Notes under the pieces: generated by a model
Database searches by the model: none
Told to the model about the DNA's origin: nothing
Seen by the model: the letters and a program-made list of their open reading frames with translations, nothing else
Shown here: positions 1 through 64,000 of the stretch, one piece after another
Numbering within the stretch: position 1 is the stretch's first letter
Layout: each line of letters begins with the position of its first letter
Position numbers and translations under genes: made by a program
DNA from: an uncultured archaeon
GTDB taxonomy: Archaea; Altiarchaeota; Altiarchaeia; IMC4; QMZM01
Direction of reading: 5' to 3'
NCBI GenBank assembly: GCA_964549685.1
Contig: CAZJVE010000001.1
Location: 83,806 to 147,805 of the forward strand
DNA length: 64,000 bases

Positions 1-115
1 AGTCTATCCTCAAACTCTTTGGAGATTCCTGACTCCTGGATGGATTTCTCCAGCCCATTTAGTCTATCCTCAAACTCTTTGGAGATTCCTGACTCCTGGA
101 TGGATTTCTCCAGCC
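1..115. repeat. 60-bp period tandem repeat (coding, LEKSIQESGISKEFEDRLNG)
   Basis: Positions 1-55 are identical to 61-115. Confidence 0.95.
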
Positions 116-221
116 TTTCGACAAATTTTGAGGCTACAGCCTCCTGCTTGGCTCTAAGAATTAGATTCATTATCTCGGGGTCATTCATAATCTCCCTTTT
201 TATTATACCTTCAAGCTCCAT
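1..221 (-). CDS. Partial (runs off the window) helical protein with 20-aa tandem repeats; last visible gene of the acidic-paralog operon
   Basis: Not in the ORF track. Manual translation from ATG at 221 (1 nt after the TAG of the upstream gene): MELEGIIKREIMNDPEIMNLILRAKQEAVASKFVERLEKSIQESGISKEFEDRLNGLEKSIQESGISKEFEDR..., open to the window edge. Confidence 0.8.
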   Translation of the reverse strand, partial: MELEGIIKREIMNDPEIMNLILRAKQEAVASKFVERLEKSIQESGISKEFEDRLNGLEKSIQESGISKEFEDR

Positions 222-222
222 T

Positions 223-576
223 CTACGACATGTTATCCAAAACCTTCTCAATAACCCTGCTCCTGAATTCCTGGTCTTTGAGGGCCCGTTTCATCAAGGC
301 CTTCTTTAGCTTGGAATTCGTATCTGTCTTCTTGAGTATGTTCTCTGCAACTTCATGAACAACGGTTTCGTCTTTCTTAAACGTCTCCAAGACATCTTTC
401 GTAATCTTCTTCACCAGGTCTTTGTCGTCCATGAGGCTGCCCTCATCATCCAATTCCTCGATTTCTGTCTCTAAGAAATCCTCCTCTTTCTTTGCTATCG
501 CATCCAGGACGGAGTTCTTAAATTCATCATCCTTTAATAAACCCCGAATATCGTTCCTCGTTATGTCAATACCCAT
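223..576 (-). CDS. Acidic helical repeat protein, unknown family (long variant)
   Basis: MGIDITRNDIRGLLKDDEFKNSVLDAI...DQEFRSRVIEKVLDNMS; AAGGAGG Shine-Dalgarno upstream favours the ATG at 576 over the track start at 585. Confidence 0.85.
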   Translation of the reverse strand: MGIDITRNDIRGLLKDDEFKNSVLDAIAKKEEDFLETEIEELDDEGSLMDDKDLVKKITKDVLETFKKDETVVHEVAENILKKTDTNSKLKKALMKRALKDQEFRSRVIEKVLDNMS

Positions 577-592
577 TTTAAACAACCTCCTT

Positions 593-1024
593 TTATTGAA
601 GTTCTTCTATCAGGCCATCTATTATCCTCTGCCTTTTTTCCGGACTTTTGATGATTATGGCAACCAACTCCTTCCTGAGGCTGGCATCGTCCTCTATGAC
701 CTCTGCCATTTTTCCAGCCACCTCTTCTGCAATGTCGTCCATTTCTTCAGAGGAGATTACTGCTTTGATAACCATCTCCCTGAATTCCCCCTCCATTAGG
801 ATTTTCTCTGCCGAGATTTTCACCTTGGCTTTGATTTCTTCCTCTGACTTGGAGACCTCCCTGGCACTCTTTATTATCTTCTTTGCAACCTTCCTTGGAA
901 TCCCTGCTCTTTTTGAGAATCTTGCAGGGGTTTCCTTTGCTACATCCTCTAGGTCATTATATCCGGCTTCTCTCAGTCTTTTTGCTCTTTCTTCACCAAC
1001 TCCGGCTATTTTTTCCAGATTCAT
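593..1024 (-). CDS. Helix-hairpin-helix domain fused to the acidic helical paralog domain
   Basis: N-terminal LEKIAGVGEERAKRLREAGYNDLEDVA (HhH, RadA N-terminal-like); C-terminal EFREMVIKAV...IEDDASLRKELV...LIEELQ matches the neighbouring paralogs. Confidence 0.85.
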   Translation of the reverse strand: MNLEKIAGVGEERAKRLREAGYNDLEDVAKETPARFSKRAGIPRKVAKKIIKSAREVSKSEEEIKAKVKISAEKILMEGEFREMVIKAVISSEEMDDIAEEVAGKMAEVIEDDASLRKELVAIIIKSPEKRQRIIDGLIEELQ

Positions 1025-1051
1025 TTTTCTACCTCCGATAGCTGAGAGGAA

Positions 1052-1152
1052 TTATTGTAGTTCTTCGACCGGAACATCCAGAGCTTCTTGTACCATAATA
1101 TCCTTAGATTTCTTGCTCTCGCTCCGCTAATTCCAGCTATCCCCACATTCAT
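1052..1152 (-). pseudogene. Internally deleted, frameshifted remnant copy of the HhH-acidic fusion gene
   Basis: SD and start GAGGTAGAAAATG resemble those at 1024; reads MNVGIAGISGARARNLR (cf. MNLEKIAGVGEERAKRLR), then in another frame ...EALDVPVEELQ-stop. Confidence 0.6.
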
Positions 1153-1181
1153 TTTCTACCTCGTCTAGCCAATAAACTGCT

Positions 1182-1607
1182 CTATTGCAGTTCCTCGACC
1201 AGAGTATCCAATATTCTTTGCTTGCTATCCCCATCCATGAGTACTCTGGAAACAAGCTCCCTTCTGAACCCGGGGTCATCTTCCACCGCATCAGAGAGTT
1301 CGTCAACTATATCCTTTACTAGGTCGTCTTCTATTTCCACGGATGAGGTCATTGCATCCAGAACAGAATTCCTGAATTCTGCATCCTGCAGCAATTCCCT
1401 TATATTGGCTTTTGATATATCGGCCATTTTTATCCAGCTTTGTTTATTGTTCCTAAACTCAAAATGGTTCCTCCACCATCCATTTTTCCTATCATCAAGC
1501 TCGTCAACTCTCCAACCAACCCTACAATTGCTACAACGCAATACCTTGTATCCCCCACCAATTGTCCATACAAGCAGGTCAGAGGAACCACAGTTTGGAC
1601 ACTGCAT
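1182..1607 (-). CDS. Zn-ribbon (CPNC...CSNC) in frame with an 81-aa acidic helical paralog (internal ATG at 1427)
   Basis: Two CxxC pairs; MADISKANIRELLQDAEFRNSVLDA...LVEELQ starts at 1427. Confidence 0.8.
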   Translation of the reverse strand: MQCPNCGSSDLLVWTIGGGYKVLRCSNCRVGWRVDELDDRKNGWWRNHFEFRNNKQSWIKMADISKANIRELLQDAEFRNSVLDAMTSSVEIEDDLVKDIVDELSDAVEDDPGFRRELVSRVLMDGDSKQRILDTLVEELQ

Positions 1608-1608
1608 C

Positions 1609-1854
1609 CTATTGAAGCTCTTCTACTAGCTTATCCAAGACACGCTGCTTTGTGCCCTTGTTCCTGAATGCCCTGGCAACCAGCTCTCTCTTGAAGACTG
1701 GATCGTCTTCTATCATGTCAGAGAGCTCATCCACTATGTCGCCTATAAGGTCGCTTTCTATATCCGCAGAGCTAACCATTGCATCCAAGACGGCATTCTT
1801 AAAGGACTCATTCTGCAGCATTGCCTTGATTTCGGCTTTTGGTACATCGGTCAT
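1609..1854 (-). CDS. 81-aa acidic helical paralog, unknown family
   Basis: MTDVPKAEIKAML...IVDELSDMIEDDPVFKRELV...LVEELQ; strong SD AAGGAGGTGA. Confidence 0.9.
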   Translation of the reverse strand: MTDVPKAEIKAMLQNESFKNAVLDAMVSSADIESDLIGDIVDELSDMIEDDPVFKRELVARAFRNKGTKQRVLDKLVEELQ

Positions 1855-1872
1855 TTTTCACCTCCTTATTTT

Positions 1873-1989
1873 TTATTTTTGTTTAATCTCAGAGTGAGAA
1901 AGTCTCTCAATCAAACTCTCCCTGAATTCATCATTTCTCAATAGGTCCCTTATGGATAGAATCCTCACCCTTTTCCCTTCCAGCTTCAT
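1873..1989 (-). CDS. 38-aa micro-paralog carrying one repeat unit
   Basis: Not in the track. MKLEGKRVRILSIRDLLRNDEFRESLIERLSHSEIKQK; ATG 1 nt after the upstream stop; IRDLLRNDEFRESL matches IRGLLKDDEFKNSV. Confidence 0.65.
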   Translation of the reverse strand: MKLEGKRVRILSIRDLLRNDEFRESLIERLSHSEIKQK

Positions 1990-1990
1990 T

Positions 1991-2236
1991 CTATTGAAGC
2001 TCCTCTACCAGGGCATTAAGAACCTTCTCCTTGGCATCTGCGTCCTCAAAGAGCCTGTTTATCAGCTCACTCTTAAAGGTTGGGTCATTCTCTATCATGT
2101 CGGAAAGCTCATCTACAATGTTCCCTATAAGGTCGTCCCCCACGTCAGTAGATGCTGCTACTGCATCCAGCACATCGTTCCTAAATGCCTTCTCATTTAA
2201 CAATTTTCTTATCTCGTCTTTTGATACATCAGTCAT
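1991..2236 (-). CDS. 81-aa acidic helical paralog, unknown family
   Basis: MTDVSKDEIRKLL...IVDELSDMIENDPTFKSELI...LVEELQ; SD GGGAGGT. Confidence 0.9.
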   Translation of the reverse strand: MTDVSKDEIRKLLNEKAFRNDVLDAVAASTDVGDDLIGNIVDELSDMIENDPTFKSELINRLFEDADAKEKVLNALVEELQ

Positions 2237-2254
2237 TTTTATTTACCTCCCATC

Positions 2255-2485
2255 CTATAACATTTCATCCAAAACCTTGGCTTTTAGTTCCTCTCTTATT
2301 TTCGGCTTTTTTAATTCTTTGAAAAAAGAGGGGTTGTCCTCCAAGGCATCGCTTATTACGTCGTCCAGATCTTCATAGAAGTCTGAATCTACACTTTCAC
2401 CTTTCCCCATCCAGAGTTGCTTCATTTCCTCCATTATTTCATCACTAACCTCTGTCACCGTTGTAAATTTTGGCACATCAGTCAT
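2255..2485 (-). CDS. 76-aa divergent acidic helical paralog
   Basis: MTDVPK start shared with 1609..1854; ISDALEDNPSFFKEL motif. Confidence 0.85.
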   Translation of the reverse strand: MTDVPKFTTVTEVSDEIMEEMKQLWMGKGESVDSDFYEDLDDVISDALEDNPSFFKELKKPKIREELKAKVLDEML

Positions 2486-2630
2486 TTTTGTTCACCCCTT
2501 TCTGTAGGTCAACAACATAAAGCTCGCAATCCGAATCTTTGAACTTTTCCTCCAATACCTCATCCAGGATGTGTTCCTCTTTCAGTTCCTCCAGTATCTT
2601 TTTCATGTTGTTGATTCTTAGCGTAAACAT
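2478..2630 (-). CDS. 50-aa acidic small protein
   Basis: Not in the track. MFTLRINNMKKILEELKEEHILDEVLEEKFKDSDCELYVVDLQKGVNKND; fills the operon gap; its stop overlaps the next start (ATGACTGA). Confidence 0.65.
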   Translation of the reverse strand: MFTLRINNMKKILEELKEEHILDEVLEEKFKDSDCELYVVDLQKGVNKND

Positions 2631-2642
2631 TTTATGGGCAAA

Positions 2643-3173
2643 TCAATCATTGAAATTCATAATCACAAGCTTGACTCCCTCTCCACTGCCATTCTCGCTT
2701 TCCACATACTTGAGGACGTCGCCAATGTTGTGATACTTGGGCTTCCTGTACTTCAGGTTTGGGTATATTACCCTGACTCCCTTTTCCTCAAGCTTTTTGA
2801 TTGTTGCAAGGTCTACATCATCCAGATCATCGAGTTCTACATGCTCTATGTCATCATCGGGATTCAGGGTCTTTTCTATTTTCTCTTCAGCCTTGTCCAG
2901 TGCTTCCCTCACCTTCCCGTTATTGCTCTTGATTACTAGGTCATCCATCCCCTTTGCATTATCCTTTACCGACTCGGAGTACTCAATTGCCTCAATCAAC
3001 ATCCTCTTCCTGAATTCCACGTTATCTCTAATCTGTGTTGACAACAGAGTGGCTATCTCTCTTGTCAGAGCATTCATCAGACTTGGGTTTGTTAGAATTC
3101 CGTTCACTATGGAATTCGACAGCTCTCTGTCCCGGATTAGTCCCTCAACGTCGGATTTTTTAATTATCGCCAT
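2643..3173 (-). CDS. Two-domain protein: N-terminal paralog-like helical domain plus acidic alpha/beta C-terminal region
   Basis: IKKSDVEGLIRDRELSNSIVNGI...IRDNVEFRKRML aligns with the paralogs; SD AAGGAGGTGA. Confidence 0.8.
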   Translation of the reverse strand: MAIIKKSDVEGLIRDRELSNSIVNGILTNPSLMNALTREIATLLSTQIRDNVEFRKRMLIEAIEYSESVKDNAKGMDDLVIKSNNGKVREALDKAEEKIEKTLNPDDDIEHVELDDLDDVDLATIKKLEEKGVRVIYPNLKYRKPKYHNIGDVLKYVESENGSGEGVKLVIMNFND

Positions 3174-3855
3174 TTTTTGCTTTTGTCACCTCCTTTATCC
3201 TGTAAAGCGCCTGAAGATACTGATAGAAGCTCCTGGCCCTTTTGGGATTTACCCTCACAGTTCCGTCATCCTTGTAACTGAGAAGGTCAGCTATATCCAA
3301 CTTATCTATTGCCGCGACTCCCTCAATGCTTCTTGGTAGAAATAGGGCCAGTCTGCCTATCTCCAGGGGAGTGTAGGTTATTTCTAAGCTCTCTAAATCT
3401 GGTTCCTTTTTGTTGCCGTAAACCCTCAGGAAAAGCCTTATGGAATTCACACCAAGCAATGTTTTATAGATCTTTTCAGCAGCTTCTTTACTGATTCTGC
3501 TTTCTAATGCCCTGACTTCATTTACCGCCTCCTCGCCGAGCTTGGTTCTTATATATCCTCCATCGGTTTTTTCTATCAGCTTGAATCCCAGCAACTTATT
3601 GATGTGTCTATCGATATCTAGGATATTTACTTCATTGCAAATCCTTGTTAGCTCTTCCTGATCAAGTTCGTTTCCGGCTTTCTGGAGCAGCTGCATTCTA
3701 AAACACTCCCCTCTTGGAGATGTTAATACAGCATGCAGTTTTGCTATCTCCTCTGCATCCCCGAATATTTTCTTGATGAGAGCACCATCGAGGTCTTTTG
3801 CTGTTTCCATAATCTTCCCGGCTATGGTCCTTGCAATGTTTCTTTCCTCATCCAT
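3160..3855 (-). CDS. Hypothetical protein with probable tandem winged-helix domains
   Basis: DRHINKLLGFKLIEKTDGGYIRTKLGEEAV is a wHTH helix-wing pattern; second IDKLDIADLLSYKDDGTVRVNP. Start at 3855 preferred (ATGGATGA overlap); the track starts at 3894. Confidence 0.7.
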   Translation of the reverse strand: MDEERNIARTIAGKIMETAKDLDGALIKKIFGDAEEIAKLHAVLTSPRGECFRMQLLQKAGNELDQEELTRICNEVNILDIDRHINKLLGFKLIEKTDGGYIRTKLGEEAVNEVRALESRISKEAAEKIYKTLLGVNSIRLFLRVYGNKKEPDLESLEITYTPLEIGRLALFLPRSIEGVAAIDKLDIADLLSYKDDGTVRVNPKRARSFYQYLQALYRIKEVTKAKNGDN

Positions 3856-3949
3856 TTTCTTTTTGGTCTTTGCTCTTCTCACAATAAATCTCATTTACGA
3901 TTGTTTCTATAATCTTCCCCATCCCTGAATCCTTTCTTTTTTCATCCAT
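3848..3949 (-). CDS. 33-aa micro-ORF resembling the N-terminus of 5294..5515
   Basis: Not in the track. MDEKRKDSGMGKIIETIVNEIYCEKSKDQKENG; coupled at both ends by ATGGATGA start/stop overlaps. Confidence 0.55.
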   Translation of the reverse strand: MDEKRKDSGMGKIIETIVNEIYCEKSKDQKENG

Positions 3950-5291
3950 CTTCTTCCTCTTCCTCATTGCCGGCATAATTCTTTTCATAAACCGAATTCA
4001 GCACAATGGCGGAAACGCAGTCGTCTGTTGAATTATTCCCTGTTCTGAATGAATCTGGAAGTCCTACCTGAAGCCCTATGTATAACGCCAAGAAGGCAGA
4101 TAATACCGGCTCCTGAAGATTGAACATTGTAGCTAATGGCCCTGCGAATAGCACAAGTTCTCCCGGTATGCCCGGGACCCCATAGCTCAGTATAAAGATT
4201 AAAGGAACGCTAAGGAGCCACTCTACCAGGGATATTTCAATCCCCAGAGCACTGGCAACCAAGCCTCCCAAGACAAAGATACATATTACGGTCCCGTTTA
4301 TGTTTAGATAGGAGCCCATTCCAACCACGAATCTTCTCACTACTTTGCTTATCCTTGGAAAGTGTTTCTTGGTGAGATAGAGGTTTAGAGGTGTAGCAAG
4401 AGCCTCTGAACTGGTAGCCCAGAGTAAGGGATAGACTCTAATCCAGTAATCCTTAAAGTAAGAGTTGACAGAGAACCAGTCCGTTTTGTATTTAGCCCAG
4501 AATACTATTACAAGATGCCAGATAATGCAAGCAACCCCAACCAGAAAAGAACCTAAGAGATAGAGTCCGACCATCCCCAAGGGGTTGTTAGGGTCTATTG
4601 GAAAACCAAAGAAATCCACATTATGGAAGGTAAAGCCGCCAGAAATCTCTGAGTTTATATTACCATTCACAGAATTAGGCAATGCATAGACATAGCCACC
4701 AATAGCAAACATGAAGAAAGGAATTATAGGAACGAATAACTGACCAAAGCTCTCTAATCCTACCGAAGCCCTATCTAAAATCCTGTTGAGCCATGATAAT
4801 TGGGGAACCTTAACCGAGAGGAAAGCGGTTATGATTCCAACCCAGATTGCAAGCAGGAAGGGACTGCTGTAGGACATTCTGAACAAAGTTGAGAGAGACT
4901 CCATTACAGCCTCCTCTATGGATAAGCTCCTGCTCGGCATAATCGGAAAACCGAAGATTACTACCGTAAAGAATACCGCAAACAGAGAAGCCATGAGTCT
5001 TCTCATGCCCAGCCACAAGACAGCATATCTTCCAAATTTCCCGGCCTTGGAATTAAGTAGTTTGGCCAAGGCAGGGGTAAGTATGATGAAGATAGCTATG
5101 GGGGCAATATATCCATACAGATCAATAAAGGTTTCCATACCCTCAGTCACGAGGTTAACGAAACCCTCCGAGATACTTGCAATGAGAATTCCTGCAACAA
5201 AAGAACCTACGGTAAGGAATACTATGTACTTCTCCAGAGCACCCATGATGCTCCCATATGATTTATCAAAATTCATCGTTTTATGACTCAA
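3942..5291 (-). CDS. Dicarboxylate/amino acid:cation symporter (DAACS/SDF, GltPh fold), divergent
   Basis: Multiple TM segments; HP1-like WATSSEALATP, TM7 NINGT (canonical NMDGT), HP2 GVPGIPG, TM8 DSFRTGNNSTDD (canonical DMGRTMVNVTGD); ATG at 5276 is an alternative start. Confidence 0.85.
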   Translation of the reverse strand: MSHKTMNFDKSYGSIMGALEKYIVFLTVGSFVAGILIASISEGFVNLVTEGMETFIDLYGYIAPIAIFIILTPALAKLLNSKAGKFGRYAVLWLGMRRLMASLFAVFFTVVIFGFPIMPSRSLSIEEAVMESLSTLFRMSYSSPFLLAIWVGIITAFLSVKVPQLSWLNRILDRASVGLESFGQLFVPIIPFFMFAIGGYVYALPNSVNGNINSEISGGFTFHNVDFFGFPIDPNNPLGMVGLYLLGSFLVGVACIIWHLVIVFWAKYKTDWFSVNSYFKDYWIRVYPLLWATSSEALATPLNLYLTKKHFPRISKVVRRFVVGMGSYLNINGTVICIFVLGGLVASALGIEISLVEWLLSVPLIFILSYGVPGIPGELVLFAGPLATMFNLQEPVLSAFLALYIGLQVGLPDSFRTGNNSTDDCVSAIVLNSVYEKNYAGNEEEEEDG

Positions 5292-5293
5292 TT

Positions 5294-5515
5294 CTAACCA
5301 AGGAGCTCATCCGTTACATCCTTCATGACGTTTTTCTTAATCTCTGGTTCTGAAAACGCTTTGTCCAGAAGCCTTGATTGGAATTCTGGGGAACCCTCCA
5401 CATAGTCAGCTATCGTTTCAGAAATGTCCTCTATGCCATCATCGCTTTCCTTTGCCTTTGCTATCACTACATCCACGATGCTATCCAATACGTCCTTTTT
5501 TGTTTTTTTATCCAT
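5294..5515 (-). CDS. 73-aa acidic helical paralog; first gene of the operon
   Basis: IADYVEGSPEFQSRLLDKAFSEPEIKKNVMKDVTDELL aligns with the C-terminal half of the paralogs. Confidence 0.85.
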   Translation of the reverse strand: MDKKTKKDVLDSIVDVVIAKAKESDDGIEDISETIADYVEGSPEFQSRLLDKAFSEPEIKKNVMKDVTDELLG

Positions 5516-5585
5516 TTTTATACTTGTTTTACCTAATTAGAGTATTATACAGCCTTATTTAAATAATTTGTGCTGTATCTGGTCA

Positions 5586-5690
5586 GTTACAACAGATTAA
5601 AAGTCAGATATGACTCTATTTGTTGTAACAAGGAAGAAACAACCTTTTTTGGTTTGTAATGAAGAGGTACAAAAAGGTAGACGTTGTAAC
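5586..5690. promoter_or_regulatory. Inverted/direct repeat operator candidate in the divergent promoter of the operon
   Basis: GTTACAACA (5586) / TGTTGTAAC (5621) inverted pair around AGTCA-GATA-TGACT; third GTTGTAAC at 5683; AT-rich TATA-like box near 5556-5565. Confidence 0.5.
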
Positions 5691-5709
5691 AGGATGGTGA
5701 CAAATCAGG

Positions 5710-5970
5710 ATGAAATGGGATAATGCTTTTTGGGTGTGGCTGATGGTAGTGGTTCTGCTCTCACTTTTCGTATTCTTTACCAGGATAAACCCTGAGCTAA
5801 TATTCTTCCTGCAGATGTTGATAATTCTTGGCCTGGTCATAGAGAGAATGGCCAGAATCTCAGCTGAAAGGGAAATGTGGAAAATACAGAAAAATATCTA
5901 TGAGTTCTGGCTGAAAACAAGCAAGATGGAGCCAAAGGTAAAAAGGGAGCTGCTAGAGAAATTCAAATGA
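5710..5970 (+). CDS. Small membrane protein (2 TM) of unknown function
   Basis: Two hydrophobic stretches then a charged helix; divergent from the operon. Confidence 0.7.
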   Translation: MKWDNAFWVWLMVVVLLSLFVFFTRINPELIFFLQMLIILGLVIERMARISAEREMWKIQKNIYEFWLKTSKMEPKVKRELLEKFK

Positions 5971-5974
5971 GGCA

Positions 5975-6187
5975 CTATACGGATTCCAGTTCCTTTACGA
6001 CCATATCCAATAAAATTTTGTCTTCGGTAATTTTTTTCAGAATTCGTTCTCTCAGTCGGGGGTCCTCCATAATGGCATCCGCTATCTCCTTTGCCAGGGC
6101 GTCTCGATTATTTGGTTCAAAATCGCCTTTCAACCCGTTCAAGATATTGCTTACTATTTCTTTATCAGTGAACTTTCCATTTACCAT
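5975..6187 (-). CDS. 70-aa helical paralog (separately transcribed)
   Basis: LAKEIADAIMEDPRLRERILKKI...VVKELESV matches the paralog motif. Confidence 0.75.
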   Translation of the reverse strand: MVNGKFTDKEIVSNILNGLKGDFEPNNRDALAKEIADAIMEDPRLRERILKKITEDKILLDMVVKELESV

Positions 6188-6449
6188 TCTGGATTACGTA
6201 TATAGTTTACATTTGACTACATAAATATAAAATCTGCAGGGGAATTTAGTCCGTTTATAATACTTTGTCATGTTAAGATAGTCTTTTGACTATATGATTA
6301 GAAATTATGGCTTTTATGGTCGAAAGATTAAAATTATTTAGCTAAATTTAATTTTGGATGGATATTCGAACTCTGGTTTGATAACTTAAATAAGGTGTAA
6401 TTGGCAAAATTACAGATAAAATGGGCACTCTATATGACTGAGACACACA

Positions 6450-9400
6450 ATGGAAGACAAAGATAAAATAGAAGAGAAAGAAGCAGCGATAATTGATATA
6501 GTATCTGATGGGGTTTACTTCCTCGATTTAGAAGGTAGAATAACCAGGGTTAACAAGTCTGTGGGGAGATTTGGATATAAAAAAGAAGACCTAATCGGAA
6601 AACCATGCACTGATTTTATTGCTGAGAAAGATATAGAGAAGGCCTTGAGATTAATAAAAACCTGCATTGAAAAGGGCAACATTTCGAATCATGAGTTCAA
6701 CCTGAAGGCCAAGGATGGGAAAGAGAATCCTGCCTTGGTTAGTGCCACACTTACGAGAGGTGTGGGAGGTAAGCCTGCTGGGATTGTCGTTATAGCCAAG
6801 GACATCACTAATCTCAAGAAAGCAGAGGAGATTTTAAAGGAATCCGAAGAGAAATACAAAACTTTGGTAGAAAACATGGCTGATTCTGTTTGCATTGTTG
6901 ATTTAAAGGGGAGAGCTTTGTTTGCCAATAAAGCCGCTGAAGAATTAACTGGCTACCGCCTTGGGGAGGAAAGAGGGCAGAGTATCAGAAAACTCTTTCC
7001 GAAAAAATACTGGCCTCTTTGCCTTAAAAAAATAAGCCAATCAACATTAGGCAAGCCGGTTCCATATTTTGAGATTGAGATAATAGATAGAAGTGGCAAA
7101 AGAATTCCTGTTGAAACGGGAGGTCAGTTGATTGAATTCAAGGGGAAAAAGGCCATACAGATTGTTACAAGAGATATCAGCGAGCGGAAGAATGTAGCGG
7201 GAGCACTACAACAACAGGCGAAAGATCTAAATCTGATGAATGAGATGGTGATTGAGCTGGCAGATGCGTCCTCCGTGGATGATATTCACAAGCTTGTCTG
7301 CGAGGGGCTGAAAAGCATCACGGGTGCCTTGATAACTACCATTAGTATTTACAATCCACGGAAGCAAGAACTCAGGATAGAGCATATTAGCGCTGAGAGT
7401 AAACTAATCGATAAAGCAGGGAGGATACTAGGTAAAAGAGTGAAGGACTTGCGAACACCTCTTGAGCCTGATATCCCTGAGATGATGCTATCGAAGAGGG
7501 TAGAGAAGTTGGAGGGGTTACATGAGCTTACATTCGGTGCCATTCCAAAACCTGTTGCCAGTGTACTTGAAAAGAGTCTAGGGATTGGCGATGTCTATGC
7601 CTTGGCTTTACACCATAAAGGGGAACTTATAGGCACTATGCCGATTATAATGCCCAAACACTCGCCTCCGCTCTCGCTTGAGATGCTTGAGGCCTTCTCT
7701 AATCTGGCCTCTACTTCAATACAGCGCAGGAAGGCGGAGGAGGAGCTGAATAGAGCATACGACGATTTGGAGGTAAAAGTTCAGGAACGGACTGTAGAGT
7801 TAACAAAATCTACTGAGAAATTACATGCTGAGATTGCCGAGCGCAAGGATACCGAGGAGGCGTTGCGAGAATCAGAAGGAAAGTATAGAAACATTGTTGA
7901 ACTGGCACCTGAGAGCATTATGACCTTAGATATAAAGGGTGTGGTTACATCATGCAACCCTGCATTTCTTAAAACAACGGGGTTTTCTAAAGATGAGATA
8001 ATTGGAAAACATTTTTCAAAGCTCCCAACCCTTCGTGCTAGAGACATTCCAGAATATGCAAAGGTATTAAGCTCTATTCTTAGTGGAAACATTCCTAAAC
8101 CTTTTGAGTTTATATGGACCCATAAAGATGGGACTAGCCGTTTTGGCGAGGCTTATTTTGGTCTACAGAAAAGGGGACAGAGAATAACGGGCATACAGAT
8201 TATTCTAATTGACATCACCGAGCGGAAGGGGGCGGACGAGGCGTTGCGCGAGAGCGAGGAGAAGTACAGGAGGATGTTTGAGCTCTCTCCCGAGGGCATC
8301 GTTCTCTTAGATGGAAAAGGGATGTTGTTGGATGCGAATGAAAAAGCATACGACTTTACCGGATACGGTCCGGAGTATATCATTGGAAAGAACGTGTTCG
8401 AGTTACCGTTTTTTACCGATGAAACCAAGGCCAAAATCAGGGAGAACTTCGCTCAGAGGATGGCCGGCAAGGAAATCCCACCCTATGAAGTCGAGTTCAT
8501 CAACAAGAGGGGAGAAAAACGTGTTGTAACGATATTCGCTACCACGATAAAGGATGAAGAGGAAAAGATAATCGGTGAACTTGTAATCATATCTGATATC
8601 ACCGAGCGGAAGCGTGCGGAGGAGGAGCTCAAGATTAAGAATATGGCTGTGGAGTCTTCAATTAGCGGCATAGGGATAACAGACCTTGAAGGGAAACTCA
8701 CTTACGTGAATGACTCCATTTTAAAGATGTGGGGCTATAAAGACAAGAGTGAGATACTAGGGAAACCTCTACCGGAATTCTGGGAAGGGGATAGGGTATT
8801 TCAGACAATTAAAAACCTTCAAGAAAAGGGCTTTGATAGTGGTGAGGACATAGGAAAAAGAAAAGACGGGTCACTATTCAATTTACTATTCACCGCAAAC
8901 GTGATTAAAGACGAGAAAGGCGAGCCAACTGCAATGCTTGGGTCATTTATGGACATCACCGAGCGGAAGGGGGTGGAGGAGGCGCTGCAGGAGAGCGAGG
9001 AAAGATTAGTTAGCTTTATGGAATCATCGCCAGATGCCTTTGGTCTCTTAGACTCAGACTTGAACTACGTTGAAGTTAACAGGAAGGGATTGGGGATGTT
9101 AGGTCTGACTGAAGAGGAGATAATAGGTAAGAATATCTTAGAGATTGCGCCGGGTCTTGAAGAAACAGGTAGATATGATAAATTTTTAGAAGTTATAAAA
9201 ACAGGCAAACCCTTCTTTGTAGATGATATTGTCCCTGTCAGAAAATCAGGAGATATTCATGTGGCTTTGAGGGCCTTTAAAGTAGGTGATGGTCTTGGGA
9301 TTATTACCTCAGACATCACCGAGCGCAAGCGAGCTGAAGCGGCAATCCAAGAGTCAGAAGACAAGTTCAAGAAATTATTTGAATTCGCACCAGATGGCTA

Positions 9401-11168
9401 TTATTTGAACGACTTAAAAGGTAACTTCGTAGACGGCAATAAAGCTGGAGAGGAGTTGGTCGGTTATAAGAAAGAGGAATTAATCGGGAAGAGTTTCTTG
9501 AAGCTGAAGCTACTGCTTCCGGAACAGATTCCAAAAGCAGCCAAGCTTCTTGCCAAAAATGCTTTAGGGAAACCTACAGGACCAGATGAGTTCACTTTAA
9601 ACCGGAAGGATGGTACTCAGGTCCCAGTGGAAATAAGAACGTTTCCGGTAGAGATTAAAGGTCATAAGTTGGTACTGGGCACTGCACGGGATGTCACAGA
9701 ACGAAAGCAAAGGGAAGGGGAAATCCTGAAACTGAAGGAATTCAGCGAGAATATCGTAGAAAACATTCCATCGCCACTTGCGGTATTTGATAAAGACCTG
9801 AGGATAGTCTCCATGAATAAGAGATTCTGTGAACTCCATGGAAAAAAGAAGGGGGAGTTAGAAGGAAGGTCTCTCTATGAACTACACCCCGAGGAAGAGA
9901 TAAAGAGGAATAAAATTGATGAGAAATTAAGGCATGTGTTGGAAACAGGAGAGCTGATGGAGAGTAGAGGAGTAACTCGTGAATCGCCAAAGGGTGAGAG
10001 AATACTGGATATAGAATTCATTCCGGTCAAAAAAGCAGAAGAAGACATGCAGGTGATGGTGATAGCCAATGACATTACCGATAGAATCAGAAAAACGGAG
10101 CTTCAGGAAAAGCTGGACCTGCTCACCAAGAAAAAACTGAAGATAAGCGAGAATGACAAACTGATACTTTACAGCCTGACAGAGAATCCACTGGCTACGG
10201 ACGATGAGCTCTCTTCCAAGCTGAACCTGCCAAGAACGACAATAACCGGTATAAAGAACAGATTGAGGGATAAGGAGTTCTATTCAACGATTGCGGTTCC
10301 GAATTTCAATGCGCTTGGCTGTGAGCTTCTCACCATAGCCTATGGGAAATTTAGCCCCTCAGCGGATGAAAAGGAAAGGGAGAAGTTCATAAAAGAGAAG
10401 ATTCCGGAGATAGTTTATTCATTAGCCACAAATTCGGAATTCGTCTTCGTTTCCATGGCCAGGAATCTGACGGATTTCGAGAGGTATGTCGGCTCTATGC
10501 TGGAGTTGTATCAGCAGAAGAATCTTATCGGAGATATGGGCGTAATTCATATTCCTTTTGGGCTCAGCAAGAGAACATACCTCAATTTCGCACCGGTTCT
10601 GGGCAACCTTTTGGACCTGGATTTTGCAACGGAACACGGAGAATTTATATGGTCCAAGGAAGCGAAAAGGGAACTCGGTCAGAACGAAAAGATGGTTCTT
10701 TACGAATTTACAAAAAGCCCGGATTCAAGCAGTAAAGACGTAGCAGAGATAACGGGGCTAAGCAGGGTTACAGTTAACCAGATAAAGAAGAAACTAATGG
10801 ACGAGAATCTGCTCAGGTTTGTCAGGATTCCGAATCTGGAGAAGATTGGCTGTGAGATTCTTGCAGCGTGCAGTGAAAATTTCAGGCCGGAGTTCTCCTT
10901 TGATGTGAGATCCAAGAGTATGCTGTCAATGAACAAGAACGGCCACTTGTTTTTGGGTGGTGAAACAGACCTGCAGTCAACGCATCTCTGCGTTTTCAGA
11001 AATTTTACGGAGTATAAGGATATGTATGAAAAGTATGTAACTGAAATGAAGAGAAAGAATTTTTATGCAAGAGACCCCAGAATCTTTATAATGCCAATTC
11101 AGGAGGTTAAGTATGAGATGATATCATTTGCTCCTTTGGCAGAGAGGATTCTTGGATTAGAGGATTAG
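6450..11168 (+). CDS. Giant one-component sensor: PAS-PAS-GAF-6xPAS fused to tandem Lrp/AsnC-like HTH modules
   Basis: Eight PAS/PAC units ending DIT/DIS/DVT-E(R/N)K, a GAF-like segment at about aa 255-430, C-terminal ENDKLILYSL...LNLPRTTITGIKNRL and NEKMVLYEF...TGLSRVTVNQIKKKL; no His-kinase H-box or HATPase seen. Confidence 0.85.
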   Translation: MEDKDKIEEKEAAIIDIVSDGVYFLDLEGRITRVNKSVGRFGYKKEDLIGKPCTDFIAEKDIEKALRLIKTCIEKGNISNHEFNLKAKDGKENPALVSATLTRGVGGKPAGIVVIAKDITNLKKAEEILKESEEKYKTLVENMADSVCIVDLKGRALFANKAAEELTGYRLGEERGQSIRKLFPKKYWPLCLKKISQSTLGKPVPYFEIEIIDRSGKRIPVETGGQLIEFKGKKAIQIVTRDISERKNVAGALQQQAKDLNLMNEMVIELADASSVDDIHKLVCEGLKSITGALITTISIYNPRKQELRIEHISAESKLIDKAGRILGKRVKDLRTPLEPDIPEMMLSKRVEKLEGLHELTFGAIPKPVASVLEKSLGIGDVYALALHHKGELIGTMPIIMPKHSPPLSLEMLEAFSNLASTSIQRRKAEEELNRAYDDLEVKVQERTVELTKSTEKLHAEIAERKDTEEALRESEGKYRNIVELAPESIMTLDIKGVVTSCNPAFLKTTGFSKDEIIGKHFSKLPTLRARDIPEYAKVLSSILSGNIPKPFEFIWTHKDGTSRFGEAYFGLQKRGQRITGIQIILIDITERKGADEALRESEEKYRRMFELSPEGIVLLDGKGMLLDANEKAYDFTGYGPEYIIGKNVFELPFFTDETKAKIRENFAQRMAGKEIPPYEVEFINKRGEKRVVTIFATTIKDEEEKIIGELVIISDITERKRAEEELKIKNMAVESSISGIGITDLEGKLTYVNDSILKMWGYKDKSEILGKPLPEFWEGDRVFQTIKNLQEKGFDSGEDIGKRKDGSLFNLLFTANVIKDEKGEPTAMLGSFMDITERKGVEEALQESEERLVSFMESSPDAFGLLDSDLNYVEVNRKGLGMLGLTEEEIIGKNILEIAPGLEETGRYDKFLEVIKTGKPFFVDDIVPVRKSGDIHVALRAFKVGDGLGIITSDITERKRAEAAIQESEDKFKKLFEFAPDGYYLNDLKGNFVDGNKAGEELVGYKKEELIGKSFLKLKLLLPEQIPKAAKLLAKNALGKPTGPDEFTLNRKDGTQVPVEIRTFPVEIKGHKLVLGTARDVTERKQREGEILKLKEFSENIVENIPSPLAVFDKDLRIVSMNKRFCELHGKKKGELEGRSLYELHPEEEIKRNKIDEKLRHVLETGELMESRGVTRESPKGERILDIEFIPVKKAEEDMQVMVIANDITDRIRKTELQEKLDLLTKKKLKISENDKLILYSLTENPLATDDELSSKLNLPRTTITGIKNRLRDKEFYSTIAVPNFNALGCELLTIAYGKFSPSADEKEREKFIKEKIPEIVYSLATNSEFVFVSMARNLTDFERYVGSMLELYQQKNLIGDMGVIHIPFGLSKRTYLNFAPVLGNLLDLDFATEHGEFIWSKEAKRELGQNEKMVLYEFTKSPDSSSKDVAEITGLSRVTVNQIKKKLMDENLLRFVRIPNLEKIGCEILAACSENFRPEFSFDVRSKSMLSMNKNGHLFLGGETDLQSTHLCVFRNFTEYKDMYEKYVTEMKRKNFYARDPRIFIMPIQEVKYEMISFAPLAERILGLED

Positions 11169-11455
11169 CCCTTCAATGCTGCCAGCATCTCCCTGTTGAC
11201 CTTTTTGGATTCCTTGAATTCCTTACAAAGCTCAGCCAACTTCTTTTTAAGATTGCTCACTTCCCTTGCTTGTTTTTCCATGCCGGATGTCTTTTCCTTT
11301 AGAGCCTTAATCTCATTCTTCTGCTCATTAAATCTTCTGTTTATAAGGGATACCATCTCTCCAAGGAACATATTCAATTCAAGGTCCGATTCCTCTGCCT
11401 CTTTGGTTTTCTTAGTTTCCACCATTTTTTTACTTAATGTTTTTGATTCTATCAT
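11165..11455 (-). CDS. Coiled-coil hypothetical protein
   Basis: Heptad K/E-rich sequence; overlaps the end of the TrmB-family gene. Confidence 0.65.
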   Translation of the reverse strand: MIESKTLSKKMVETKKTKEAEESDLELNMFLGEMVSLINRRFNEQKNEIKALKEKTSGMEKQAREVSNLKKKLAELCKEFKESKKVNREMLAALKG

Positions 11456-12242
11456 TTAAATCTTCCATTACCTCCCATCTTGACTCAAATAGGTTGTTGA
11501 GCATTGAAACCATCTCCGGGTTGTCTACAATAAGGCCTGCATCGTATTCCGCTTGCTTTGGGTCTGTTCTTGTGATTAAAAGAGCCTTCTGACCATCGAA
11601 TGTAAAAAAACCTGTATGCGGCTCTGAGGTATATCTGATGTTGACATGCTTTGATATGTCCTTTACCAGAGGTAGATTCTTTTTATCAACAGGTGTTGCG
11701 AGTCTTATGTCGACTCCATTGGCTTTGATCTTCTTGAAGAAAACATCATCTACTGTTTCGGAAAGAAGAGCATACCTGCGATAAGATGCCATTATATACA
11801 CGTGGTTCAGAGACTCCATCAGGAAGTCCGTAAGATATTTTGCTATATTGGACCTGCCCCTAATTACTGAAGCGACATTCATCGAATTTGAAAAGAATGG
11901 TGACTCGGTAATTGCTGATTCAAGCTCCGGGAGAATTTCATCCCTCGCCTCTTTAATCGCCTGGATTCTCTTTTCATGCTTTTTGATGGATTCCTCCTCA
12001 AAAATCTTGAAAATATTCTTTGGGTGCACGACCTTGTATTTTACCGGCTTTGTGGGGTAAAGAACAAGAAAGCCCTTCTTTTCCAGAGAAGATACTATCT
12101 CATAGGCCTTGGTTCTGGGAATCCCAGAGATTTGGGATATATCAGAAACAGTTAGGGATTCTTGCCTGAGTAGAGAGACATATACCTTTGCCTCGTATTG
12201 AGACATTCCCAGGGAGGTGAGCCTCTCAAGCAGAGGGCTCAT
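11430..12242 (-). CDS. TrmB-family transcriptional regulator
   Basis: LGMSQYEAKVYVSLL...SGIPRTKAYEIVSSLEKKG HTH plus PLD-like effector domain. Confidence 0.92.
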   Translation of the reverse strand: MSPLLERLTSLGMSQYEAKVYVSLLRQESLTVSDISQISGIPRTKAYEIVSSLEKKGFLVLYPTKPVKYKVVHPKNIFKIFEEESIKKHEKRIQAIKEARDEILPELESAITESPFFSNSMNVASVIRGRSNIAKYLTDFLMESLNHVYIMASYRRYALLSETVDDVFFKKIKANGVDIRLATPVDKKNLPLVKDISKHVNIRYTSEPHTGFFTFDGQKALLITRTDPKQAEYDAGLIVDNPEMVSMLNNLFESRWEVMEDLNDRIKNIK

Positions 12243-12326
12243 CTACCTCCACCTCCGATTATTTAGCATTCTTCAACCAATAACCTAGCAACCGTATATA
12301 TTAGCGATTACCTATATATATCTGAT

Positions 12327-12359
12327 TTAGTGTTACACTAACGCTAATGACAGTCATTA
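12327..12359. promoter_or_regulatory. Two adjacent perfect 15-bp palindromes in the trmB/lrp divergent promoter
   Basis: TTAGTGT-T-ACACTAA (12327-12341) and TAATGAC-A-GTCATTA (12345-12359). Confidence 0.6.
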
Positions 12360-12425
12360 CATTATGTCTGAATTTTGTACCAAAACTCGACATAAATTAT
12401 TACAATATAGGATATAAAAGACAAA

Positions 12426-12881
12426 ATGACTACCGAAATTGATGAGACTGACAAGAAGATACTTATGATGCTTCAGCAGGATGGGAGGCTCGCCTATAAC
12501 GACATAGCCAAATCCCTCGGAATGTCGCAGTCAACTGTGTATGATAGAGTAAGGAGGATGGAGGAGGACGGAATCATAGAGAGATTCACCATAATCCTGA
12601 ATCCAAGAAAGGTTGGTAAAAGTGTAATTGCATTTATAGGGCTGGATACATATCCCAAGGAGATAGAGAGGATTGCAGAGGCCGTAGCAAAATTCGACGA
12701 GGTTTCAGGGGTTTATCTGACAACGGGGGATTATGACATAACGATAAAGGTTATAGTAGATAGCATGAATGTGTTAAATGATTTCGTAATCAAAAAGCTT
12801 TCAACGATAGATGGTCTGAGGAATATCTCCACGCAGCTGGTTCTCGGCACTTATAAATCGACGCCTGTAATTTCTCTTTAG
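12426..12881 (+). CDS. Lrp/AsnC family transcriptional regulator
   Basis: IDETDKKILMMLQQDGR...VYLTTGDYD. Confidence 0.95.
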   Translation: MTTEIDETDKKILMMLQQDGRLAYNDIAKSLGMSQSTVYDRVRRMEEDGIIERFTIILNPRKVGKSVIAFIGLDTYPKEIERIAEAVAKFDEVSGVYLTTGDYDITIKVIVDSMNVLNDFVIKKLSTIDGLRNISTQLVLGTYKSTPVISL

Positions 12882-12882
12882 A

Positions 12883-13815
12883 ATGGCCTTAGAACTCTGG
12901 TTAGGAATAATGGCAGCAAGCTTACTGCTGCTTGTGAAATCAGCAGATTACCTGACGGACTCTGCTGAGAAAATTGGGCTCTTCCTGGGGGCTCCCCAAT
13001 TCATTGTAGGCATAACCATTGTAGCTATAGGCACCTCAGTCCCAGAGTTGGTGACTTCTCTTTTCTCAGTCTTCCGAGATTCTTCTGAGTTTGTAATGGG
13101 TATTGTAGTGGGGTCTAATATTGCCAATGTACTACTGATCCTGGGAGTAATCTCGATTATAAAGGGGAGATCCATTCGAATCAAAAGGGACATTAAGAAA
13201 GTAGATTACACATTTTTCTTGTCTTCTGCTCTCCTCCTGACCTTCACCGCCTATGACGGAACGTTAGATATTATTGACGGTCTCCTGTTGATAGCCGGCT
13301 ACCTTATCTACACCAAATACTTTATCGATAGCCATGAGAATGATAAAGAGAAAACAGAGGTAGAATTCTCATGGAAACCCATAATAATATTCTTGCTCAG
13401 CGTGGGGGGAGTATATCTGGGTGGAAAATACACCATAGATTCTGTTGTGCAGCTCACCCAGATATGGGGGGTTCCAGATACATCTATAATTGCCATGAGT
13501 GTGGTAGCTATTGGTACCAGCTTACCTGAGCTTTCAGTAGCGATTGTAGCAGTTAAGAAGAGACAGAATGAGTTGCTGATAGGGAATATCCTGGGGTCAA
13601 ATATATTTAATTCTTTTCTCGTTATAGGGATTCCCACTCTTATTTCTCCCCTTAAGGTCTCTTCCAGTCTATTGAATATGGGAATACCCTTCATGCTGGG
13701 TGCCTCTCTGTTGTTCATAATCCTTACTCTGGATAACAAGATAACAATACATGAGGCCCTATTCCTACTACTCTTCTATACCCTTTATTTATTAAAGCTT
13801 TCTGGAGTTGCATGA
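12883..13815 (+). CDS. Ca2+/cation antiporter (CaCA family, YrbG/NCX_Mj-like)
   Basis: Two alpha-repeats GTSVPE...GSNIAN and GTSLPE...GSNIFN. Confidence 0.93.
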   Translation: MALELWLGIMAASLLLLVKSADYLTDSAEKIGLFLGAPQFIVGITIVAIGTSVPELVTSLFSVFRDSSEFVMGIVVGSNIANVLLILGVISIIKGRSIRIKRDIKKVDYTFFLSSALLLTFTAYDGTLDIIDGLLLIAGYLIYTKYFIDSHENDKEKTEVEFSWKPIIIFLLSVGGVYLGGKYTIDSVVQLTQIWGVPDTSIIAMSVVAIGTSLPELSVAIVAVKKRQNELLIGNILGSNIFNSFLVIGIPTLISPLKVSSSLLNMGIPFMLGASLLFIILTLDNKITIHEALFLLLFYTLYLLKLSGVA

Positions 13816-13865
13816 GAGTTAGGCACTACAGACTCTATTTTTCTGTCTAAATCAATAGAATAACT

Positions 13866-14075
13866 ATGTCAGATCTGCCAACAGCCCCGATTGAACGGAT
13901 TATACGTAAGGCAGGTGCTTCAAGGGTTAGTCCAGATGGTGCGGAAGCTCTGAGGGATGTCTTGGAAGAGATGAGTATAGACATTGCTGCCAAGGCAGTT
14001 AAACTGGCCGAACACGCTGGCAGAAAAACAGTGAAGGCAAAGGATATCAAATTAGCTGTTTCTCAGGAGGTATGA
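13866..14075 (+). CDS. Archaeal histone (HMf-like)
   Basis: [19 protein letters not shown]...[14 protein letters not shown]. Confidence 0.95.
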
Positions 14076-14151
14076 GTGCTTGCTTGAAGATGCAGGACAT
14101 GACAGCAAGGATTCCCTTTTTTCATCTCTTAGTTCGTATTCCTGTTGGGAT

Positions 14152-14400
14152 TCAAGCACTTTCTATCTCGATAGAATAATCCTGAATCACTGGGTTGGCA
14201 AGAAGCCTCTTGCACATCTCCTCGGCCTTTTTTCTGGCTTCGTCCTCGGATTTGGCATCTATTTCAATCGCATATGCTTTGACAGAATCCACGCCCTTGA
14301 CAGGAAAGCCCAAGAGCTGGAGGGACTTCTGGACCGTCTCTCCTTCAGCGTCCATCACTCCAGGCTTCAGTTGAATCCGAACCTCTGCTTTATAGGTCAT
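14152..14400 (-). CDS. purS: Phosphoribosylformylglycinamidine synthase subunit PurS
   Basis: LKPGVMDAEG...MCKRLLANPVIQDY. Confidence 0.95.
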   Translation of the reverse strand: MTYKAEVRIQLKPGVMDAEGETVQKSLQLLGFPVKGVDSVKAYAIEIDAKSEDEARKKAEEMCKRLLANPVIQDYSIEIESA

Positions 14401-14429
14401 GGTAATTATTCGGATGGAGGGTGTAAAAA

Positions 14430-14735
14430 TTACCTGTAGGCGATGCCGTTGTAGTCCTTTTCCTTCTTCCTGAAGGATTTCTTGACAAGGCCTCTTCGCT
14501 GCTCGGCCTTGATGCCAGCAAAAGTGAAGTCGGTTCTAAGGAGCCTGATGAATGTCTTGTCAGGCAGCTGGTCAAAGCCGAGGATTCCTGCCCTTCCAAG
14601 CTCGGATAGGGCCGGTTTCAGGGAGCCTTCCTTTATCCCGAGCTCGGTGCTGAGGTCTTTGACTGTGGCAGGATAATTCTCCATAAGAAATCTTAGAATT
14701 CTCGCCTCCAGGGAGTCTTTTTTAATCTCAATCAT
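14430..14735 (-). CDS. Winged-helix protein, putative regulator
   Basis: ARILRFLMENYPATVKDLSTELGI...ALSELGRAGIL. Confidence 0.65.
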   Translation of the reverse strand: MIEIKKDSLEARILRFLMENYPATVKDLSTELGIKEGSLKPALSELGRAGILGFDQLPDKTFIRLLRTDFTFAGIKAEQRRGLVKKSFRKKEKDYNGIAYR

Positions 14736-14753
14736 TCTGTTAATAATCTAGAC

Positions 14754-16253
14754 ATGAAAAAAGAAATCCTGCTCGTAACGGGGAGAAACGCGGAGAGGTA
14801 TGTCGGGGATTACGCAAAGAATTTCCCGGTGAGAATTCATGCCTGTAAGGAGAATGTGGCGGCGCTGCTGTCCCCGAAGGGGATTCTTGATGAATTATCA
14901 AAAGAGAATCTTGACGGAATCTCCACAATCATTATCCCCGGGGGTGTTAGGGGTGATGTCTCGGTAATCCAGGAAAAACTGGGAATTCCGGTCTGGAAGG
15001 GCTCGAGAAATCTGGTGGATTTGCCGTTCGTTCTGGAGAAGGTCTCGGCGGGAATGGAGTTATCACCGAAAATTCCTGCCGACGAGCTTCTTGAGGATGA
15101 GATAAAGAAGGAGATTGAAAAGGAGTTGGAAAAAGTCTATAAGCCTGAGAAATTCTCGATGAGAATTGGGGAGAATGTTCACCTTGGTTCTGGAATCAGT
15201 CAGGTCATAGCAGAGATTCCAGATGCTCCCATGCTGAACAAGGAGGAGATTCAGAGAATTGCAGGACATTATGAAGAATCTGGGGCCAAGATAATCGACA
15301 TAGGGATGCTCGCAGGGGAGGATAACTCCGGGAAGGTTGCGGGGATTGTCGAGGCTGTCAGGGATTCCACAGACCTGCCGATAGCTATTGACTCGCTGCA
15401 GGAAAAGGAGATTCTTGCAGCGGTGGATTCAGGAGTTGATTTGGTTCTGAGTCTAGATTTAACAAACTATGAAATTTCGAATTCAATCGAAATTCCGGCA
15501 GTTATAATTCCAAGGGATGAAAATGGGAAGATTCCGAAAAATATTGATGATAGAATCAAAATACTTGAAAAATTGATGAAAAAGGTTGAGAATTTTATAG
15601 TTGACCCTGTCCTTGAGCCCCCCAATCTGGGGCTTGTGGATTCGTTGGAGAGTTACATCAGATTCAGGAGGGACTACCCTGGGGTTCCTATGCTGATGGG
15701 GGTGGGAAATGTCACGGAAATGATGGATGCTGACTCTCCCGGAGTCAATGCCCTGCTGGCTTCCATTGCATCGGAGCTGGAGATAGATTTGCTTTTCACC
15801 ACGGAGGCAAGCAAGAAGACCCATGGCAGCGTTAGGGAGCTTTCCACAGCAGCAAAGATGGCATATCTAGCAAAGGTCAGGGGGCAGGCCCCAAAAGACT
15901 TGGGAATCGACCTGCTCGTAGTGAAGGACAAGGCCGAGGTGCCCCAGGTAGATACCCAAAGGTTCGATGCGATTAAACCGATTGATGTTAAGAGGAGTGA
16001 AGAATCCGGAATTGATGCATTTGAATTCAGAATCTATCTGGGGGATGGAAAAATCAATGTTGTATATCTGAAGGGGAACGACCCTGAGCTTAGATTTAGG
16101 GGGACGCGAGCAAAGGACCTCTATATAGAGATAACAAAGAGGAGCCTGGTGGAGAATGCCGAGCATGCCGCCTACCTGGGCAGGGAGCTGGTAAAAGCGG
16201 AGATTGCACTCGGTTTGGGGAAGAATTACGCCCAGGATAGGTATTTATTTTGA
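14754..16253 (+). CDS. Archaeal dihydropteroate synthase-like protein with C-terminal DUF4346-like domain
   Basis: Pterin-binding barrel motifs (GAKIIDIG, IAIDS, GNVTEMMDADS); C-terminal HAAYLGRELVKAE...YAQD. Confidence 0.85.
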   Translation: MKKEILLVTGRNAERYVGDYAKNFPVRIHACKENVAALLSPKGILDELSKENLDGISTIIIPGGVRGDVSVIQEKLGIPVWKGSRNLVDLPFVLEKVSAGMELSPKIPADELLEDEIKKEIEKELEKVYKPEKFSMRIGENVHLGSGISQVIAEIPDAPMLNKEEIQRIAGHYEESGAKIIDIGMLAGEDNSGKVAGIVEAVRDSTDLPIAIDSLQEKEILAAVDSGVDLVLSLDLTNYEISNSIEIPAVIIPRDENGKIPKNIDDRIKILEKLMKKVENFIVDPVLEPPNLGLVDSLESYIRFRRDYPGVPMLMGVGNVTEMMDADSPGVNALLASIASELEIDLLFTTEASKKTHGSVRELSTAAKMAYLAKVRGQAPKDLGIDLLVVKDKAEVPQVDTQRFDAIKPIDVKRSEESGIDAFEFRIYLGDGKINVVYLKGNDPELRFRGTRAKDLYIEITKRSLVENAEHAAYLGRELVKAEIALGLGKNYAQDRYLF

Positions 16254-16272
16254 TTGAATCGGAATTCTAAGA

Positions 16273-16971
16273 ATGGATTTGTACCTGGCTACAGTAATTA
16301 TAGCAATCGCGTTCATACTCTTCGCCTACTGGAAGGGCAAGATTGATTTGTCAGCCCTGCTTCTGTCGGGCGTGGTGGGTTTCGTGGTTCTCTTTTCCCT
16401 GGGTGAGAAGTGGCCCTACATCTGGCTTATCCTGGTGTTCTTCTTTATAGGCAACCTGGTTACCAAGTACAAGTATTCAAGAAAGGAGAGCAACGGAGTT
16501 GCGGAGGGTATAAGGACGTGGAAAAATGTCTTTGGAAATGGCGGCTCAGCGACAATATTTGCCCTTCTTTATGGGGTTACGGGGAATGGACTTTTTCTGC
16601 TTGGCTTTATGGGCGCCATGGCAACAGCGGCCGGGGATACCTTTGCTACCGAGGTTGGAGAGGCCCATGAAAGGGAGCCAAGGCTGATAACGAATTTTAA
16701 GAAAGTGAGAGTTGGGACGAGTGGCGCAATCTCGCGGTATGGGCTGATTGCTGCTTTGGTAGGGGCAGGGATAATAGCATCAATTGCATTTATTCTGGAG
16801 CAGAATTCATCCGTCCTTCTGATTGGAATCCTGGCCGGCTTTGTCGGGTGTAATGTTGACAGTCTTGTAGGGGCGACCATAGAGAAGAGGCTGAACAAGC
16901 ACGTGACGAACTTTCTGGGGACGCTGTCTGGAGGCATGGCTGCAGTAATTCTTTCTTATTTTGTTTTGTGA
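16273..16971 (+). CDS. DUF92/TMEM19 family membrane protein
   Basis: RTWKNVFGNG, DTFATEVG, GTSGAIS, DSLVGA, VTNFL. Confidence 0.9.
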   Translation: MDLYLATVIIAIAFILFAYWKGKIDLSALLLSGVVGFVVLFSLGEKWPYIWLILVFFFIGNLVTKYKYSRKESNGVAEGIRTWKNVFGNGGSATIFALLYGVTGNGLFLLGFMGAMATAAGDTFATEVGEAHEREPRLITNFKKVRVGTSGAISRYGLIAALVGAGIIASIAFILEQNSSVLLIGILAGFVGCNVDSLVGATIEKRLNKHVTNFLGTLSGGMAAVILSYFVL

Positions 16972-16983
16972 TAAAAGAGTAAT

Positions 16984-17550
16984 ATGAGGGAATTCGCCAT
17001 TATATCTCTGATATCTGTATTAATTCTTGTCTCCGGCTGTCTTGAAACACAGCGGGATGTAGTAAACGTCTATGTCTGTGCTGACGGGAGTCAGGCGTCG
17101 AATGCGCGTGACTGTCCCAAGGTAGAGCCTGAGGTCATGGAGATAACGAGGTATGTCTGTTTTGATGGAGAGGTCGTCGATAATGTCGCCGATTGCCCGA
17201 CTACTACAGTCAAGGTGACGTCTACCATTGCAACAACATCACTTATGGATGCTCCTGAAACAACGACGCTGGAGGAGTTAGGTACTACAACAGCCGAGGA
17301 AACAACGAGCACGGTCGAAGAGGAGGCACAAAGCACGGTGGAGGAGGAAACAACGAGCACGGTCGAGGGCACATCAACGATAGAAGATGACTATCAATTC
17401 GTGGGGAGCGTGAATTCCGACAAGTATCATTATCCGGACTGCAGGTATGCAACGAGGATTAACAAGGAGAATCTGATATCTTTTGCTGATGAGGATGAGG
17501 CGCAGGAAGAAGGTTATAGTCCATGCGGAGTCTGCGACCCACCTACCTGA
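16984..17550 (+). CDS. Lipoprotein with Thr/Glu linker and C-terminal Ada-type metal-binding domain
   Basis: Lipobox LVSGC, two YVCxDG...CP motifs, FVGSVNSDKYHYPDC...GYSPCGVC. Confidence 0.8.
   Translation: MREFAIISLISVLILVSGCLETQRDVVNVYVCADGSQASNARDCPKVEPEVMEITRYVCFDGEVVDNVADCPTTTVKVTSTIATTSLMDAPETTTLEELGTTTAEETTSTVEEEAQSTVEEETTSTVEGTSTIEDDYQFVGSVNSDKYHYPDCRYATRINKENLISFADEDEAQEEGYSPCGVCDPPT
17296..17367 (+). repeat. 3 x 24-bp coding repeat (EETTSTVE)
   Basis: GAGGAAACAACGAGCACGGTCGAR units with a diverged middle copy. Confidence 0.85.
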
Positions 17551-17562
17551 TTTTGTATTACA

Positions 17563-18963
17563 TTAGCTCCTCAGCTTCTCCATGTGCTCAACGCTCCGCT
17601 GGATATGCTCCTTCGATGCTATGTCGTTCCTGTACCAGAGCGCTCCCCCGTTTATAGAATTGATTACATTAAGGGAGATTTCCCTGGCCTGCTCCACTGT
17701 TTCTGAGATTCCGATGCAGCAGACCGTCCTCGAGCCAAGTGCGTAGTTATTCCCGTCCTTAAGCTCCATGGAGCCCGGATAGATTCGAAAGTTGTCGCCG
17801 TATTTCTCCGAGAGGGCCTTTGCCCTGGAGAGGTCAACGGCGGTGCCAATTTCGCTGTCCACAGCCCTGCCGGGGAATTTCTCCTTGTAGCCGCCGTAGT
17901 TTGGGGGGACCTTGTAGATTAGGACGGAGGAATTCGGATTTAATTTAATATTTGCTAAATTCCCTCCTATCATCTTGTAGCAGACGTCAACGAAGTCGTC
18001 CTCGATAAGTGGCATGACTGTTTGAATCTCCGGGTCTCCGCCCCTTGAGTTTATCTCGAGAATCTTGGGGCCCTGGGCCGAGTGCATGAAGGCGACGTAG
18101 AGCGGAATTCCCCGGAGGCCTGGGTTTCCATCGCCCTTTAATTTTTTAAAGAATTTATCGACAATTTCAATCTCCTTCTCCCTCTCGCTCTGTTTCATGA
18201 AGGGCAGATAGTCTTTATCCTTGTAGCAGCCCATCCCTCCTGTGTTGGGGCCTTCATCGTTCTCAAAGGCGCGCTTGTAGTCCCTTGTGTCAGGGAGGAC
18301 AGCGAGGTTCTTCCCGTCGCAGAACGCCTGAAATGATGATTCCTCGCCGTCGATTTTTTCCTCGATGATGACGGAGTCGTGCTCGTAGATTGTCATGAAG
18401 TGCTGGAAGAGTTCCTCTCTGTTTTGAAAGTGGTCGCCCCATACCCCTACTCCTTTTCCGTAGCCGGGTCTGTCCGGTTTTACAGCAACCTGGTTGTTGA
18501 GCTCGTCGAGCCAGGAGTAGAGCTTGTCCTTCACCTCAGCCGCTGAGCCGTCCTCCTTCCTGTTGAAGACCTTGAACCTTGGATTGGCTTCTGGGCAGCA
18601 TTCGTTGAGTAGAATTCTCTGTTGTAATTTGCTTTCCTCTAGTGCAAATTCCTTAGTTGGACAAATTATTGGAATTTCAGTCTCCTTTTCGATGAGGTCC
18701 CTGGTTCCTGCAATGATGGGGCCTTCAGGTCCAATAATCCCGAAGTCCAGGGAATTCTTGTTGTCTTCTACAAAATTCAGAATTTTTTCAGAATTTAGGT
18801 CAGGAATTACCACGTGCTTCTCGGTACGCTCGAGATTAAAGGGGTTTGCCTGCTTGTCAGCGATAAAGAGTTTTGTTTCGTAGTTCTCGCTCCTTGAGAA
18901 CGCGTCAACGAAAGAGGCTGCCCTCGAGCCATAACTAACGACGAGAATTCCAACAGATTCCAT
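17563..18963 (-). CDS. purD: Phosphoribosylamine-glycine ligase
   Basis: IGPEGP, GKGV, IEEKIDGEESS, DYKRAFENDEGPNTGGMG, EINSRGGDPE. Confidence 0.9.
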   Translation of the reverse strand: MESVGILVVSYGSRAASFVDAFSRSENYETKLFIADKQANPFNLERTEKHVVIPDLNSEKILNFVEDNKNSLDFGIIGPEGPIIAGTRDLIEKETEIPIICPTKEFALEESKLQQRILLNECCPEANPRFKVFNRKEDGSAAEVKDKLYSWLDELNNQVAVKPDRPGYGKGVGVWGDHFQNREELFQHFMTIYEHDSVIIEEKIDGEESSFQAFCDGKNLAVLPDTRDYKRAFENDEGPNTGGMGCYKDKDYLPFMKQSEREKEIEIVDKFFKKLKGDGNPGLRGIPLYVAFMHSAQGPKILEINSRGGDPEIQTVMPLIEDDFVDVCYKMIGGNLANIKLNPNSSVLIYKVPPNYGGYKEKFPGRAVDSEIGTAVDLSRAKALSEKYGDNFRIYPGSMELKDGNNYALGSRTVCCIGISETVEQAREISLNVINSINGGALWYRNDIASKEHIQRSVEHMEKLRS

Positions 18964-18994
18964 AGATAGTATTAGATAAGAAATTTAATAAGAA

Positions 18995-19597
18995 TCAGGA
19001 ATTTTCCCAGTCAAATATTGCATCTACTATGTCGCTGAGTTCTACGATGCCATTGCTCCAGAGGTCAATCATGTCGATAACCTCCGAGAGTTCAACGTAT
19101 CCGTCGCCATCCATGTCTGCCTCGCCGCAGATGTCATCGAAATCGTAGCTAGAAGGCTGTGTTCCGTATGTTCCGTATGCAACAGCAAGAAGGTCGCCGG
19201 ATTCGGCGCAGTAATGCCCGTCCCAGGATGTAAGTTCGCCGTTCCAGCAGGAATCTCCGCCGTCAAATCCGACTGGGGAGTAGGTCCAGTCGCTTTCACC
19301 ATATCCCTTTATCATGAAGCCCCAGTATGAGTCCCCGCCGCACCAGCAGTTTGATGAGGGGCAACCGATACTCTCAATCCCACACAATCCATGCCCTAGT
19401 GAGGAATCGAAATATAGCCAGTCTATGTCGAGGCCTGTTTCTTGAAGAACCTCATAGCCATCAGTCCCTTCTGAAACTGAAACGCACTTTGTAAATTCGG
19501 TGCCTCCCGGATATCTGATAACTACTCCAACCTTTATTGCATTCACCTGGATTGCCAGTAGCCCTATAATAAAAAATATAAGAATTTCCTTTCTCAT
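18995..19597 (-). CDS. Secreted Cys-rich protein, transcobalamin C-terminal/DUF4430-like domain plus dockerin/EF-hand-like tail
   Basis: Signal peptide; LCGIESIG...YWGF...YSPVG pattern; ADMDGDGYVELSEVID tail. Confidence 0.6.
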   Translation of the reverse strand: MRKEILIFFIIGLLAIQVNAIKVGVVIRYPGGTEFTKCVSVSEGTDGYEVLQETGLDIDWLYFDSSLGHGLCGIESIGCPSSNCWCGGDSYWGFMIKGYGESDWTYSPVGFDGGDSCWNGELTSWDGHYCAESGDLLAVAYGTYGTQPSSYDFDDICGEADMDGDGYVELSEVIDMIDLWSNGIVELSDIVDAIFDWENS

Positions 19598-19603
19598 TTT
19601 CTT

Positions 19604-20140
19604 TCAAACATAAAACCTCATGTCCTTCATGAATTTTGCGGGGGAGAATTCCTTCATCGCTTGCGCTGCCTTAATCAGCGAGGGAGCAAATAAGAAAACG
19701 AGGACACAACTACTCAAATGTAATATGAGGAAGGGAATCATGTTTATCAATGCTATTGGAACAGGAATCATGAACTGAAGGGCAAAGAATATGGATGTTA
19801 CTGTATCATAGAACAGGACCATTGCAAAGCTAAGAAGTGTTAGTGAAAGTCTGCCCCACTCTTTCTTTAATTTGCTAAGTAATCCGCAAATCAAACCTAT
19901 CAGCCCATAGGTCAGTGACGTATAGATTGTCCACAAACCTACAGAACCCATCATTACATCCGATACTGACCTTGCGCCAAAAGCGAATACGAATCCTGAA
20001 ATCGGACCCATGACGATTGCAAGTGGAATCGCAAAGAGCATTATCGGCTCTATGTTTGGCAGAGGGGCCATCATTACCCTCAGTAATGCAACCAACGTAA
20101 TGCTTCCTGTAAGGACTGCGGGATTTGGACCAAATTTCAT
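19604..20140 (-). CDS. ECF transporter S-component (CbrT-like, possibly cobamide)
   Basis: About 6 TM; RVMMAPLPNIEPI, MGPISG, VSDVMMG.GLWT motifs. Confidence 0.75.
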   Translation of the reverse strand: MKFGPNPAVLTGSITLVALLRVMMAPLPNIEPIMLFAIPLAIVMGPISGFVFAFGARSVSDVMMGSVGLWTIYTSLTYGLIGLICGLLSKLKKEWGRLSLTLLSFAMVLFYDTVTSIFFALQFMIPVPIALINMIPFLILHLSSCVLVFLFAPSLIKAAQAMKEFSPAKFMKDMRFYV

Positions 20141-20176
20141 TTCTTATTTATTTATTAACAGCCTATCTTTAAATAC

Positions 20177-20195
20177 GTTGGATAATTTATCCAAC
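20177..20195. promoter_or_regulatory. Perfect palindrome operator next to a TATA box
   Basis: GTTGGATAA-T-TTATCCAAC immediately after TTTAAATA (20168-20175) in a 61-bp divergent intergenic region. Confidence 0.6.
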
Positions 20196-20201
20196 CTGAA
20201 A

Positions 20202-20858
20202 ATGAGGGTTATTTCATCCTGGAGCGGGGGCAAGGAGAGCTGCCTTTCATGCTGGAGGGCTATCCAGAAGGGATATGAGGTTTCATTTATCCTGAACTTC
20301 ATCTCCGAAGAGTTCAAGAGGGTATCATTTCATGGAGTTGAAGCGGGAGTGATTAAGGAACAGGTTTCCAATACCGGAATTCCCCTGACTCAGAAGGAGA
20401 CGACTCCCGACGGCTATGAGAATGAATTCAAAGGGGCCGTTTCTGAATTGACTCCCTCAGGCATCAAGGGTATGGTCTTTGGCGATATCTATCTCCAGGA
20501 GCACAGAGATTGGGTTGAGCGGGTTTGTAGTGATTTAGGTATAGAAGCGATTGAACCGCTTTGGGGGATGAAACCGGAGAACGTGTTCAGGGAATTCCTG
20601 CAGGAGGGTTTCAAGGCAGTTCTCGTATGCGTGAATCCAAAATTTATTGATAAGAGCTGGGTTGGGAAAGAAGTGAATCTGGAGTTCTTGGCCTATCTCC
20701 TGGAAAACGGAATCGACCCTTGCGGGGAAAACGGGGAGTATCATACGCTGGTTACTGCTGGGCCATTATTTGAAAGGAAGATAGAGATTACTAGAGGTGA
20801 GACTGTTGAGATAAATAACTATTTCTTTCTTGACATTCAGAAGTATGAGGTAATTTAG
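20202..20858 (+). CDS. Diphthine-ammonia ligase-like PP-loop ATPase (DUF71/Dph6 family)
   Basis: SWSGGKES, FGDIYLQEHRDW, IDPCGENGEYHT; start corrected to MRVISS. Confidence 0.88.
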   Translation: MRVISSWSGGKESCLSCWRAIQKGYEVSFILNFISEEFKRVSFHGVEAGVIKEQVSNTGIPLTQKETTPDGYENEFKGAVSELTPSGIKGMVFGDIYLQEHRDWVERVCSDLGIEAIEPLWGMKPENVFREFLQEGFKAVLVCVNPKFIDKSWVGKEVNLEFLAYLLENGIDPCGENGEYHTLVTAGPLFERKIEITRGETVEINNYFFLDIQKYEVI

Positions 20859-20877
20859 CCCTATTTCAATATATCTA

Positions 20878-21879
20878 ATGATGGCTGAGATTATCTCTGA
20901 TGATATAGGGAGCTTCCCTCTTCCGGAGGGGGTGAAGAGAGATGGCCTGGAGGGCGAGGAATTCGAAGAGGTTGTTAGGGGCATCATGCAGAGGAAGATT
21001 TCTACTGGGATTCAGAGGCCGAACTATCCGCAAGTAAAGGATATGATTTCCCAGTTCTTTTCGTCGATAGAGGAATCCCAGGACGGGGGGGAGGCCTGGC
21101 TTATAGAAAAGGAGAGGGCGAAAATTCCTGAAATAAAAATTATTGATGATGTTGCGAAGGAGTATTATGAGAAGAATTCCAGGCCGCTGGAACTGCGGGT
21201 CTGCGTAACAGGGCCACTGGAGCTGTACCTGGAGAAGGTCAGCAACCAGGTGCAGGGGGATTTGCTGATGAATCTGGCCGAGAGCGTCTCTCGTTTTGTT
21301 GAAAATTCCCTGGTTGACAAGGAGTATATGAAGACACGGACCGTCAGCATCGACGAGCCCAGCCTGGGGCTGAATCCAAATATTGTAGCGGAACAGGAGG
21401 ACCTGGTCAAGGCCCTCGACCTGGCTGTGAGTCCTGCCAAGGGTCTCGATATTCAGGTCCATCTCCATGCACCGAATTCTGCGGATTTGATTTATGAGAC
21501 CGAGAACGTTGGGATTATTGGCATCGAGACTGCGGAGGAGCCGAAATTCCTGGAGGATATTGACAAGGACGACCTGGAGCAGCACGACAAATTCCTGAGG
21601 GTGGGAATAGCGAGGAGCAACATCTTCGGGATTGCCGCCGATTACAAGGAAGGGAATGGGGTTGACGTCTGGAAGGAGAAGGATTTTGCTGCGATGGTTA
21701 ATGAGATGGAGAATGTGAATATTATGAAGAAAAGGCTAGAGAATTCACTCAAAGTTTTTGATGATAGAATAAAGTACGCGGGGCCGGACTGCGGCCTCAG
21801 CGCCTGGCCCAGCCAGGATTCCGCAGAGCTCCTGCTGAGGAATGCTGCAATGGTTGTTGAGGAATTTAATAAAAAATAA
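20878..21879 (+). CDS. Archaeal single-barrel (core) methionine synthase, MesA/MetE C-terminal-like
   Basis: DDIGSFP, CVTGP, SIDEPSLG, HLH, GPDCGL. Confidence 0.8.
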   Translation: MMAEIISDDIGSFPLPEGVKRDGLEGEEFEEVVRGIMQRKISTGIQRPNYPQVKDMISQFFSSIEESQDGGEAWLIEKERAKIPEIKIIDDVAKEYYEKNSRPLELRVCVTGPLELYLEKVSNQVQGDLLMNLAESVSRFVENSLVDKEYMKTRTVSIDEPSLGLNPNIVAEQEDLVKALDLAVSPAKGLDIQVHLHAPNSADLIYETENVGIIGIETAEEPKFLEDIDKDDLEQHDKFLRVGIARSNIFGIAADYKEGNGVDVWKEKDFAAMVNEMENVNIMKKRLENSLKVFDDRIKYAGPDCGLSAWPSQDSAELLLRNAAMVVEEFNKK

Positions 21880-21896
21880 AAGAAAGAGGGGAGATT

Positions 21897-23249
21897 TTAC
21901 AAAATCTCCAGGTATCTGTCAATCTCCCAGTCTGTCACTTGCATGAGGTATTCCTTCCACTCGGCCTTCTTTGCCTCGAGATATCGCTCGTAGAGGTGCT
22001 TTCCGAGGGTCTCCTTCATCAGCTTGCTCTTCTCGAACTCTGCAACCGCCTCTCCTAGAGAGGCTGGAAGGGTGTCTATCCCTAGCTCCTCTAGCTTGCA
22101 GTTATCGAAGTGGTAAACATCCTCCTCCACCGGAGCAGGTGGAGTCAGTTGTCTCCTGATTCCATCAAGTCCAGCTCTAAGCATTACGGCAAATGCCAGG
22201 TAGGGGCTGCAGCTTGGGTCCGGGCATCTCATCTCGGCCCGGGTGGCCTTCTCCCTGCCCGGAGAATACCTTGGTACCCTAATCAAGGCAGAGCGGTTGT
22301 GCTGTCCCCAGCATATATAGACAGGAGCTTCATAACCCGGAACAAGCCTCTTGTACGAATTGATTGTCGGGGCCAGGACTGCACACATGCCCTTGATGTG
22401 TTCAAGCTGCCCGGCAATAAAGCCATAGGCTGTCTTTGATAGCTTGTATTTGTCACTGGCGTCATAGAACGCCGGCTTCCCGTCCTTTGTAAAGAGGCTC
22501 TGATGTACATGCATGCCGGAACCGTTGATTCCGAAGATTGGCTTGGGCATGAACGTGGCATAGAGGCCGTGCATGTTTGCTATGGCCTTCACAGTATACT
22601 TGAATGTCACTGCGTGGTCAGCCGTCTTAAGAGCCTCATCATACCGGAAATCAATCTCGTGTTGGCCGTCAGCCACCTCGTGGTGGGACATCTCCACGTG
22701 CATCCCAAGGCTTTCCAGGGCGAGTATGGCGTCCCTTCTGACGTTGGATGCCAGGTCCCTCGGCGAGAAATCGAAGTAGCCGGCGACATCATGGGGAACG
22801 GGCTTAATCTTCTCATCCTCGCCGTTCTTCTTGAAGAGGAAGAACTCCAGTTCGGGGCCAGTAAAGAACCCAAACCCCATCTTCCTGGCTTCCTTGATTG
22901 CTCTCTTGAGTATGTATCTTGGGTCTCCTTCGAACGGCTTTCCGTCTGAGGTATAAACATCGGCGATAATTCTTGCCTCTGCCTTTTCCTTAGGCCTCCA
23001 TGGGAGGACAGCGAATGTGGAAGGGTCGGGCATGAGATACATGTCCGACTCGCAGATTCTTGCGAATCCCTCTATCGAGGAGCCGTCGAACCATATACCC
23101 TTCTCCATGGACTCCTCCAGCTGTTCTATGGGGATTGTGACGGACTTCACAATACCGAACATGTCGCTAAACTGCAGCTTTATGAATTTCACGTCTTCGC
23201 TCTTTGCCTCCGTCAAAACCTTTTCCTTCAAATCGTCCTTTGTGGTCAT
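21897..23249 (-). CDS. glnA: Glutamine synthetase type I
   Basis: FDGSSIEGF, HHEVADGQHEI, FMPKP..GINGSGMH, NSYKRLVPGYEAP, NRSALIR. Confidence 0.97.
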   Translation of the reverse strand: MTTKDDLKEKVLTEAKSEDVKFIKLQFSDMFGIVKSVTIPIEQLEESMEKGIWFDGSSIEGFARICESDMYLMPDPSTFAVLPWRPKEKAEARIIADVYTSDGKPFEGDPRYILKRAIKEARKMGFGFFTGPELEFFLFKKNGEDEKIKPVPHDVAGYFDFSPRDLASNVRRDAILALESLGMHVEMSHHEVADGQHEIDFRYDEALKTADHAVTFKYTVKAIANMHGLYATFMPKPIFGINGSGMHVHQSLFTKDGKPAFYDASDKYKLSKTAYGFIAGQLEHIKGMCAVLAPTINSYKRLVPGYEAPVYICWGQHNRSALIRVPRYSPGREKATRAEMRCPDPSCSPYLAFAVMLRAGLDGIRRQLTPPAPVEEDVYHFDNCKLEELGIDTLPASLGEAVAEFEKSKLMKETLGKHLYERYLEAKKAEWKEYLMQVTDWEIDRYLEIL

Positions 23250-23254
23250 TTTTC

Positions 23255-23956
23255 TCACCCCTTTATCTTACAGATTGGAATCGGCTTTCTCTTGTGCTCC
23301 GATTTCTCAATCATCTTTTTGATTTTATCGTTTTCCTTTTTGCCTGAGATTATTTCGTCCATCTTAGCATATGAGAGGCCTATTTCCTTCTCATCTGTTT
23401 GACCCTCCCACATCCCTGCCGAGGGGGCCTTTCCCATTATCTTGGCTGGGATTCCAAGGTATTTTGCCATTTCTTTTACATCCCTCTTCAGGAGGTCCCC
23501 TATTGGCAGGATGTCTACTCCGCCATCGCCGTACTTGGTAAAGTATCCTATCGCTCTTTCCGTCTTGTTTCCGGTTCCGACCACCAGGTAGTCCATCTTG
23601 TTCGCGAAGTAATACAGGGCAGCCATCCTTAACCTTGGCTTAAGGTTTGCAGAGGGAATTCCTCTACCCGTTTCCCCAATCTCCTTGAGCATGTCCGTGA
23701 ATACTTTGGTGAGGTCTATCGTCCTTGTCTCTATGTCGAATTTCTCAGCCAGCAGGCCTGCGTGCTCAGCATCCTTTGGCTCGTTATCGCAGGGCACTAT
23801 CAATCCAAGGGTTTTGTCGGGGAATGCCCTCTTGCAGAGAGCCGCCGTGACTGAGGAGTCAAGGCCCCCAGACACGCCAATGACTACACCCTTTGCCCCT
23901 GCCTTTGCCACCTCTTCCCGTATCCATTCTACTATCTGGCTGGCGACTTTCTCCAT
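23255..23956 (-). CDS. nadE: NH3-dependent NAD+ synthetase
   Basis: GVSGGLDS, NLKPRLRM, GYFTKYGDG, PSAGMWEGQTDE. Confidence 0.96.
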   Translation of the reverse strand: MEKVASQIVEWIREEVAKAGAKGVVIGVSGGLDSSVTAALCKRAFPDKTLGLIVPCDNEPKDAEHAGLLAEKFDIETRTIDLTKVFTDMLKEIGETGRGIPSANLKPRLRMAALYYFANKMDYLVVGTGNKTERAIGYFTKYGDGGVDILPIGDLLKRDVKEMAKYLGIPAKIMGKAPSAGMWEGQTDEKEIGLSYAKMDEIISGKKENDKIKKMIEKSEHKRKPIPICKIKG

Positions 23957-24056
23957 TTTATGGTAGTTATAATGAATAAGTCTTTAAATATTAGTGGTAT
24001 ATTTAGTGAGATATATATTTAAATTCATTTTTATTAAATAAATCCATAACTTTAAC

Positions 24057-24509
24057 ATGAGTTCAACAATAGATGAACTGGATATCAAGATAATCGGGAT
24101 ACTTCAGGAAAACTCAAGAGAAAGTTATAGAGATATTGCAAACAAGCTCAAGGTTGCTGAAGGGACGGTCTATAACAGAGTAAATAAGCTGAGGGAGGAT
24201 GGCGTTATAAGACGATTTATGGTCGACGTGGATTTCTCGAAGGTTGGTTATGAACTGACGGTCCTGGTCGGCATCATAGTTGAGGGAGGGCATCTCCCGG
24301 AGATTGAGAAGAAGATTTCCAAGGACGGGAATGTTTCAGCGGTGTATGATGTTACCGGGGATTACGATGCAATTGTGGTTGCAAAATTCAAGAGCCGGGA
24401 TGATTTGAACAAATTCGTCAAAGGGCTGCTGGCCATGCCCCATGTGAAGAGGACCTATACCATGCTTGTCCTGAATGTTCTCAAGGAGGTTCACGGGGTT
24501 GAGATTTGA
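24057..24509 (+). CDS. Lrp/AsnC family regulator
   Basis: IDELDIKIIGILQENSRES...VYDVTGDYD. Confidence 0.95.
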   Translation: MSSTIDELDIKIIGILQENSRESYRDIANKLKVAEGTVYNRVNKLREDGVIRRFMVDVDFSKVGYELTVLVGIIVEGGHLPEIEKKISKDGNVSAVYDVTGDYDAIVVAKFKSRDDLNKFVKGLLAMPHVKRTYTMLVLNVLKEVHGVEI

Positions 24510-25356
24510 GGCTCTCCAGAAATAGTTTGGTATAGTCCTTTCTTCCGGCTTTTTTTGCCTTCTCCTTGAAGCCGTTGTCCCTTGCCAGCCTCTGGATTGT
24601 CTTCCATGAGCCGGAGCCGTACTGGGCCGCCTTCTTTCTTCTGTTTATGATTGGGCCTGGAACGCCGAGCTCCTTTGCGAGGAGCCGGAGGATGTATTTC
24701 CGGATGAATTTTTCGTCATCGATGCATGTGAATTCACCGGAATTTTTTATTTCGTGGATTTTCAGGTCCATTGGAATGTTCATTGAATAATTTTTGAATC
24801 CCTCGTCCAGGAACGGGGCCCTCAACTCGATGCCGTTCTCCTTACAAATTGCGATGTCGTTGTTGAGCTGCTCCGTATGGATATTTTCGATGTCTTTCTT
24901 CATCATCTCCTCGACTTGGGTGTAGTCGGGGAGCGGCTCGAGGTAGCGGTTATAGCCGCCGAAGAGCTCGTCGGCGCCCTGGCCGCAGAGCATTGTGGTA
25001 AGGCTGTCTTCCCTCGCCTCTTTGGAAGCAAAGTGGAAGGGGACTGCGACAGAGACCTTCACGGGGTTGATATCATTGATTGCGGATACAATATGGGATA
25101 GAGAATTCTCAATCTTCTCCGGAGTCAATTCTATATTTTTTACATTAAAGCCCAAATCCTTTGCGTCCCTTGCATATTCGAGGTCGTGGGAGCCCGGAAT
25201 TCCGCAGGAGTATGCAGTAACATTCGAGAACTCTGATGCCAGGATTGCAACTATAGTGGAATCAACTCCGCCGGAGAATACAATGCCTATATTGGAATCA
25301 CAATCCTTTTCTACAGCCAAAGTTAGCAGTTCCCTCAGTCTTTCTACGTGCTCCAT
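24481..25356 (-). CDS. Asparagine synthase C-terminal (synthetase) domain protein
   Basis: FSGGVDS, GQGADELFGGY, RAPFLD, RKKAAQYGSG; no glutaminase domain. Confidence 0.85.
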   Translation of the reverse strand: MEHVERLRELLTLAVEKDCDSNIGIVFSGGVDSTIVAILASEFSNVTAYSCGIPGSHDLEYARDAKDLGFNVKNIELTPEKIENSLSHIVSAINDINPVKVSVAVPFHFASKEAREDSLTTMLCGQGADELFGGYNRYLEPLPDYTQVEEMMKKDIENIHTEQLNNDIAICKENGIELRAPFLDEGFKNYSMNIPMDLKIHEIKNSGEFTCIDDEKFIRKYILRLLAKELGVPGPIINRRKKAAQYGSGSWKTIQRLARDNGFKEKAKKAGRKDYTKLFLESLKSQPREPP

Positions 25357-25393
25357 ACCCTAATAATTAGGGAATTAAGAAAGAAGATTCCCT

Positions 25394-26998
25394 TTAACCG
25401 AGAATCTCCTCCATCACGCCCTGCTCGACCTCGTCGACCAGGGGGATTCCGGTAACCGTCTTTGCCCTGTCCGTCAGGGATGCGATGTCGTTCCTGTCAA
25501 GGAGCTCCAGATTCCACTTCCTGGCCCCTGCCATCATCTGCTTCATACCCACTCCAAGCCTGTCAACAAAGTAGGAGTAAAGGCCGACTGCGGGCCATGG
25601 GAGCTTCTTTGCGTCTTTGCCAAAGCTGTCCTCTAAGTCTATGGTTGCTATGAAGAACTGCTCCGGCCTGTTTCCGTATAATGAGACGAAATTCTTGGGT
25701 AGTTTATTCTCCTTTGCCAACTCGACATAGTTCTTTGACTTCATCACTGCCGTTAAAGGCGCTCTGGCCATTCCTATGGTCTTTACGTAGGGGCCGTCAC
25801 CGAAGTTGCTCAGGGCTATGGACTTGAACATCTGGGTCTCATTTACAAATGAGCCGGCCATGCATATGTCAGGGATGTGTTTGCCTTTTTTCTTAAGGAT
25901 TTCAAGGCCCTTGAGAACCTGCGCCTGCAGATATACGGTGGGGGTGGAGGCCTCGTTCATCATCGGAACGGGGGACATTCCGGTTCCTCCTCCTGCGCCG
26001 TCAAAGGTTAGTAAATCTATCTTGGCCTCGGATGCAAGCTTCAGCGTAAGGGCGACCACCGCAGGCCTGTAAGCCCCGGTCTTGAGGAAGACCTTCTTTG
26101 CTCCCTGCTCCCTGAGCCAGTCTATGTCCTCGAGGAAAGCCTGGGAGTCTACCATGCCAACCCGGGAGTGCCTCTCAAATGACTCGAATACCTTGTTCCT
26201 GAAGGCCTCCTGGACGTGGGGGTCCTCTGGGTCTGGATGGACAACGTAGCCTCTCTTCTTCAGGAGTATCGCCCTGTCCAGGTCGAATATCCTTACTTCT
26301 CCTCCTATGGCCTTGGCTCCCTGGCCCCACTTCCTCTCTATGACATTGACCTCAAGCTTTGAGAGCGCATAGACATCGACTCCTCCTCGTTGATCTTCGA
26401 CGTTCGTCTGTACAACGATATCTCCATGTTTACCGTCCCAGAATTCCCGGTACTTCTTGACCCGGTATTCCATGTCTGCTGATTTTATGACCTTGCCCTT
26501 GGAGTCGTACTCTGAGTCGGAGTCCATGCCGCAGACGTTCTCTCCTATGACCTGGATTGTTCCGGAGATTGCTGCTCCGACCGCAAGACCGTCCCAGTTT
26601 CTCTTCGCAACCTCTGTTGAGCCAAGTCCGGCTAGAATTACAGGCACCTTTAGAGGTATTCCTCCCGCGGAGGTATTAATATCCACGTTTGTGAAGAGCG
26701 CCTTGTCGGAATCCGGCTCGATTCCCGCCGTGCCTCTGACATCGACCATTATCTGGAAGTGCGACCAGTCAAGCCCGTAGTCCTTGTTTGAAGAAGCGGT
26801 GCTCTTTCCGAATTCGCCGGGGTCAGGGTATAGAACCTCTCTACCCCTGAAGGCTGACTTTCCTATTTCACAAAGAATCTGACAGTCCTCTGTGCATATG
26901 GGACACATCCCGCTCTGGGGGTTCATGTCCTTCTTTCTAAGATTCGTTCCGGTTGTAGACCTTGCATTTGCGTAAATATCTGCCATTTTCAAACCCAT
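25394..26998 (-). CDS. FMN-binding glutamate synthase-family protein
   Basis: CxxCxxxC N-terminus, KWGQGAK, LKTGAY, DGAGGGTGMSP. Confidence 0.88.
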   Translation of the reverse strand: MGLKMADIYANARSTTGTNLRKKDMNPQSGMCPICTEDCQILCEIGKSAFRGREVLYPDPGEFGKSTASSNKDYGLDWSHFQIMVDVRGTAGIEPDSDKALFTNVDINTSAGGIPLKVPVILAGLGSTEVAKRNWDGLAVGAAISGTIQVIGENVCGMDSDSEYDSKGKVIKSADMEYRVKKYREFWDGKHGDIVVQTNVEDQRGGVDVYALSKLEVNVIERKWGQGAKAIGGEVRIFDLDRAILLKKRGYVVHPDPEDPHVQEAFRNKVFESFERHSRVGMVDSQAFLEDIDWLREQGAKKVFLKTGAYRPAVVALTLKLASEAKIDLLTFDGAGGGTGMSPVPMMNEASTPTVYLQAQVLKGLEILKKKGKHIPDICMAGSFVNETQMFKSIALSNFGDGPYVKTIGMARAPLTAVMKSKNYVELAKENKLPKNFVSLYGNRPEQFFIATIDLEDSFGKDAKKLPWPAVGLYSYFVDRLGVGMKQMMAGARKWNLELLDRNDIASLTDRAKTVTGIPLVDEVEQGVMEEILG

Positions 26999-27069
26999 AG
27001 CTATTTAAATCTCTTCTTTAAATAACGTTGGTTTTACTTTTAAACTAAAAATACAGTATATATTAAAAG

Positions 27070-27603
27070 ATGAAACTGACTAGGAACGAAAGGAGGGTTC
27101 TAAAGTTTCTGATAGAGAATGGAAGGACTCAGGACGCAGAAATTGCAAGGGAATTAAAGATAACGCCGCAGGCCGTTGGCAAGATTAGGAGGAAGCTTGA
27201 AGAAGCCGGTGCCATAAAGGGTTACTCGGCCGTTATAGACTACGGAAAAATGGGTATAAACGTGCTTGCAATAGTCCTTTTCAAGTTCAGACCGGGGGCA
27301 AGAAAGAATTTGAATGAAAATGACATAGCCGAGAGAATGAAGGGGGCCCACATTATCAATTTCTACAGGGTCCCTGAGGGCGATGTCACCCATATAGTGA
27401 CCTACGGCTTCAGAACCCTGGAGGAGCTGGATAATTATTTCCACGTCCTGCAGACGGAGAGAGGCCATATAAGCGATATAAGGAAGCTCTACATCCTCTC
27501 GTCAAAGAGCGTAAGGAAGAATTCCGACCAGGAGCTATTGAAAAAGGTCATAGACGAGGTGGGGCATGAGACGCTTGCGAGGCCCCTGTCACCCAAGGTA
27601 TAA
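27070..27603 (+). CDS. Lrp/AsnC-like regulator
   Basis: LTRNERRVLKFLIENGR...ITPQAVGKIRRKLEEAGAIKGY. Confidence 0.85.
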   Translation: MKLTRNERRVLKFLIENGRTQDAEIARELKITPQAVGKIRRKLEEAGAIKGYSAVIDYGKMGINVLAIVLFKFRPGARKNLNENDIAERMKGAHIINFYRVPEGDVTHIVTYGFRTLEELDNYFHVLQTERGHISDIRKLYILSSKSVRKNSDQELLKKVIDEVGHETLARPLSPKV

Positions 27604-27623
27604 TCATAGCGTACTGTCTAGAC

Positions 27624-28034
27624 CTAATGAAACACGCCAAAATCCAGCAGCAGCGCAATGGCTATCGCGACTATCGAGAATGCAGAGATTATCATGTAGT
27701 TCAACCGTTCCTTTGATATGCTCACGCTCCAGAGGACGTATTTCAGGGCTTTGAGTACTTCTGGGTCCATGGCTGTGCAGCAGTCAATCTGGTTGAGGAG
27801 GTCTAGCTTCTTTATTAACCTGTATCTTCTCTGTGCTATCTGGTATCTGTGCATGAAGAATATGAGATATCCAATAATGCCGAAATACCAGAAGAATTTA
27901 GCCAGAAGGGGATAGTAGTGGTTTGCAATGAGTATGGCACGCAGGGAAAAGGCGGATAGTATGCCCAGGAAGAAGTAGGCCTGAATCATGAAGCTGCTAG
28001 AGCCAACCGGAATCTCTATTTTTTGTTCCATCAT
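27624..28034 (-). CDS. Membrane protein of unknown function
   Basis: Three hydrophobic segments; start overlaps the guaA stop. Confidence 0.7.
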   Translation of the reverse strand: MMEQKIEIPVGSSSFMIQAYFFLGILSAFSLRAILIANHYYPLLAKFFWYFGIIGYLIFFMHRYQIAQRRYRLIKKLDLLNQIDCCTAMDPEVLKALKYVLWSVSISKERLNYMIISAFSIVAIAIALLLDFGVFH

Positions 28035-29554
28035 TCCCACTCAATGGTTCCGGGAGGCTTGTGCGTGAGGTCATAGACGACCCGGTTTACCTGGGGGATT
28101 TCGTTTGTGATTCTGGTTGAAATCTTCTCAAGGATGTCATAGGGAATCCTCGCGAAGTTTGCTGTCATTCCGTCCCTGCTCTGGACTATCCTGAGGGCTA
28201 TCGTATTCTTGTAGGTCCTGACGTCTCCCTGCACCCCTACGCTCTTTACAGGCAATAAAACAGCGAAGGACTGCCATAATTCCATATCGAGTTTTGCCCT
28301 CCTTATCTCATCGTTCGTTATTGCATCCGCTTCTCTTACGATTTCGGTTCTCTCTGGAGTTATGTCGCCTATAATCCTTATGGCAAGGGCGGGTCCCGGG
28401 AATGGCATTCTCTCCGCTATGTCGCTGGGGAGGCCGAGTTTTTTCGCCACGGCCCTGACCTCGTCCTTGTATAGGTCCATGAGGGGTTCGACTATGTCAA
28501 GGTTCAGTTTGCTTGGAAGCCCCCCAACGTTGTGGTGGCTCTTGATGGTGCATGCATGCTGGGTGCCTGACTCAATCCTGTCTGGATATATGGTGCCCTG
28601 GACAAGAACCTCGGCATTGATTTCCTTCGCTGCCTCCTCGAAGACCCTGATAAAGTTTTCGCCGATTATCTTTCTCTTCTTCTCGGGGTCTTCCACTCCC
28701 TTGAGGGCACTGAAGAACCTGTCACTTGCGTCGATAATCCTGAGGTTTAGGTTGAACTTATTGAATACCTTCTCAATCTGCTTGGCTTCGTTCTTTCTCA
28801 TTAAGCCAGTGTCAACGAAAACGGATATAAGGTTCTTTTGAATTGCCTTTGCTGTCAGGATTGCTGCGGCGCTTGAGTCTACACCGCCGCTCAGGGCTAT
28901 GACCGCCTTTCTGTTGCCTACCTTTTCCTTAATATCCCTGACGGAGGCTTCGATGAAGTCCTCCATCCTCCAGTTAGGCTTTGCACCGCAGATATCGATT
29001 ACAAAATTCTCAAGTATCTTCATTCCGTTTTCGGTATGAACGACTTCCGGGTGCCATTGAAGGCCGTAGGTGTTTTTTGTTTTGTGCTTGTAGGCAGCTA
29101 CTGGGGAATTCTGCGTGTGGGCAAGAATTTCATAGTCATCAGAGATTTGGGTTACGGTATCTGAATGGCTCATCCAGGCTTTCTCTTTTTTATTCAGGCC
29201 CTTGAGAATTCCCTCCGGCTTGTCGATGGTTGCCTGGGTAATTCCGAATTCCTTTTTTCCTGCTGATTCTACCTTGCCGCCCGTTGAGTGTGCTATGAGC
29301 TGGTGTCCATAGCAAATGCCGAGAATTCCCAGGTCCAGATTCAGGATGTCCTTGTCGAATTTTATCTTGTCAGAATAGACACTTTGGGGGCCTCCCGAGA
29401 TGATGATGCCCTTTACGTTGTCACGGTCCTTAATCTCCTTTGCCGTGATCTCGGGCGAGACGATTTCGGAATAGACATTGAGTTCCCTAATCCTTCTGGC
29501 GATTAGATGGCAGTACTGCCCCCCAAAGTCTAGGACTAGGATGCAGTCGGTCAT
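28031..29554 (-). CDS. guaA: GMP synthase (glutamine-hydrolysing, fused)
   Basis: LDFGGQY, GICYG, HPEV, SGGVDS, IKSHHNVGGL, KPPGTIEWE. Confidence 0.97.
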   Translation of the reverse strand: MTDCILVLDFGGQYCHLIARRIRELNVYSEIVSPEITAKEIKDRDNVKGIIISGGPQSVYSDKIKFDKDILNLDLGILGICYGHQLIAHSTGGKVESAGKKEFGITQATIDKPEGILKGLNKKEKAWMSHSDTVTQISDDYEILAHTQNSPVAAYKHKTKNTYGLQWHPEVVHTENGMKILENFVIDICGAKPNWRMEDFIEASVRDIKEKVGNRKAVIALSGGVDSSAAAILTAKAIQKNLISVFVDTGLMRKNEAKQIEKVFNKFNLNLRIIDASDRFFSALKGVEDPEKKRKIIGENFIRVFEEAAKEINAEVLVQGTIYPDRIESGTQHACTIKSHHNVGGLPSKLNLDIVEPLMDLYKDEVRAVAKKLGLPSDIAERMPFPGPALAIRIIGDITPERTEIVREADAITNDEIRRAKLDMELWQSFAVLLPVKSVGVQGDVRTYKNTIALRIVQSRDGMTANFARIPYDILEKISTRITNEIPQVNRVVYDLTHKPPGTIEWE

Positions 29555-30636
29555 TTCAAAATCTTGATGAATTCGTCGAATAGGTAGTAGCTGTCGTGAG
29601 GGCCTGGGTTTGCCTCGGGGTGGTACTGGACGGCCATTACCGGGAGTTCCTCGTGCATGACGCCCTCGACGCTCTGGTCGTTCAGGTTTATGTGAGATAT
29701 ATCGAGAGTGTCCTTTATTGATTCTGCATCAACGGCAAAGCCGTGGTTCTGCGCAGTTATGTATACTCTGCCAGTCTTCATGTCCTTGACCGGCTGGTTG
29801 GAGCCGCGATGGCCGAACTTCAGCTTGTACGTCTTGGCCCCGAAGGCAAGGGATATGAGCTGAACACCGAGGCAGATTCCAAATAGTGGGAGCCTCTCCT
29901 TGACTAGGTTCTCAATGGTCTTTATCACATAGTCATACCTCTCGGGGTCACCGGGTCCGTTCGTTACTACTATGCCGTCGGGCTCATGCTCCAGAATCTT
30001 TTCTGCCGGGGTTTTTGCAGGGAACTGGATGACATTAATCCCCCTCTCCAGGATATGCTTTATTATGCTGGACTTCGTCCCGCAGTCTATCATTGCCAGT
30101 GTCTTTTTGCCCTTGGCGTCGTGCTTCTTTGTCTTCTTTATCGAGACCAGGTCGACTAGGTCAAGGTCAGAGATGTTCTTCAGTTTCCCTGCCCTCTCCT
30201 TCAGTTCCTCGAGCTCCTTGTCTTCATATGGGTATTTGAGAATTCCGTTCATGACGCCGTGGATTCTGATTTTTCTTGTTAAGAAACGTGTGTCTACCCC
30301 GTGTATTCCGGGGACGTCGTACTCCTTCAGGAACGCATCCAGGTCAGATGTCAGCTTACCGTGGCTCGGTTTCTGTGTCAATTCCCTCACTATGAAACCC
30401 TCCGCCTTTATCCCGTCGGATTCAAAATCCTCCTTGTTTATGCCGTAGTTGCCAACAAGAGGATAGGTCATCATAAGAATCTGGTACTTGTAGGATGGGT
30501 CGGTCAATGCTTCCTGGTAGCCGGTCATGGATGTGTTGAAAACAACCTCCCCCTCTGCCGTGTCCTTGGCTCCGAAACCGGTTCCCTTCAGGACTGTACC
30601 GTCCTGTAAGACTATCGCAGCGTTATTTTTATCCAT
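29551..30636 (-). CDS. carA: Carbamoyl-phosphate synthase small subunit
   Basis: GEVVFNTSMTGYQEALTDPSY, NGPGDP, GICLG, QNHGFAV, QYHPEA. Confidence 0.97.
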   Translation of the reverse strand: MDKNNAAIVLQDGTVLKGTGFGAKDTAEGEVVFNTSMTGYQEALTDPSYKYQILMMTYPLVGNYGINKEDFESDGIKAEGFIVRELTQKPSHGKLTSDLDAFLKEYDVPGIHGVDTRFLTRKIRIHGVMNGILKYPYEDKELEELKERAGKLKNISDLDLVDLVSIKKTKKHDAKGKKTLAMIDCGTKSSIIKHILERGINVIQFPAKTPAEKILEHEPDGIVVTNGPGDPERYDYVIKTIENLVKERLPLFGICLGVQLISLAFGAKTYKLKFGHRGSNQPVKDMKTGRVYITAQNHGFAVDAESIKDTLDISHINLNDQSVEGVMHEELPVMAVQYHPEANPGPHDSYYLFDEFIKILK

Positions 30637-30799
30637 TATTAAAACGATTATAGAATGAGATAATAAGATATGCGGTTACAGATAGAATCGGTCTATGCGC
30701 CAGCAGGGGCGTTGAAACATCTTCTGCCCCGCTATTTATATAGATTCCTCTTAAATTAGATAAATCCAAAATAGCCTATATAGCCTAAATAGATTTAAG

Positions 30800-31720
30800 A
30801 TGGAACTCAGGAAGATTCAGCTTACAGGAGAAACGACCTTTATTGTTTCGTTGCCCAAGAAATGGGTCACCAAGAACAATCTGGTAAAGGGAGATATTGT
30901 AGCAATCTTGGAAAAGGAGGACGAGCTGGTTATCAGGCCGAAGAGTGAGAAGGGTTATGTTACTGAGATAAAGATAAAGCCTGAAAGCGACCTGGAGCTG
31001 ATAAAGAGGCTCATTATCACAAGGTATATTCAGGGGTACGACGGAATCTTCGTTACATCAAAGAAGCACATATCGCAGGACTTCAGAAAGGGTCTGGAAG
31101 GGGTGCCCATGTTTCTTATAGGGCTTGAACCCTTTGGTGGAAGCTCCAACGAAATTACATTTAGAATGCTGACCAAGGAAAAGGCCGAAATCATTGAGTC
31201 TGTCAGCAGGATGCACGAGATATCAGTCACGTCATTGAATGAGCTGATGGATCAGATAGACCTTGGCAAATATGAGAAGGACGTGCTTAATGGAATAATA
31301 ATGAGAGATAATGATGTAGATAAATTCTACTTCCTTATCCTGAGACAGCTGTCCTCGAGGTCGGGAAGAGAGGTAATTCCATTGATACAGATTATAAAGA
31401 GTATAGAGAGGATTTCAGACCACGTAGAGAGGATAGCGCGGTTGATGATAGAGAGGGGGAGAATCAATAAGAAGGACGTCGTCCAGTATAAAAGGTTGAT
31501 TGAGCTATATAATGATGCCATGCTTGCCCTGAGGTCTGAAAACATACATATAGCAAATGAGGTCATAAAGGATGTCAGGAGGATGAGGGAGGACGATGAG
31601 ATTCTGCTGGACAAGCTCCTGCAGAAAAAGACCGGCGGCTCCCTCCTCATACTCGAGAGTTTCAAGAGGATTGGCGAATACATATCCGACATTGCGGAGG
31701 CGGTAATTAATCTATCATAG
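30800..31720 (+). CDS. phoU: Archaeal phosphate uptake regulator (AbrB-like N-terminus plus PhoU domains)
   Basis: RKIQLTGETTFIVSLPKKWV; DNDVDKFYFLILRQ; IERISDH; KRIGEY. Confidence 0.88.
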   Translation: MELRKIQLTGETTFIVSLPKKWVTKNNLVKGDIVAILEKEDELVIRPKSEKGYVTEIKIKPESDLELIKRLIITRYIQGYDGIFVTSKKHISQDFRKGLEGVPMFLIGLEPFGGSSNEITFRMLTKEKAEIIESVSRMHEISVTSLNELMDQIDLGKYEKDVLNGIIMRDNDVDKFYFLILRQLSSRSGREVIPLIQIIKSIERISDHVERIARLMIERGRINKKDVVQYKRLIELYNDAMLALRSENIHIANEVIKDVRRMREDDEILLDKLLQKKTGGSLLILESFKRIGEYISDIAEAVINLS

Positions 31721-31722
31721 AA

Positions 31723-32622
31723 ATGTACGATTTGGTTATAATAGGCGCGGGCCCGGCAGGAATCTCTGCTGGAATCTATGCAGTAAGGCGCAACCTGAAG
31801 ACGGTAATTCTGGAAAAGGCCTCTGTCGGGGGGCAGATGCTTTTAACAAATGACATAGAGAACTGGCCCGGCTTTGAGATGATTTCGGGTTCCGACTTGG
31901 CCAAGAGGATGGAGTCCCATGCAAAAAAGCTTGGGGTTGAGATTAAGACGGGGGAGGTTATAGGCATGTCCCTGGACGGGGATGTGAAGAAGCTGACCAC
32001 AAGGGATGGAGAATACGAAACCAAAGCCATCATAATCGCAAGCGGCGGGCAGCACAGAAAGCTTGGAATCAAGGGCGAGGATGAATTCGCCGGGAAGGGA
32101 GTGAGTTACTGTGCCACCTGCGATGCCCCGTTCTTCAAGGGCAAGGCCGTTGCCGTTGTGGGGGGAGGAAATATTGCCGCAGAGGATGCGCTCTATCTGA
32201 GCGAGATTGCATCGAAGGTCTATCTGATTCACAGGAAGGAATCCCTCAGGGCGGAGGAGGCCATTCAAAAGAGGCTGAAGGAGAAGGGGGTTGAGTTTAT
32301 TCTCAATGCAGAGGTTGAGGAGATTTCAGGGGAGACCTTTGTGAATAGCATCAAGCTGAAGGATGGGAAAAGCATCGAGGTGAATGGGATCTTCATATCC
32401 ATTGGGATTGTCCCCAGCACGACCATGGCAAAGGCAGCAGGAGTCGAGCTGGATAAGAAGGGCTATGTGAAGGTCAACAGGGAGCAGGAAACTAATGTCC
32501 AGGGAGTCTTTGCAGCGGGGGATGTTACAGGGGGAGTGATGCAGATTTCAACAGCAGTTGGAGAGGGGTGCATCGCTGCCCTCTCAGCCTATAGGTATGT
32601 GAAGAAGCCGTACTGGGGTTAG
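31723..32622 (+). CDS. trxB: Thioredoxin reductase
   Basis: GAGPAG, GVSYCATCD, GGGNIA, FAAGD. Confidence 0.95.
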   Translation: MYDLVIIGAGPAGISAGIYAVRRNLKTVILEKASVGGQMLLTNDIENWPGFEMISGSDLAKRMESHAKKLGVEIKTGEVIGMSLDGDVKKLTTRDGEYETKAIIIASGGQHRKLGIKGEDEFAGKGVSYCATCDAPFFKGKAVAVVGGGNIAAEDALYLSEIASKVYLIHRKESLRAEEAIQKRLKEKGVEFILNAEVEEISGETFVNSIKLKDGKSIEVNGIFISIGIVPSTTMAKAAGVELDKKGYVKVNREQETNVQGVFAAGDVTGGVMQISTAVGEGCIAALSAYRYVKKPYWG

Positions 32623-32645
32623 AAAATTATTAGTATGCACCTCGC

Positions 32646-33689
32646 CTATTGTTGTATAACTCTGTAAATCCTCGATTCCGAATAGCTGGTAAGGGTGAAT
32701 GGAATCTCCGGGTCTACTACGATTATGTCGTTCTCCTTACACATGAGGGTTTTGTCACCGGCAGTTACCTTTAACTCACCATCCACCACATACATGTAGC
32801 GTGCTGACTCATCCAGGAAATCCACCTGGCCACCATTTTTTATCTTTAGTATCTCTAACTGGTAACTGTAGTGCTTGTCCTTTATGTTATGGATTTTAAC
32901 GCTATGATTTCTGTCCTTTTTTGTTTCATGGGCCTTAATGGAGCTACCGCTTCCTTCCCTGCTCTTTCCATCATAATAATCGGCTTTCCATTTCAGTATG
33001 GATGGCTTTGATTTTACGCTTATGTTTTTGTTAATAAACGCGTTAGGGTTTTCCAGTCTATGAATTGTTTCAGATTCGAAATATGCAATTTCTTCGCTTT
33101 TTATATTAAATTCGTTTCTCAAACCCTTATGTTTATACACTCCCTGGATTTCTGCACCAAGATTCAGGGAATATTCGCTTTGTGGATGGTGATGAAATAG
33201 CTGGACGTGATTGCGTGGCATGAAGGCTATAGTTACTGAGATGTCCATCTCACTCGATGGCTTTGTATGCAACCCCCAGCCCTTTCTCAGTTCTTTAACT
33301 CCATTCGCATTAATCGCATACCTGTTAGGTAGACTATCCCATCTGAGAACGTCTATTGGTGGCTTCGTCTGCATGATGGGATTTTCTCTCAGTATCTGCT
33401 CCCCAATACTCTGTATCTTAACCAGTTTATTCCGAGCACTATCTATTTTTTTATCTCTATCATACTTGAGTAACTCAGAAATCATAAGCTGGCAATTTTC
33501 CGTAAAGTGTCTTGCTATCCTTGCTCTTCGGTGGGTGTCCTCTTTCTTTACCTCACCTCTCCTAAGACCTTTAATCTCTCCTATTAATTTATCCATAACC
33601 CACTTTTCCTTCTCCAGTCTATCAAGAAATTTTGCTACATCCTCAAAGGACTTTATGTCCTTCTTTCTGTAAAGTTCGTCGTATCTCAT
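32646..33689 (-). CDS. Cupin-domain protein (probably two cupins) with helical N-terminus
   Basis: FHHHPQSEY...IHRLEN metal-type cupin; second cupin YMYVVDGELKV. Confidence 0.7.
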   Translation of the reverse strand: MRYDELYRKKDIKSFEDVAKFLDRLEKEKWVMDKLIGEIKGLRRGEVKKEDTHRRARIARHFTENCQLMISELLKYDRDKKIDSARNKLVKIQSIGEQILRENPIMQTKPPIDVLRWDSLPNRYAINANGVKELRKGWGLHTKPSSEMDISVTIAFMPRNHVQLFHHHPQSEYSLNLGAEIQGVYKHKGLRNEFNIKSEEIAYFESETIHRLENPNAFINKNISVKSKPSILKWKADYYDGKSREGSGSSIKAHETKKDRNHSVKIHNIKDKHYSYQLEILKIKNGGQVDFLDESARYMYVVDGELKVTAGDKTLMCKENDIIVVDPEIPFTLTSYSESRIYRVIQQ

Positions 33690-33770
33690 CTTGGCAGTAT
33701 ATCTACATATGACTAGCTGAATAAGAAAGCATGCGTCTAAATGGGATTTAAACCCTTCGGTTAGCCAGCC

Positions 33771-34346
33771 CTACCCCTTCAGCGTCTCGCAGATTTTCAG
33801 TGCCAGGTTTTCTACCGTTTTCATGCCGGTTTCGTCCTGAAGGGCATCGCCGGGGTTTCTTCCGACTGCTATGCCACCGAAGTGGGCAGTTGTTTTGTCA
33901 GCAACGACAATCATCTCGTGGAGGAGCATCCAGTTTCGTATCTGGTTGGTGGTGAACTCCTGGCCTCCGTTTCTGCTGCCGCCGATTGCTATTGCGCCGC
34001 CAAGCTTTCCTGACAGTTGGTATTTGTTTCTCCGCAGTGGCAGGGTCCTGTCGAAGAGGGCCTTGAGTCTGCTGGAGACGGAAGCAAAGTAGGTGGGAGA
34101 GCCGATGATTACTGCATTGGAATTCTTCATTTTTTCTAGAATTTCAAAAACATCATCGTCGATGACGCATTTATGTGGTGGTTCTTTGCATGCATCACAA
34201 TGAGTACAGAATTCTATTTTTTTATTTGATAAGGATATGAATTCAGTCTCATGGCCGTTATCCTTGCAGACCTCCAGCGCCTTCTTTACAAGGAGGTCGG
34301 TATTTCCCTCGTTTCTGTGCGAGCCCGATATCCCGAGGATTTTCAT
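33771..34346 (-). CDS. Iron-sulfur flavoprotein (Isf)/multimeric flavodoxin family
   Basis: GSHRNEGNT, CTHCDAC...C, GSPTYF, RNGGQE. Confidence 0.92.
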   Translation of the reverse strand: MKILGISGSHRNEGNTDLLVKKALEVCKDNGHETEFISLSNKKIEFCTHCDACKEPPHKCVIDDDVFEILEKMKNSNAVIIGSPTYFASVSSRLKALFDRTLPLRRNKYQLSGKLGGAIAIGGSRNGGQEFTTNQIRNWMLLHEMIVVADKTTAHFGGIAVGRNPGDALQDETGMKTVENLALKICETLKG

Positions 34347-34375
34347 ATTAGAAAATTGGATTTCATAGATATATC

Positions 34376-36631
34376 ATGAGACTTCTCAACCTGGAGCTTG
34401 AGAACTGGGCGTGCCACGCAACACTTGATGTCGACCTATCGGCAGGGCTGCAGATAGAGGGCAGGAACGGCGTTGGAAAGAGCAGCATCCTAGAGGCGAT
34501 AAGGTTTGTATTTGCAAAGGATGCCAGAAGGTACAAGGGAAAGATTAAGAACGGTAAGAAGGCTGCAACGGTAAGACTGGAATTCAGAAGGGATGAAACC
34601 TCCTACCGGGTTGAGAAGAGTCTGCATCTGAATAAGAACTCTACAGCGAGCCTGGTCATGAACGGAAACCTTGTCGCTGATAATCCCACCTCCGTCTACA
34701 ATTCATTGCAGGACTGCCTGGACGAGAGGATTTTCGACAGGCTGCTTTATGTTGCGCAGGGCGGTCTGACGGAGCTGGTTGACACCCTGAGTCTGAAGGG
34801 GGGCAGGCAGGAGCTTGATTCTTTGCTGGGGCTGGACAAGTTCGACCTTGTTTATGATGGAGTCGGAAAGGAATTCATAGAGAGAAAGGCAAGATACGAA
34901 AACTATCATGAAGAATTCAGGAGGTATCCAGAGAGCCTGGAGGAAAGCTCCGGGAAGGAGATGAAGGTCCTGACTCTGGAGATGGATAGGATAAAGAGAA
35001 GGGGGGAGGATGAGGAAAGGCGGCTGAATGAACTGTCAGGAAAAATCCAGAAACTTGAGAGCGATATTGAGAATATGCAAAAGACAAGAAAGAATAGAGA
35101 GGAGCTGAACGAGGGGGTGAACGAACTGAGGGTTAAGATAACTGGACAGGAGAGCGAGATTTCCGGCCTGGAGAAGGACCTTGAGCGGATTGAAGAAAAG
35201 AGGAAAAAGACTGCTGTGCTTCTCGATAAAGAGAAGGGGCTTGAGAAATATGAGAGGATAAGGGAGCTTCTGTCGGAATTGAAGAGCAAAGAGGACGGGC
35301 TCGTTGACAGGAAGGGGATAGAAAAGGACAAGGATAAACTTGAGAACCTGAGGGAGACCCTGGTGAAGAAGAGGGAGATTCAGGAGAGGCTCAGGAATTC
35401 AGAGGAGCGGGTAATGGCGCTGGAGAGGGCCCTTGCAGCCTGCAGGCAGAAGGGGAAGGAGATTGGGGACTATCTCAAGGGCCTGGAGAGTCTGGACATG
35501 GCGGCGAAATGCCCCAGGTGTGGCAGGCCATTGACCGAGAAGCACCTTGCGATAGAGAAGAAGGTCGCCAGGGAGGAGGTTAGGAGGGCGTATATCGAAA
35601 TTAAAGCAGTTGAAAAGGAGCTTGAACGGGACTCCAAAACCAGAGACGAGGTGGAGAAAAGGTTCGAGCTCATGAAGAAGAATGATGTAGAGGCGGAGTG
35701 CCTTGACAAGGATTTGTCTGCCAGGGAGAGGGAGAACAGGGAGATTCTCGACAGGATTGATAAGCTAAAGAGGAAGCTGGAGGATTCCGGTTACTCGGGA
35801 GAGAGTCAGGGCGATGTTGAATCGAGGATTGCGGAACTGAACAGCATCAGGGGCGAGATAAAGGCCCTGAAGAAGGAGATTGAAAAGGGCAAGGGATACG
35901 GGAAGAAGCTGAAGGATATTGAGAGAGAGAATAAAAGGTTCAAGAACGACCTGGAAAAGGCGGAGAAGGAATTCACTGGCCTTATATTCAACAACGACGT
36001 TTTCAATTCAATGCAAAAGGATAGGAATTCCCTAAATGACGACAGGTATAAGCTGAAGGGTGAGATGGAAAGGGGCGGGTTCAGGATTAAGGAGATTGAA
36101 GGAAAGGTTGATGAGATAGATAAGGTAATGGGGAACTTCACCGGGCTCAAGGACAGGATGGGGAAGGCCGGGAGAGAGATGAATCTCTTCAGGCAGGCAA
36201 GGGACGAGGTCTTCCACCCGAACAAGGGCATAAGGAGGTACTACAGGGAGCTCTACATGAAGAGGCTGAGTAACCTCCTTACCTACTACTTCAGGCAGAT
36301 AAACCAGAACCCCAGGTACAGGGAGATTATGTTTGACAAGGATTATCGAATTTTGATAAGGAGCAACGAGGGGGAATTTGAGATAGAGCAGCTGTCCGGA
36401 GGGGAGAGGGTTCAGCTTGCCCTTGCCCTGCGGATTTCGCTGATAGAGCTGCTGTCGCCGGTAAGGATGATGGTTCTTGATGAGCCCTTCGGCAGCCTGG
36501 ACAGGGAGCACAGAGAGATTCTGGGTGAGGCCCTGAACAGGATAGCGAGTGACGGCCAGCTGATTCTGGTTACTCACGTTCATGTGGAATCTCTAAACCT
36601 ACCTAAGAAGCTGGAGCTGGGGGGGTATTAG
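34376..36631 (+). CDS. Rad50/SbcC-like SMC ATPase
   Basis: Walker A GRNGVGKSS, central hook CPRCG, LSGGE signature, Walker B LDEPF, coiled coils. Confidence 0.9.
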   Translation: MRLLNLELENWACHATLDVDLSAGLQIEGRNGVGKSSILEAIRFVFAKDARRYKGKIKNGKKAATVRLEFRRDETSYRVEKSLHLNKNSTASLVMNGNLVADNPTSVYNSLQDCLDERIFDRLLYVAQGGLTELVDTLSLKGGRQELDSLLGLDKFDLVYDGVGKEFIERKARYENYHEEFRRYPESLEESSGKEMKVLTLEMDRIKRRGEDEERRLNELSGKIQKLESDIENMQKTRKNREELNEGVNELRVKITGQESEISGLEKDLERIEEKRKKTAVLLDKEKGLEKYERIRELLSELKSKEDGLVDRKGIEKDKDKLENLRETLVKKREIQERLRNSEERVMALERALAACRQKGKEIGDYLKGLESLDMAAKCPRCGRPLTEKHLAIEKKVAREEVRRAYIEIKAVEKELERDSKTRDEVEKRFELMKKNDVEAECLDKDLSARERENREILDRIDKLKRKLEDSGYSGESQGDVESRIAELNSIRGEIKALKKEIEKGKGYGKKLKDIERENKRFKNDLEKAEKEFTGLIFNNDVFNSMQKDRNSLNDDRYKLKGEMERGGFRIKEIEGKVDEIDKVMGNFTGLKDRMGKAGREMNLFRQARDEVFHPNKGIRRYYRELYMKRLSNLLTYYFRQINQNPRYREIMFDKDYRILIRSNEGEFEIEQLSGGERVQLALALRISLIELLSPVRMMVLDEPFGSLDREHREILGEALNRIASDGQLILVTHVHVESLNLPKKLELGGY

Positions 36632-36654
36632 TGGTGGGGTCTTGGGAGGCATTA

Positions 36655-36927
36655 TTACCTTATCTCAAAGTTGGAGAATTCGCCGGTGGGTTCTTCCAGT
36701 TTGATATCGACTCCTGTTACGTCTGCAAAAGAGGGGCCCTTTCTGCACCACTCGATTGCTTCCCTGACCTTTGACTCGTCTCCCTCGAAGACCGCTTCGA
36801 CGTTTCCGTCGGGAGAATTCCTTACCCAGCCACCTAGGCCGAGCCCCGTTGCCATGTCCCTGGTGCTGGCTCTGAAGAAGACGCCTTGAACACTTCCTGA
36901 GATTCTGAGATGGGCTCGGGAGTTCAT
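36655..36927 (-). CDS. acyP: Acylphosphatase
   Basis: ISGSVQGVFFR...GWVRN; start corrected to MNSRAH. Confidence 0.95.
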   Translation of the reverse strand: MNSRAHLRISGSVQGVFFRASTRDMATGLGLGGWVRNSPDGNVEAVFEGDESKVREAIEWCRKGPSFADVTGVDIKLEEPTGEFSNFEIR

Positions 36928-37967
36928 TCTTTGATGATGTGCTGAGCATCTATATGGACCTTGTCGAGGTGTTTCTTTGCTGCCTGCAGGCATTTCTCTG
37001 CAAGCTCTTTTGAGGTTGGCGGCATGTCCTCCATGAAGAGGCCCGGCGTATATGCAAGAAGGGTGTAGGGAATGTCCGGGTTTATTTCTGCTATAAATTT
37101 CGCTATCCTCTCGACCTCTATGGCATCGATATAGCCCGAAATCAGAGGGGTTATTGCGGTCAGCACCGGCTCTTTTCTTTCGGTGAATAATTTGTCTGCA
37201 ACGAGTTTGAAGTTCGTGTAGGTTTGTTCGTCATATATGCCGCATAGGGCCTTGTTTATGTTTGGATTGAAGGCATTGAAGTCCATCTTCATGATTCCTC
37301 CGCTTTCAAGGGAGATTTTAGCCGCCTTCAGCATCAGGTCCTCGTCTCCGTTGCCGTTGGACTCCCAGCATATCCTTATGTCTTTTCTCTCCTTCATTAT
37401 CTCCTCCGATGCCTTGATGGCAAAGAGGAGCTGCGGCTCCGGGCTACCTCCGAAAAAGGAGATGCATCTGATTTCCTTGTTATTAACGACCTGGGACACA
37501 AAGTCGTCCAGCGTTATCTTCGGTGCCTTATCAATCTCCTTGTGGGCCTGGTTCTGGCAGAACAGACAGTCCAGGTTGCAGCCATACAGAAAAACCGCGA
37601 GATTCTTTCCCTGCTCCTTGTTTCCTGAACAGAACCAGGAGGCACAGCAGTTTGCAGGCAATGGGTTGAGGTAGAGCTGGGCCAGGGCGTACTCTGTGTC
37701 AGGGATAATGCTGCCTCCGGAATTCCTCCTTACGCCGCAGTAGCCGGTCTCTCCCTCGGACAGGACGCATTTGTTTGAGCATACCTTGCACCGGATTCCC
37801 CCCTCGCTCCTTGGCGGCTTCTCGGGGAGGTTGAATTCTGTCCTTGCTCTCCTGTGCGCCTCATCCATATAGGGGAATGTCTCGGTCGGAATTCCCCTGA
37901 GACAGCCTAGGCAGACTCCCAGTATCTTCGTTACCTCCTTTTCTTCCCCGCAGAGTTTACATCTCAT
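36924..37967 (-). CDS. Radical SAM protein (PFL-activase-related family)
   Basis: GCNLDCLFCQN, FFGGSPEP, extra N-terminal Cys clusters. Confidence 0.88.
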   Translation of the reverse strand: MRCKLCGEEKEVTKILGVCLGCLRGIPTETFPYMDEAHRRARTEFNLPEKPPRSEGGIRCKVCSNKCVLSEGETGYCGVRRNSGGSIIPDTEYALAQLYLNPLPANCCASWFCSGNKEQGKNLAVFLYGCNLDCLFCQNQAHKEIDKAPKITLDDFVSQVVNNKEIRCISFFGGSPEPQLLFAIKASEEIMKERKDIRICWESNGNGDEDLMLKAAKISLESGGIMKMDFNAFNPNINKALCGIYDEQTYTNFKLVADKLFTERKEPVLTAITPLISGYIDAIEVERIAKFIAEINPDIPYTLLAYTPGLFMEDMPPTSKELAEKCLQAAKKHLDKVHIDAQHIIKE

Positions 37968-38041
37968 TTTGGTGGTTGAATATAAGAACGCCCCGGAGGG
38001 CAAGTATAATTATTGACAGTATTTATTAAAAGTCCAGATAT

Positions 38042-38458
38042 CTATCTCCTTCTGACGACCTCGAGCTCAAACCCTGCCTTCTTCGCCCCCTTCTGGAGAA
38101 ATTTGGACAGGTCCTTGGAATACAGCCCTGCAACCAGTATATTGTTGAAATACCTGAACTGGTACTTCTTCTGTTCTTCCGGCTTCGTGACCTCAAGAAT
38201 CTTGTGGACATAGAATGGGTGGGGGAATTCTACCCTGGCTGATTTACCGTATTCGCCCTCTCTGATGCTGATTGTTGCCCTGGGTTTTTTTGGGTCCCTG
38301 GGTTTTGCGGGCTTCTTGGCTGGTTTTGGTGCTGGCTTTGCTGCCGGCTTTTCTGTTTTCTTGGTTACCGTCTTTGCTGCCGGCTTTTTGGTTGGTTTTG
38401 GTGCTGGCTTTGCTGCATCCTTCGCCTTCCCGGCCGGTTTCTTTGCTTTTTCAGCCAT
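38042..38458 (-). CDS. Hypothetical protein with Lys/Pro/Ala-rich N-terminal tail
   Basis: KPAA/KPAP repeats over about 60 aa, then a globular domain; overlaps the apgM stop. Confidence 0.75.
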   Translation of the reverse strand: MAEKAKKPAGKAKDAAKPAPKPTKKPAAKTVTKKTEKPAAKPAPKPAKKPAKPRDPKKPRATISIREGEYGKSARVEFPHPFYVHKILEVTKPEEQKKYQFRYFNNILVAGLYSKDLSKFLQKGAKKAGFELEVVRRR

Positions 38459-39668
38459 TTTTATCCAGTAGCAGATTCATGAATTCCGTTCCGTTTCTGA
38501 GGCCATAGGAGCCCTTCTCAGCGGATTTTTCAGTAAAGCTCTCTACCGAATCCCCTTCCCTGGCCGTTGAATAGATTGCAAAGGGAACAGGGTCGGGGGT
38601 ATGAGTCTTTACACTCAGGGGAGTTGCATGGTCGGGGAGAATCCCGATTGTGAATTCCTTGCCCTTCATGCCATCGAGAATTCTCGCAAGGACTCTGATG
38701 TCGATGTTCTCAATCGCCTCTATCTTGTTGTCCAGCAAACCCTCATGGCCGGCTTCGTCGGGGGCTTCGATATGGATGCATACGAAGTCGTTCCTCTCCA
38801 GTGCCTCCATGGCATAGTCTGCCTTGCCCTCGTAGTTTGTGTCGAGGTATGCGGTCGCTCCGGGAACCTCAATGACCTCCATTCCGAGGGTTGCTGCAAT
38901 TCCCTTCAGGAGGTCAACCCCAGATATCAGGGCGCCCTTGAGGTTGAACATTTCATTGAAGGAGGGGACCTTCTTGTTCCTGCCCGCACCCCAGGGCCAT
39001 ATCAGGTTGGCAGGCAGTTTGCCGCCTCCCTCTCTCTTTTTGTTTATGGGATGATTCTGGAGAATTTCCCTGGATTTTTCAATTAGGCCATCTAGAATCC
39101 TTGCTGTGTCTTCTCCCTCGGCGGTCTTTGCCTTTGGAAGATTCTCACTAACAGAACAGTCATGGATGTCGTGGGGGGGTTTGCAGATTATCTCCTCAGA
39201 GTATTTCCCGGAGAGAACGATAATGTGCCTGTAGCCTCTGCCAGGGTAGAATTTTATGTCTGTAGTGCCTAACTCTTTGTCCAGCTCTTCTATCAGAACA
39301 CTCGCTTCCTCGTCACTTATGTGTCCGGCGCTGTAGTCCTTAATCATACCGTCAGTCTCATTAATCAGATTGAGCCTTATCGCTATCTCGCTGTTCTTCA
39401 GTTTGATTCCAAGGCTTCTGGCTTCCAGGGGGCCTCTTCCGCCGGGATAATAAACCTTTGGGTCATAGCCAAGGACTGCGAGGTTTGCAACGTCGCTCCC
39501 GGCTTCGAATCCTTCGGGTATTGTCTTCAGGAGGCCGCAGCGCCCGTTCTTTGCGATAAAATCCATTGCCTTGGTTTCTGCCTTCTCCAGAGGGGTTTTT
39601 CCTCCGAGCTGTTCCAGGGGATAGTCAGACATGCCATCCCCGACTACAATCATATATTTCATATCCAA
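38451..39668 (-). CDS. apgM: Cofactor-independent phosphoglycerate mutase (archaeal type)
   Basis: GDGMSD, GSDVANL, GRGPLEA, EAPDEAGH, PDHATP, HTPDPVP. Confidence 0.95.
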   Translation of the reverse strand: MDMKYMIVVGDGMSDYPLEQLGGKTPLEKAETKAMDFIAKNGRCGLLKTIPEGFEAGSDVANLAVLGYDPKVYYPGGRGPLEARSLGIKLKNSEIAIRLNLINETDGMIKDYSAGHISDEEASVLIEELDKELGTTDIKFYPGRGYRHIIVLSGKYSEEIICKPPHDIHDCSVSENLPKAKTAEGEDTARILDGLIEKSREILQNHPINKKREGGGKLPANLIWPWGAGRNKKVPSFNEMFNLKGALISGVDLLKGIAATLGMEVIEVPGATAYLDTNYEGKADYAMEALERNDFVCIHIEAPDEAGHEGLLDNKIEAIENIDIRVLARILDGMKGKEFTIGILPDHATPLSVKTHTPDPVPFAIYSTAREGDSVESFTEKSAEKGSYGLRNGTEFMNLLLDKNG

Positions 39669-39683
39669 TAGAATATATGATAT

Positions 39684-40145
39684 ATGCTTGAAAAATTAAC
39701 CGTCCGGGGCTTTGAGGAGGGGGACGAAAAAGGTATGGTGAAAATTCACAAGGACTCGGTTGAGAAGTTTGAGAACATGGACGTGGATGAGAACTTCATC
39801 ATGAGGCTCTTCCAGAGGTCTGACTTCCGGTTCTTCGTTGCAGATAATGGCGGGGGAATTGTCGGCTTTCTTGGAGCCGTCTTCTATAGCAGCGTGGGCA
39901 GAGCGGAGGTTGGCCCCGTATCAATTGCGGAGGGATATAGAAATTCAGGGGTTGGCTCAAGATTGCTCGATGACTGCGAGAATTTCCTCAGGACATTGAA
40001 CATAAGACGAATAACAGCCAAGGTCAAGTACGACAACAACGAGAGCATAAACTTCTTCAAGAAGCACGGCTTTGAGCAGGAGGCCGTTTTCAGAAGGTAC
40101 ACCAAAGACTGTAGGGACGTTGTTCAATTTGTGAAGTTTCTATAG
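39684..40145 (+). CDS. GNAT acetyltransferase
   Basis: YRNSGVGSRLL, NNESINFFKKHGF. Confidence 0.9.
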   Translation: MLEKLTVRGFEEGDEKGMVKIHKDSVEKFENMDVDENFIMRLFQRSDFRFFVADNGGGIVGFLGAVFYSSVGRAEVGPVSIAEGYRNSGVGSRLLDDCENFLRTLNIRRITAKVKYDNNESINFFKKHGFEQEAVFRRYTKDCRDVVQFVKFL

Positions 40146-40200
40146 TATAATATTCATATTTTTATAAAAATTCTCGTATTTATCTATTTTTAACCCGTAA

Positions 40201-42231
40201 ATGGCATATTATAGTATGCAGACAAAGATGGGTGGAGGGCGCTATTTCGCGATTCTTCTGGCGCTTCTCCTTTTGGTTTCGGCTGTTGCCGGAGTGCGCA
40301 TCAGCGACATAGATGTGGAGCCGAACGATTATGAGATTGATAAGGATGATGAGATTTCTGTTGATGTGGAATTCTCCGGAACGCCCTGTAATTCAAAGGT
40401 TCTATTCTTCCTGGACGATGTTCTGTTCAGCTCAAAGAATCTCAGGTGCGACGCCGATGATATAGAGTCCGATTCATGGGACCTTAAGGAGAGGGAGGTT
40501 GAGTGTGGCATCCATGAGATAAGGGTTGAGTTATTCAAGAGCGATGAAAAGATTCAGGCCGTCAACCAGACGATAAGGATAGGCAGGGTTCCGGAAATAA
40601 CCATAAGTCCTGAGAGGCCCCTTGTTGATAAGCAGATGGTTATAGAGTTCATAGAAGAGGACGGAACTCCTGCAAGAAATCTGGTTGTTGACATATACTG
40701 GGTAAAGGATGGTATTGGCTCTGCCGATGATTACGACATTGGAAGCGACGGGAAATTAAAATTCACGCCAAAGGAAAGCGGGGAGTACAGATTTACCATA
40801 GACGATTCGAATTACTGCGGAAGCGAGAGCTTCTATGCAAAGAAAACGCTGATTGTTGACGGTCCCGATCCATCTGAGCCAAAGGTTGGCGACCCAGTTA
40901 CTTTTGCGCTTTCAGGCCCAGTCGGGGCAAAGCTTGTCAAGAGCGATGGAGAAACGACTCCTCTTTACACGACAATAAGCGGTGGGGTCAACTTTACTGT
41001 CGATGAAGGGGGCACCTATACATTGGTTCTGGGGGAACTGAGTACCACATACTGGGGCGTTAACAGAACCGTAGTGATAGAAGATAAGGCAGCCATCTCA
41101 TTATTGATTGAACCCGAAACTCCAGTCATCGGAAAGAGTATTTCAGTGAATACCAGAGTCAATGGAGAGGCGCTTTCCGGCGTTGACATAGAGATAGAGG
41201 ACCAGACGGGTGATATAAAGACATACACTACCGACCTGAACGGGGTTATGAATTTCATCCCAAGCTCGATGGGCCTTCACAGAGTATATGCGAAGAAAAA
41301 GAGCTATAAGGAATCCGAAAAGGATTTCCGTGTTTATAACTCCTTGCATGTATTCTTTGAGCCGGCCAGCCCATCCCCTGGCCAGGAGGTTGCCCTGATA
41401 GTCAAAAACCAGCTCGGCTATCTGATTGATGGAGTAAATGTCTTTATTCCTGAGATTCCGGCCGGTGGAAAGACAGATAATAACGGCATGTTCAAATTCA
41501 CTCCAGCCAAGGTTGGCAGATACACGGTAACCCTGAACAAGGAGAGTTATTGGGATGTTGAAAAGGAGTTAAATATTTCTGGATTACTGGAATTGAGACT
41601 GGACAAAAATGTGATTGAGATTGGAGAATCTGTAACAATCCTTACGCTGGATGAAAACGGCAATCAGGTCTCTACTAGCATTAAGGTAAGAAAGCCGGAC
41701 GGTTCTGAGGAAGGCTTGAGTGGTATGATTTACACCCCTGGAGATATTGGTAAGTATCAGGTTTCTGCAGGAGGAGACGGTTATGTAATCTCTACCAAAG
41801 AGCTCACCGTGAATGCTCATCCTCTCGAAGTGAATACTGCAGTCGAGGGTGATGAGCTGGTCATAAAAACTGAGAGTACCTACGGCCCCGTGGCTGGTAT
41901 TACGCTTCTGCTGAAAACAGCAACCAATGACAAAACCCTTGTGACAGACGAGAACGGAATATCAAGAACCGAGCTTGAGGAAGGGGAGGTAAGAATCATA
42001 GCAAACACCATGAATGTTAACAGAGAATATGGCATTCAGGACGTAACTCAGGAGATAAAAAGGGAGCACAACTACGGCATGCTGGCCTTGTTCCTCATAG
42101 GCATAGTTATATTCACAGTGGTAGCGATATTCGTCTCCGGTTCAAAGGGAGACAGGGGCACTGGAACAAGAAAAAAGAACTCAATGCTTGAAGGTAGGAG
42201 CAAAGGCAAGAATAGTCTTTCCAGTCTATAA
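40201..42231 (+). CDS. Secreted, C-terminally anchored protein with tandem Ig-like/beta-sandwich repeats
   Basis: Signal peptide, repeated TDxNG/GxY.V.A.K.Y motifs, C-terminal TM plus basic tail. Confidence 0.8.
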   Translation: MAYYSMQTKMGGGRYFAILLALLLLVSAVAGVRISDIDVEPNDYEIDKDDEISVDVEFSGTPCNSKVLFFLDDVLFSSKNLRCDADDIESDSWDLKEREVECGIHEIRVELFKSDEKIQAVNQTIRIGRVPEITISPERPLVDKQMVIEFIEEDGTPARNLVVDIYWVKDGIGSADDYDIGSDGKLKFTPKESGEYRFTIDDSNYCGSESFYAKKTLIVDGPDPSEPKVGDPVTFALSGPVGAKLVKSDGETTPLYTTISGGVNFTVDEGGTYTLVLGELSTTYWGVNRTVVIEDKAAISLLIEPETPVIGKSISVNTRVNGEALSGVDIEIEDQTGDIKTYTTDLNGVMNFIPSSMGLHRVYAKKKSYKESEKDFRVYNSLHVFFEPASPSPGQEVALIVKNQLGYLIDGVNVFIPEIPAGGKTDNNGMFKFTPAKVGRYTVTLNKESYWDVEKELNISGLLELRLDKNVIEIGESVTILTLDENGNQVSTSIKVRKPDGSEEGLSGMIYTPGDIGKYQVSAGGDGYVISTKELTVNAHPLEVNTAVEGDELVIKTESTYGPVAGITLLLKTATNDKTLVTDENGISRTELEEGEVRIIANTMNVNREYGIQDVTQEIKREHNYGMLALFLIGIVIFTVVAIFVSGSKGDRGTGTRKKNSMLEGRSKGKNSLSSL

Positions 42232-42302
42232 TCATTGCGTCCGCTTTATATATTACTAAATTTAATTCTATTAGTATTGTATTTTGAGGTGATGTTACTA
42301 AA

Positions 42303-44468
42303 ATGAGATCAAGAATATCCGCAATTATTATTGCTATGTTGTTGTTTGGAACTTTGTTTTTTACCGTTGGAATGGCTTTTGCAAAGACTGATGTTAAGGG
42401 AATTGATGTCACGTTATCTAAAAACTCAAGCTATAAGGGTGATGATGATCTTGACATTGATGTTGGTGATAAATTCTATGTCCATATACTGCTGGAGGAG
42501 CCGGAGGAGGATGAAAGCGATCTGGACATTGATGTCGAGATAGAAATAAATGGCGTCAAGGTCTACGATGATGATGAGAAGGGTGTTGACCTGATAGAGG
42601 GTGAAGAGTATTACATAGTCATAGGTTCAAATAGATTCGAGGACGAGTGGGAAGATAATCAGATGGATTACACGTGCGGTAAGGAAAATGTGGAGGTGAC
42701 AATCTCAGGTGATGTCAACAAGGAAACTGACGATGATGCGGAGATTGACATAGACGGCGAAGATTTGGATGTTGAGATTGGCCCGGATGATCCCACCGCA
42801 GAAGACAAGATTACCATTACTGTCACGGATGACGATGATGATGAGGTGGAGGATGTTAAGGTTAAATTCACCCATCTGGGAGACGATGATAAATGGGATA
42901 AGGATGATGAATCGTGGGAAGATGAAACCGATAATGATGGTGAGGTCGAGGTTGAGCTCTCGGAAGAGAGCGAATTTGATGACGATCCCTATGGAAAGTA
43001 CCAGATAGATGTCTGGGAGAAGAACGGCGATTTCTGCAAGGAAATCAGAACCATAGATTTAAAGCGCACCCTTACTATCAAGGAGATAACTCCCTCCAAG
43101 CCCGTTGCTGGCAGTGCTATAAGGGTTAAGATTACCGATGGGAGCGACGACGGGGTTTCCGGGGCTAGGGCAACTGTAAGCTCAAGTGGCTTCCATCAGA
43201 CCTATACTACGGATTCTGGCGGCTTTGTCTCTTTTACTCTAAACGATGAGGGCAACTATGTTTTGATTGCTTCAAAGAGCGGATACAGCAATAGCCAAAG
43301 CAGAACTCTGGCCGTTTCGTCTAAGGAGGGTATAAGGATAAACATAAATCCGAAGGAACAGGAGCTGAACAAGGCGGTTGAGATAACAGTTATGGACGAG
43401 AATGGCAAGGCGCTTACCAATGCAGAGGTCATAATAACAAAGCCCGACGGTACAATCGAGCCGGCAATGACGGTTCCGTCAAGCGGGAGGATAAGCTATG
43501 TGCCACGGCTCGTGGGAACCTACAGTATAAGGGCCGATGCAGATAAGTATGAAACAACGACCAGCAATTTCAAGGCGCAGAGGGCATTCAGCATAATCGT
43601 CCCGGACGTGCTTGAGGTCAACAAGGACATAACAGTAATACTCAGCGATTCTGCCGGTAATGCAGTCGAAGGCGCAGTAGTTTCTGTGGGTGGTACGAGC
43701 GTTTCTGGAAAGACCGACTCGGGAGGGAGATTTGCATTCAAGCTCTCTGAGCCGAAGGAGTATACGCTCACCATAAGCAAAGAGGGTTATGCCACTCTGA
43801 GCAGAAAGGTAAGTACTCTCGGGAGGTTAAAGATTACTCTTGATTCGAACGAGATAGGACTTGGAGATTCCGTAAGTATAAGCATAGTCGATGGGCAGGG
43901 CAATGTGGTATCTGCAGGTATAGAGATAACAAAGCCGGACGGGACAAAAGAGGTGATATCGGGTGATTCCTACACACCATCGGTTTCCGGAAATCACGGC
44001 GTAACCGCCATCAAGAATGACTATGAATCCGACACAGAAAATCTGATGGTAAGGCCTGCGCCACTGACACTGGAATCAAGAATAAGGGACAATACGCTGA
44101 TAGTCAGCGTTTCAAGTAAAGGAGATGCGCTTTCGAACATAAAAGTGGACGTTGGAACTCCCTCCTGGGTGAAGGAGATTGTAACAGATGCTACAGGAAC
44201 GGCCACTCTTTATCTAACGAATCTGGAGCTAAGCAGCGATATAACGGTAAGTGTGGACAAGGAAGGCTATGAGAGGAAAGAGGTAATCCAGGAGATTCCG
44301 AGGTTCGACCTTGCCAACTACTCGATACCAGTGATATTCGGCCTTATAATAGTGATAACTATAGTGATAATCCTGATTGCCAGCAGCAGTGTCGGAAAAG
44401 GGAAGAGAAAGAGGAAGAAGGATAGCCCAACAAAGACGAAGACAGGGTCCAGCCTTGACAAGGTCTGA
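42303..44468 (+). CDS. Paralogous secreted Ig-like repeat protein with very acidic N-terminal domains
   Basis: Signal peptide, D/E-rich first about 250 aa, TDSGG/ITKPDG repeats, C-terminal TM plus basic tail. Confidence 0.8.
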   Translation: MRSRISAIIIAMLLFGTLFFTVGMAFAKTDVKGIDVTLSKNSSYKGDDDLDIDVGDKFYVHILLEEPEEDESDLDIDVEIEINGVKVYDDDEKGVDLIEGEEYYIVIGSNRFEDEWEDNQMDYTCGKENVEVTISGDVNKETDDDAEIDIDGEDLDVEIGPDDPTAEDKITITVTDDDDDEVEDVKVKFTHLGDDDKWDKDDESWEDETDNDGEVEVELSEESEFDDDPYGKYQIDVWEKNGDFCKEIRTIDLKRTLTIKEITPSKPVAGSAIRVKITDGSDDGVSGARATVSSSGFHQTYTTDSGGFVSFTLNDEGNYVLIASKSGYSNSQSRTLAVSSKEGIRININPKEQELNKAVEITVMDENGKALTNAEVIITKPDGTIEPAMTVPSSGRISYVPRLVGTYSIRADADKYETTTSNFKAQRAFSIIVPDVLEVNKDITVILSDSAGNAVEGAVVSVGGTSVSGKTDSGGRFAFKLSEPKEYTLTISKEGYATLSRKVSTLGRLKITLDSNEIGLGDSVSISIVDGQGNVVSAGIEITKPDGTKEVISGDSYTPSVSGNHGVTAIKNDYESDTENLMVRPAPLTLESRIRDNTLIVSVSSKGDALSNIKVDVGTPSWVKEIVTDATGTATLYLTNLELSSDITVSVDKEGYERKEVIQEIPRFDLANYSIPVIFGLIIVITIVIILIASSSVGKGKRKRKKDSPTKTKTGSSLDKV

Positions 44469-44476
44469 TTCCCTAT

Positions 44477-44510
44477 TCTTTTTTTTATCTTTTATCTTGT
44501 CTTTTTCTTA
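44477..44510 (+). terminator. Putative oligo-T archaeal terminator
   Basis: Long T tracts right after the stop of 42303..44468. Confidence 0.45.
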
Positions 44511-44523
44511 TCTTAATACTAGC

Positions 44524-45564
44524 ATGATTCAGTTAACCACAAACATTCTTGGAGTCTTTGCTGTCAGAAAGGGCAAAGTGATTGAGAAGGTTTTGTTTCC
44601 GGACGAGCCAGCAAAGATAGCCGACAGACTGGAGAGGATTCAGGGCTCCTTCTGCGACGAGGAGAAAGGGCTTATAGAGAAGCTGAAGAAGACCGGGATT
44701 AAGGACATTAAGGTAAATAACCCCCGAAGGTTTGAGGGGTCCAATCTGGGAATGGGGTTCAGGCTGGATAAGGGGTTTATGAATCCGCTGGATATTGCCT
44801 CCGAGATTGGAATTTCGGAGGAGGACTTCACCCATCTGCTTGCAGAGGTCAATCTTGAGCTGACAAAGAAAAAGCTCAAGGAGGCCGAGCGGGATCAACT
44901 GATAATTCAGGCCGTCTCCTGTATGGATGATTTGGAGGAGGTAAGCAACAGGCTGGTTGAGCGCCTGAGGGAATGGAACTCCCTGAATTTCCCGGAGCTA
45001 AATGTGCTGGTCAAGACCCATGAGCTCTATGCCGAGGTTGTTTCCGGGAAGGAGTTGGATTCCACGCTGGCTGAAAGGATTGAGAACGTGAAGAAGGAGA
45101 GCTACGGCTTTGATTTCCAGAAGAAGGACCTGGAGATTACAAAGATATTCTCGGATTCAATCCTTGCCTTATATTCAACAAAAGAAGAGACTGAAAAATA
45201 CATAGATGGTATGATGGCTGAGATAGCCCCGAACCTGGCTGCTCTGGCGGGCCCCTTGCTCGGTGCAAGGCTGATTGCCCTTGCAGGAAGCCTCAAGAGG
45301 CTGTCCATGTTTCCTGCCAGCACCATACAGGTCCTTGGAGCAGAGGATGCATTCTTTAGATTCCTAAAAACCAAGAAAAATCCACCCAAGCACGGAGTTA
45401 TATTCCAGCTGCCCGAGATAAGGTCGGCCCAGAAGAAGAACAGGGGTAAAATCTCCAGAACATTCGCAGCGAAGCTTGCAATTGCTGCAAGGGCGGACTA
45501 CTTCAAAGGTGAGTTTATTGGCGATAAACTAAGGAAGGATTTTTTAGGGAAGATAAAGAATTGA
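44524..45564 (+). CDS. nop5: Nop5 (Nop56/58) C/D box RNP protein
   Basis: ERLREW, IAPNL, PASTIQVLGAE.AFFR, PPKHGVIFQ, RGKISR; start corrected to MIQLTT. Confidence 0.92.
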   Translation: MIQLTTNILGVFAVRKGKVIEKVLFPDEPAKIADRLERIQGSFCDEEKGLIEKLKKTGIKDIKVNNPRRFEGSNLGMGFRLDKGFMNPLDIASEIGISEEDFTHLLAEVNLELTKKKLKEAERDQLIIQAVSCMDDLEEVSNRLVERLREWNSLNFPELNVLVKTHELYAEVVSGKELDSTLAERIENVKKESYGFDFQKKDLEITKIFSDSILALYSTKEETEKYIDGMMAEIAPNLAALAGPLLGARLIALAGSLKRLSMFPASTIQVLGAEDAFFRFLKTKKNPPKHGVIFQLPEIRSAQKKNRGKISRTFAAKLAIAARADYFKGEFIGDKLRKDFLGKIKN

Positions 45565-45565
45565 A

Positions 45566-46702
45566 ATGAATTCATTAATAAAAAAAATTTTGATGCCCGG
45601 GATAATTCTCATATTTTTGATTTCTGCCTACTCACAAGAATATGAATGGGTCCCGGCGGGTGCATTCGGCGGCCAGGATTGTGACGGGGATTCTGCAGAG
45701 GATGGGAAATTCTGTGAACCAAGGAGTATAGATGTCGGCTTCAATGATACTATTTATGTTATCGACACTGAAAACGATAGGTTTCAGGTATTTGATTCTA
45801 ATTTCACGCATATGGAGACAGATGGCGAGCTGGATCCAGATGGAGTAGAGCTTGGAAAGTTCCAGGACCCTGAGGGAATAGCCGTCAGGTTTATTGACGT
45901 CAACATAAGCTACGTGTATATAACAGATACGAGGAACTACAGGGTTGAGATTAGGTATCAGAACTCTACATTCAACAACGAGACCAATGAAACCACAGTG
46001 AATAATTCCTGGGTCGACTTTGGTCGAAGATGCTATAGCGAATGTAACTATGACGATTACATCTACTTTGACAGACCGAAGGATATTGAGGTCGATGCTG
46101 ATGGGACGGTCTATGTTGCCGATACAGAGGAGGATAGAATCCATATAATAGAGGATGGTTTTGATGCCCCTTCCCTCATGTTTGACGGTTCGGACTCCGC
46201 GGATGGTGATGTGAGTGTGCCTGAGGGGATAGCCATAGACTCCAATGGGAATATCTATGTTGCTGATACCGGCAATAACAAGGTGAGGATTTTCGACCCA
46301 AGCGGCGCGCAGCTGAGGTCCTTTGGTAGCTTTGGTTCAGGTCAGAAGGAATTCAACGAACCCTCGGGGATAGAGGTCGACGATGAAGGACATATATTTG
46401 TTGCCGACCGTGGCAATCACAGGATTCAAATATTCGGCGTTTCAGGCAATTATATAACTGAATTTGGAAACGAGACGTGCTCCGCCTATATCTATGACGA
46501 AGAAGGAAACGTAAGCCTCCATATGGGGAGCTTCTGCTATCCGAACGATATCGACTTAAATAACGATAAGCTCTATGTAGCTGACTCTGAAAACCACAGG
46601 ATACAGGTCTTCCACGTACCGGCGCTTCCATCAGCGAATGTTACCGTGGATATAGGACTGAAGTATGGCTGGAACCTCATCTCCATTCCCTTCGAACCCT
46701 AA
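45566..46702 (+). CDS. Secreted NHL-repeat beta-propeller protein
   Basis: Signal peptide; repeated PEGIA.D..GNIYVADTGNNRV. Confidence 0.9.
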   Translation: MNSLIKKILMPGIILIFLISAYSQEYEWVPAGAFGGQDCDGDSAEDGKFCEPRSIDVGFNDTIYVIDTENDRFQVFDSNFTHMETDGELDPDGVELGKFQDPEGIAVRFIDVNISYVYITDTRNYRVEIRYQNSTFNNETNETTVNNSWVDFGRRCYSECNYDDYIYFDRPKDIEVDADGTVYVADTEEDRIHIIEDGFDAPSLMFDGSDSADGDVSVPEGIAIDSNGNIYVADTGNNKVRIFDPSGAQLRSFGSFGSGQKEFNEPSGIEVDDEGHIFVADRGNHRIQIFGVSGNYITEFGNETCSAYIYDEEGNVSLHMGSFCYPNDIDLNNDKLYVADSENHRIQVFHVPALPSANVTVDIGLKYGWNLISIPFEP

Positions 46703-46703
46703 G

Positions 46704-47606
46704 ATGGATGTCACATCTATCGGCGACATAAATCTCGATGCCATAACGTCAAAACTCAAAGAGCTGCCGGAAAAGGACTCGCAGAGGGTTGTATCGGACA
46801 TGTCCCTGAGCTCTGGGGGCTGTGCCGCAAACTTTGCGAAGGCGATAAGCGGGTTGGGGCTTGAGACAAGGTTTATTGGAAAGATTGGCGATGATATAAT
46901 TGGAGAATTTCTAAGGGATTCCATGGGTAATGTTGAGATTGTTCTTTCAAAAGGTAAGAAAACGGGAATTACCTTTGCGATGGTCTTTGAGGACAATACG
47001 AGGTCATTTGTAACATATCCCGGCTCGAACGTTGAATTCAAAATTGATGATATAGATTTCGATTTGATAGAGGGCAAATACCTGCATGTTGGCTCGTTCT
47101 TTCTCCAGGGGTTGAGGAAGGATACAAAGAGAATTTTTGAATATGCTCATGGAAAGGGTATGACAGCGTCCCTCGATACGGGGTGGGATCCGGCGGGCTG
47201 GGGCAGGAAGGACGTACAACTTGTGAGGGAAATTCTTAAAGGTGTGGATATATTCTTCCCGAATCTGAAGGAGGGAGAGGCGATAACCGGCGCGAAGGGC
47301 AAGGAGGACGTGTGCGACGAACTGCTTCCTCTCGGTCCTCAGATAATTGCCCTGAAGCTTGGCTCTGAGGGGAGTTATATAGCAACCAAGGATGAGAGAA
47401 TTTCCATTCCCCCAATCAAGGTTGATGTCCTCGACACCACCGGGGCAGGGGATGTCTTTGGCGCGGCATTCATCTACGGGCATTCAAAGGGCTGGGATTT
47501 AGAGAAGTGTGGGAGGTTTGCTAATGCCGCTGCAGCGCTCTCGACGAGAGGTTACGGAAGTAGCAGCTATCCAGCCTCATCAGAAGTCGATAGTATCTTG
47601 CAATGA
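46704..47606 (+). CDS. PfkB-family carbohydrate kinase
   Basis: GGCAAN, PNLKEG, DTTGAGDVFG. Confidence 0.93.
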   Translation: MDVTSIGDINLDAITSKLKELPEKDSQRVVSDMSLSSGGCAANFAKAISGLGLETRFIGKIGDDIIGEFLRDSMGNVEIVLSKGKKTGITFAMVFEDNTRSFVTYPGSNVEFKIDDIDFDLIEGKYLHVGSFFLQGLRKDTKRIFEYAHGKGMTASLDTGWDPAGWGRKDVQLVREILKGVDIFFPNLKEGEAITGAKGKEDVCDELLPLGPQIIALKLGSEGSYIATKDERISIPPIKVDVLDTTGAGDVFGAAFIYGHSKGWDLEKCGRFANAAAALSTRGYGSSSYPASSEVDSILQ

Positions 47607-48652
47607 CCCTCTCATTCAAACCTGTCTGGTCCGACTCCATGGGTGCAAAGTCTTCATGCACGCTCGTTGAGACTCCTGACGTTAGAATTCTTATAGACCC
47701 CGGCGTCTCAATCATGCAAAAAAGTTTCCCTGCCTCCATGAACAAAAAGATGGGGTGGCTGAAGCAGGGTGAGAAGGCGGTTCTGGATGCCAGTAAGGAA
47801 GCCGACATCGTCGTTATATCCCATTACCACTATGACCATTTTACAGACTTCGATGCGCGGCTCTATGAGGGAAAGAGGCTGTTTTTAAAGAACCCGAACG
47901 AATTCATAAATTATTCTCAACGAGGGAGGGCAGAGAATTTCCTGGGGAACGTGTGTGAGGAATTCGGGGGGGTTAAATTCAAATCCATTTTAGAAAAAAA
48001 TAAGAAAAAGAAATACCCCGACCCGATGGCGAAGATGCCGCTTGCGGCTGAACGGGATTTTGGAGACTATAACAAGAGAAGGGGAGAGTTGCTCGGTAAT
48101 GGCAGGGAGAGGTTCTCCAAGAGGGTAAAGTCATGGAACAAGAACATGAAGATTCCTGAAATAAAATTTGAAGATATTAAAATTGAGTTTCCTGAGGGAA
48201 AAAAGTTTAAGTTTGGAAAAACGAAACTGGAATTCTCGCAGCCCTTGTTTCATGGTATAGAATACACCAACCTCGGCTGGGTCTTTGCAACACTGGTTGA
48301 GTCCGGGGGGAAACGGCTGATGCACTCCTCGGACCTGTGCGGCGTCTATATCGAGGACTATGCTGAGATGGTTGTGAAGGAGAACCCCGACATCCTTATT
48401 CTTGATGGGCCCCCTACATATCTGCTGCCCTACATGATGAATTCTATAAATCTTAGTAGATGCATCAGGAATATCTGTAATATCATCAAGAACGTAGATT
48501 CTGAATTAATCCTTCTTGACCATCATCTTCCAAGGGATGCTAAGTACCGGGAAAGGTTGAAGGAGGTCTATGACCTCGCGGCAAGGGAGAATAAAACAGT
48601 CACGACCGCTGCGGAATGCCTTGGGCAGGAGGTTGCTGCTCTCTCCCCATGA
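47603..48652 (+). CDS. Metallo-beta-lactamase fold hydrolase (UPF0282-like)
   Basis: DSMGAKS, IDPG, SHYHYDH, DGPPTY, DHH. Confidence 0.88.
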   Translation: MTLSFKPVWSDSMGAKSSCTLVETPDVRILIDPGVSIMQKSFPASMNKKMGWLKQGEKAVLDASKEADIVVISHYHYDHFTDFDARLYEGKRLFLKNPNEFINYSQRGRAENFLGNVCEEFGGVKFKSILEKNKKKKYPDPMAKMPLAAERDFGDYNKRRGELLGNGRERFSKRVKSWNKNMKIPEIKFEDIKIEFPEGKKFKFGKTKLEFSQPLFHGIEYTNLGWVFATLVESGGKRLMHSSDLCGVYIEDYAEMVVKENPDILILDGPPTYLLPYMMNSINLSRCIRNICNIIKNVDSELILLDHHLPRDAKYRERLKEVYDLAARENKTVTTAAECLGQEVAALSP

Positions 48653-50438
48653 CGTCCTCGAAATAGGCCCTTGTCAGCTCTGCTACGGCCGGGGCATGGG
48701 ATATGTTTCCTACGGATTTGAGGTTCTCTCCTGAAAAGAACTCCGATATCGTTCCGATTCCTGCTTCCCTTGTATGATTCTCGAAGATGTTTTCCAGAAC
48801 CCCCTTGGCATGGAGCCTCCTGTCGGAGACCCTCATCAGGAGCTGGGTGTAGGGTCCAAGCAACCATGTAAATGCCGCCCCGTTGAACCGGTCATCGGGA
48901 TTGTAGTTCTCGCTCTTCGGGTCAAGGGTCCTGATACCGACCACCGTAACCAATTCCTCAAGTGAATTCAGAACCTTTTTCTGCAAAGTTTCATTAAGTG
49001 GAGAGAATTCCAATGTTAGTGTGATAATCTGGTTGGGCCTTATGGATTCGTCATCTATCGTATCCTTTAGATAGCTCCCATTCCAGAATTCCTCCAGGAA
49101 ATTCTCCTCGAATGCAAGGTAAATTCCCCGGAAGTCGGTCTCATCGTCATCCATGAGTTCCGATAGCTTTTCCATTATTTTCAGTGAATTGTACCATAGC
49201 CCCTGCACCTCAACGGCATTGTCCCTGTCCGGCATCCACGTCCCGCCCTTGTGCATGAGGAGACCGTCCTTCTCCATGTCGATGTATCCCTTTACCATGT
49301 CCTTCATGTCCCACCAGTAGGTATGCAGCAGTCCCTTGAGCCTTTCCATGCCTGCCGCTTTCCCGTATTTGTAGAGGCGGTCAATCAGCCAGAGGGTTGT
49401 GTCGATGCTGTCGTGAATCGGCTCTCCGTCGATGATGCTGCCTGGGACTCCGTTCCTTGAAGAGTTGTTGAGAATCCTCTCAAAGACCTGCTCGGCGTCG
49501 TCGAATCTCTGGTTGAATAGAGTTAATCCGGGCAGCGCTATCATCGCCTCCCTTACATTCTCCCCGGAAAACGGATAGGAGATGATGCTTTTCTTTGAGT
49601 CAATATCAACTATGAATGTTTCGGCTATTTTCAGGATGGCGAAAATCGAGGAGCCCATGTCCGATGAGAGGATTCTGCTCTTCTTCTCCCTCGGCTGTGA
49701 CAAATCCTTGAAAGCAGCAGCAGTTTTTTCCTCTGTTTCATAGGCAAGGGCCGAGATGGTGAAGTCCTGGGTTGAGTTTCCATCAACAGAGAATTCAAAG
49801 AATGCAGGAATATTATGGAAATTCCTTTCATCGTTATTGGAATAAATAAAAGAATTCCACCTCTCGCCTTCGTTCTCTTTGCAGATTGCCTTGTCGGAGT
49901 AGATTGTCAGGTAGCCGAGTTTGGAGTCAAGTCCCAGGATTTTGTCCGTGAAGAGTTTTGGCTGGAAGTGGTTTTCCGCCGTGCCCAAATCCTCAACGCC
50001 TCTTGAATTCGCAAGGACTTTAACCCTGATTTTGAGGGGGGCGGGGGTTTTGTTCTCAATAGTATAGAGAACGGCCACGCCGTTCTTGTCCTGCAGGGGG
50101 TTTATGGTCTTGGCAAGGGAGAATTCATCAAAATAATGGTAATATGAAACCGAATTATGATTGAAATCGAATTTACCAGGGCCGCTATATTGGGAATTCC
50201 CCAGACCTATAACCCTTTCCGGCAGATGAATCTCCTCCTCCAGGCCCTCGAGATATACCATTCTTTTCAGATTATCACAAGCAGATACAAGCAGTGCATG
50301 ATGGCTGTTTGCAGGCAAACCAAGAATGGTCGATGCAGAGTAGCCGCCGATTTTGTTGGGAATCAGCCACTCAAGCCCTCTGGACTTTTCCAAATCCATT
50401 GCGTTTGGATTGAATGTGGCGAAGGGAGTTTCACTCAT
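48600..50438 (-). CDS. Glycogen debranching enzyme-like (amylo-alpha-1,6-glucosidase, GDE_N plus GDE_C)
   Basis: EWLIPNKIGGYSAST, ALPGL, DTTLW, TWM, VEVQGLWYN, RPNQ, GTISE. Confidence 0.82.
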   Translation of the reverse strand: MSETPFATFNPNAMDLEKSRGLEWLIPNKIGGYSASTILGLPANSHHALLVSACDNLKRMVYLEGLEEEIHLPERVIGLGNSQYSGPGKFDFNHNSVSYYHYFDEFSLAKTINPLQDKNGVAVLYTIENKTPAPLKIRVKVLANSRGVEDLGTAENHFQPKLFTDKILGLDSKLGYLTIYSDKAICKENEGERWNSFIYSNNDERNFHNIPAFFEFSVDGNSTQDFTISALAYETEEKTAAAFKDLSQPREKKSRILSSDMGSSIFAILKIAETFIVDIDSKKSIISYPFSGENVREAMIALPGLTLFNQRFDDAEQVFERILNNSSRNGVPGSIIDGEPIHDSIDTTLWLIDRLYKYGKAAGMERLKGLLHTYWWDMKDMVKGYIDMEKDGLLMHKGGTWMPDRDNAVEVQGLWYNSLKIMEKLSELMDDDETDFRGIYLAFEENFLEEFWNGSYLKDTIDDESIRPNQIITLTLEFSPLNETLQKKVLNSLEELVTVVGIRTLDPKSENYNPDDRFNGAAFTWLLGPYTQLLMRVSDRRLHAKGVLENIFENHTREAGIGTISEFFSGENLKSVGNISHAPAVAELTRAYFEDVMGREQQPPAQGIPQRS

Positions 50439-50442
50439 CTTG

Positions 50443-50889
50443 CTATCTGAATACCTCGTTGTCTAGGATTAGGTGGCTGAAAAAGCCGATAAGAGCAAAC
50501 CCAACGTAGTGGAGGTCTATTAGATATAAGGGAAGCGAGAGTAAAATTCCAACGACGGGTGTATGAAAGAGCCCCCTGTGCCTTGAAAACCACAGCAGGT
50601 AGAGGAACAGAATTAAGAGCAGCGGGATGTAGATTAGCTCCATCCTCCTCAGGAATATGAACGCCATGAGACAGACAATGGATACGGCAAGAAAGAGCCT
50701 GCCAAGAATCTTTCGCATCTTCGAGGAGGGAGTATCCATGTCCGGCAAAATTGAATAGAGAATTCCGATTATATTTCCAAAGATGAGCATATGTAGGGAT
50801 ATATTAAAATTCAGAATTCTATTCATCAACAATAGGATAATCCCCATCATCATCAGATAGCCGAATATGTGGGTCTTGTAACTGGGCAT
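50443..50889 (-). CDS. Membrane metal-dependent hydrolase (YdjM-like)
   Basis: YKTH, LPDMD, HRGLFHT, SHLILD. Confidence 0.88.
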   Translation of the reverse strand: MPSYKTHIFGYLMMMGIILLLMNRILNFNISLHMLIFGNIIGILYSILPDMDTPSSKMRKILGRLFLAVSIVCLMAFIFLRRMELIYIPLLLILFLYLLWFSRHRGLFHTPVVGILLSLPLYLIDLHYVGFALIGFFSHLILDNEVFR

Positions 50890-50928
50890 TATAGATAATA
50901 TTTTACCCCTGAACATAAAATCTATCAT

Positions 50929-52863
50929 ATGGCACTTGTTGAATTCGTTACTCCCTTGGCTCTGGCAGGCCTCATTCTCCTGGTTCCAATCATAATCCTC
51001 TATCTCCTGAAGCCAAAGCCGAAACAGATAAAGCTGCCGACCCTGATGTTCGTAATTTCAAAGAAGAGAAGAAAGAGGTTTGCATCCTTCTTCAACAGGT
51101 TCATCCGGGACCCGTTGCTTCTTCTGCAGCTCCTGATAATACTGCTCCTTGTCCTTGCAGTAGCGAATCCCTTCATGATTTTGTTTGAGGAAAGGGGTGA
51201 AAAGGAGGCCGTAGTATTTGTCATTGATGCCTCGGCAAGCATGCAATCAACAGACGTAAGCCCAAACAGATTTGAAAAGGCTAAGGAGCTTGCGATGCAG
51301 GTTCTGGACTACCAGAATCCAGGAAGCCCAATAAGTCTTGTTCTGGCTGAAAACGTTCCGATACTCCTTCTGAGGGATGGAAGAAAGGATGATGTAGAGG
51401 GGATTCTATCCGTCATTGGCGCTGCAGACACCGGCTCCAACATAGGCGATTCGGTTCTCTTCGGAAAGGACCTTCTATCCGGTTCCAGTATGAATAAGAG
51501 AATCTATGTGTTTTCTGATTTCTCGAAGAGCCAGGAATCCGGGCTGGAATTCTCAAGGAAGATTGCGTCAATGGGCAACGTTGCCGTGGAATTCATAAGA
51601 GTCTCAGGCGAGGGGGAGAATTTCGGCGTAATAGACATGGACGCGAGGCGCTTTATCACAGAGCCTGAAAAATGCTCGATAACATTCACTGTAAAGAATT
51701 TCGGCCGGGCGGAGCAGGGGCCGTCCGTGGATGTCCTTGTTGATGGCGGGAGTGTGGAGACAATAACAAACTACATCAAAGGCGGGGAGCAGTTCCTGTA
51801 CCACCTCGAGCCGGACATTACGGAAGAGGAACACATAATAAAGGTCATGATAAATGGAAACGACGCCCTGGCCGTGGATAATGCGGCCTTTGCCTTCCTT
51901 CCCAGGGTAAGGAAATACAGGGTTTTGCTGGTTACAGAAGAGGGCTCAGGCAACTATCTGAGGTATGCCCTTGAAGCATCATCGAATGTTGAGCTTGAGG
52001 TTTCCATCCTTCCAGTCGTTCCAGAATTTCATGGTTTTGATACAGTAATATTCGGGGACCTGAATCCGGAACTTGTTCTCCCCGGAACGTTTAAGAAGCT
52101 TGATGAATATGTCAGGGGTGGGAAGAGCGTTGTATTCCTGGCCTCGACAGGCCTGGGGGGGATAGACAATGAAAATCTGGGGTCCCTTCTTCCAGTCATG
52201 CTTATCGGTCTCAGGGAGGGGGATGAAAAGATAGTAGTGGAGCAGAACCATGAAATCATATCCAGTGTAACGCTTCAGAATCTAATCACAAAGAGACATA
52301 TGCGGTGTGTGGCAAAAAACCAGAGCAGTGTAATAGCAACCATAGATGAGAGCCCCGCACTTGCCTATCATAGCTATGGGGATGGAAAGGTTGCCTTTGT
52401 TGGAATAAATCCTGATGAAGAATGGAGTAACTTCTACTACAGCTCTTCTCACCCCATATTCTGGTTCCAGTTATTGCAATGGATAAACAGGATGGAAAAC
52501 TCGCTGGTTATCAATAACTTCAAGACGGGAGAGTCGCTGCCTGTAAAAGGCAGAGTTGATGTTACAACCCCTTCAGGAAAGTCCCTCCATACAGGAAACA
52601 TAATACTGGACGAGGTTGGAATCTATGGTATAAGACTCGATGATTTGGACGATAAGATAACCGTTTCCCTTCTCGATGAGTCAGAATCTGCAATCTCCGA
52701 ATCCATTCCTGGCCTGGATACAATAAATGATGAAAATTTTGTAATCTCTGGGGAGAAGGTTCAGACAAGGAGGGAGTTCTGGTTCTATATCCTCGCTCTA
52801 GGGGTACTCTTCCTTTTTATTGAGATTCTGGTTTACAAAAGGAGGGGGCTTCTTGAGGAGTGA
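50929..52863 (+). CDS. BatA/vWA domain membrane protein
   Basis: PIIILYLLKPKPK, ANP, MIDAS DASASM, C-terminal TM. Confidence 0.88.
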   Translation: MALVEFVTPLALAGLILLVPIIILYLLKPKPKQIKLPTLMFVISKKRRKRFASFFNRFIRDPLLLLQLLIILLLVLAVANPFMILFEERGEKEAVVFVIDASASMQSTDVSPNRFEKAKELAMQVLDYQNPGSPISLVLAENVPILLLRDGRKDDVEGILSVIGAADTGSNIGDSVLFGKDLLSGSSMNKRIYVFSDFSKSQESGLEFSRKIASMGNVAVEFIRVSGEGENFGVIDMDARRFITEPEKCSITFTVKNFGRAEQGPSVDVLVDGGSVETITNYIKGGEQFLYHLEPDITEEEHIIKVMINGNDALAVDNAAFAFLPRVRKYRVLLVTEEGSGNYLRYALEASSNVELEVSILPVVPEFHGFDTVIFGDLNPELVLPGTFKKLDEYVRGGKSVVFLASTGLGGIDNENLGSLLPVMLIGLREGDEKIVVEQNHEIISSVTLQNLITKRHMRCVAKNQSSVIATIDESPALAYHSYGDGKVAFVGINPDEEWSNFYYSSSHPIFWFQLLQWINRMENSLVINNFKTGESLPVKGRVDVTTPSGKSLHTGNIILDEVGIYGIRLDDLDDKITVSLLDESESAISESIPGLDTINDENFVISGEKVQTRREFWFYILALGVLFLFIEILVYKRRGLLEE

Positions 52864-52902
52864 TATTTATAACTCTCTTACCCAATAAAAGACACCCAGA
52901 GA

Positions 52903-53823
52903 ATGAAAACCAAGTGGAAGGTCCTTATCCTGGTATCTTTGCTTATCTTTGTTACTCTCGGCATCATTGGAATTATAGCTCTTGTTGGAGAGTTCAACAA
53001 GAACGAGATGCCCTTTTTCGGGAACAAGATTGCCATAATTCCGGTAAAGGGATATATAACAACAGAGAGCTGCGGACCCAGTATGATTGGTGGGGCGCAG
53101 TGTGCTGAAGTGGCAGTAATAAAGAGTAGGATACAGGGTGCTGAAAGCGACCCCTCGATAAGGGCCATAGTCCTTGACATAAATTCCGGTGGCGGCAGTG
53201 TCGTTGCCACAGGCGAGATTGAGGAGGCGATTAGGAACAGTGACAAGCCGGTGGTTGCATGGATTGAAGAGGTCGGTGCATCTGGGGCGTACTACATTGC
53301 ATCAGCAGCTGATGTTATTGTAGCAGATAAAAATTCGATTACGGGAAGCATAGGCGTTATAATGACGGTCCCTCACTATTATGGGCTACTGGGAATGATT
53401 GGCGTTAACATGACAGTAATCAAGGCAGGGAACAGCAAGGATATAGGGAGCCCCTACAGGGAGATGACCAACGAGGAAGAAGGCGACCTTCAGGGGATGG
53501 TGGATAAGATCTACTACGATTTTGTCTCAGGGGTGGCAGAAAACAGGGGCCTTTCAGTGGAGTATGTAGAAAACATATCCGATGGTAGCATATATCTCGG
53601 CAGTGAGGCGCAGGAGCTCGGCCTGGTGGATGTCCTTGGAGGAAGGTCAGCCGCCATAGAGATTGCAGCAGAGCTCGGAGGGATTGAAGGGACTCCAGGC
53701 ATAGTCGAAACAAGGCCAAAGAAAAACCTGGTTGATTTGCTGTCAGAGATGTCAACACACGTGGGCTATGGAATAGGTAAGGGTATAATAAGCGAATACG
53801 GAGACCAAAGATGGGCAGAATAA
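52903..53823 (+). CDS. sppA: Signal peptide peptidase SppA (S49)
   Basis: INSGGGS, ASGAYYIA, TGSIGV, KDIGSPYR. Confidence 0.93.
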   Translation: MKTKWKVLILVSLLIFVTLGIIGIIALVGEFNKNEMPFFGNKIAIIPVKGYITTESCGPSMIGGAQCAEVAVIKSRIQGAESDPSIRAIVLDINSGGGSVVATGEIEEAIRNSDKPVVAWIEEVGASGAYYIASAADVIVADKNSITGSIGVIMTVPHYYGLLGMIGVNMTVIKAGNSKDIGSPYREMTNEEEGDLQGMVDKIYYDFVSGVAENRGLSVEYVENISDGSIYLGSEAQELGLVDVLGGRSAAIEIAAELGGIEGTPGIVETRPKKNLVDLLSEMSTHVGYGIGKGIISEYGDQRWAE

Positions 53824-54011
53824 AGCAGACGTATCTGAAGAGGATTGCCAACGAGCTCCTTGAGAAATACAGGGGGGAGTTCGGCAAGGACTTTCAGAAG
53901 AATAAGGAGAAGGTGCATGAGCTAAGCACTGTAGAGAGCAAGGCCATAAGGAACAAGATTGCAGGCTACATAACGAAGGTTATGAAGAGGGAAGCGGTAG
54001 AGGCAAGCTAG
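53811..54011 (+). CDS. rps17e: 30S ribosomal protein S17e
   Basis: MGRIKQ...DFQKNK...RNKIAGYIT. Confidence 0.96.
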   Translation: MGRIKQTYLKRIANELLEKYRGEFGKDFQKNKEKVHELSTVESKAIRNKIAGYITKVMKREAVEAS

Positions 54012-54799
54012 ATTTCATAGCACTTTTTCTTATAGCCGCATGCTTCGCATTTCTTTTCTGAGCCGTGGGAGCAGATTTCAGGGATTTTCCCCTGAAGGAT
54101 TTCTATTATCTCATCTCTTGTATTGATTACCTCCCTTCTCAGTTTCTCCGTTGTCATGACGGGCCTTCTCTCCTGGATTCTGGTATATTCGACAAAGCCG
54201 TGGGTTATTGGCTCCTTCAGCTTGAATTTGTCCTCAAGGAGCATTGCATAGGCACACGTCTGGAGGCGGTCGCCCTCCCATACTCCGTCTGACGGCTGGC
54301 CCGTCTTTATCTCTACCGGAACGTAGGTTTCATCGAGCATTATCTTGTCAACTCTCCCTGTAATTCCAATGCTGTCTGACTTTATGTAGTATTCTACCTT
54401 CCACGGAGTCACCATCTGCAGGGCCCGGTCGATTCCAAGCTCCTCGACAATAATTCCCAGCTTGGTGCTTATGGTTCCGATTTCTTTCAGCAGCTCCGAC
54501 CTTATGGCAGGGATGAAACTCTCATAGCGGGCATCCTTTAGCATTCCCTTGTAGATGGAGGGAAAGTCCTGCATTATCTGCTCCAGCTCCTGCAGCAGGA
54601 GAATTTCCAGCTCGTCAGGATGTTGAATCTTACCTAGTAACTTCGCCTGCCTCATGCTGAGTTCTTTTCTTACTGCATGTCCTAACAGTCCCTTGGTCTG
54701 CCCTTCTGTGGGTTTGGTCTTTATCTTCAATACCTTAGAAAGATAGATGTTCCTGGGGCAGAAGGTGTACTGGTTCAAGGTAGAGGCATTGACATTCAT
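54008..54799 (-). CDS. cas4: Solo Cas4-like nuclease (PD-(D/E)xK, 4Fe-4S)
   Basis: FCPR, GRVD, EIKTG, QxxAY, C-terminal C...CxxCxxxxxC. Confidence 0.88.
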   Translation of the reverse strand: MNVNASTLNQYTFCPRNIYLSKVLKIKTKPTEGQTKGLLGHAVRKELSMRQAKLLGKIQHPDELEILLLQELEQIMQDFPSIYKGMLKDARYESFIPAIRSELLKEIGTISTKLGIIVEELGIDRALQMVTPWKVEYYIKSDSIGITGRVDKIMLDETYVPVEIKTGQPSDGVWEGDRLQTCAYAMLLEDKFKLKEPITHGFVEYTRIQERRPVMTTEKLRREVINTRDEIIEILQGKIPEICSHGSEKKCEACGYKKKCYEI

Positions 54800-54846
54800 C
54801 TTACAAATACTGATATTCTTAGAAGTAGGTTAAGATAAACCTGTTT

Positions 54847-55005
54847 TTAGACCGATGCCTTGGCAGCCATCTTCTTGTTCTTTCTCCTTATCTTCCCTGT
54901 CTTCCCGCATTTCCTGCACTTTGTTGACCCAAGTGGGTTCTTTGCGTTGCATTCCATGCAGATTCCCTTGAAGATTCTGATCTCTGCCTCCTTGAATCGT
55001 GCCAT
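54847..55005 (-). CDS. rpl40e: 50S ribosomal protein L40e
   Basis: MARFKEAE...[10 protein letters not shown]...KCRKCG. Confidence 0.93.
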
Positions 55006-55076
55006 TTCAGGTATAATTACTATAAAGGCAAGGCATAAAAATGCGGAATTTAAGCCCTCCATCTTAATTTCTTAGG

Positions 55077-56492
55077 ATGGAGAAGCTGGATAAAATACTT
55101 ATCATAGGCTCCGGCCCCATACAGATTGGGCAGGCTGCGGAATTCGACTATAGTGGGAGCCAGGCCTGCCTCTCGCTGAGGGAGGAAGGGAAGACGGTGG
55201 TTCTTGTGAATTCTAACCCGGCTACAATAATGACGGAGCCGGACATTGCGGACATAATCTACATCGAGCCCCTGGTTCCGGAGGTTGTTGCAAAGATTAT
55301 AGAGAAGGAGAAGCCAGACGGGATTCTGCCCACGATGGGGGGACAGACCGGCCTGAACCTTGCTTCTGCCCTGGCAGTTATGGGTGTCTTTGAAGAACAT
55401 AACGTAAAGATACTTGGAACGCCGATAGAGACGATAAAGAACGGCGAGGACAGGGACTCGTTTGCTAACCTTATGAGAGAGATTAACGAGCCAGTGCCCC
55501 CAAGCAAGGCGGTAAATTCGTTCATTGAGGCAAAGGAGGCTGCGGATGAGATTGGCTATCCAGTCATTGTCAGGCCTGCCTACACTCTTGGCGGAGGAGG
55601 GGGCGGAATTGCAGAGAACGAGGAGGAGCTCGAGAGGATAGCAAGGCACGGCCTGCAGCTGAGTATGATAAACCAGGTTCTGATTGAACAGTCGCTCATT
55701 GGCTGGTATGAGTTCGAGTATGAGGTGATGAGAGACTCCGCGGATAACTGTATAACTATATGCTCGATGGAGAATTTCGACCCGATGGGGATTCATACCG
55801 GCGAGAGCATAGTCGTTGCCCCTGCCCAGACTCTGAGTGACGTGGATAACCAGATGCTCAGGAGCGCTTCGTTAAAGATTATAAGGGCTCTGGGCGTTGA
55901 AGGAGGGTGCAACATACAGTTTGCTTTGCATCCCGAAACCAGGGAGTATATGGTGATAGAGGTCAATCCCCGAGTTTCAAGGTCGTCAGCACTGGCTTCC
56001 AAGGCAACCGGCTATCCGATAGCAAGAGTTGCAGCAAAGGTCGCGATAGGAAAAACCCTGGACGAGATTCCGAACGAGGTTACCAAGAAAACACCATCTT
56101 CTTTCGAGCCGTCAATAGACTATATCGTGCTGAAGATCCCGAGATGGCCCTTTGACAAGTTCAGGGACATTGACAGGACCATAGAAACGCAGATGAAGGC
56201 AACGGGAGAGGTCATGTCCATAGGCAGAACATTCGAGGAGGCGCTGCAGAAGGCGATAAATTCCCTGGACGTTGGGAAGGTGGGAATCAGCGGCATGGGC
56301 GAAACGGACATTGACAAGATTAAGGCAAAAATTGAAACCCCGAACGACGAGAGGATGTTCTATATTGTCGATGGGTTCAAGGCAGGCATGTCTGTCGATG
56401 AGATTAATGAGATTTCCCACATCTGCCCCTGGTTCCTGGAGAAGATTAAGGGGCTGGTTGATACAGCAGAGAAGTTTAAGATTGCTATTTAA
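55077..56492 (+). CDS. carB: Carbamoyl-phosphate synthase large subunit, N-terminal half (split CarB)
   Basis: [56 protein letters not shown]; stops at 471 aa. Confidence 0.93.
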
Positions 56493-56550
56493 TTTCTGGA
56501 TTGGAGTGCTAAAATATCCCATATTTATCCGTGTAATCTAAGTTAGTTAT

Positions 56551-57255
56551 ATGAGATTTCCGGCGCTTGGTCCTGATCTTGCAGAGTTCGTAGGTGTGCT
56601 CCTAGGTGACGGTTCAATAGGCAGATATGAGTGTCGTGCAGGAGATAAAATCAAAATCCAACATAGAGTAAAAGTAACCGGTGATGGGGAAGAGGACCTG
56701 CCATATTTCAAGGAGTTTTTGTCCCCATTAATGACAAACCTCTTTGGTAAAGGGCCGTTGCTTCGTTTCAAAAGAAACGAAAGGACTGCAGAACTCGCAT
56801 ATTTTGGTAAGGAGTTATATGAATTCTTAATTGGATTAGGTATGGTTTCCGCCCCAAAGAGAAATAGAGCAATAATTCCTCCTTTTGTATTTGAGAAAAA
56901 TCTTGAATTGCATTTCCTGAGGGGTTTGTTTGACACAGATGGGTGTTTAGTATTTGACAAACAGCACAAGGATATTCATTACTACCCCAGAATAGAGATA
57001 AAGATGTTGTCGTGTCCTATGAGGGAGCAATTGTTGAGTATACTGTCAGATAGAGGGTTCAGATATATAACTTCACCCCAACCTAATGAGGGCTTGAGGA
57101 TACAGATGAATGGTAAGAAAATATTTGAGAGGTGGATGAAGGATATTGGGTTCAATAACCAGAAACACGTAAGCAAGTATGATGTATGGAGTAAGTTTGG
57201 ATATTACACACCAAATACCACACTGAAGGAAAGAATCGATATTCTAGCGCAGTGA
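56551..57255 (+). CDS. Free-standing LAGLIDADG homing endonuclease-like protein
   Basis: Two motifs LAEFVGVLLGDG and FLRGLFDTDG; no intein splice residues. Confidence 0.88.
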   Translation: MRFPALGPDLAEFVGVLLGDGSIGRYECRAGDKIKIQHRVKVTGDGEEDLPYFKEFLSPLMTNLFGKGPLLRFKRNERTAELAYFGKELYEFLIGLGMVSAPKRNRAIIPPFVFEKNLELHFLRGLFDTDGCLVFDKQHKDIHYYPRIEIKMLSCPMREQLLSILSDRGFRYITSPQPNEGLRIQMNGKKIFERWMKDIGFNNQKHVSKYDVWSKFGYYTPNTTLKERIDILAQ

Positions 57256-57328
57256 TTGCTATTTAACGCCTTATTCTGAAAGTATTAAACGCGAGGTTGC
57301 TGTTCACCGTAGCGAAATAGTACCCTAT

Positions 57329-57481
57329 AGCGGGATTGAGCAGCCAGGAGTGCTCGTCGGACGTATGGAGGTGTTATACATGCTCGTGCGGGCGAAGCTC
57401 ATATGAGGGTTTTTAACCAATCGTGAGAAAAAGTGCTTCTGAGAGACCCGAAGGTCGGTGGTTCAAATCCACCTCCCGCTA
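57329..57481 (+). tRNA. Initiator tRNA-Met(CAT) with two introns (57361-57396 at 30/31; 57404-57445 at 37/38)
   Basis: Exons 57329-57360, 57397-57403 and 57446-57481 join to AGCGGGA...TCGGG-CTCATAA-CCCGA...GGTTCAAATCC...TCCCGCTA; A1-U72 and three G-C pairs in the anticodon stem; BHB-type pairings at both introns. Confidence 0.9.
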
Positions 57482-57512
57482 TATTTTCTTTTAAAATTAT
57501 GGTGGTTGGTAA

Positions 57513-57872
57513 ATGGATATAACAACGAATACAGTTCAGGTTCTCACAGGCTCAACAATAGCTATACTTGCAACTTTTGTATATTCGGCACTCACTCGTG
57601 CTTTTTTGAGTGGGGGGTCATTCCGTAAAAAATGGGAGGCTGTGTTTATCACATTAGGAACAGCCTTTGCATTAGGCATGTTAACACCAAGCATAAACGA
57701 ATTCTGGCGGGAAGTAATCCCTCAAATTACTTATCTTCAATTGGTTGGTGTTTTGATAATGGTCGGAACATTCAGCGTAAATCAAATGGTGCATAATTGG
57801 CGACATAGCACCGGAACATCAATCATTCTCTACGGTGCCGGGTTGATACTCTTTGGTTATCGATACATATAA
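57513..57872 (+). CDS. Small 4-TM membrane protein of unknown function
   Basis: Four hydrophobic segments. Confidence 0.7.
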   Translation: MDITTNTVQVLTGSTIAILATFVYSALTRAFLSGGSFRKKWEAVFITLGTAFALGMLTPSINEFWREVIPQITYLQLVGVLIMVGTFSVNQMVHNWRHSTGTSIILYGAGLILFGYRYI

Positions 57873-57879
57873 GAACCGG

Positions 57880-58674
57880 TCATAAAACCATCAAACTAAC
57901 CCCAAATCCAACAATCAGCCCCGCACAAATCGGGGGCAGTGCTGGAAGTGCGACTTTTTCTTGGTTCAGAATGTAGACAAAGAGTAGGGTTATGCCGATT
58001 AATCCCCCGGCTGCTGTGATGGCCGCGTTCGTGAAGGAATAATCCCTCATCACAGAGACCGAGAAGATAAGGGGAACTGCCAGGTCTCCCGTTCCGAGGC
58101 CAAGGAACCTGTCGCCGAAGGGGATTGTGAACATCAGCGGGATTTTGCCTTCGGCTCCCTTTGCGAGGGTTATCATGTGTTTTGTGCCGAAGACTGCAAC
58201 AAGGTCGTAGGCCGAGAGGATTAGGATGAGTATGAGGGCTGGGATGAATGCTATTGAGGAACCAAACAGCGCCCCGATGCCAGGAATCGTGAAGAGAAGG
58301 ACTATGTTCATGACTGCCGGGTTCCTGCTCTTCAGGATTGAGAGGATAAATAGAGCCGCTGCCAGAAGCAGGCCGATGAAATCGAAGAGAACCCAGAGGG
58401 TGAATGAAAGGCCGACTACTAGGAAGAAAAAGGACATAATTTTTATAATAAAATATAGCCCGAATTTCAGTAGCAGGAGCAGTATTCCCGTCCCGATGAG
58501 AATGTAAACGAAAATTATCAATGAGGTGAGGGGGTTATCCGGCTCCTCTATTACCGGGGCAATCTCCCCTGATTCTATCGCCCCTATCAGCTCGGAACCA
58601 ATATGCAGGCCCATCAGCTGAATGGAAACGTAAAGAAGGATTATCAGTATCAGGGGCTCGTATTTCATTCTCAT
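57880..58674 (-). CDS. Presenilin/signal peptide peptidase-type intramembrane aspartyl protease (A22)
   Basis: YD, LGTGD and PALP motifs. Confidence 0.9.
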   Translation of the reverse strand: MRMKYEPLILIILLYVSIQLMGLHIGSELIGAIESGEIAPVIEEPDNPLTSLIIFVYILIGTGILLLLLKFGLYFIIKIMSFFFLVVGLSFTLWVLFDFIGLLLAAALFILSILKSRNPAVMNIVLLFTIPGIGALFGSSIAFIPALILILILSAYDLVAVFGTKHMITLAKGAEGKIPLMFTIPFGDRFLGLGTGDLAVPLIFSVSVMRDYSFTNAAITAAGGLIGITLLFVYILNQEKVALPALPPICAGLIVGFGVSLMVL

Positions 58675-60695
58675 CTATGTTCTGTGAACATGAATTTCCC
58701 GTGCCTGGGCTCGTAGATTATTCCCTTTGTCTTTAATTCGGTTATTATCTTCTCTGCCTTGAACTTGTCTATCTCCTTGCCTTCTGCCTCTCTAATAATG
58801 TCCTCCATGTGAGCGGAGCCGTCGCCGCTTTCGGCAAGAAGCCCCCTTATGATGTCCTCCATCAGCTTTATCTTGTCCCTGTCCGATTTTGGATATTCCG
58901 CACCGATTCTGTCGATGTCTATCTCTCCTGTTGCGGCGTCATAGGCGACCTCCCTAAGCACGAAGTTTGTGAGTCTTATTGCTCTGTCTGCATCGCTGAC
59001 TGTTACCGCGTCGCTCAGCCTTATCTTTGCCGATGCCTCGGCCAGCCTTACTAACGCCTCTAGCTGTCTTGGGGTTGCCCTTACTGTTTCCTGGCTCCCG
59101 CCCCTCAAATCCACGTAGTACGCCTTTATCTTCTCCGCCGCATCGTCCGTCATGACGGGACGCATGTTCTTGCGCGAATATGCTATGTACTTCCTGAACA
59201 ATTCCGCATTAATTACCGGCTGGATTTCTTCGGCTTCCTCCGGCGTCTTGTGCATCTTGAGCATGTGGTCTGCTATTTCCGCGTCCTTCTCCTTGTCCAG
59301 GATGTCTCTGATAGGGAAAATGAGGTCAAATCTGCTTAGTAGGGTTGGGGGTATATCGAACTGCTCGCCCAGCGGCTTGTAGCTGTCGAACCTGCTGAAT
59401 TTTGGATTAGATGCTGCGAGGACCGCAGTATTTGCAATGAACCTTGTTACCATCCCAGCCTTCGCCACGCTAATGGTTTGCTGCTCCATCGCCTCGTGCA
59501 TGGCACTTCTGTCTTCCTTGTCCATCTTGTCGAACTCGTCAATGCAGACGACTCCGCCTCCTGCAAGAACCAGTGCTCCTGCCTTCAGGGTCCATCCACC
59601 CTCACCGAAGTCGTCCTTCTCTGCCGTGGCTGTAAGGCCCGCCCCGGTTGTGCCTTTGCCGGTAACATAGATGCTTTTTGGTGCTATCTGGTTAACGTAC
59701 TGAAGAATTCTCGATTTAGCGACACCGGGGTCTCCGACGAGAAGAAGATGTATATCCGGTCTGAGGGGGGTTCCGTCAGGAAGCCTCTTCCTTCCCCTTC
59801 CGCCAAAGAGCTGTAATGCGATGGCTTCCTTGACCTCGTTGTAGCCCCAAATTCCGGGGGCGATTGATGCTATTACATGGTCATGAATCTTGGGGTTCTT
59901 GGCAAACTTCTTAATCTCCCTCTCTTCTTTCTTGCTAATTTCGATGTCCTCGAACTCCCTGGCTATTCCCTCAATGTTGTTGCCTTCAATATATTTGAGG
60001 TAGACCGAGCCGCCTTTCTTCGGGGGGAGGAGTCTCATTATGCCCGTGATTACAACACGGTCTCCTGCATAGACCGCATCGGTCAAATCATCCTCCACCC
60101 ACACCTCTATCCTTCTCGCTTCCGCACCTCCCTTGAGCATCTCCAGCGGCTCCTGAATCTCCAGCTTCTGGATGTCTGTCAGTTTTGATTCCTCGGGTAC
60201 AAAGCGAAATTCCCGTCTCTTGCAGTTATTGCAGAACGGGGGCTGCTGCAGAAATCTTGTCGCCTGCGGCTCATCGTGCGATTCATTGCATTTATTGCAG
60301 TAGAATCTGCCGGTTTCAATCTTCGGGAAGATGTCAGTAATCTTGTTAACAAGGCCCTCAAGGGCCATCATCCCCCCTACATTTTTGGATCTGAGTTCTC
60401 TAACGAGAATAGTATAGCCCTTCTCCTTGGGGATGTTATAGAAACGGACGTTTATCCTGAGGTCGTCCATTAGTTCTGGCGCAACCGAGATTTTTTCCTT
60501 CAGAAGAGTCTGGAGGATTTCCAGTATATCGTCGGGATTCGCAATTAACTCCTCAGCAAGCCCGTGGTCAAATTTCTCAAGCTCTTCATAATTGATGAGG
60601 AGGCTTTTTACCTCGGGATAGAGCTCAGCAACCTTGTTTATGTCATTGGACTTCTTGTTTAGAAACCCCTCAAGCTTATCGTTGACTTTTTCCAT
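58671..60695 (-). CDS. mcm: MCM replicative helicase
   Basis: Zn finger, GDPGVAKS, IDEFDKM, HEAMEQQ, SRFD, TPRQLE. Confidence 0.97.
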   Translation of the reverse strand: MEKVNDKLEGFLNKKSNDINKVAELYPEVKSLLINYEELEKFDHGLAEELIANPDDILEILQTLLKEKISVAPELMDDLRINVRFYNIPKEKGYTILVRELRSKNVGGMMALEGLVNKITDIFPKIETGRFYCNKCNESHDEPQATRFLQQPPFCNNCKRREFRFVPEESKLTDIQKLEIQEPLEMLKGGAEARRIEVWVEDDLTDAVYAGDRVVITGIMRLLPPKKGGSVYLKYIEGNNIEGIAREFEDIEISKKEEREIKKFAKNPKIHDHVIASIAPGIWGYNEVKEAIALQLFGGRGRKRLPDGTPLRPDIHLLLVGDPGVAKSRILQYVNQIAPKSIYVTGKGTTGAGLTATAEKDDFGEGGWTLKAGALVLAGGGVVCIDEFDKMDKEDRSAMHEAMEQQTISVAKAGMVTRFIANTAVLAASNPKFSRFDSYKPLGEQFDIPPTLLSRFDLIFPIRDILDKEKDAEIADHMLKMHKTPEEAEEIQPVINAELFRKYIAYSRKNMRPVMTDDAAEKIKAYYVDLRGGSQETVRATPRQLEALVRLAEASAKIRLSDAVTVSDADRAIRLTNFVLREVAYDAATGEIDIDRIGAEYPKSDRDKIKLMEDIIRGLLAESGDGSAHMEDIIREAEGKEIDKFKAEKIITELKTKGIIYEPRHGKFMFTEHR

Positions 60696-60841
60696 CTTGC
60701 TGAAATTTCGGGAGGATTAATATAATAGGGGCACTTGGTAAAAAGGCAGTTTGGAATTTCTTGTGTTTTCAGCCTTATAGACAATTGTCGATTTTTATTC
60801 GCCTATGTATTTATACATATACGGATAAGTAATGGTATGAA

Positions 60842-61537
60842 TTGGACTCTGAAAGCGAGATCACACGGAGGATTGCAGGGGAAATCGTGCTGGCAGAGAA
60901 ACCAGGAAAGTCGATGAGGAAGTGGCGCGAGATCTTCGGCATTAAACAGAAGAGGCTTGCGCAAAAGCTTGGGATTTCGGCCTCGGTGATTTCGGATTAC
61001 GAGTCCGGAAGGAGGAAATCTCCAGGCATTGGGTTCGTGAGGAGATTCATAAAGGCTTTGGTTCGGGAGGACATCAAGGGCAGGCGTGAGTTGACGAAGA
61101 TGCTCTCCCCCGCCAGGAAACCGGATGCGATTCTCGGCATCAGGGAATTCCTGACACCGCTGCCTATCAAAAAGCTTGTGAAGGCGGTAAATGGCAGGGT
61201 TGTCGTAAGGGGGGGTATGAAGGACAAGGCGGTGTGGGGATATACCGTCATCGATTCGATAAAGGCAATCCTTGAGCTTTCCGAGACGGAGTTCATGAGC
61301 CTCTATGGAGCAAACGCCAAGAGGGCATTGATATTCACAAAGGTTCAAACGGGTCGGTCACCGATGATAGCGATAAAGGTGACCTCACCCAAACCGTCGG
61401 TAGTAATACTTCACGGCCTGAAGGCCGGGAAGGTGGACAAGCTAGCGGCAAGCATTGCGAAGAACGAGGGCATACCGCTCGTCGTTTCGGAGATGAGCGA
61501 TGAGGAGTTGACTAATAAGCTAAGGAAGCTCGCATAA
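60842..61537 (+). CDS. Conserved archaeal XRE-type HTH regulator upstream of HMG-CoA synthase
   Basis: IAGEIVL...RKWRE...[15 protein letters not shown]; [11 protein letters not shown]; TGRSPMIA. Confidence 0.88.
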
Positions 61538-61538
61538 A

Positions 61539-62591
61539 ATGGCTGTTGGAATTGTCGGCTATGGAACATATCTCCCGAAGTACAGGATAAAGGCTGAGGA
61601 GATTGCAAGGGTATGGGGCAAAGACCCGGAAGCTATGAAGAAGGGTCTTGGAGTTTATGAGAAGACAATCCCCAACCTGGATGAGGATGCTGCGACCATT
61701 GCTGTTGAAGCAGCCAGAAGTGCACTGAGGCATTCCGGAATTAACCCGGCAGATATAGGGGCAATCTACGTGGGCTCTGAGTCACATCCCTATGCCGTAA
61801 AGCCAACTGCGACTATTGTGAGCGCCGCAATAGAGGCAACTCCCGATTTAACTGCAGCAGACCTTGAATTCGCATGCAAGGCAGGGACTGCAGCAATTCA
61901 GTGCTGCATGGGTCTGGTCGAGGCAGGGAGGATTAAATATGGATTAGCAATCGGTTCTGATACATCTCAGGGGATGCCAGGAGATGCACTAGAGTATACC
62001 GCATCAGCAGGGGGTGCTGCCTTCATCATAGGGAATAACAAGCTGATTGCAGAGATTAAAGATACCTATTCCTTTACCACAGACACGCCGGACTTCTGGA
62101 GGAGGGAGGGTCAAGAATTCCCAAAGCACGGGGCAAGGTTTACCGGAGAGCCCGCTTATTTTAAACACGTAATTAATTGCTCGAAAAAGATAATGGAGAG
62201 AAACAAGCTGAGTCCAAAAGACTTCCAGTATGCTGTGTTTCATCAGCCCAACGGCAGATTCCCGGCGAAGGCTGCGAAGATACTCGGCTTCGACCAGGAG
62301 CAGATAAAACTGGGATTGCTGACGCCATGGATTGGCAATACCTATTCGGGGTCCACTCCACTGGGCCTTGCGAGAATTCTCGACGAGGCGAAGGGGGGCG
62401 ATTTGATTCTTGCAACGTCCTATGGCTCTGGTGCCGGTTCCGACTCGTTTATAATCGAGGTAACAAAGGAGAATGAGAAGAGGAGGAATGCAAAACCGCT
62501 CCAGTGTTTCATCGACAGGAAGGAGTACGTTGATTATGCCATATATGCAAAGCTGAAGGGTAAGATTAAGGGGGTTGTCCTGGAGAAATGA
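61539..62591 (+). CDS. Hydroxymethylglutaryl-CoA synthase (archaeal)
   Basis: [39 protein letters not shown]. Confidence 0.96.
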
Positions 62592-63754
62592 GTTCAAAGG
62601 TCGGGATTATAGGCGTCGGTATGACAAAGTTCGGCGAGCACTGGGATAGAAGATATAGGGATTTGATTGTCGATGCGGGTGTTGAAGCAATTAAAGATGC
62701 AGGGATTGAAGGAAATCAGATTGGGGGTATGTATGTGGGCTCCATGTCACCCGGCCTTTTTGCCGAGCAGGAGCACGTCTCAGCACTGGTTGCCGACTAT
62801 TCGGGGCTTGCTGGAATTCCCGCCACCAGAGTAGAGGCTGCATGTGCCTCTGGAGGCGTTGCATTAAGAGAGGCCTATCTTGCAGTGAAATCCGGCGAGA
62901 TGGATATCGTTGTTGCAGGAGGAGTCGAAAAGATGACCGACGTTCCAACTGGCTCTGCTGCCGTCGCTCTTATGGGAGCAGGCGACCAGGAGTGGGAGGC
63001 ATTCAAGGGAGCGACCTTCCCGAGTTTGTATGCATTAATGGCAAGGAGGCATATGGTTGAATATGGAACTACTATTGAACAGATTTCCCAGGTGGCTGTT
63101 AAGAGCCACGACAATGCCTCGCATAACGAGGATGCCCACTACGGCTTCAAGGTCACTTTAGAGCAGGTCATGAATTCAAGTCCGGTTGCCGACCCATTGA
63201 GAATTCTCCATTGTTCTGGAATTACTGATGGAGCAGCGACGGTAATTCTTGCCTCGGAGGAAAAGGCCAAGGAGCTGGTTGATGACCCGGTATGGATTAA
63301 AGCATCGGCTCTGGCTACTGACACCATAGCGCTGCATGACAGGAAATCCCTATCAAAAACCGAAGCCACCGTTCTTGCTGCAAGGAAGGCCTATAAGGCC
63401 GCAGAAATCAAACCGGAAGACGTTGATTTTGCAGAGGTCCATGACGCCTTTTCAATTGCCGAGATTCTAGCAATAGAGGCATTGGATTTCTGTGATTTTG
63501 GAGAAGGTGGGAAGCTGACACACAATGGGGAGACTGCGCTTAAGGGCAGAATTCCCGTCAACCCCTCGGGCGGGCTGAAAGGAAAGGGCCATCCCGTCGG
63601 AGCGACAGGAATCGCCCAGGCAATCGAGGCCGTGCTGCAGATAAGGGGTAAGGCCGGGGAGCGGCAGGTCAAGGGTGCTGAGACGGGTTTGATTCATAAT
63701 GTCGGCGGGTCGGGAGCCACCTGTGTTATCCATATATTGAGCGGAGAAAAATGA
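62588..63754 (+). CDS. Acetoacetyl-CoA thiolase (archaeal type)
   Basis: [31 protein letters not shown]. Confidence 0.95.
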
Positions 63755-64000
63755 CAAAGGGTTTGGCAACTCACTGGAGATTGGTTCCACAGAGGTACAA
63801 TCTGATTGGAACTCATTGCAAGAATTGCAACAGTAGGTTCTTCCCGCAGAGGAAGATTTGTCCCAAGTGCAGGAGAACCGGAAGCATCGAGGATTTCAAG
63901 TTCTCTGGGAAGGGGGAGATTTACAGCTATACCGTTGTTTGCGCAGCGCCGCAGGGCTTTGAGTACCAGGCGCCCTATGTTCTAGCAATAGTGAAGATGA
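63751..64000 (+). CDS. DUF35 Zn-ribbon/OB-fold scaffold protein (partial)
   Basis: Not in the track; ATG 63751 gives [26 protein letters not shown]...ICPKC; usual partner of thiolase/HMG-CoA synthase. Confidence 0.92.
   Translation, partial: MTKGLATHWRLVPQRYNLIGTHCKNCNSRFFPQRKICPKCRRTGSIEDFKFSGKGEIYSYTVVCAAPQGFEYQAPYVLAIVKM

Follow-up and report, generated by a model that had tools for sequence, protein, structure and literature searches.

A multi-copy family of small all-helical proteins encoded with a Glt-type membrane protein in an archaeal gene island: a possible docking or oligomerisation module

The gene cluster and its features

One end of the window (the whole stretch of 64,000 nucleotides of archaeal DNA that was analysed) carries three 81-aa paralogs, here called A, B and C, together with more divergent relatives, a conserved marker protein and a membrane protein of the SDF/Glt type. 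FAM is used as a working name for the family to which the three paralogs belong. The features of the cluster are the following:

223..585, minus strand: divergent 120-aa member with an acidic insertion and two overlapping weak FAM matches (E 2e-16)
593..1024, minus strand: 143-aa protein with HhH_5 and a C-terminal FAM domain ending in IEELQ (FAM E 2.3e-24)
1021..1152, minus strand: 43-codon ORF, the beginning of which looks like the N-terminal HhH of the next gene (by eye, unscored)
1182..1427, minus strand: paralog A, an 81-aa reading from MADISK to LVEELQ (profile E 2.3e-35)
1428..1607, minus strand: upstream in-frame extension of paralog A, a putative CxxC...CxxC zinc ribbon (ORF and sub-threshold zinc-ribbon Pfam matches)
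1609..1854, minus strand: paralog B, 81 aa (profile E 2.5e-36)
1991..2236, minus strand: paralog C, 81 aa (profile E 2.8e-34)
2255..2485, minus strand: divergent FAM member, 76 aa (paralog profile E 1.2e-25, broad profile E 1.8e-5)
2643..3173, minus strand: 176-aa protein, an N-terminal FAM domain followed by a C-domain ending in GVKLVIMNFND (E 3.3e-14)
3160..3894, minus strand: P230, a conserved 244-aa protein with weak winged-helix leads, the marker of the cluster
3942..5291, minus strand: SDF/Glt-type membrane protein, 449 aa (PF00375, GltPh alignment)
5294..5515, minus strand: FAM member of a short subfamily, 73 aa (E 6e-24)
5975..6187, minus strand: distant FAM member, 70 aa (E 1.9e-19 with the paralog profile, 4.4e-7 with the broad profile)

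The first-pass annotation had recognised three paralogs, which are indeed present, but the family is larger: the genome holds 11 FAM profile matches, all inside 7.4 kb (C1:82627-89989). The 43-codon ORF is probably a duplication remnant. In the gene that resembles it, the N-terminal HhH_5 domain (PF14520) scores 48.1 bits against a cut-off of 27, and the C-domain of the 176-aa protein, termed P135, also occurs in proteins of about 135-182 aa encoded in bacterial clusters.

The membrane protein belongs to the SDF/Glt family, matching PF00375 with 82 bits (cut-off 27.9) over profile positions 208-385 and 18 GltPh-type chains at E<=0.001. Its stretch DSFRTGNNSTDD is aligned to DMGRTMVNVTGD of GltPh, residues which we take to form the substrate and Na+ site. 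The 73-aa FAM gene stops 2 nt short of the start of this membrane protein gene. P230 has 100 homologues at 43-66% identity, 99 of which are recorded without a Pfam domain; its winged-helix leads are all sub-significant (HTH_45, E 0.029; Sso10a, E 0.054), and the ESM Atlas likewise returned winged-helix leads alone, in clusters with HTH_45/PadR/HxlR at 0.86-0.89.

A lineage-specific triplication

The gapless trio of 81-aa proteins stands as first described, with pairwise identities of 60%, 58% and 53%, and every motif quoted for it, namely F(R/K)NxVLDA, DL(I/V)xxIVDELSDxxExDPxF(K/R)xEL and the terminal LVEELQ, is found in paralogs A, B and C. The length of exactly 81 aa needs a qualification: all three ORFs can be read in this way, but the frame of paralog A extends upstream, remaining open until an ATG at 1607, which is 1 nt past the stop of the 1609-1854 gene, and would then encode 141 aa. 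Paralog A is on record in both forms, as 141 aa (P0251) and as 81 aa. Nucleotide identity among the three is 0.61-0.67, with dN of 0.28-0.34 and dS ranging from 1.7 to saturated, Shine-Dalgarno-like GGAGG/GGGAGG sites precede the genes of paralogs B and C, and in the family tree the three form one clade with a support of 0.92. Because of this identity, the dN/dS relation, the Shine-Dalgarno-like sites and the single clade, chance is ruled out as the source of their similarity; the trio is a lineage-specific triplication under purifying selection.

The N-termini of the three proteins read MADISK or MTDV(P/S)K and are not hydrophobic; Cys is absent, and the pI is 4.1-4.5. Word-index homologue searches recovered just the query itself for the 81-aa form and just the two forms of the paralog A gene for the 141-aa form.

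Family anatomy and predicted structure

Profile searches of 1.84 billion proteins yielded 179 FAM representatives at E<=1e-3, of which 55 remain at E<=1e-10. A length of 81-84 aa is seen in 77 of the 150 listed among the 179, and in 89 of 92 aligned members the protein ends 1-3 residues past the last conserved hydrophobic column. Of these 92, 51 start with MG and 7 contain any Cys, and their median pI is 4.46. FAM proteins can be described as acidic, cytoplasmic and all-helical, about 81-84 aa long, with a fixed C-terminus and helix units that follow the pattern (D)-P-x-F-K-x-x-h-h and recur every 16-17 residues. The internal repeat reported initially is real, but its period, counted between unit starts, is 16-17 residues and not 14: units 14-30, 48-64 and 63-81 give profile-profile scores of 17.7-22.1, whereas 60 column shuffles per unit pair never exceeded 11.1.

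We call the family undescribed solely on the grounds that no Pfam or NCBIfam model covers it, which is equally true of P230 and P135, and that a literature search (GerD-like, PF17898, VIMNFND) returned nothing relevant. PHROGs and PADLOC gave no meaningful matches for FAM, P230 or P135. An upstream coiled-coil protein met coiled-coil noise alone in these two collections. For the 81-aa protein the ESM Atlas offered one unnamed 82-aa cluster at 0.87, which is under the useful level.

The AlphaFold2 model of paralog B has five helices with a pLDDT of 87.9 and a pTM of just 0.54, and this combination, in which single helices are predicted confidently but the overall fold weakly, would be expected of a non-globular subunit. 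Foldseek found nothing in the PDB at E<=0.001 for the first FAM model and had zero matches for the second; the wide VIA search of the models reached best Z values of 4.8 and 5.2, with helical-repeat and long-helix chains alone. In these fold searches no solved fold matches FAM with confidence. A complex prediction for a homotrimer of paralog B, based on a 92-row alignment, scored 0.26 and 0.02 (mark 0.42), which speaks neither for nor against binding.

Conserved gene order and patchy distribution

The core order of the cluster is FAM copies, then the Glt/SDF-type membrane protein, then the 230-aa winged-helix-like P230. Related loci were sought with a narrower FAM alignment (A5), and among the loci compared P230 is present in 30, an SDF-type gene in 25 and FAM in 19 (61 ORFs). 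FAM genes lie upstream on the same strand in all seven P230 loci with at least 2.5 kb of upstream sequence, loci that were fetched via P230 alone. An SDF-type gene lies directly upstream of P230 in 13 of the 14 loci whose upstream sequence measures 1.5 kb or more; in the fourteenth, the called ORFs of the two genes overlap by 74 nt, which is over the limit used. FAM arrays in five bacterial genomes comprise 6, 7, 2, 2 and 2 matches. A DASS permease and a tandem Usp protein are often found nearby, and in bacteria also RsbW/STAS/sigma partner-switch genes of the sigma-B type. Genes inside the loci encode RsbW-like, STAS, sigma-70, Usp, DASS, MgtC, K-channel, Na/Ca-exchanger and Na/Pi proteins. 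Locus L015 also has a DndB-like neighbour.

FAM carriers comprise one archaeon and contigs titled Omnitrophota, Pirellulales, Dehalococcoidia/Chloroflexi and Bacteroidetes. Neither FAM nor P230 was found in any of 60 related archaeal genomes (57-97% complete), and P230 was likewise not found in any of 200 other genomes of the phylum of one bacterial carrier (G061, contig titled Candidatus Omnitrophota). The GC content of the archaeal island is 42.1%, against 49.2% for the genome, and 0.7% of 11-kb windows are as low. The island is patchily distributed and appears to have spread by horizontal transfer. No tRNA was seen at its borders, and viral contigs contained no relatives of FAM or P230, so that a phage origin gains no support. 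The sequencing runs listed as containing this DNA carry the label of marine or seawater metagenomes, and no RNA data set is among them.

These surroundings could suggest that FAM proteins are abundant stress protectants or ion buffers, made under osmotic or ionic stress to shield macromolecules or take up cations and acting with no specific partner. Such a role would suit the acidic composition, the multi-copy arrays, the marine or seawater labels and the company of Usp, the sigma-B-type partner switch, the K channel, the Na/Ca exchanger, MgtC and Na-coupled anion carriers. The fixed length, the C-terminal end held in place in 89 of 92 members, the conserved hydrophobic positions and the confidently predicted helices nevertheless argue against it, as do fusions to specific domains (see below), which imply defined structure and partners and not a bulk solute-like role. 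We consider protectants unlikely.

Comparison with GerD, STI1 and peptide precursors

The first-pass annotation compared the repeat with GerD and with STI1/DP repeats. The GerD likeness survives in part, as a weak signal that recurs at family level: 17 of 92 FAM members match Pfam GerD (PF17898) at E<=0.01, while any other family is matched by at most three, and the matches are colinear, with FAM residues 10-75 set against GerD profile positions 11-78. The FAM profile also finds the GerD chain 4o8w_A at E=0.023 (profile positions 10-81). The signal nonetheless stays below threshold, as the best of the 92 members reaches 27.8 bits against a gathering score of 29.5, this genome offers no better match than 9.6 bits (E=0.835), and paralogs A, B and C show no GerD match at E<=0.1. 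The structural match lies at noise level: in a VIA-align comparison with the FAM model, 4o8w_A has a Z of 3.6 and an rmsd of 4.3 over 49 residues, ranking 13th and tied with unrelated helical chains. The STI1/DP likeness found no support, being absent among the best 25 of the 26 Pfam families that the 92 members match at E<=0.01 and from the fold-search rows listed; one of the 92 members matches the ubiquilin-like PF23195 (E 0.0066).

As described in PMC11841064, GerD forms a helical trimer and clusters membrane (germinant) receptors; it has a signal sequence and, as a lipoprotein, sits on the outer side of the Bacillus spore inner membrane. GerD, the germinosome scaffold of Bacillus spores, and FAM are alike in being all-helical with short (K/D)DPxF...h helix units, and in being encoded with, or acting on, transporter-like membrane proteins. 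They differ in that GerD has a signal peptide and a lipobox Cys and a core profile of 114 positions, whereas FAM proteins have neither feature, are acidic and cytoplasmic and measure about 81 aa. GerD occurs in spore-forming Bacillus with germinant receptors; FAM, in contrast, stands beside SDF, DASS, Usp and partner-switch genes, in multi-copy arrays of an archaeon and of contigs titled Omnitrophota, Pirellulales, Chloroflexi and Bacteroidetes. FAM proteins might still be true relatives of GerD or STI1-DP, serving as the major structural subunits of a metal-dependent superhelical rope or filament. The commonest and colinear Pfam lead, the 4o8w_A match, the verified repeat of DPxF-type helix units and the clustering role of the GerD trimer would accord with such descent, which we hold to be improbable in view of the unmet Pfam cut-off, the absent lipoprotein features and STI1 leads, the indistinct fold comparison and the lack of germinant-receptor genes among the neighbours scanned. 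The likeness may instead stem from a shared helix-capping motif, from convergence or from composition.

A second profile match leads elsewhere, to the N-terminal region of the nitrile hydratase alpha subunit (4ob1_A, E 0.0034), via a DPEFKKRLL-type motif; this helical region and FAM share the helix motif DP(E/x)FKK(R/K)LL. The leader peptides of the NHLP/Nif11 type derive from the same region, and their precursors consist of a helical leader, a Gly-Gly site and a variable core rich in Cys, Ser and Thr, with maturation genes nearby. Like FAM, they are small genes in tandem copies, and one of the 92 members matches Nif11 (E 0.0085). FAM proteins could accordingly be ribosomal peptide precursors that are exported by the membrane protein adjoining their tandem genes. 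The C-terminus, however, is conserved where a variable core would be expected, no Gly-Gly site was seen, Cys occurs in just 7 of 92 members, the loci showed no sign of a maturase, a peptidase-ABC exporter or a cyclodehydratase, the window proteins have no NCBIfam NHLP match, and the adjoining membrane protein is a carrier of the SDF/Glt type. This origin is very improbable.

Fusions of FAM units and their possible roles

FAM units are not confined to free small proteins. Fusions to HhH_5 are found at 593-1024 of the window, in P0019 and at 1186-1707 of L030, and at 172-723 of L025 an HhH lies between FAM units. Basic (Lys/Arg-rich) tails follow FAM in L021, L023 and L027, the extension at 1428-1607 of the window joins FAM to a zinc ribbon, a protein with TM and bPH_2 regions contains FAM in L026 (10697-11593), and the gene at 2643-3173 of the window couples FAM to the P135 C-domain. 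Furthermore, the N-terminal motif of P230 is itself fused to an SDF-type protein (L030, 5037-6644). Gene neighbourhoods and fusions are indirect evidence, and the weak fusion matches, with E of 1e-4 to 1e-5 among 1285 ORFs, cover one or two repeat units of biased composition. Since FAM units are fused to five different domains in the same clusters, a putative docking or oligomerisation module is favoured, and the hetero-oligomer or filament proposed in the first-pass annotation becomes more plausible for the same reason.

We tentatively suggest, rating the proposal just short of evenly balanced, that FAM serves as a module for protein-protein docking or oligomerisation. Free FAM copies would bundle with the FAM units on head proteins of the same cluster, these heads being the HhH, the Lys/Arg-rich tail, the zinc ribbon, the membrane-anchored bPH protein and the P135 domain, and the outcome could be a GerD-like scaffold assembled around a stress-regulated transporter and its regulator. 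We infer such an assembly, its partners and any effect that it may have on transport or regulation. GlnK with AmtB, and DcuS with the SDF-family carrier DctA, are examples of small cytoplasmic partners of oligomeric carriers. The small FAM gene and P230, encoded with a carrier, would resemble these pairs by functional analogy alone, and neither PII proteins nor DcuS are related to them in sequence or fold.

The same heads can be read differently, with acidic FAM proteins as regulatory adaptors that titrate P230 and the HhH and basic-tail DNA-binding proteins, acting as anti-regulators or DNA mimics, so that expression of the island would be governed by how much FAM is present or by the transporter's state. 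The low pI of the paralogs and of the family as a whole points in this direction, together with the HhH_5, basic-tail and zinc-ribbon fusions, the DndB-like neighbour and the winged-helix leads of P230 (HTH_45, PadR/HxlR, Sso10a). Mlc-PtsG and DctA-DcuS are cases of regulators held at transporters, and the P230 motif on the SDF-type protein recalls them. On the other hand, 3 to 7 near-full-length FAM copies per locus would be unusual for a stoichiometric anti-regulator, and DNA binding by P230 is putative, its leads all lying below significance. We regard adaptors as rather unlikely. The DNA-binding-type domains of the cluster would fit a regulatory role equally well.

The docking or oligomerisation module can be extended to a bolder picture, a conjecture with little probability in our estimation, in which FAM would be the universal plug of a mobile module switched by stress: free copies and tagged heads would form a hetero-oligomeric rope that docks on the trimeric Glt-type carrier and physically couples carrier, P230 and nucleoid, as a GerD-like cytoplasmic scaffold passed between archaea and no fewer than five bacterial lineages.

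Concluding remarks

Three unannotated families, FAM, P230 and P135, ride on the island, and all are well-defined, conserved and curatable even without a function. If the docking reading is true, FAM would constitute a new small-protein scaffold family, and the island a new self-contained accessory element with Glt-type and DASS carriers, Usp and regulators of its own, moving between the two domains of archaea and bacteria in marine as well as subsurface habitats. The principle known from GerD, with a helical rope as the organiser of transporter-like membrane proteins, would then extend beyond spores and to the cytoplasmic face of the membrane.

FAM, an unannotated family of acidic helical-repeat proteins

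Three FAM paralogs, encoding 81 residues each, are located in the window:

1182-1427, minus strand, paralog A
1609-1854, minus strand, paralog B
1991-2236, minus strand, paralog C

As described in the first-pass annotation, they align without gaps (pairwise identity 60%, 58% and 53%), contain the core motifs quoted there and share the C-terminal sequence LVEELQ. Their nucleotide identity is 61-67%, dN 0.28-0.34 and dS 1.7 to saturated, which identifies them as old duplicates that have been kept under purifying selection. They form a single clade (support 0.92) in a tree computed from 117 family sequences, and thus represent a lineage-specific triplication. GGAGG-type sites are found upstream of paralogs B and C. 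The frame of paralog A remains open in the upstream direction as far as an ATG at position 1607, a single base past the point where the preceding gene stops; the extension encodes a CxxC...CxxC zinc ribbon and brings the total to 141 aa. Database records exist for both the 141-aa and the 81-aa forms.

The internal repeat noted earlier is real, but its period is 16-17 residues rather than 14: residues 14-30, 48-64 and 63-81 scored 17.7-22.1 against one another in hhalign, with a maximum of 11.1 among 60 column shuffles each. The initial observation was correct and understated. These genes are part of a real, unannotated repeat-protein family. The small proteins are recognized neither by Pfam nor by NCBIfam models, and when 1.84 billion representatives were scanned in full by HMMER with the profile of the paralogs, 179 proteins passed E<=1e-3, 55 of them also E<=1e-10. 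Among the 150 FAM proteins listed, 77 are 81-84 aa long; in some loci, a 52-aa copy stops at the EDxP turn. The alignment of 92 members yields the consensus MGxxxxxDVxxLLxDxxx...DPxxxxxLAxDxADxLxDxLEDDPxFxxKxxxxAxxxxxFKxxVxxxLxxELxx, with an MG start in 51 members, a C-terminal end 1-3 residues past the last conserved hydrophobic column in 89 and cysteine in only 7. Their median pI is 4.46. A function as peptide precursor is unlikely, since the C-terminus is conserved, cysteines are few and maturation genes are absent from the loci. With the 92-member alignment, AlphaFold2 predicted five helices (pLDDT 87.9, pTM 0.54; pLDDT 79.1 from a 9-paralog alignment), and in this predicted model the helices are confident and the global fold is not.

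Genome-wide, the paralog profile has 11 matches, all inside C1:82627-89989 of the archaeal contig, which in addition to the paralogs include:

223-585, 120-aa member with an insertion
593-1024, HhH_5 domain fused to FAM
2255-2485, 76-aa member
2643-3173, FAM domain as the N-terminus of a 176-aa protein
5294-5515 and 5975-6187, two short members
L012 (the DNA upstream of the window) 16619-16843, 74-aa member

Directly downstream of the 74-aa member are two paralogous small membrane proteins of 82 and 108 aa (L012 15879-16127 and 16262-16588), followed by a 153-aa membrane protein, all three without a Pfam match. A 43-codon ORF (1021-1152, minus strand) starts MNVGIAGISGARARNLR and, by eye only, looks like a decayed duplicate of the next gene's HhH start, MNLEKIAGVGEERAKRLR. 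Between two family genes, a 50-codon ORF (2478-2630, minus strand) overlaps the next start by 8 nt. In five bacterial carrier genomes, FAM has 6, 7, 2, 2 and 2 matches, clustered for the most part.

Comparison with GerD and other known proteins

The repeat units had been likened to GerD and to STI1/DP repeats. The latter likeness found no support, either in the Pfam matches of 92 members or in fold searches. The likeness to GerD is recurrent and colinear (protein 10-75 vs profile 11-78): GerD is the sole recurring Pfam family, with matches (E<=0.01) in 17 of the 92 members, whereas every other family was matched by no more than 3. However, the cut-off was never reached, the best score being 27.8 bits, just below 29.5, and the window's own proteins match at E 0.835 at best. 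With the FAM profile, chain 4o8w_A of GerD was found at an E-value of 0.023 (positions 10-81), and an alpha chain of nitrile hydratase at 0.0034, via a DPEFKKRLL motif. In the fold comparison, GerD obtained a Z of 3.6, level with many unrelated helical chains. Furthermore, GerD is defined as a lipoprotein by its signal sequence and lipobox (PMC11841064), whereas FAM proteins are without both. On these tests, membership of FAM in the GerD family is rejected; the likeness may reflect a remote common origin or independent convergence on one type of helix-capping repeat. Searches of phage and defence libraries found nothing.

A conserved transporter neighborhood

Eight loci from species genomes share the neighbors of the window, with contigs titled Omnitrophota, Pirellulales, Dehalococcoidia, Chloroflexi (two near-identical loci, one titled merely 'uncultured bacterium') and Bacteroidetes, plus two weak loci. 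Common to them are a membrane protein of the SDF/Glt type (about 450-480 aa) and, directly after it, P230, a protein of ~230 aa (3160-3894 in the window) with a weak likeness to winged-helix proteins; an HhH_5 protein; a DASS (Na_sulph_symp) permease with a tandem Usp protein; and RsbW-like kinase, STAS and sigma-70 genes. The archaeal genes for the DASS permease and the tandem Usp, together with those for three small membrane proteins and a coiled-coil protein, immediately precede the window on its upstream side (L012). Other Pfam domains encoded by the loci include MgtC/DUF4010, K-channel, Na/Ca exchanger, Na/Pi cotransporter with PhoU, TOBE-type ABC importer, RsbU_N-GAF-Trans_reg_C and PAS proteins.

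P230 is strongly conserved: it has 100 homologs of 43-66% identity, the few named ones being annotated as hypothetical, and for 99 of the 100 no Pfam domain is recorded. When metagenome contigs were probed independently with P230, 26 loci were identified. FAM is upstream of P230 on the same strand in all seven with at least 2.5 kb of upstream sequence, and the SDF-type gene directly upstream in 13 of 14 with at least 1.5 kb; in the 14th, the called SDF-type and P230 ORFs overlap by 74 nt, above the overlap limit used. In all-against-all ORF clustering, 30 loci contained P230, 25 the SDF-type protein and 19 FAM, the latter with 61 ORFs. In a bacterial carrier genome (G061, C11:12382-13044), the P230 match contains a single in-frame TAA, which may indicate a pseudogene, a sequencing error or recoding.

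The window's SDF-type protein (3942-5291) aligns to GltPh chains with DSFRTGNNSTDD opposite DMGRTMVNVTGD and NINGT opposite NMDGT, which we take to be the substrate and sodium-site motifs. If this assignment is right, the protein probably functions as a Na+-coupled carrier that transports acidic amino acids or dicarboxylates.

Fusions of FAM units and the P135 family

Within the same clusters, FAM units are joined to several unrelated domains:

window 593-1024, P0019 (a FAM representative) and L030 1186-1707: HhH_5 N-terminal to FAM
L025 172-723: HhH inserted between FAM units 4 and 5
L021 436-726, L023 7574-7885 and L027 482-862: Lys/Arg-rich tail, acidic linker, then the last FAM unit(s) only
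paralog A: zinc ribbon and FAM
L026 10697-11593: membrane-anchored bPH_2 protein with two C-terminal FAM units, the gene right after P230
window 2643-3173: FAM and P135 C-terminal domain

P135 is a third unannotated family, with an almost invariant tail, YPNLKY(R/A)KPKYxN(I/V)...LKYVE...G(V/I)(K/R)(L/I)VIMNFND, whose final 11 residues are the same, or almost the same, in the archaeon and the bacterial loci. Its members are found at window 2643-3173 (C-terminal 40 residues), L037 3913-4461, L014 5011-5559, L023 6540-6947, L027 69-470, L026 4187-4612 and L015 73-480; P135 has no Pfam match, and a literature search did not find the tail motif. The putative gene at 2478-2630, ending in ...VVDLQKGVNKND, faintly resembles this tail.

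In L030 (5037-6644), the first 37 residues of a 535-aa SDF-type protein match the P230 N-terminal motif (IKEIF..A.EIA.LH...TS), a Rosetta-stone clue which hints that P230 may dock on the carrier.

A rare and probably mobile island

Over C1:78,000-98,000 the GC content is 40-44%, as compared with 49% for the genome; this stretch of about 20 kb comprises C1:78000-83800 and window positions 1 to about 14200. The 11-kb core has 42.1% vs 49.2% genome-wide, and just 0.7% of 11-kb windows are equally low. FAM and P230 were each found in none of 60 related genomes (same genus, family, order and class; 57-97% complete), and a search for P230 in 200 further genomes from the phylum to which G061 belongs (contig title Candidatus Omnitrophota) gave no match. 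The island therefore represents a rare accessory module, whose patchy cross-domain distribution is best explained by horizontal transfer. Searched viral contigs contained no relatives, and no tRNA was found at the island borders.

The low-GC stretch also contains a 1572-aa multi-PAS protein (6450-11168), TrmB (11430-12242), Lrp/AsnC (12426-12881) and a Na/Ca exchanger (12883-13815), and the acquired DNA may extend beyond the FAM cluster. Two adjacent plus-strand ORFs, L012 12241-12705 (without a Pfam match) and 12653-12949, share their first ~70 residues (MQMIKIKLGVKNYDPKLKELVDEKVYRKYKLYGELSE...) and represent a local duplication at the island's upstream edge. Immediately before the window is a 100-N scaffold gap (C1:83706-83805), and the joining of the island's two halves therefore rests on scaffolding. 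The gap adjoins a perfect 60-bp tandem repeat (1-115, 1.9 copies) encoding 20-residue repeats (LEKSIQESGISKEFEDRLNG) on the minus strand; as the repeat runs into the gap, its gene is incomplete.

Possible role of FAM

One or two FAM units are used promiscuously and mostly at the C-terminus, as would be expected of a docking or oligomerization element. Chiefly because of this use, the best-supported mechanism, which we propose tentatively, is that FAM would act as a docking or scaffold module, assembling the proteins of the cluster around the Glt-type carrier and the carrier's regulator. The main rival readings are a regulatory adaptor, which we consider rather unlikely, and a bulk acidic stress protein, which appears improbable to us. 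FAM is the multi-copy component of a conserved, mobile and apparently stress-regulated transporter island, which carries two further unannotated families, P230 and P135.
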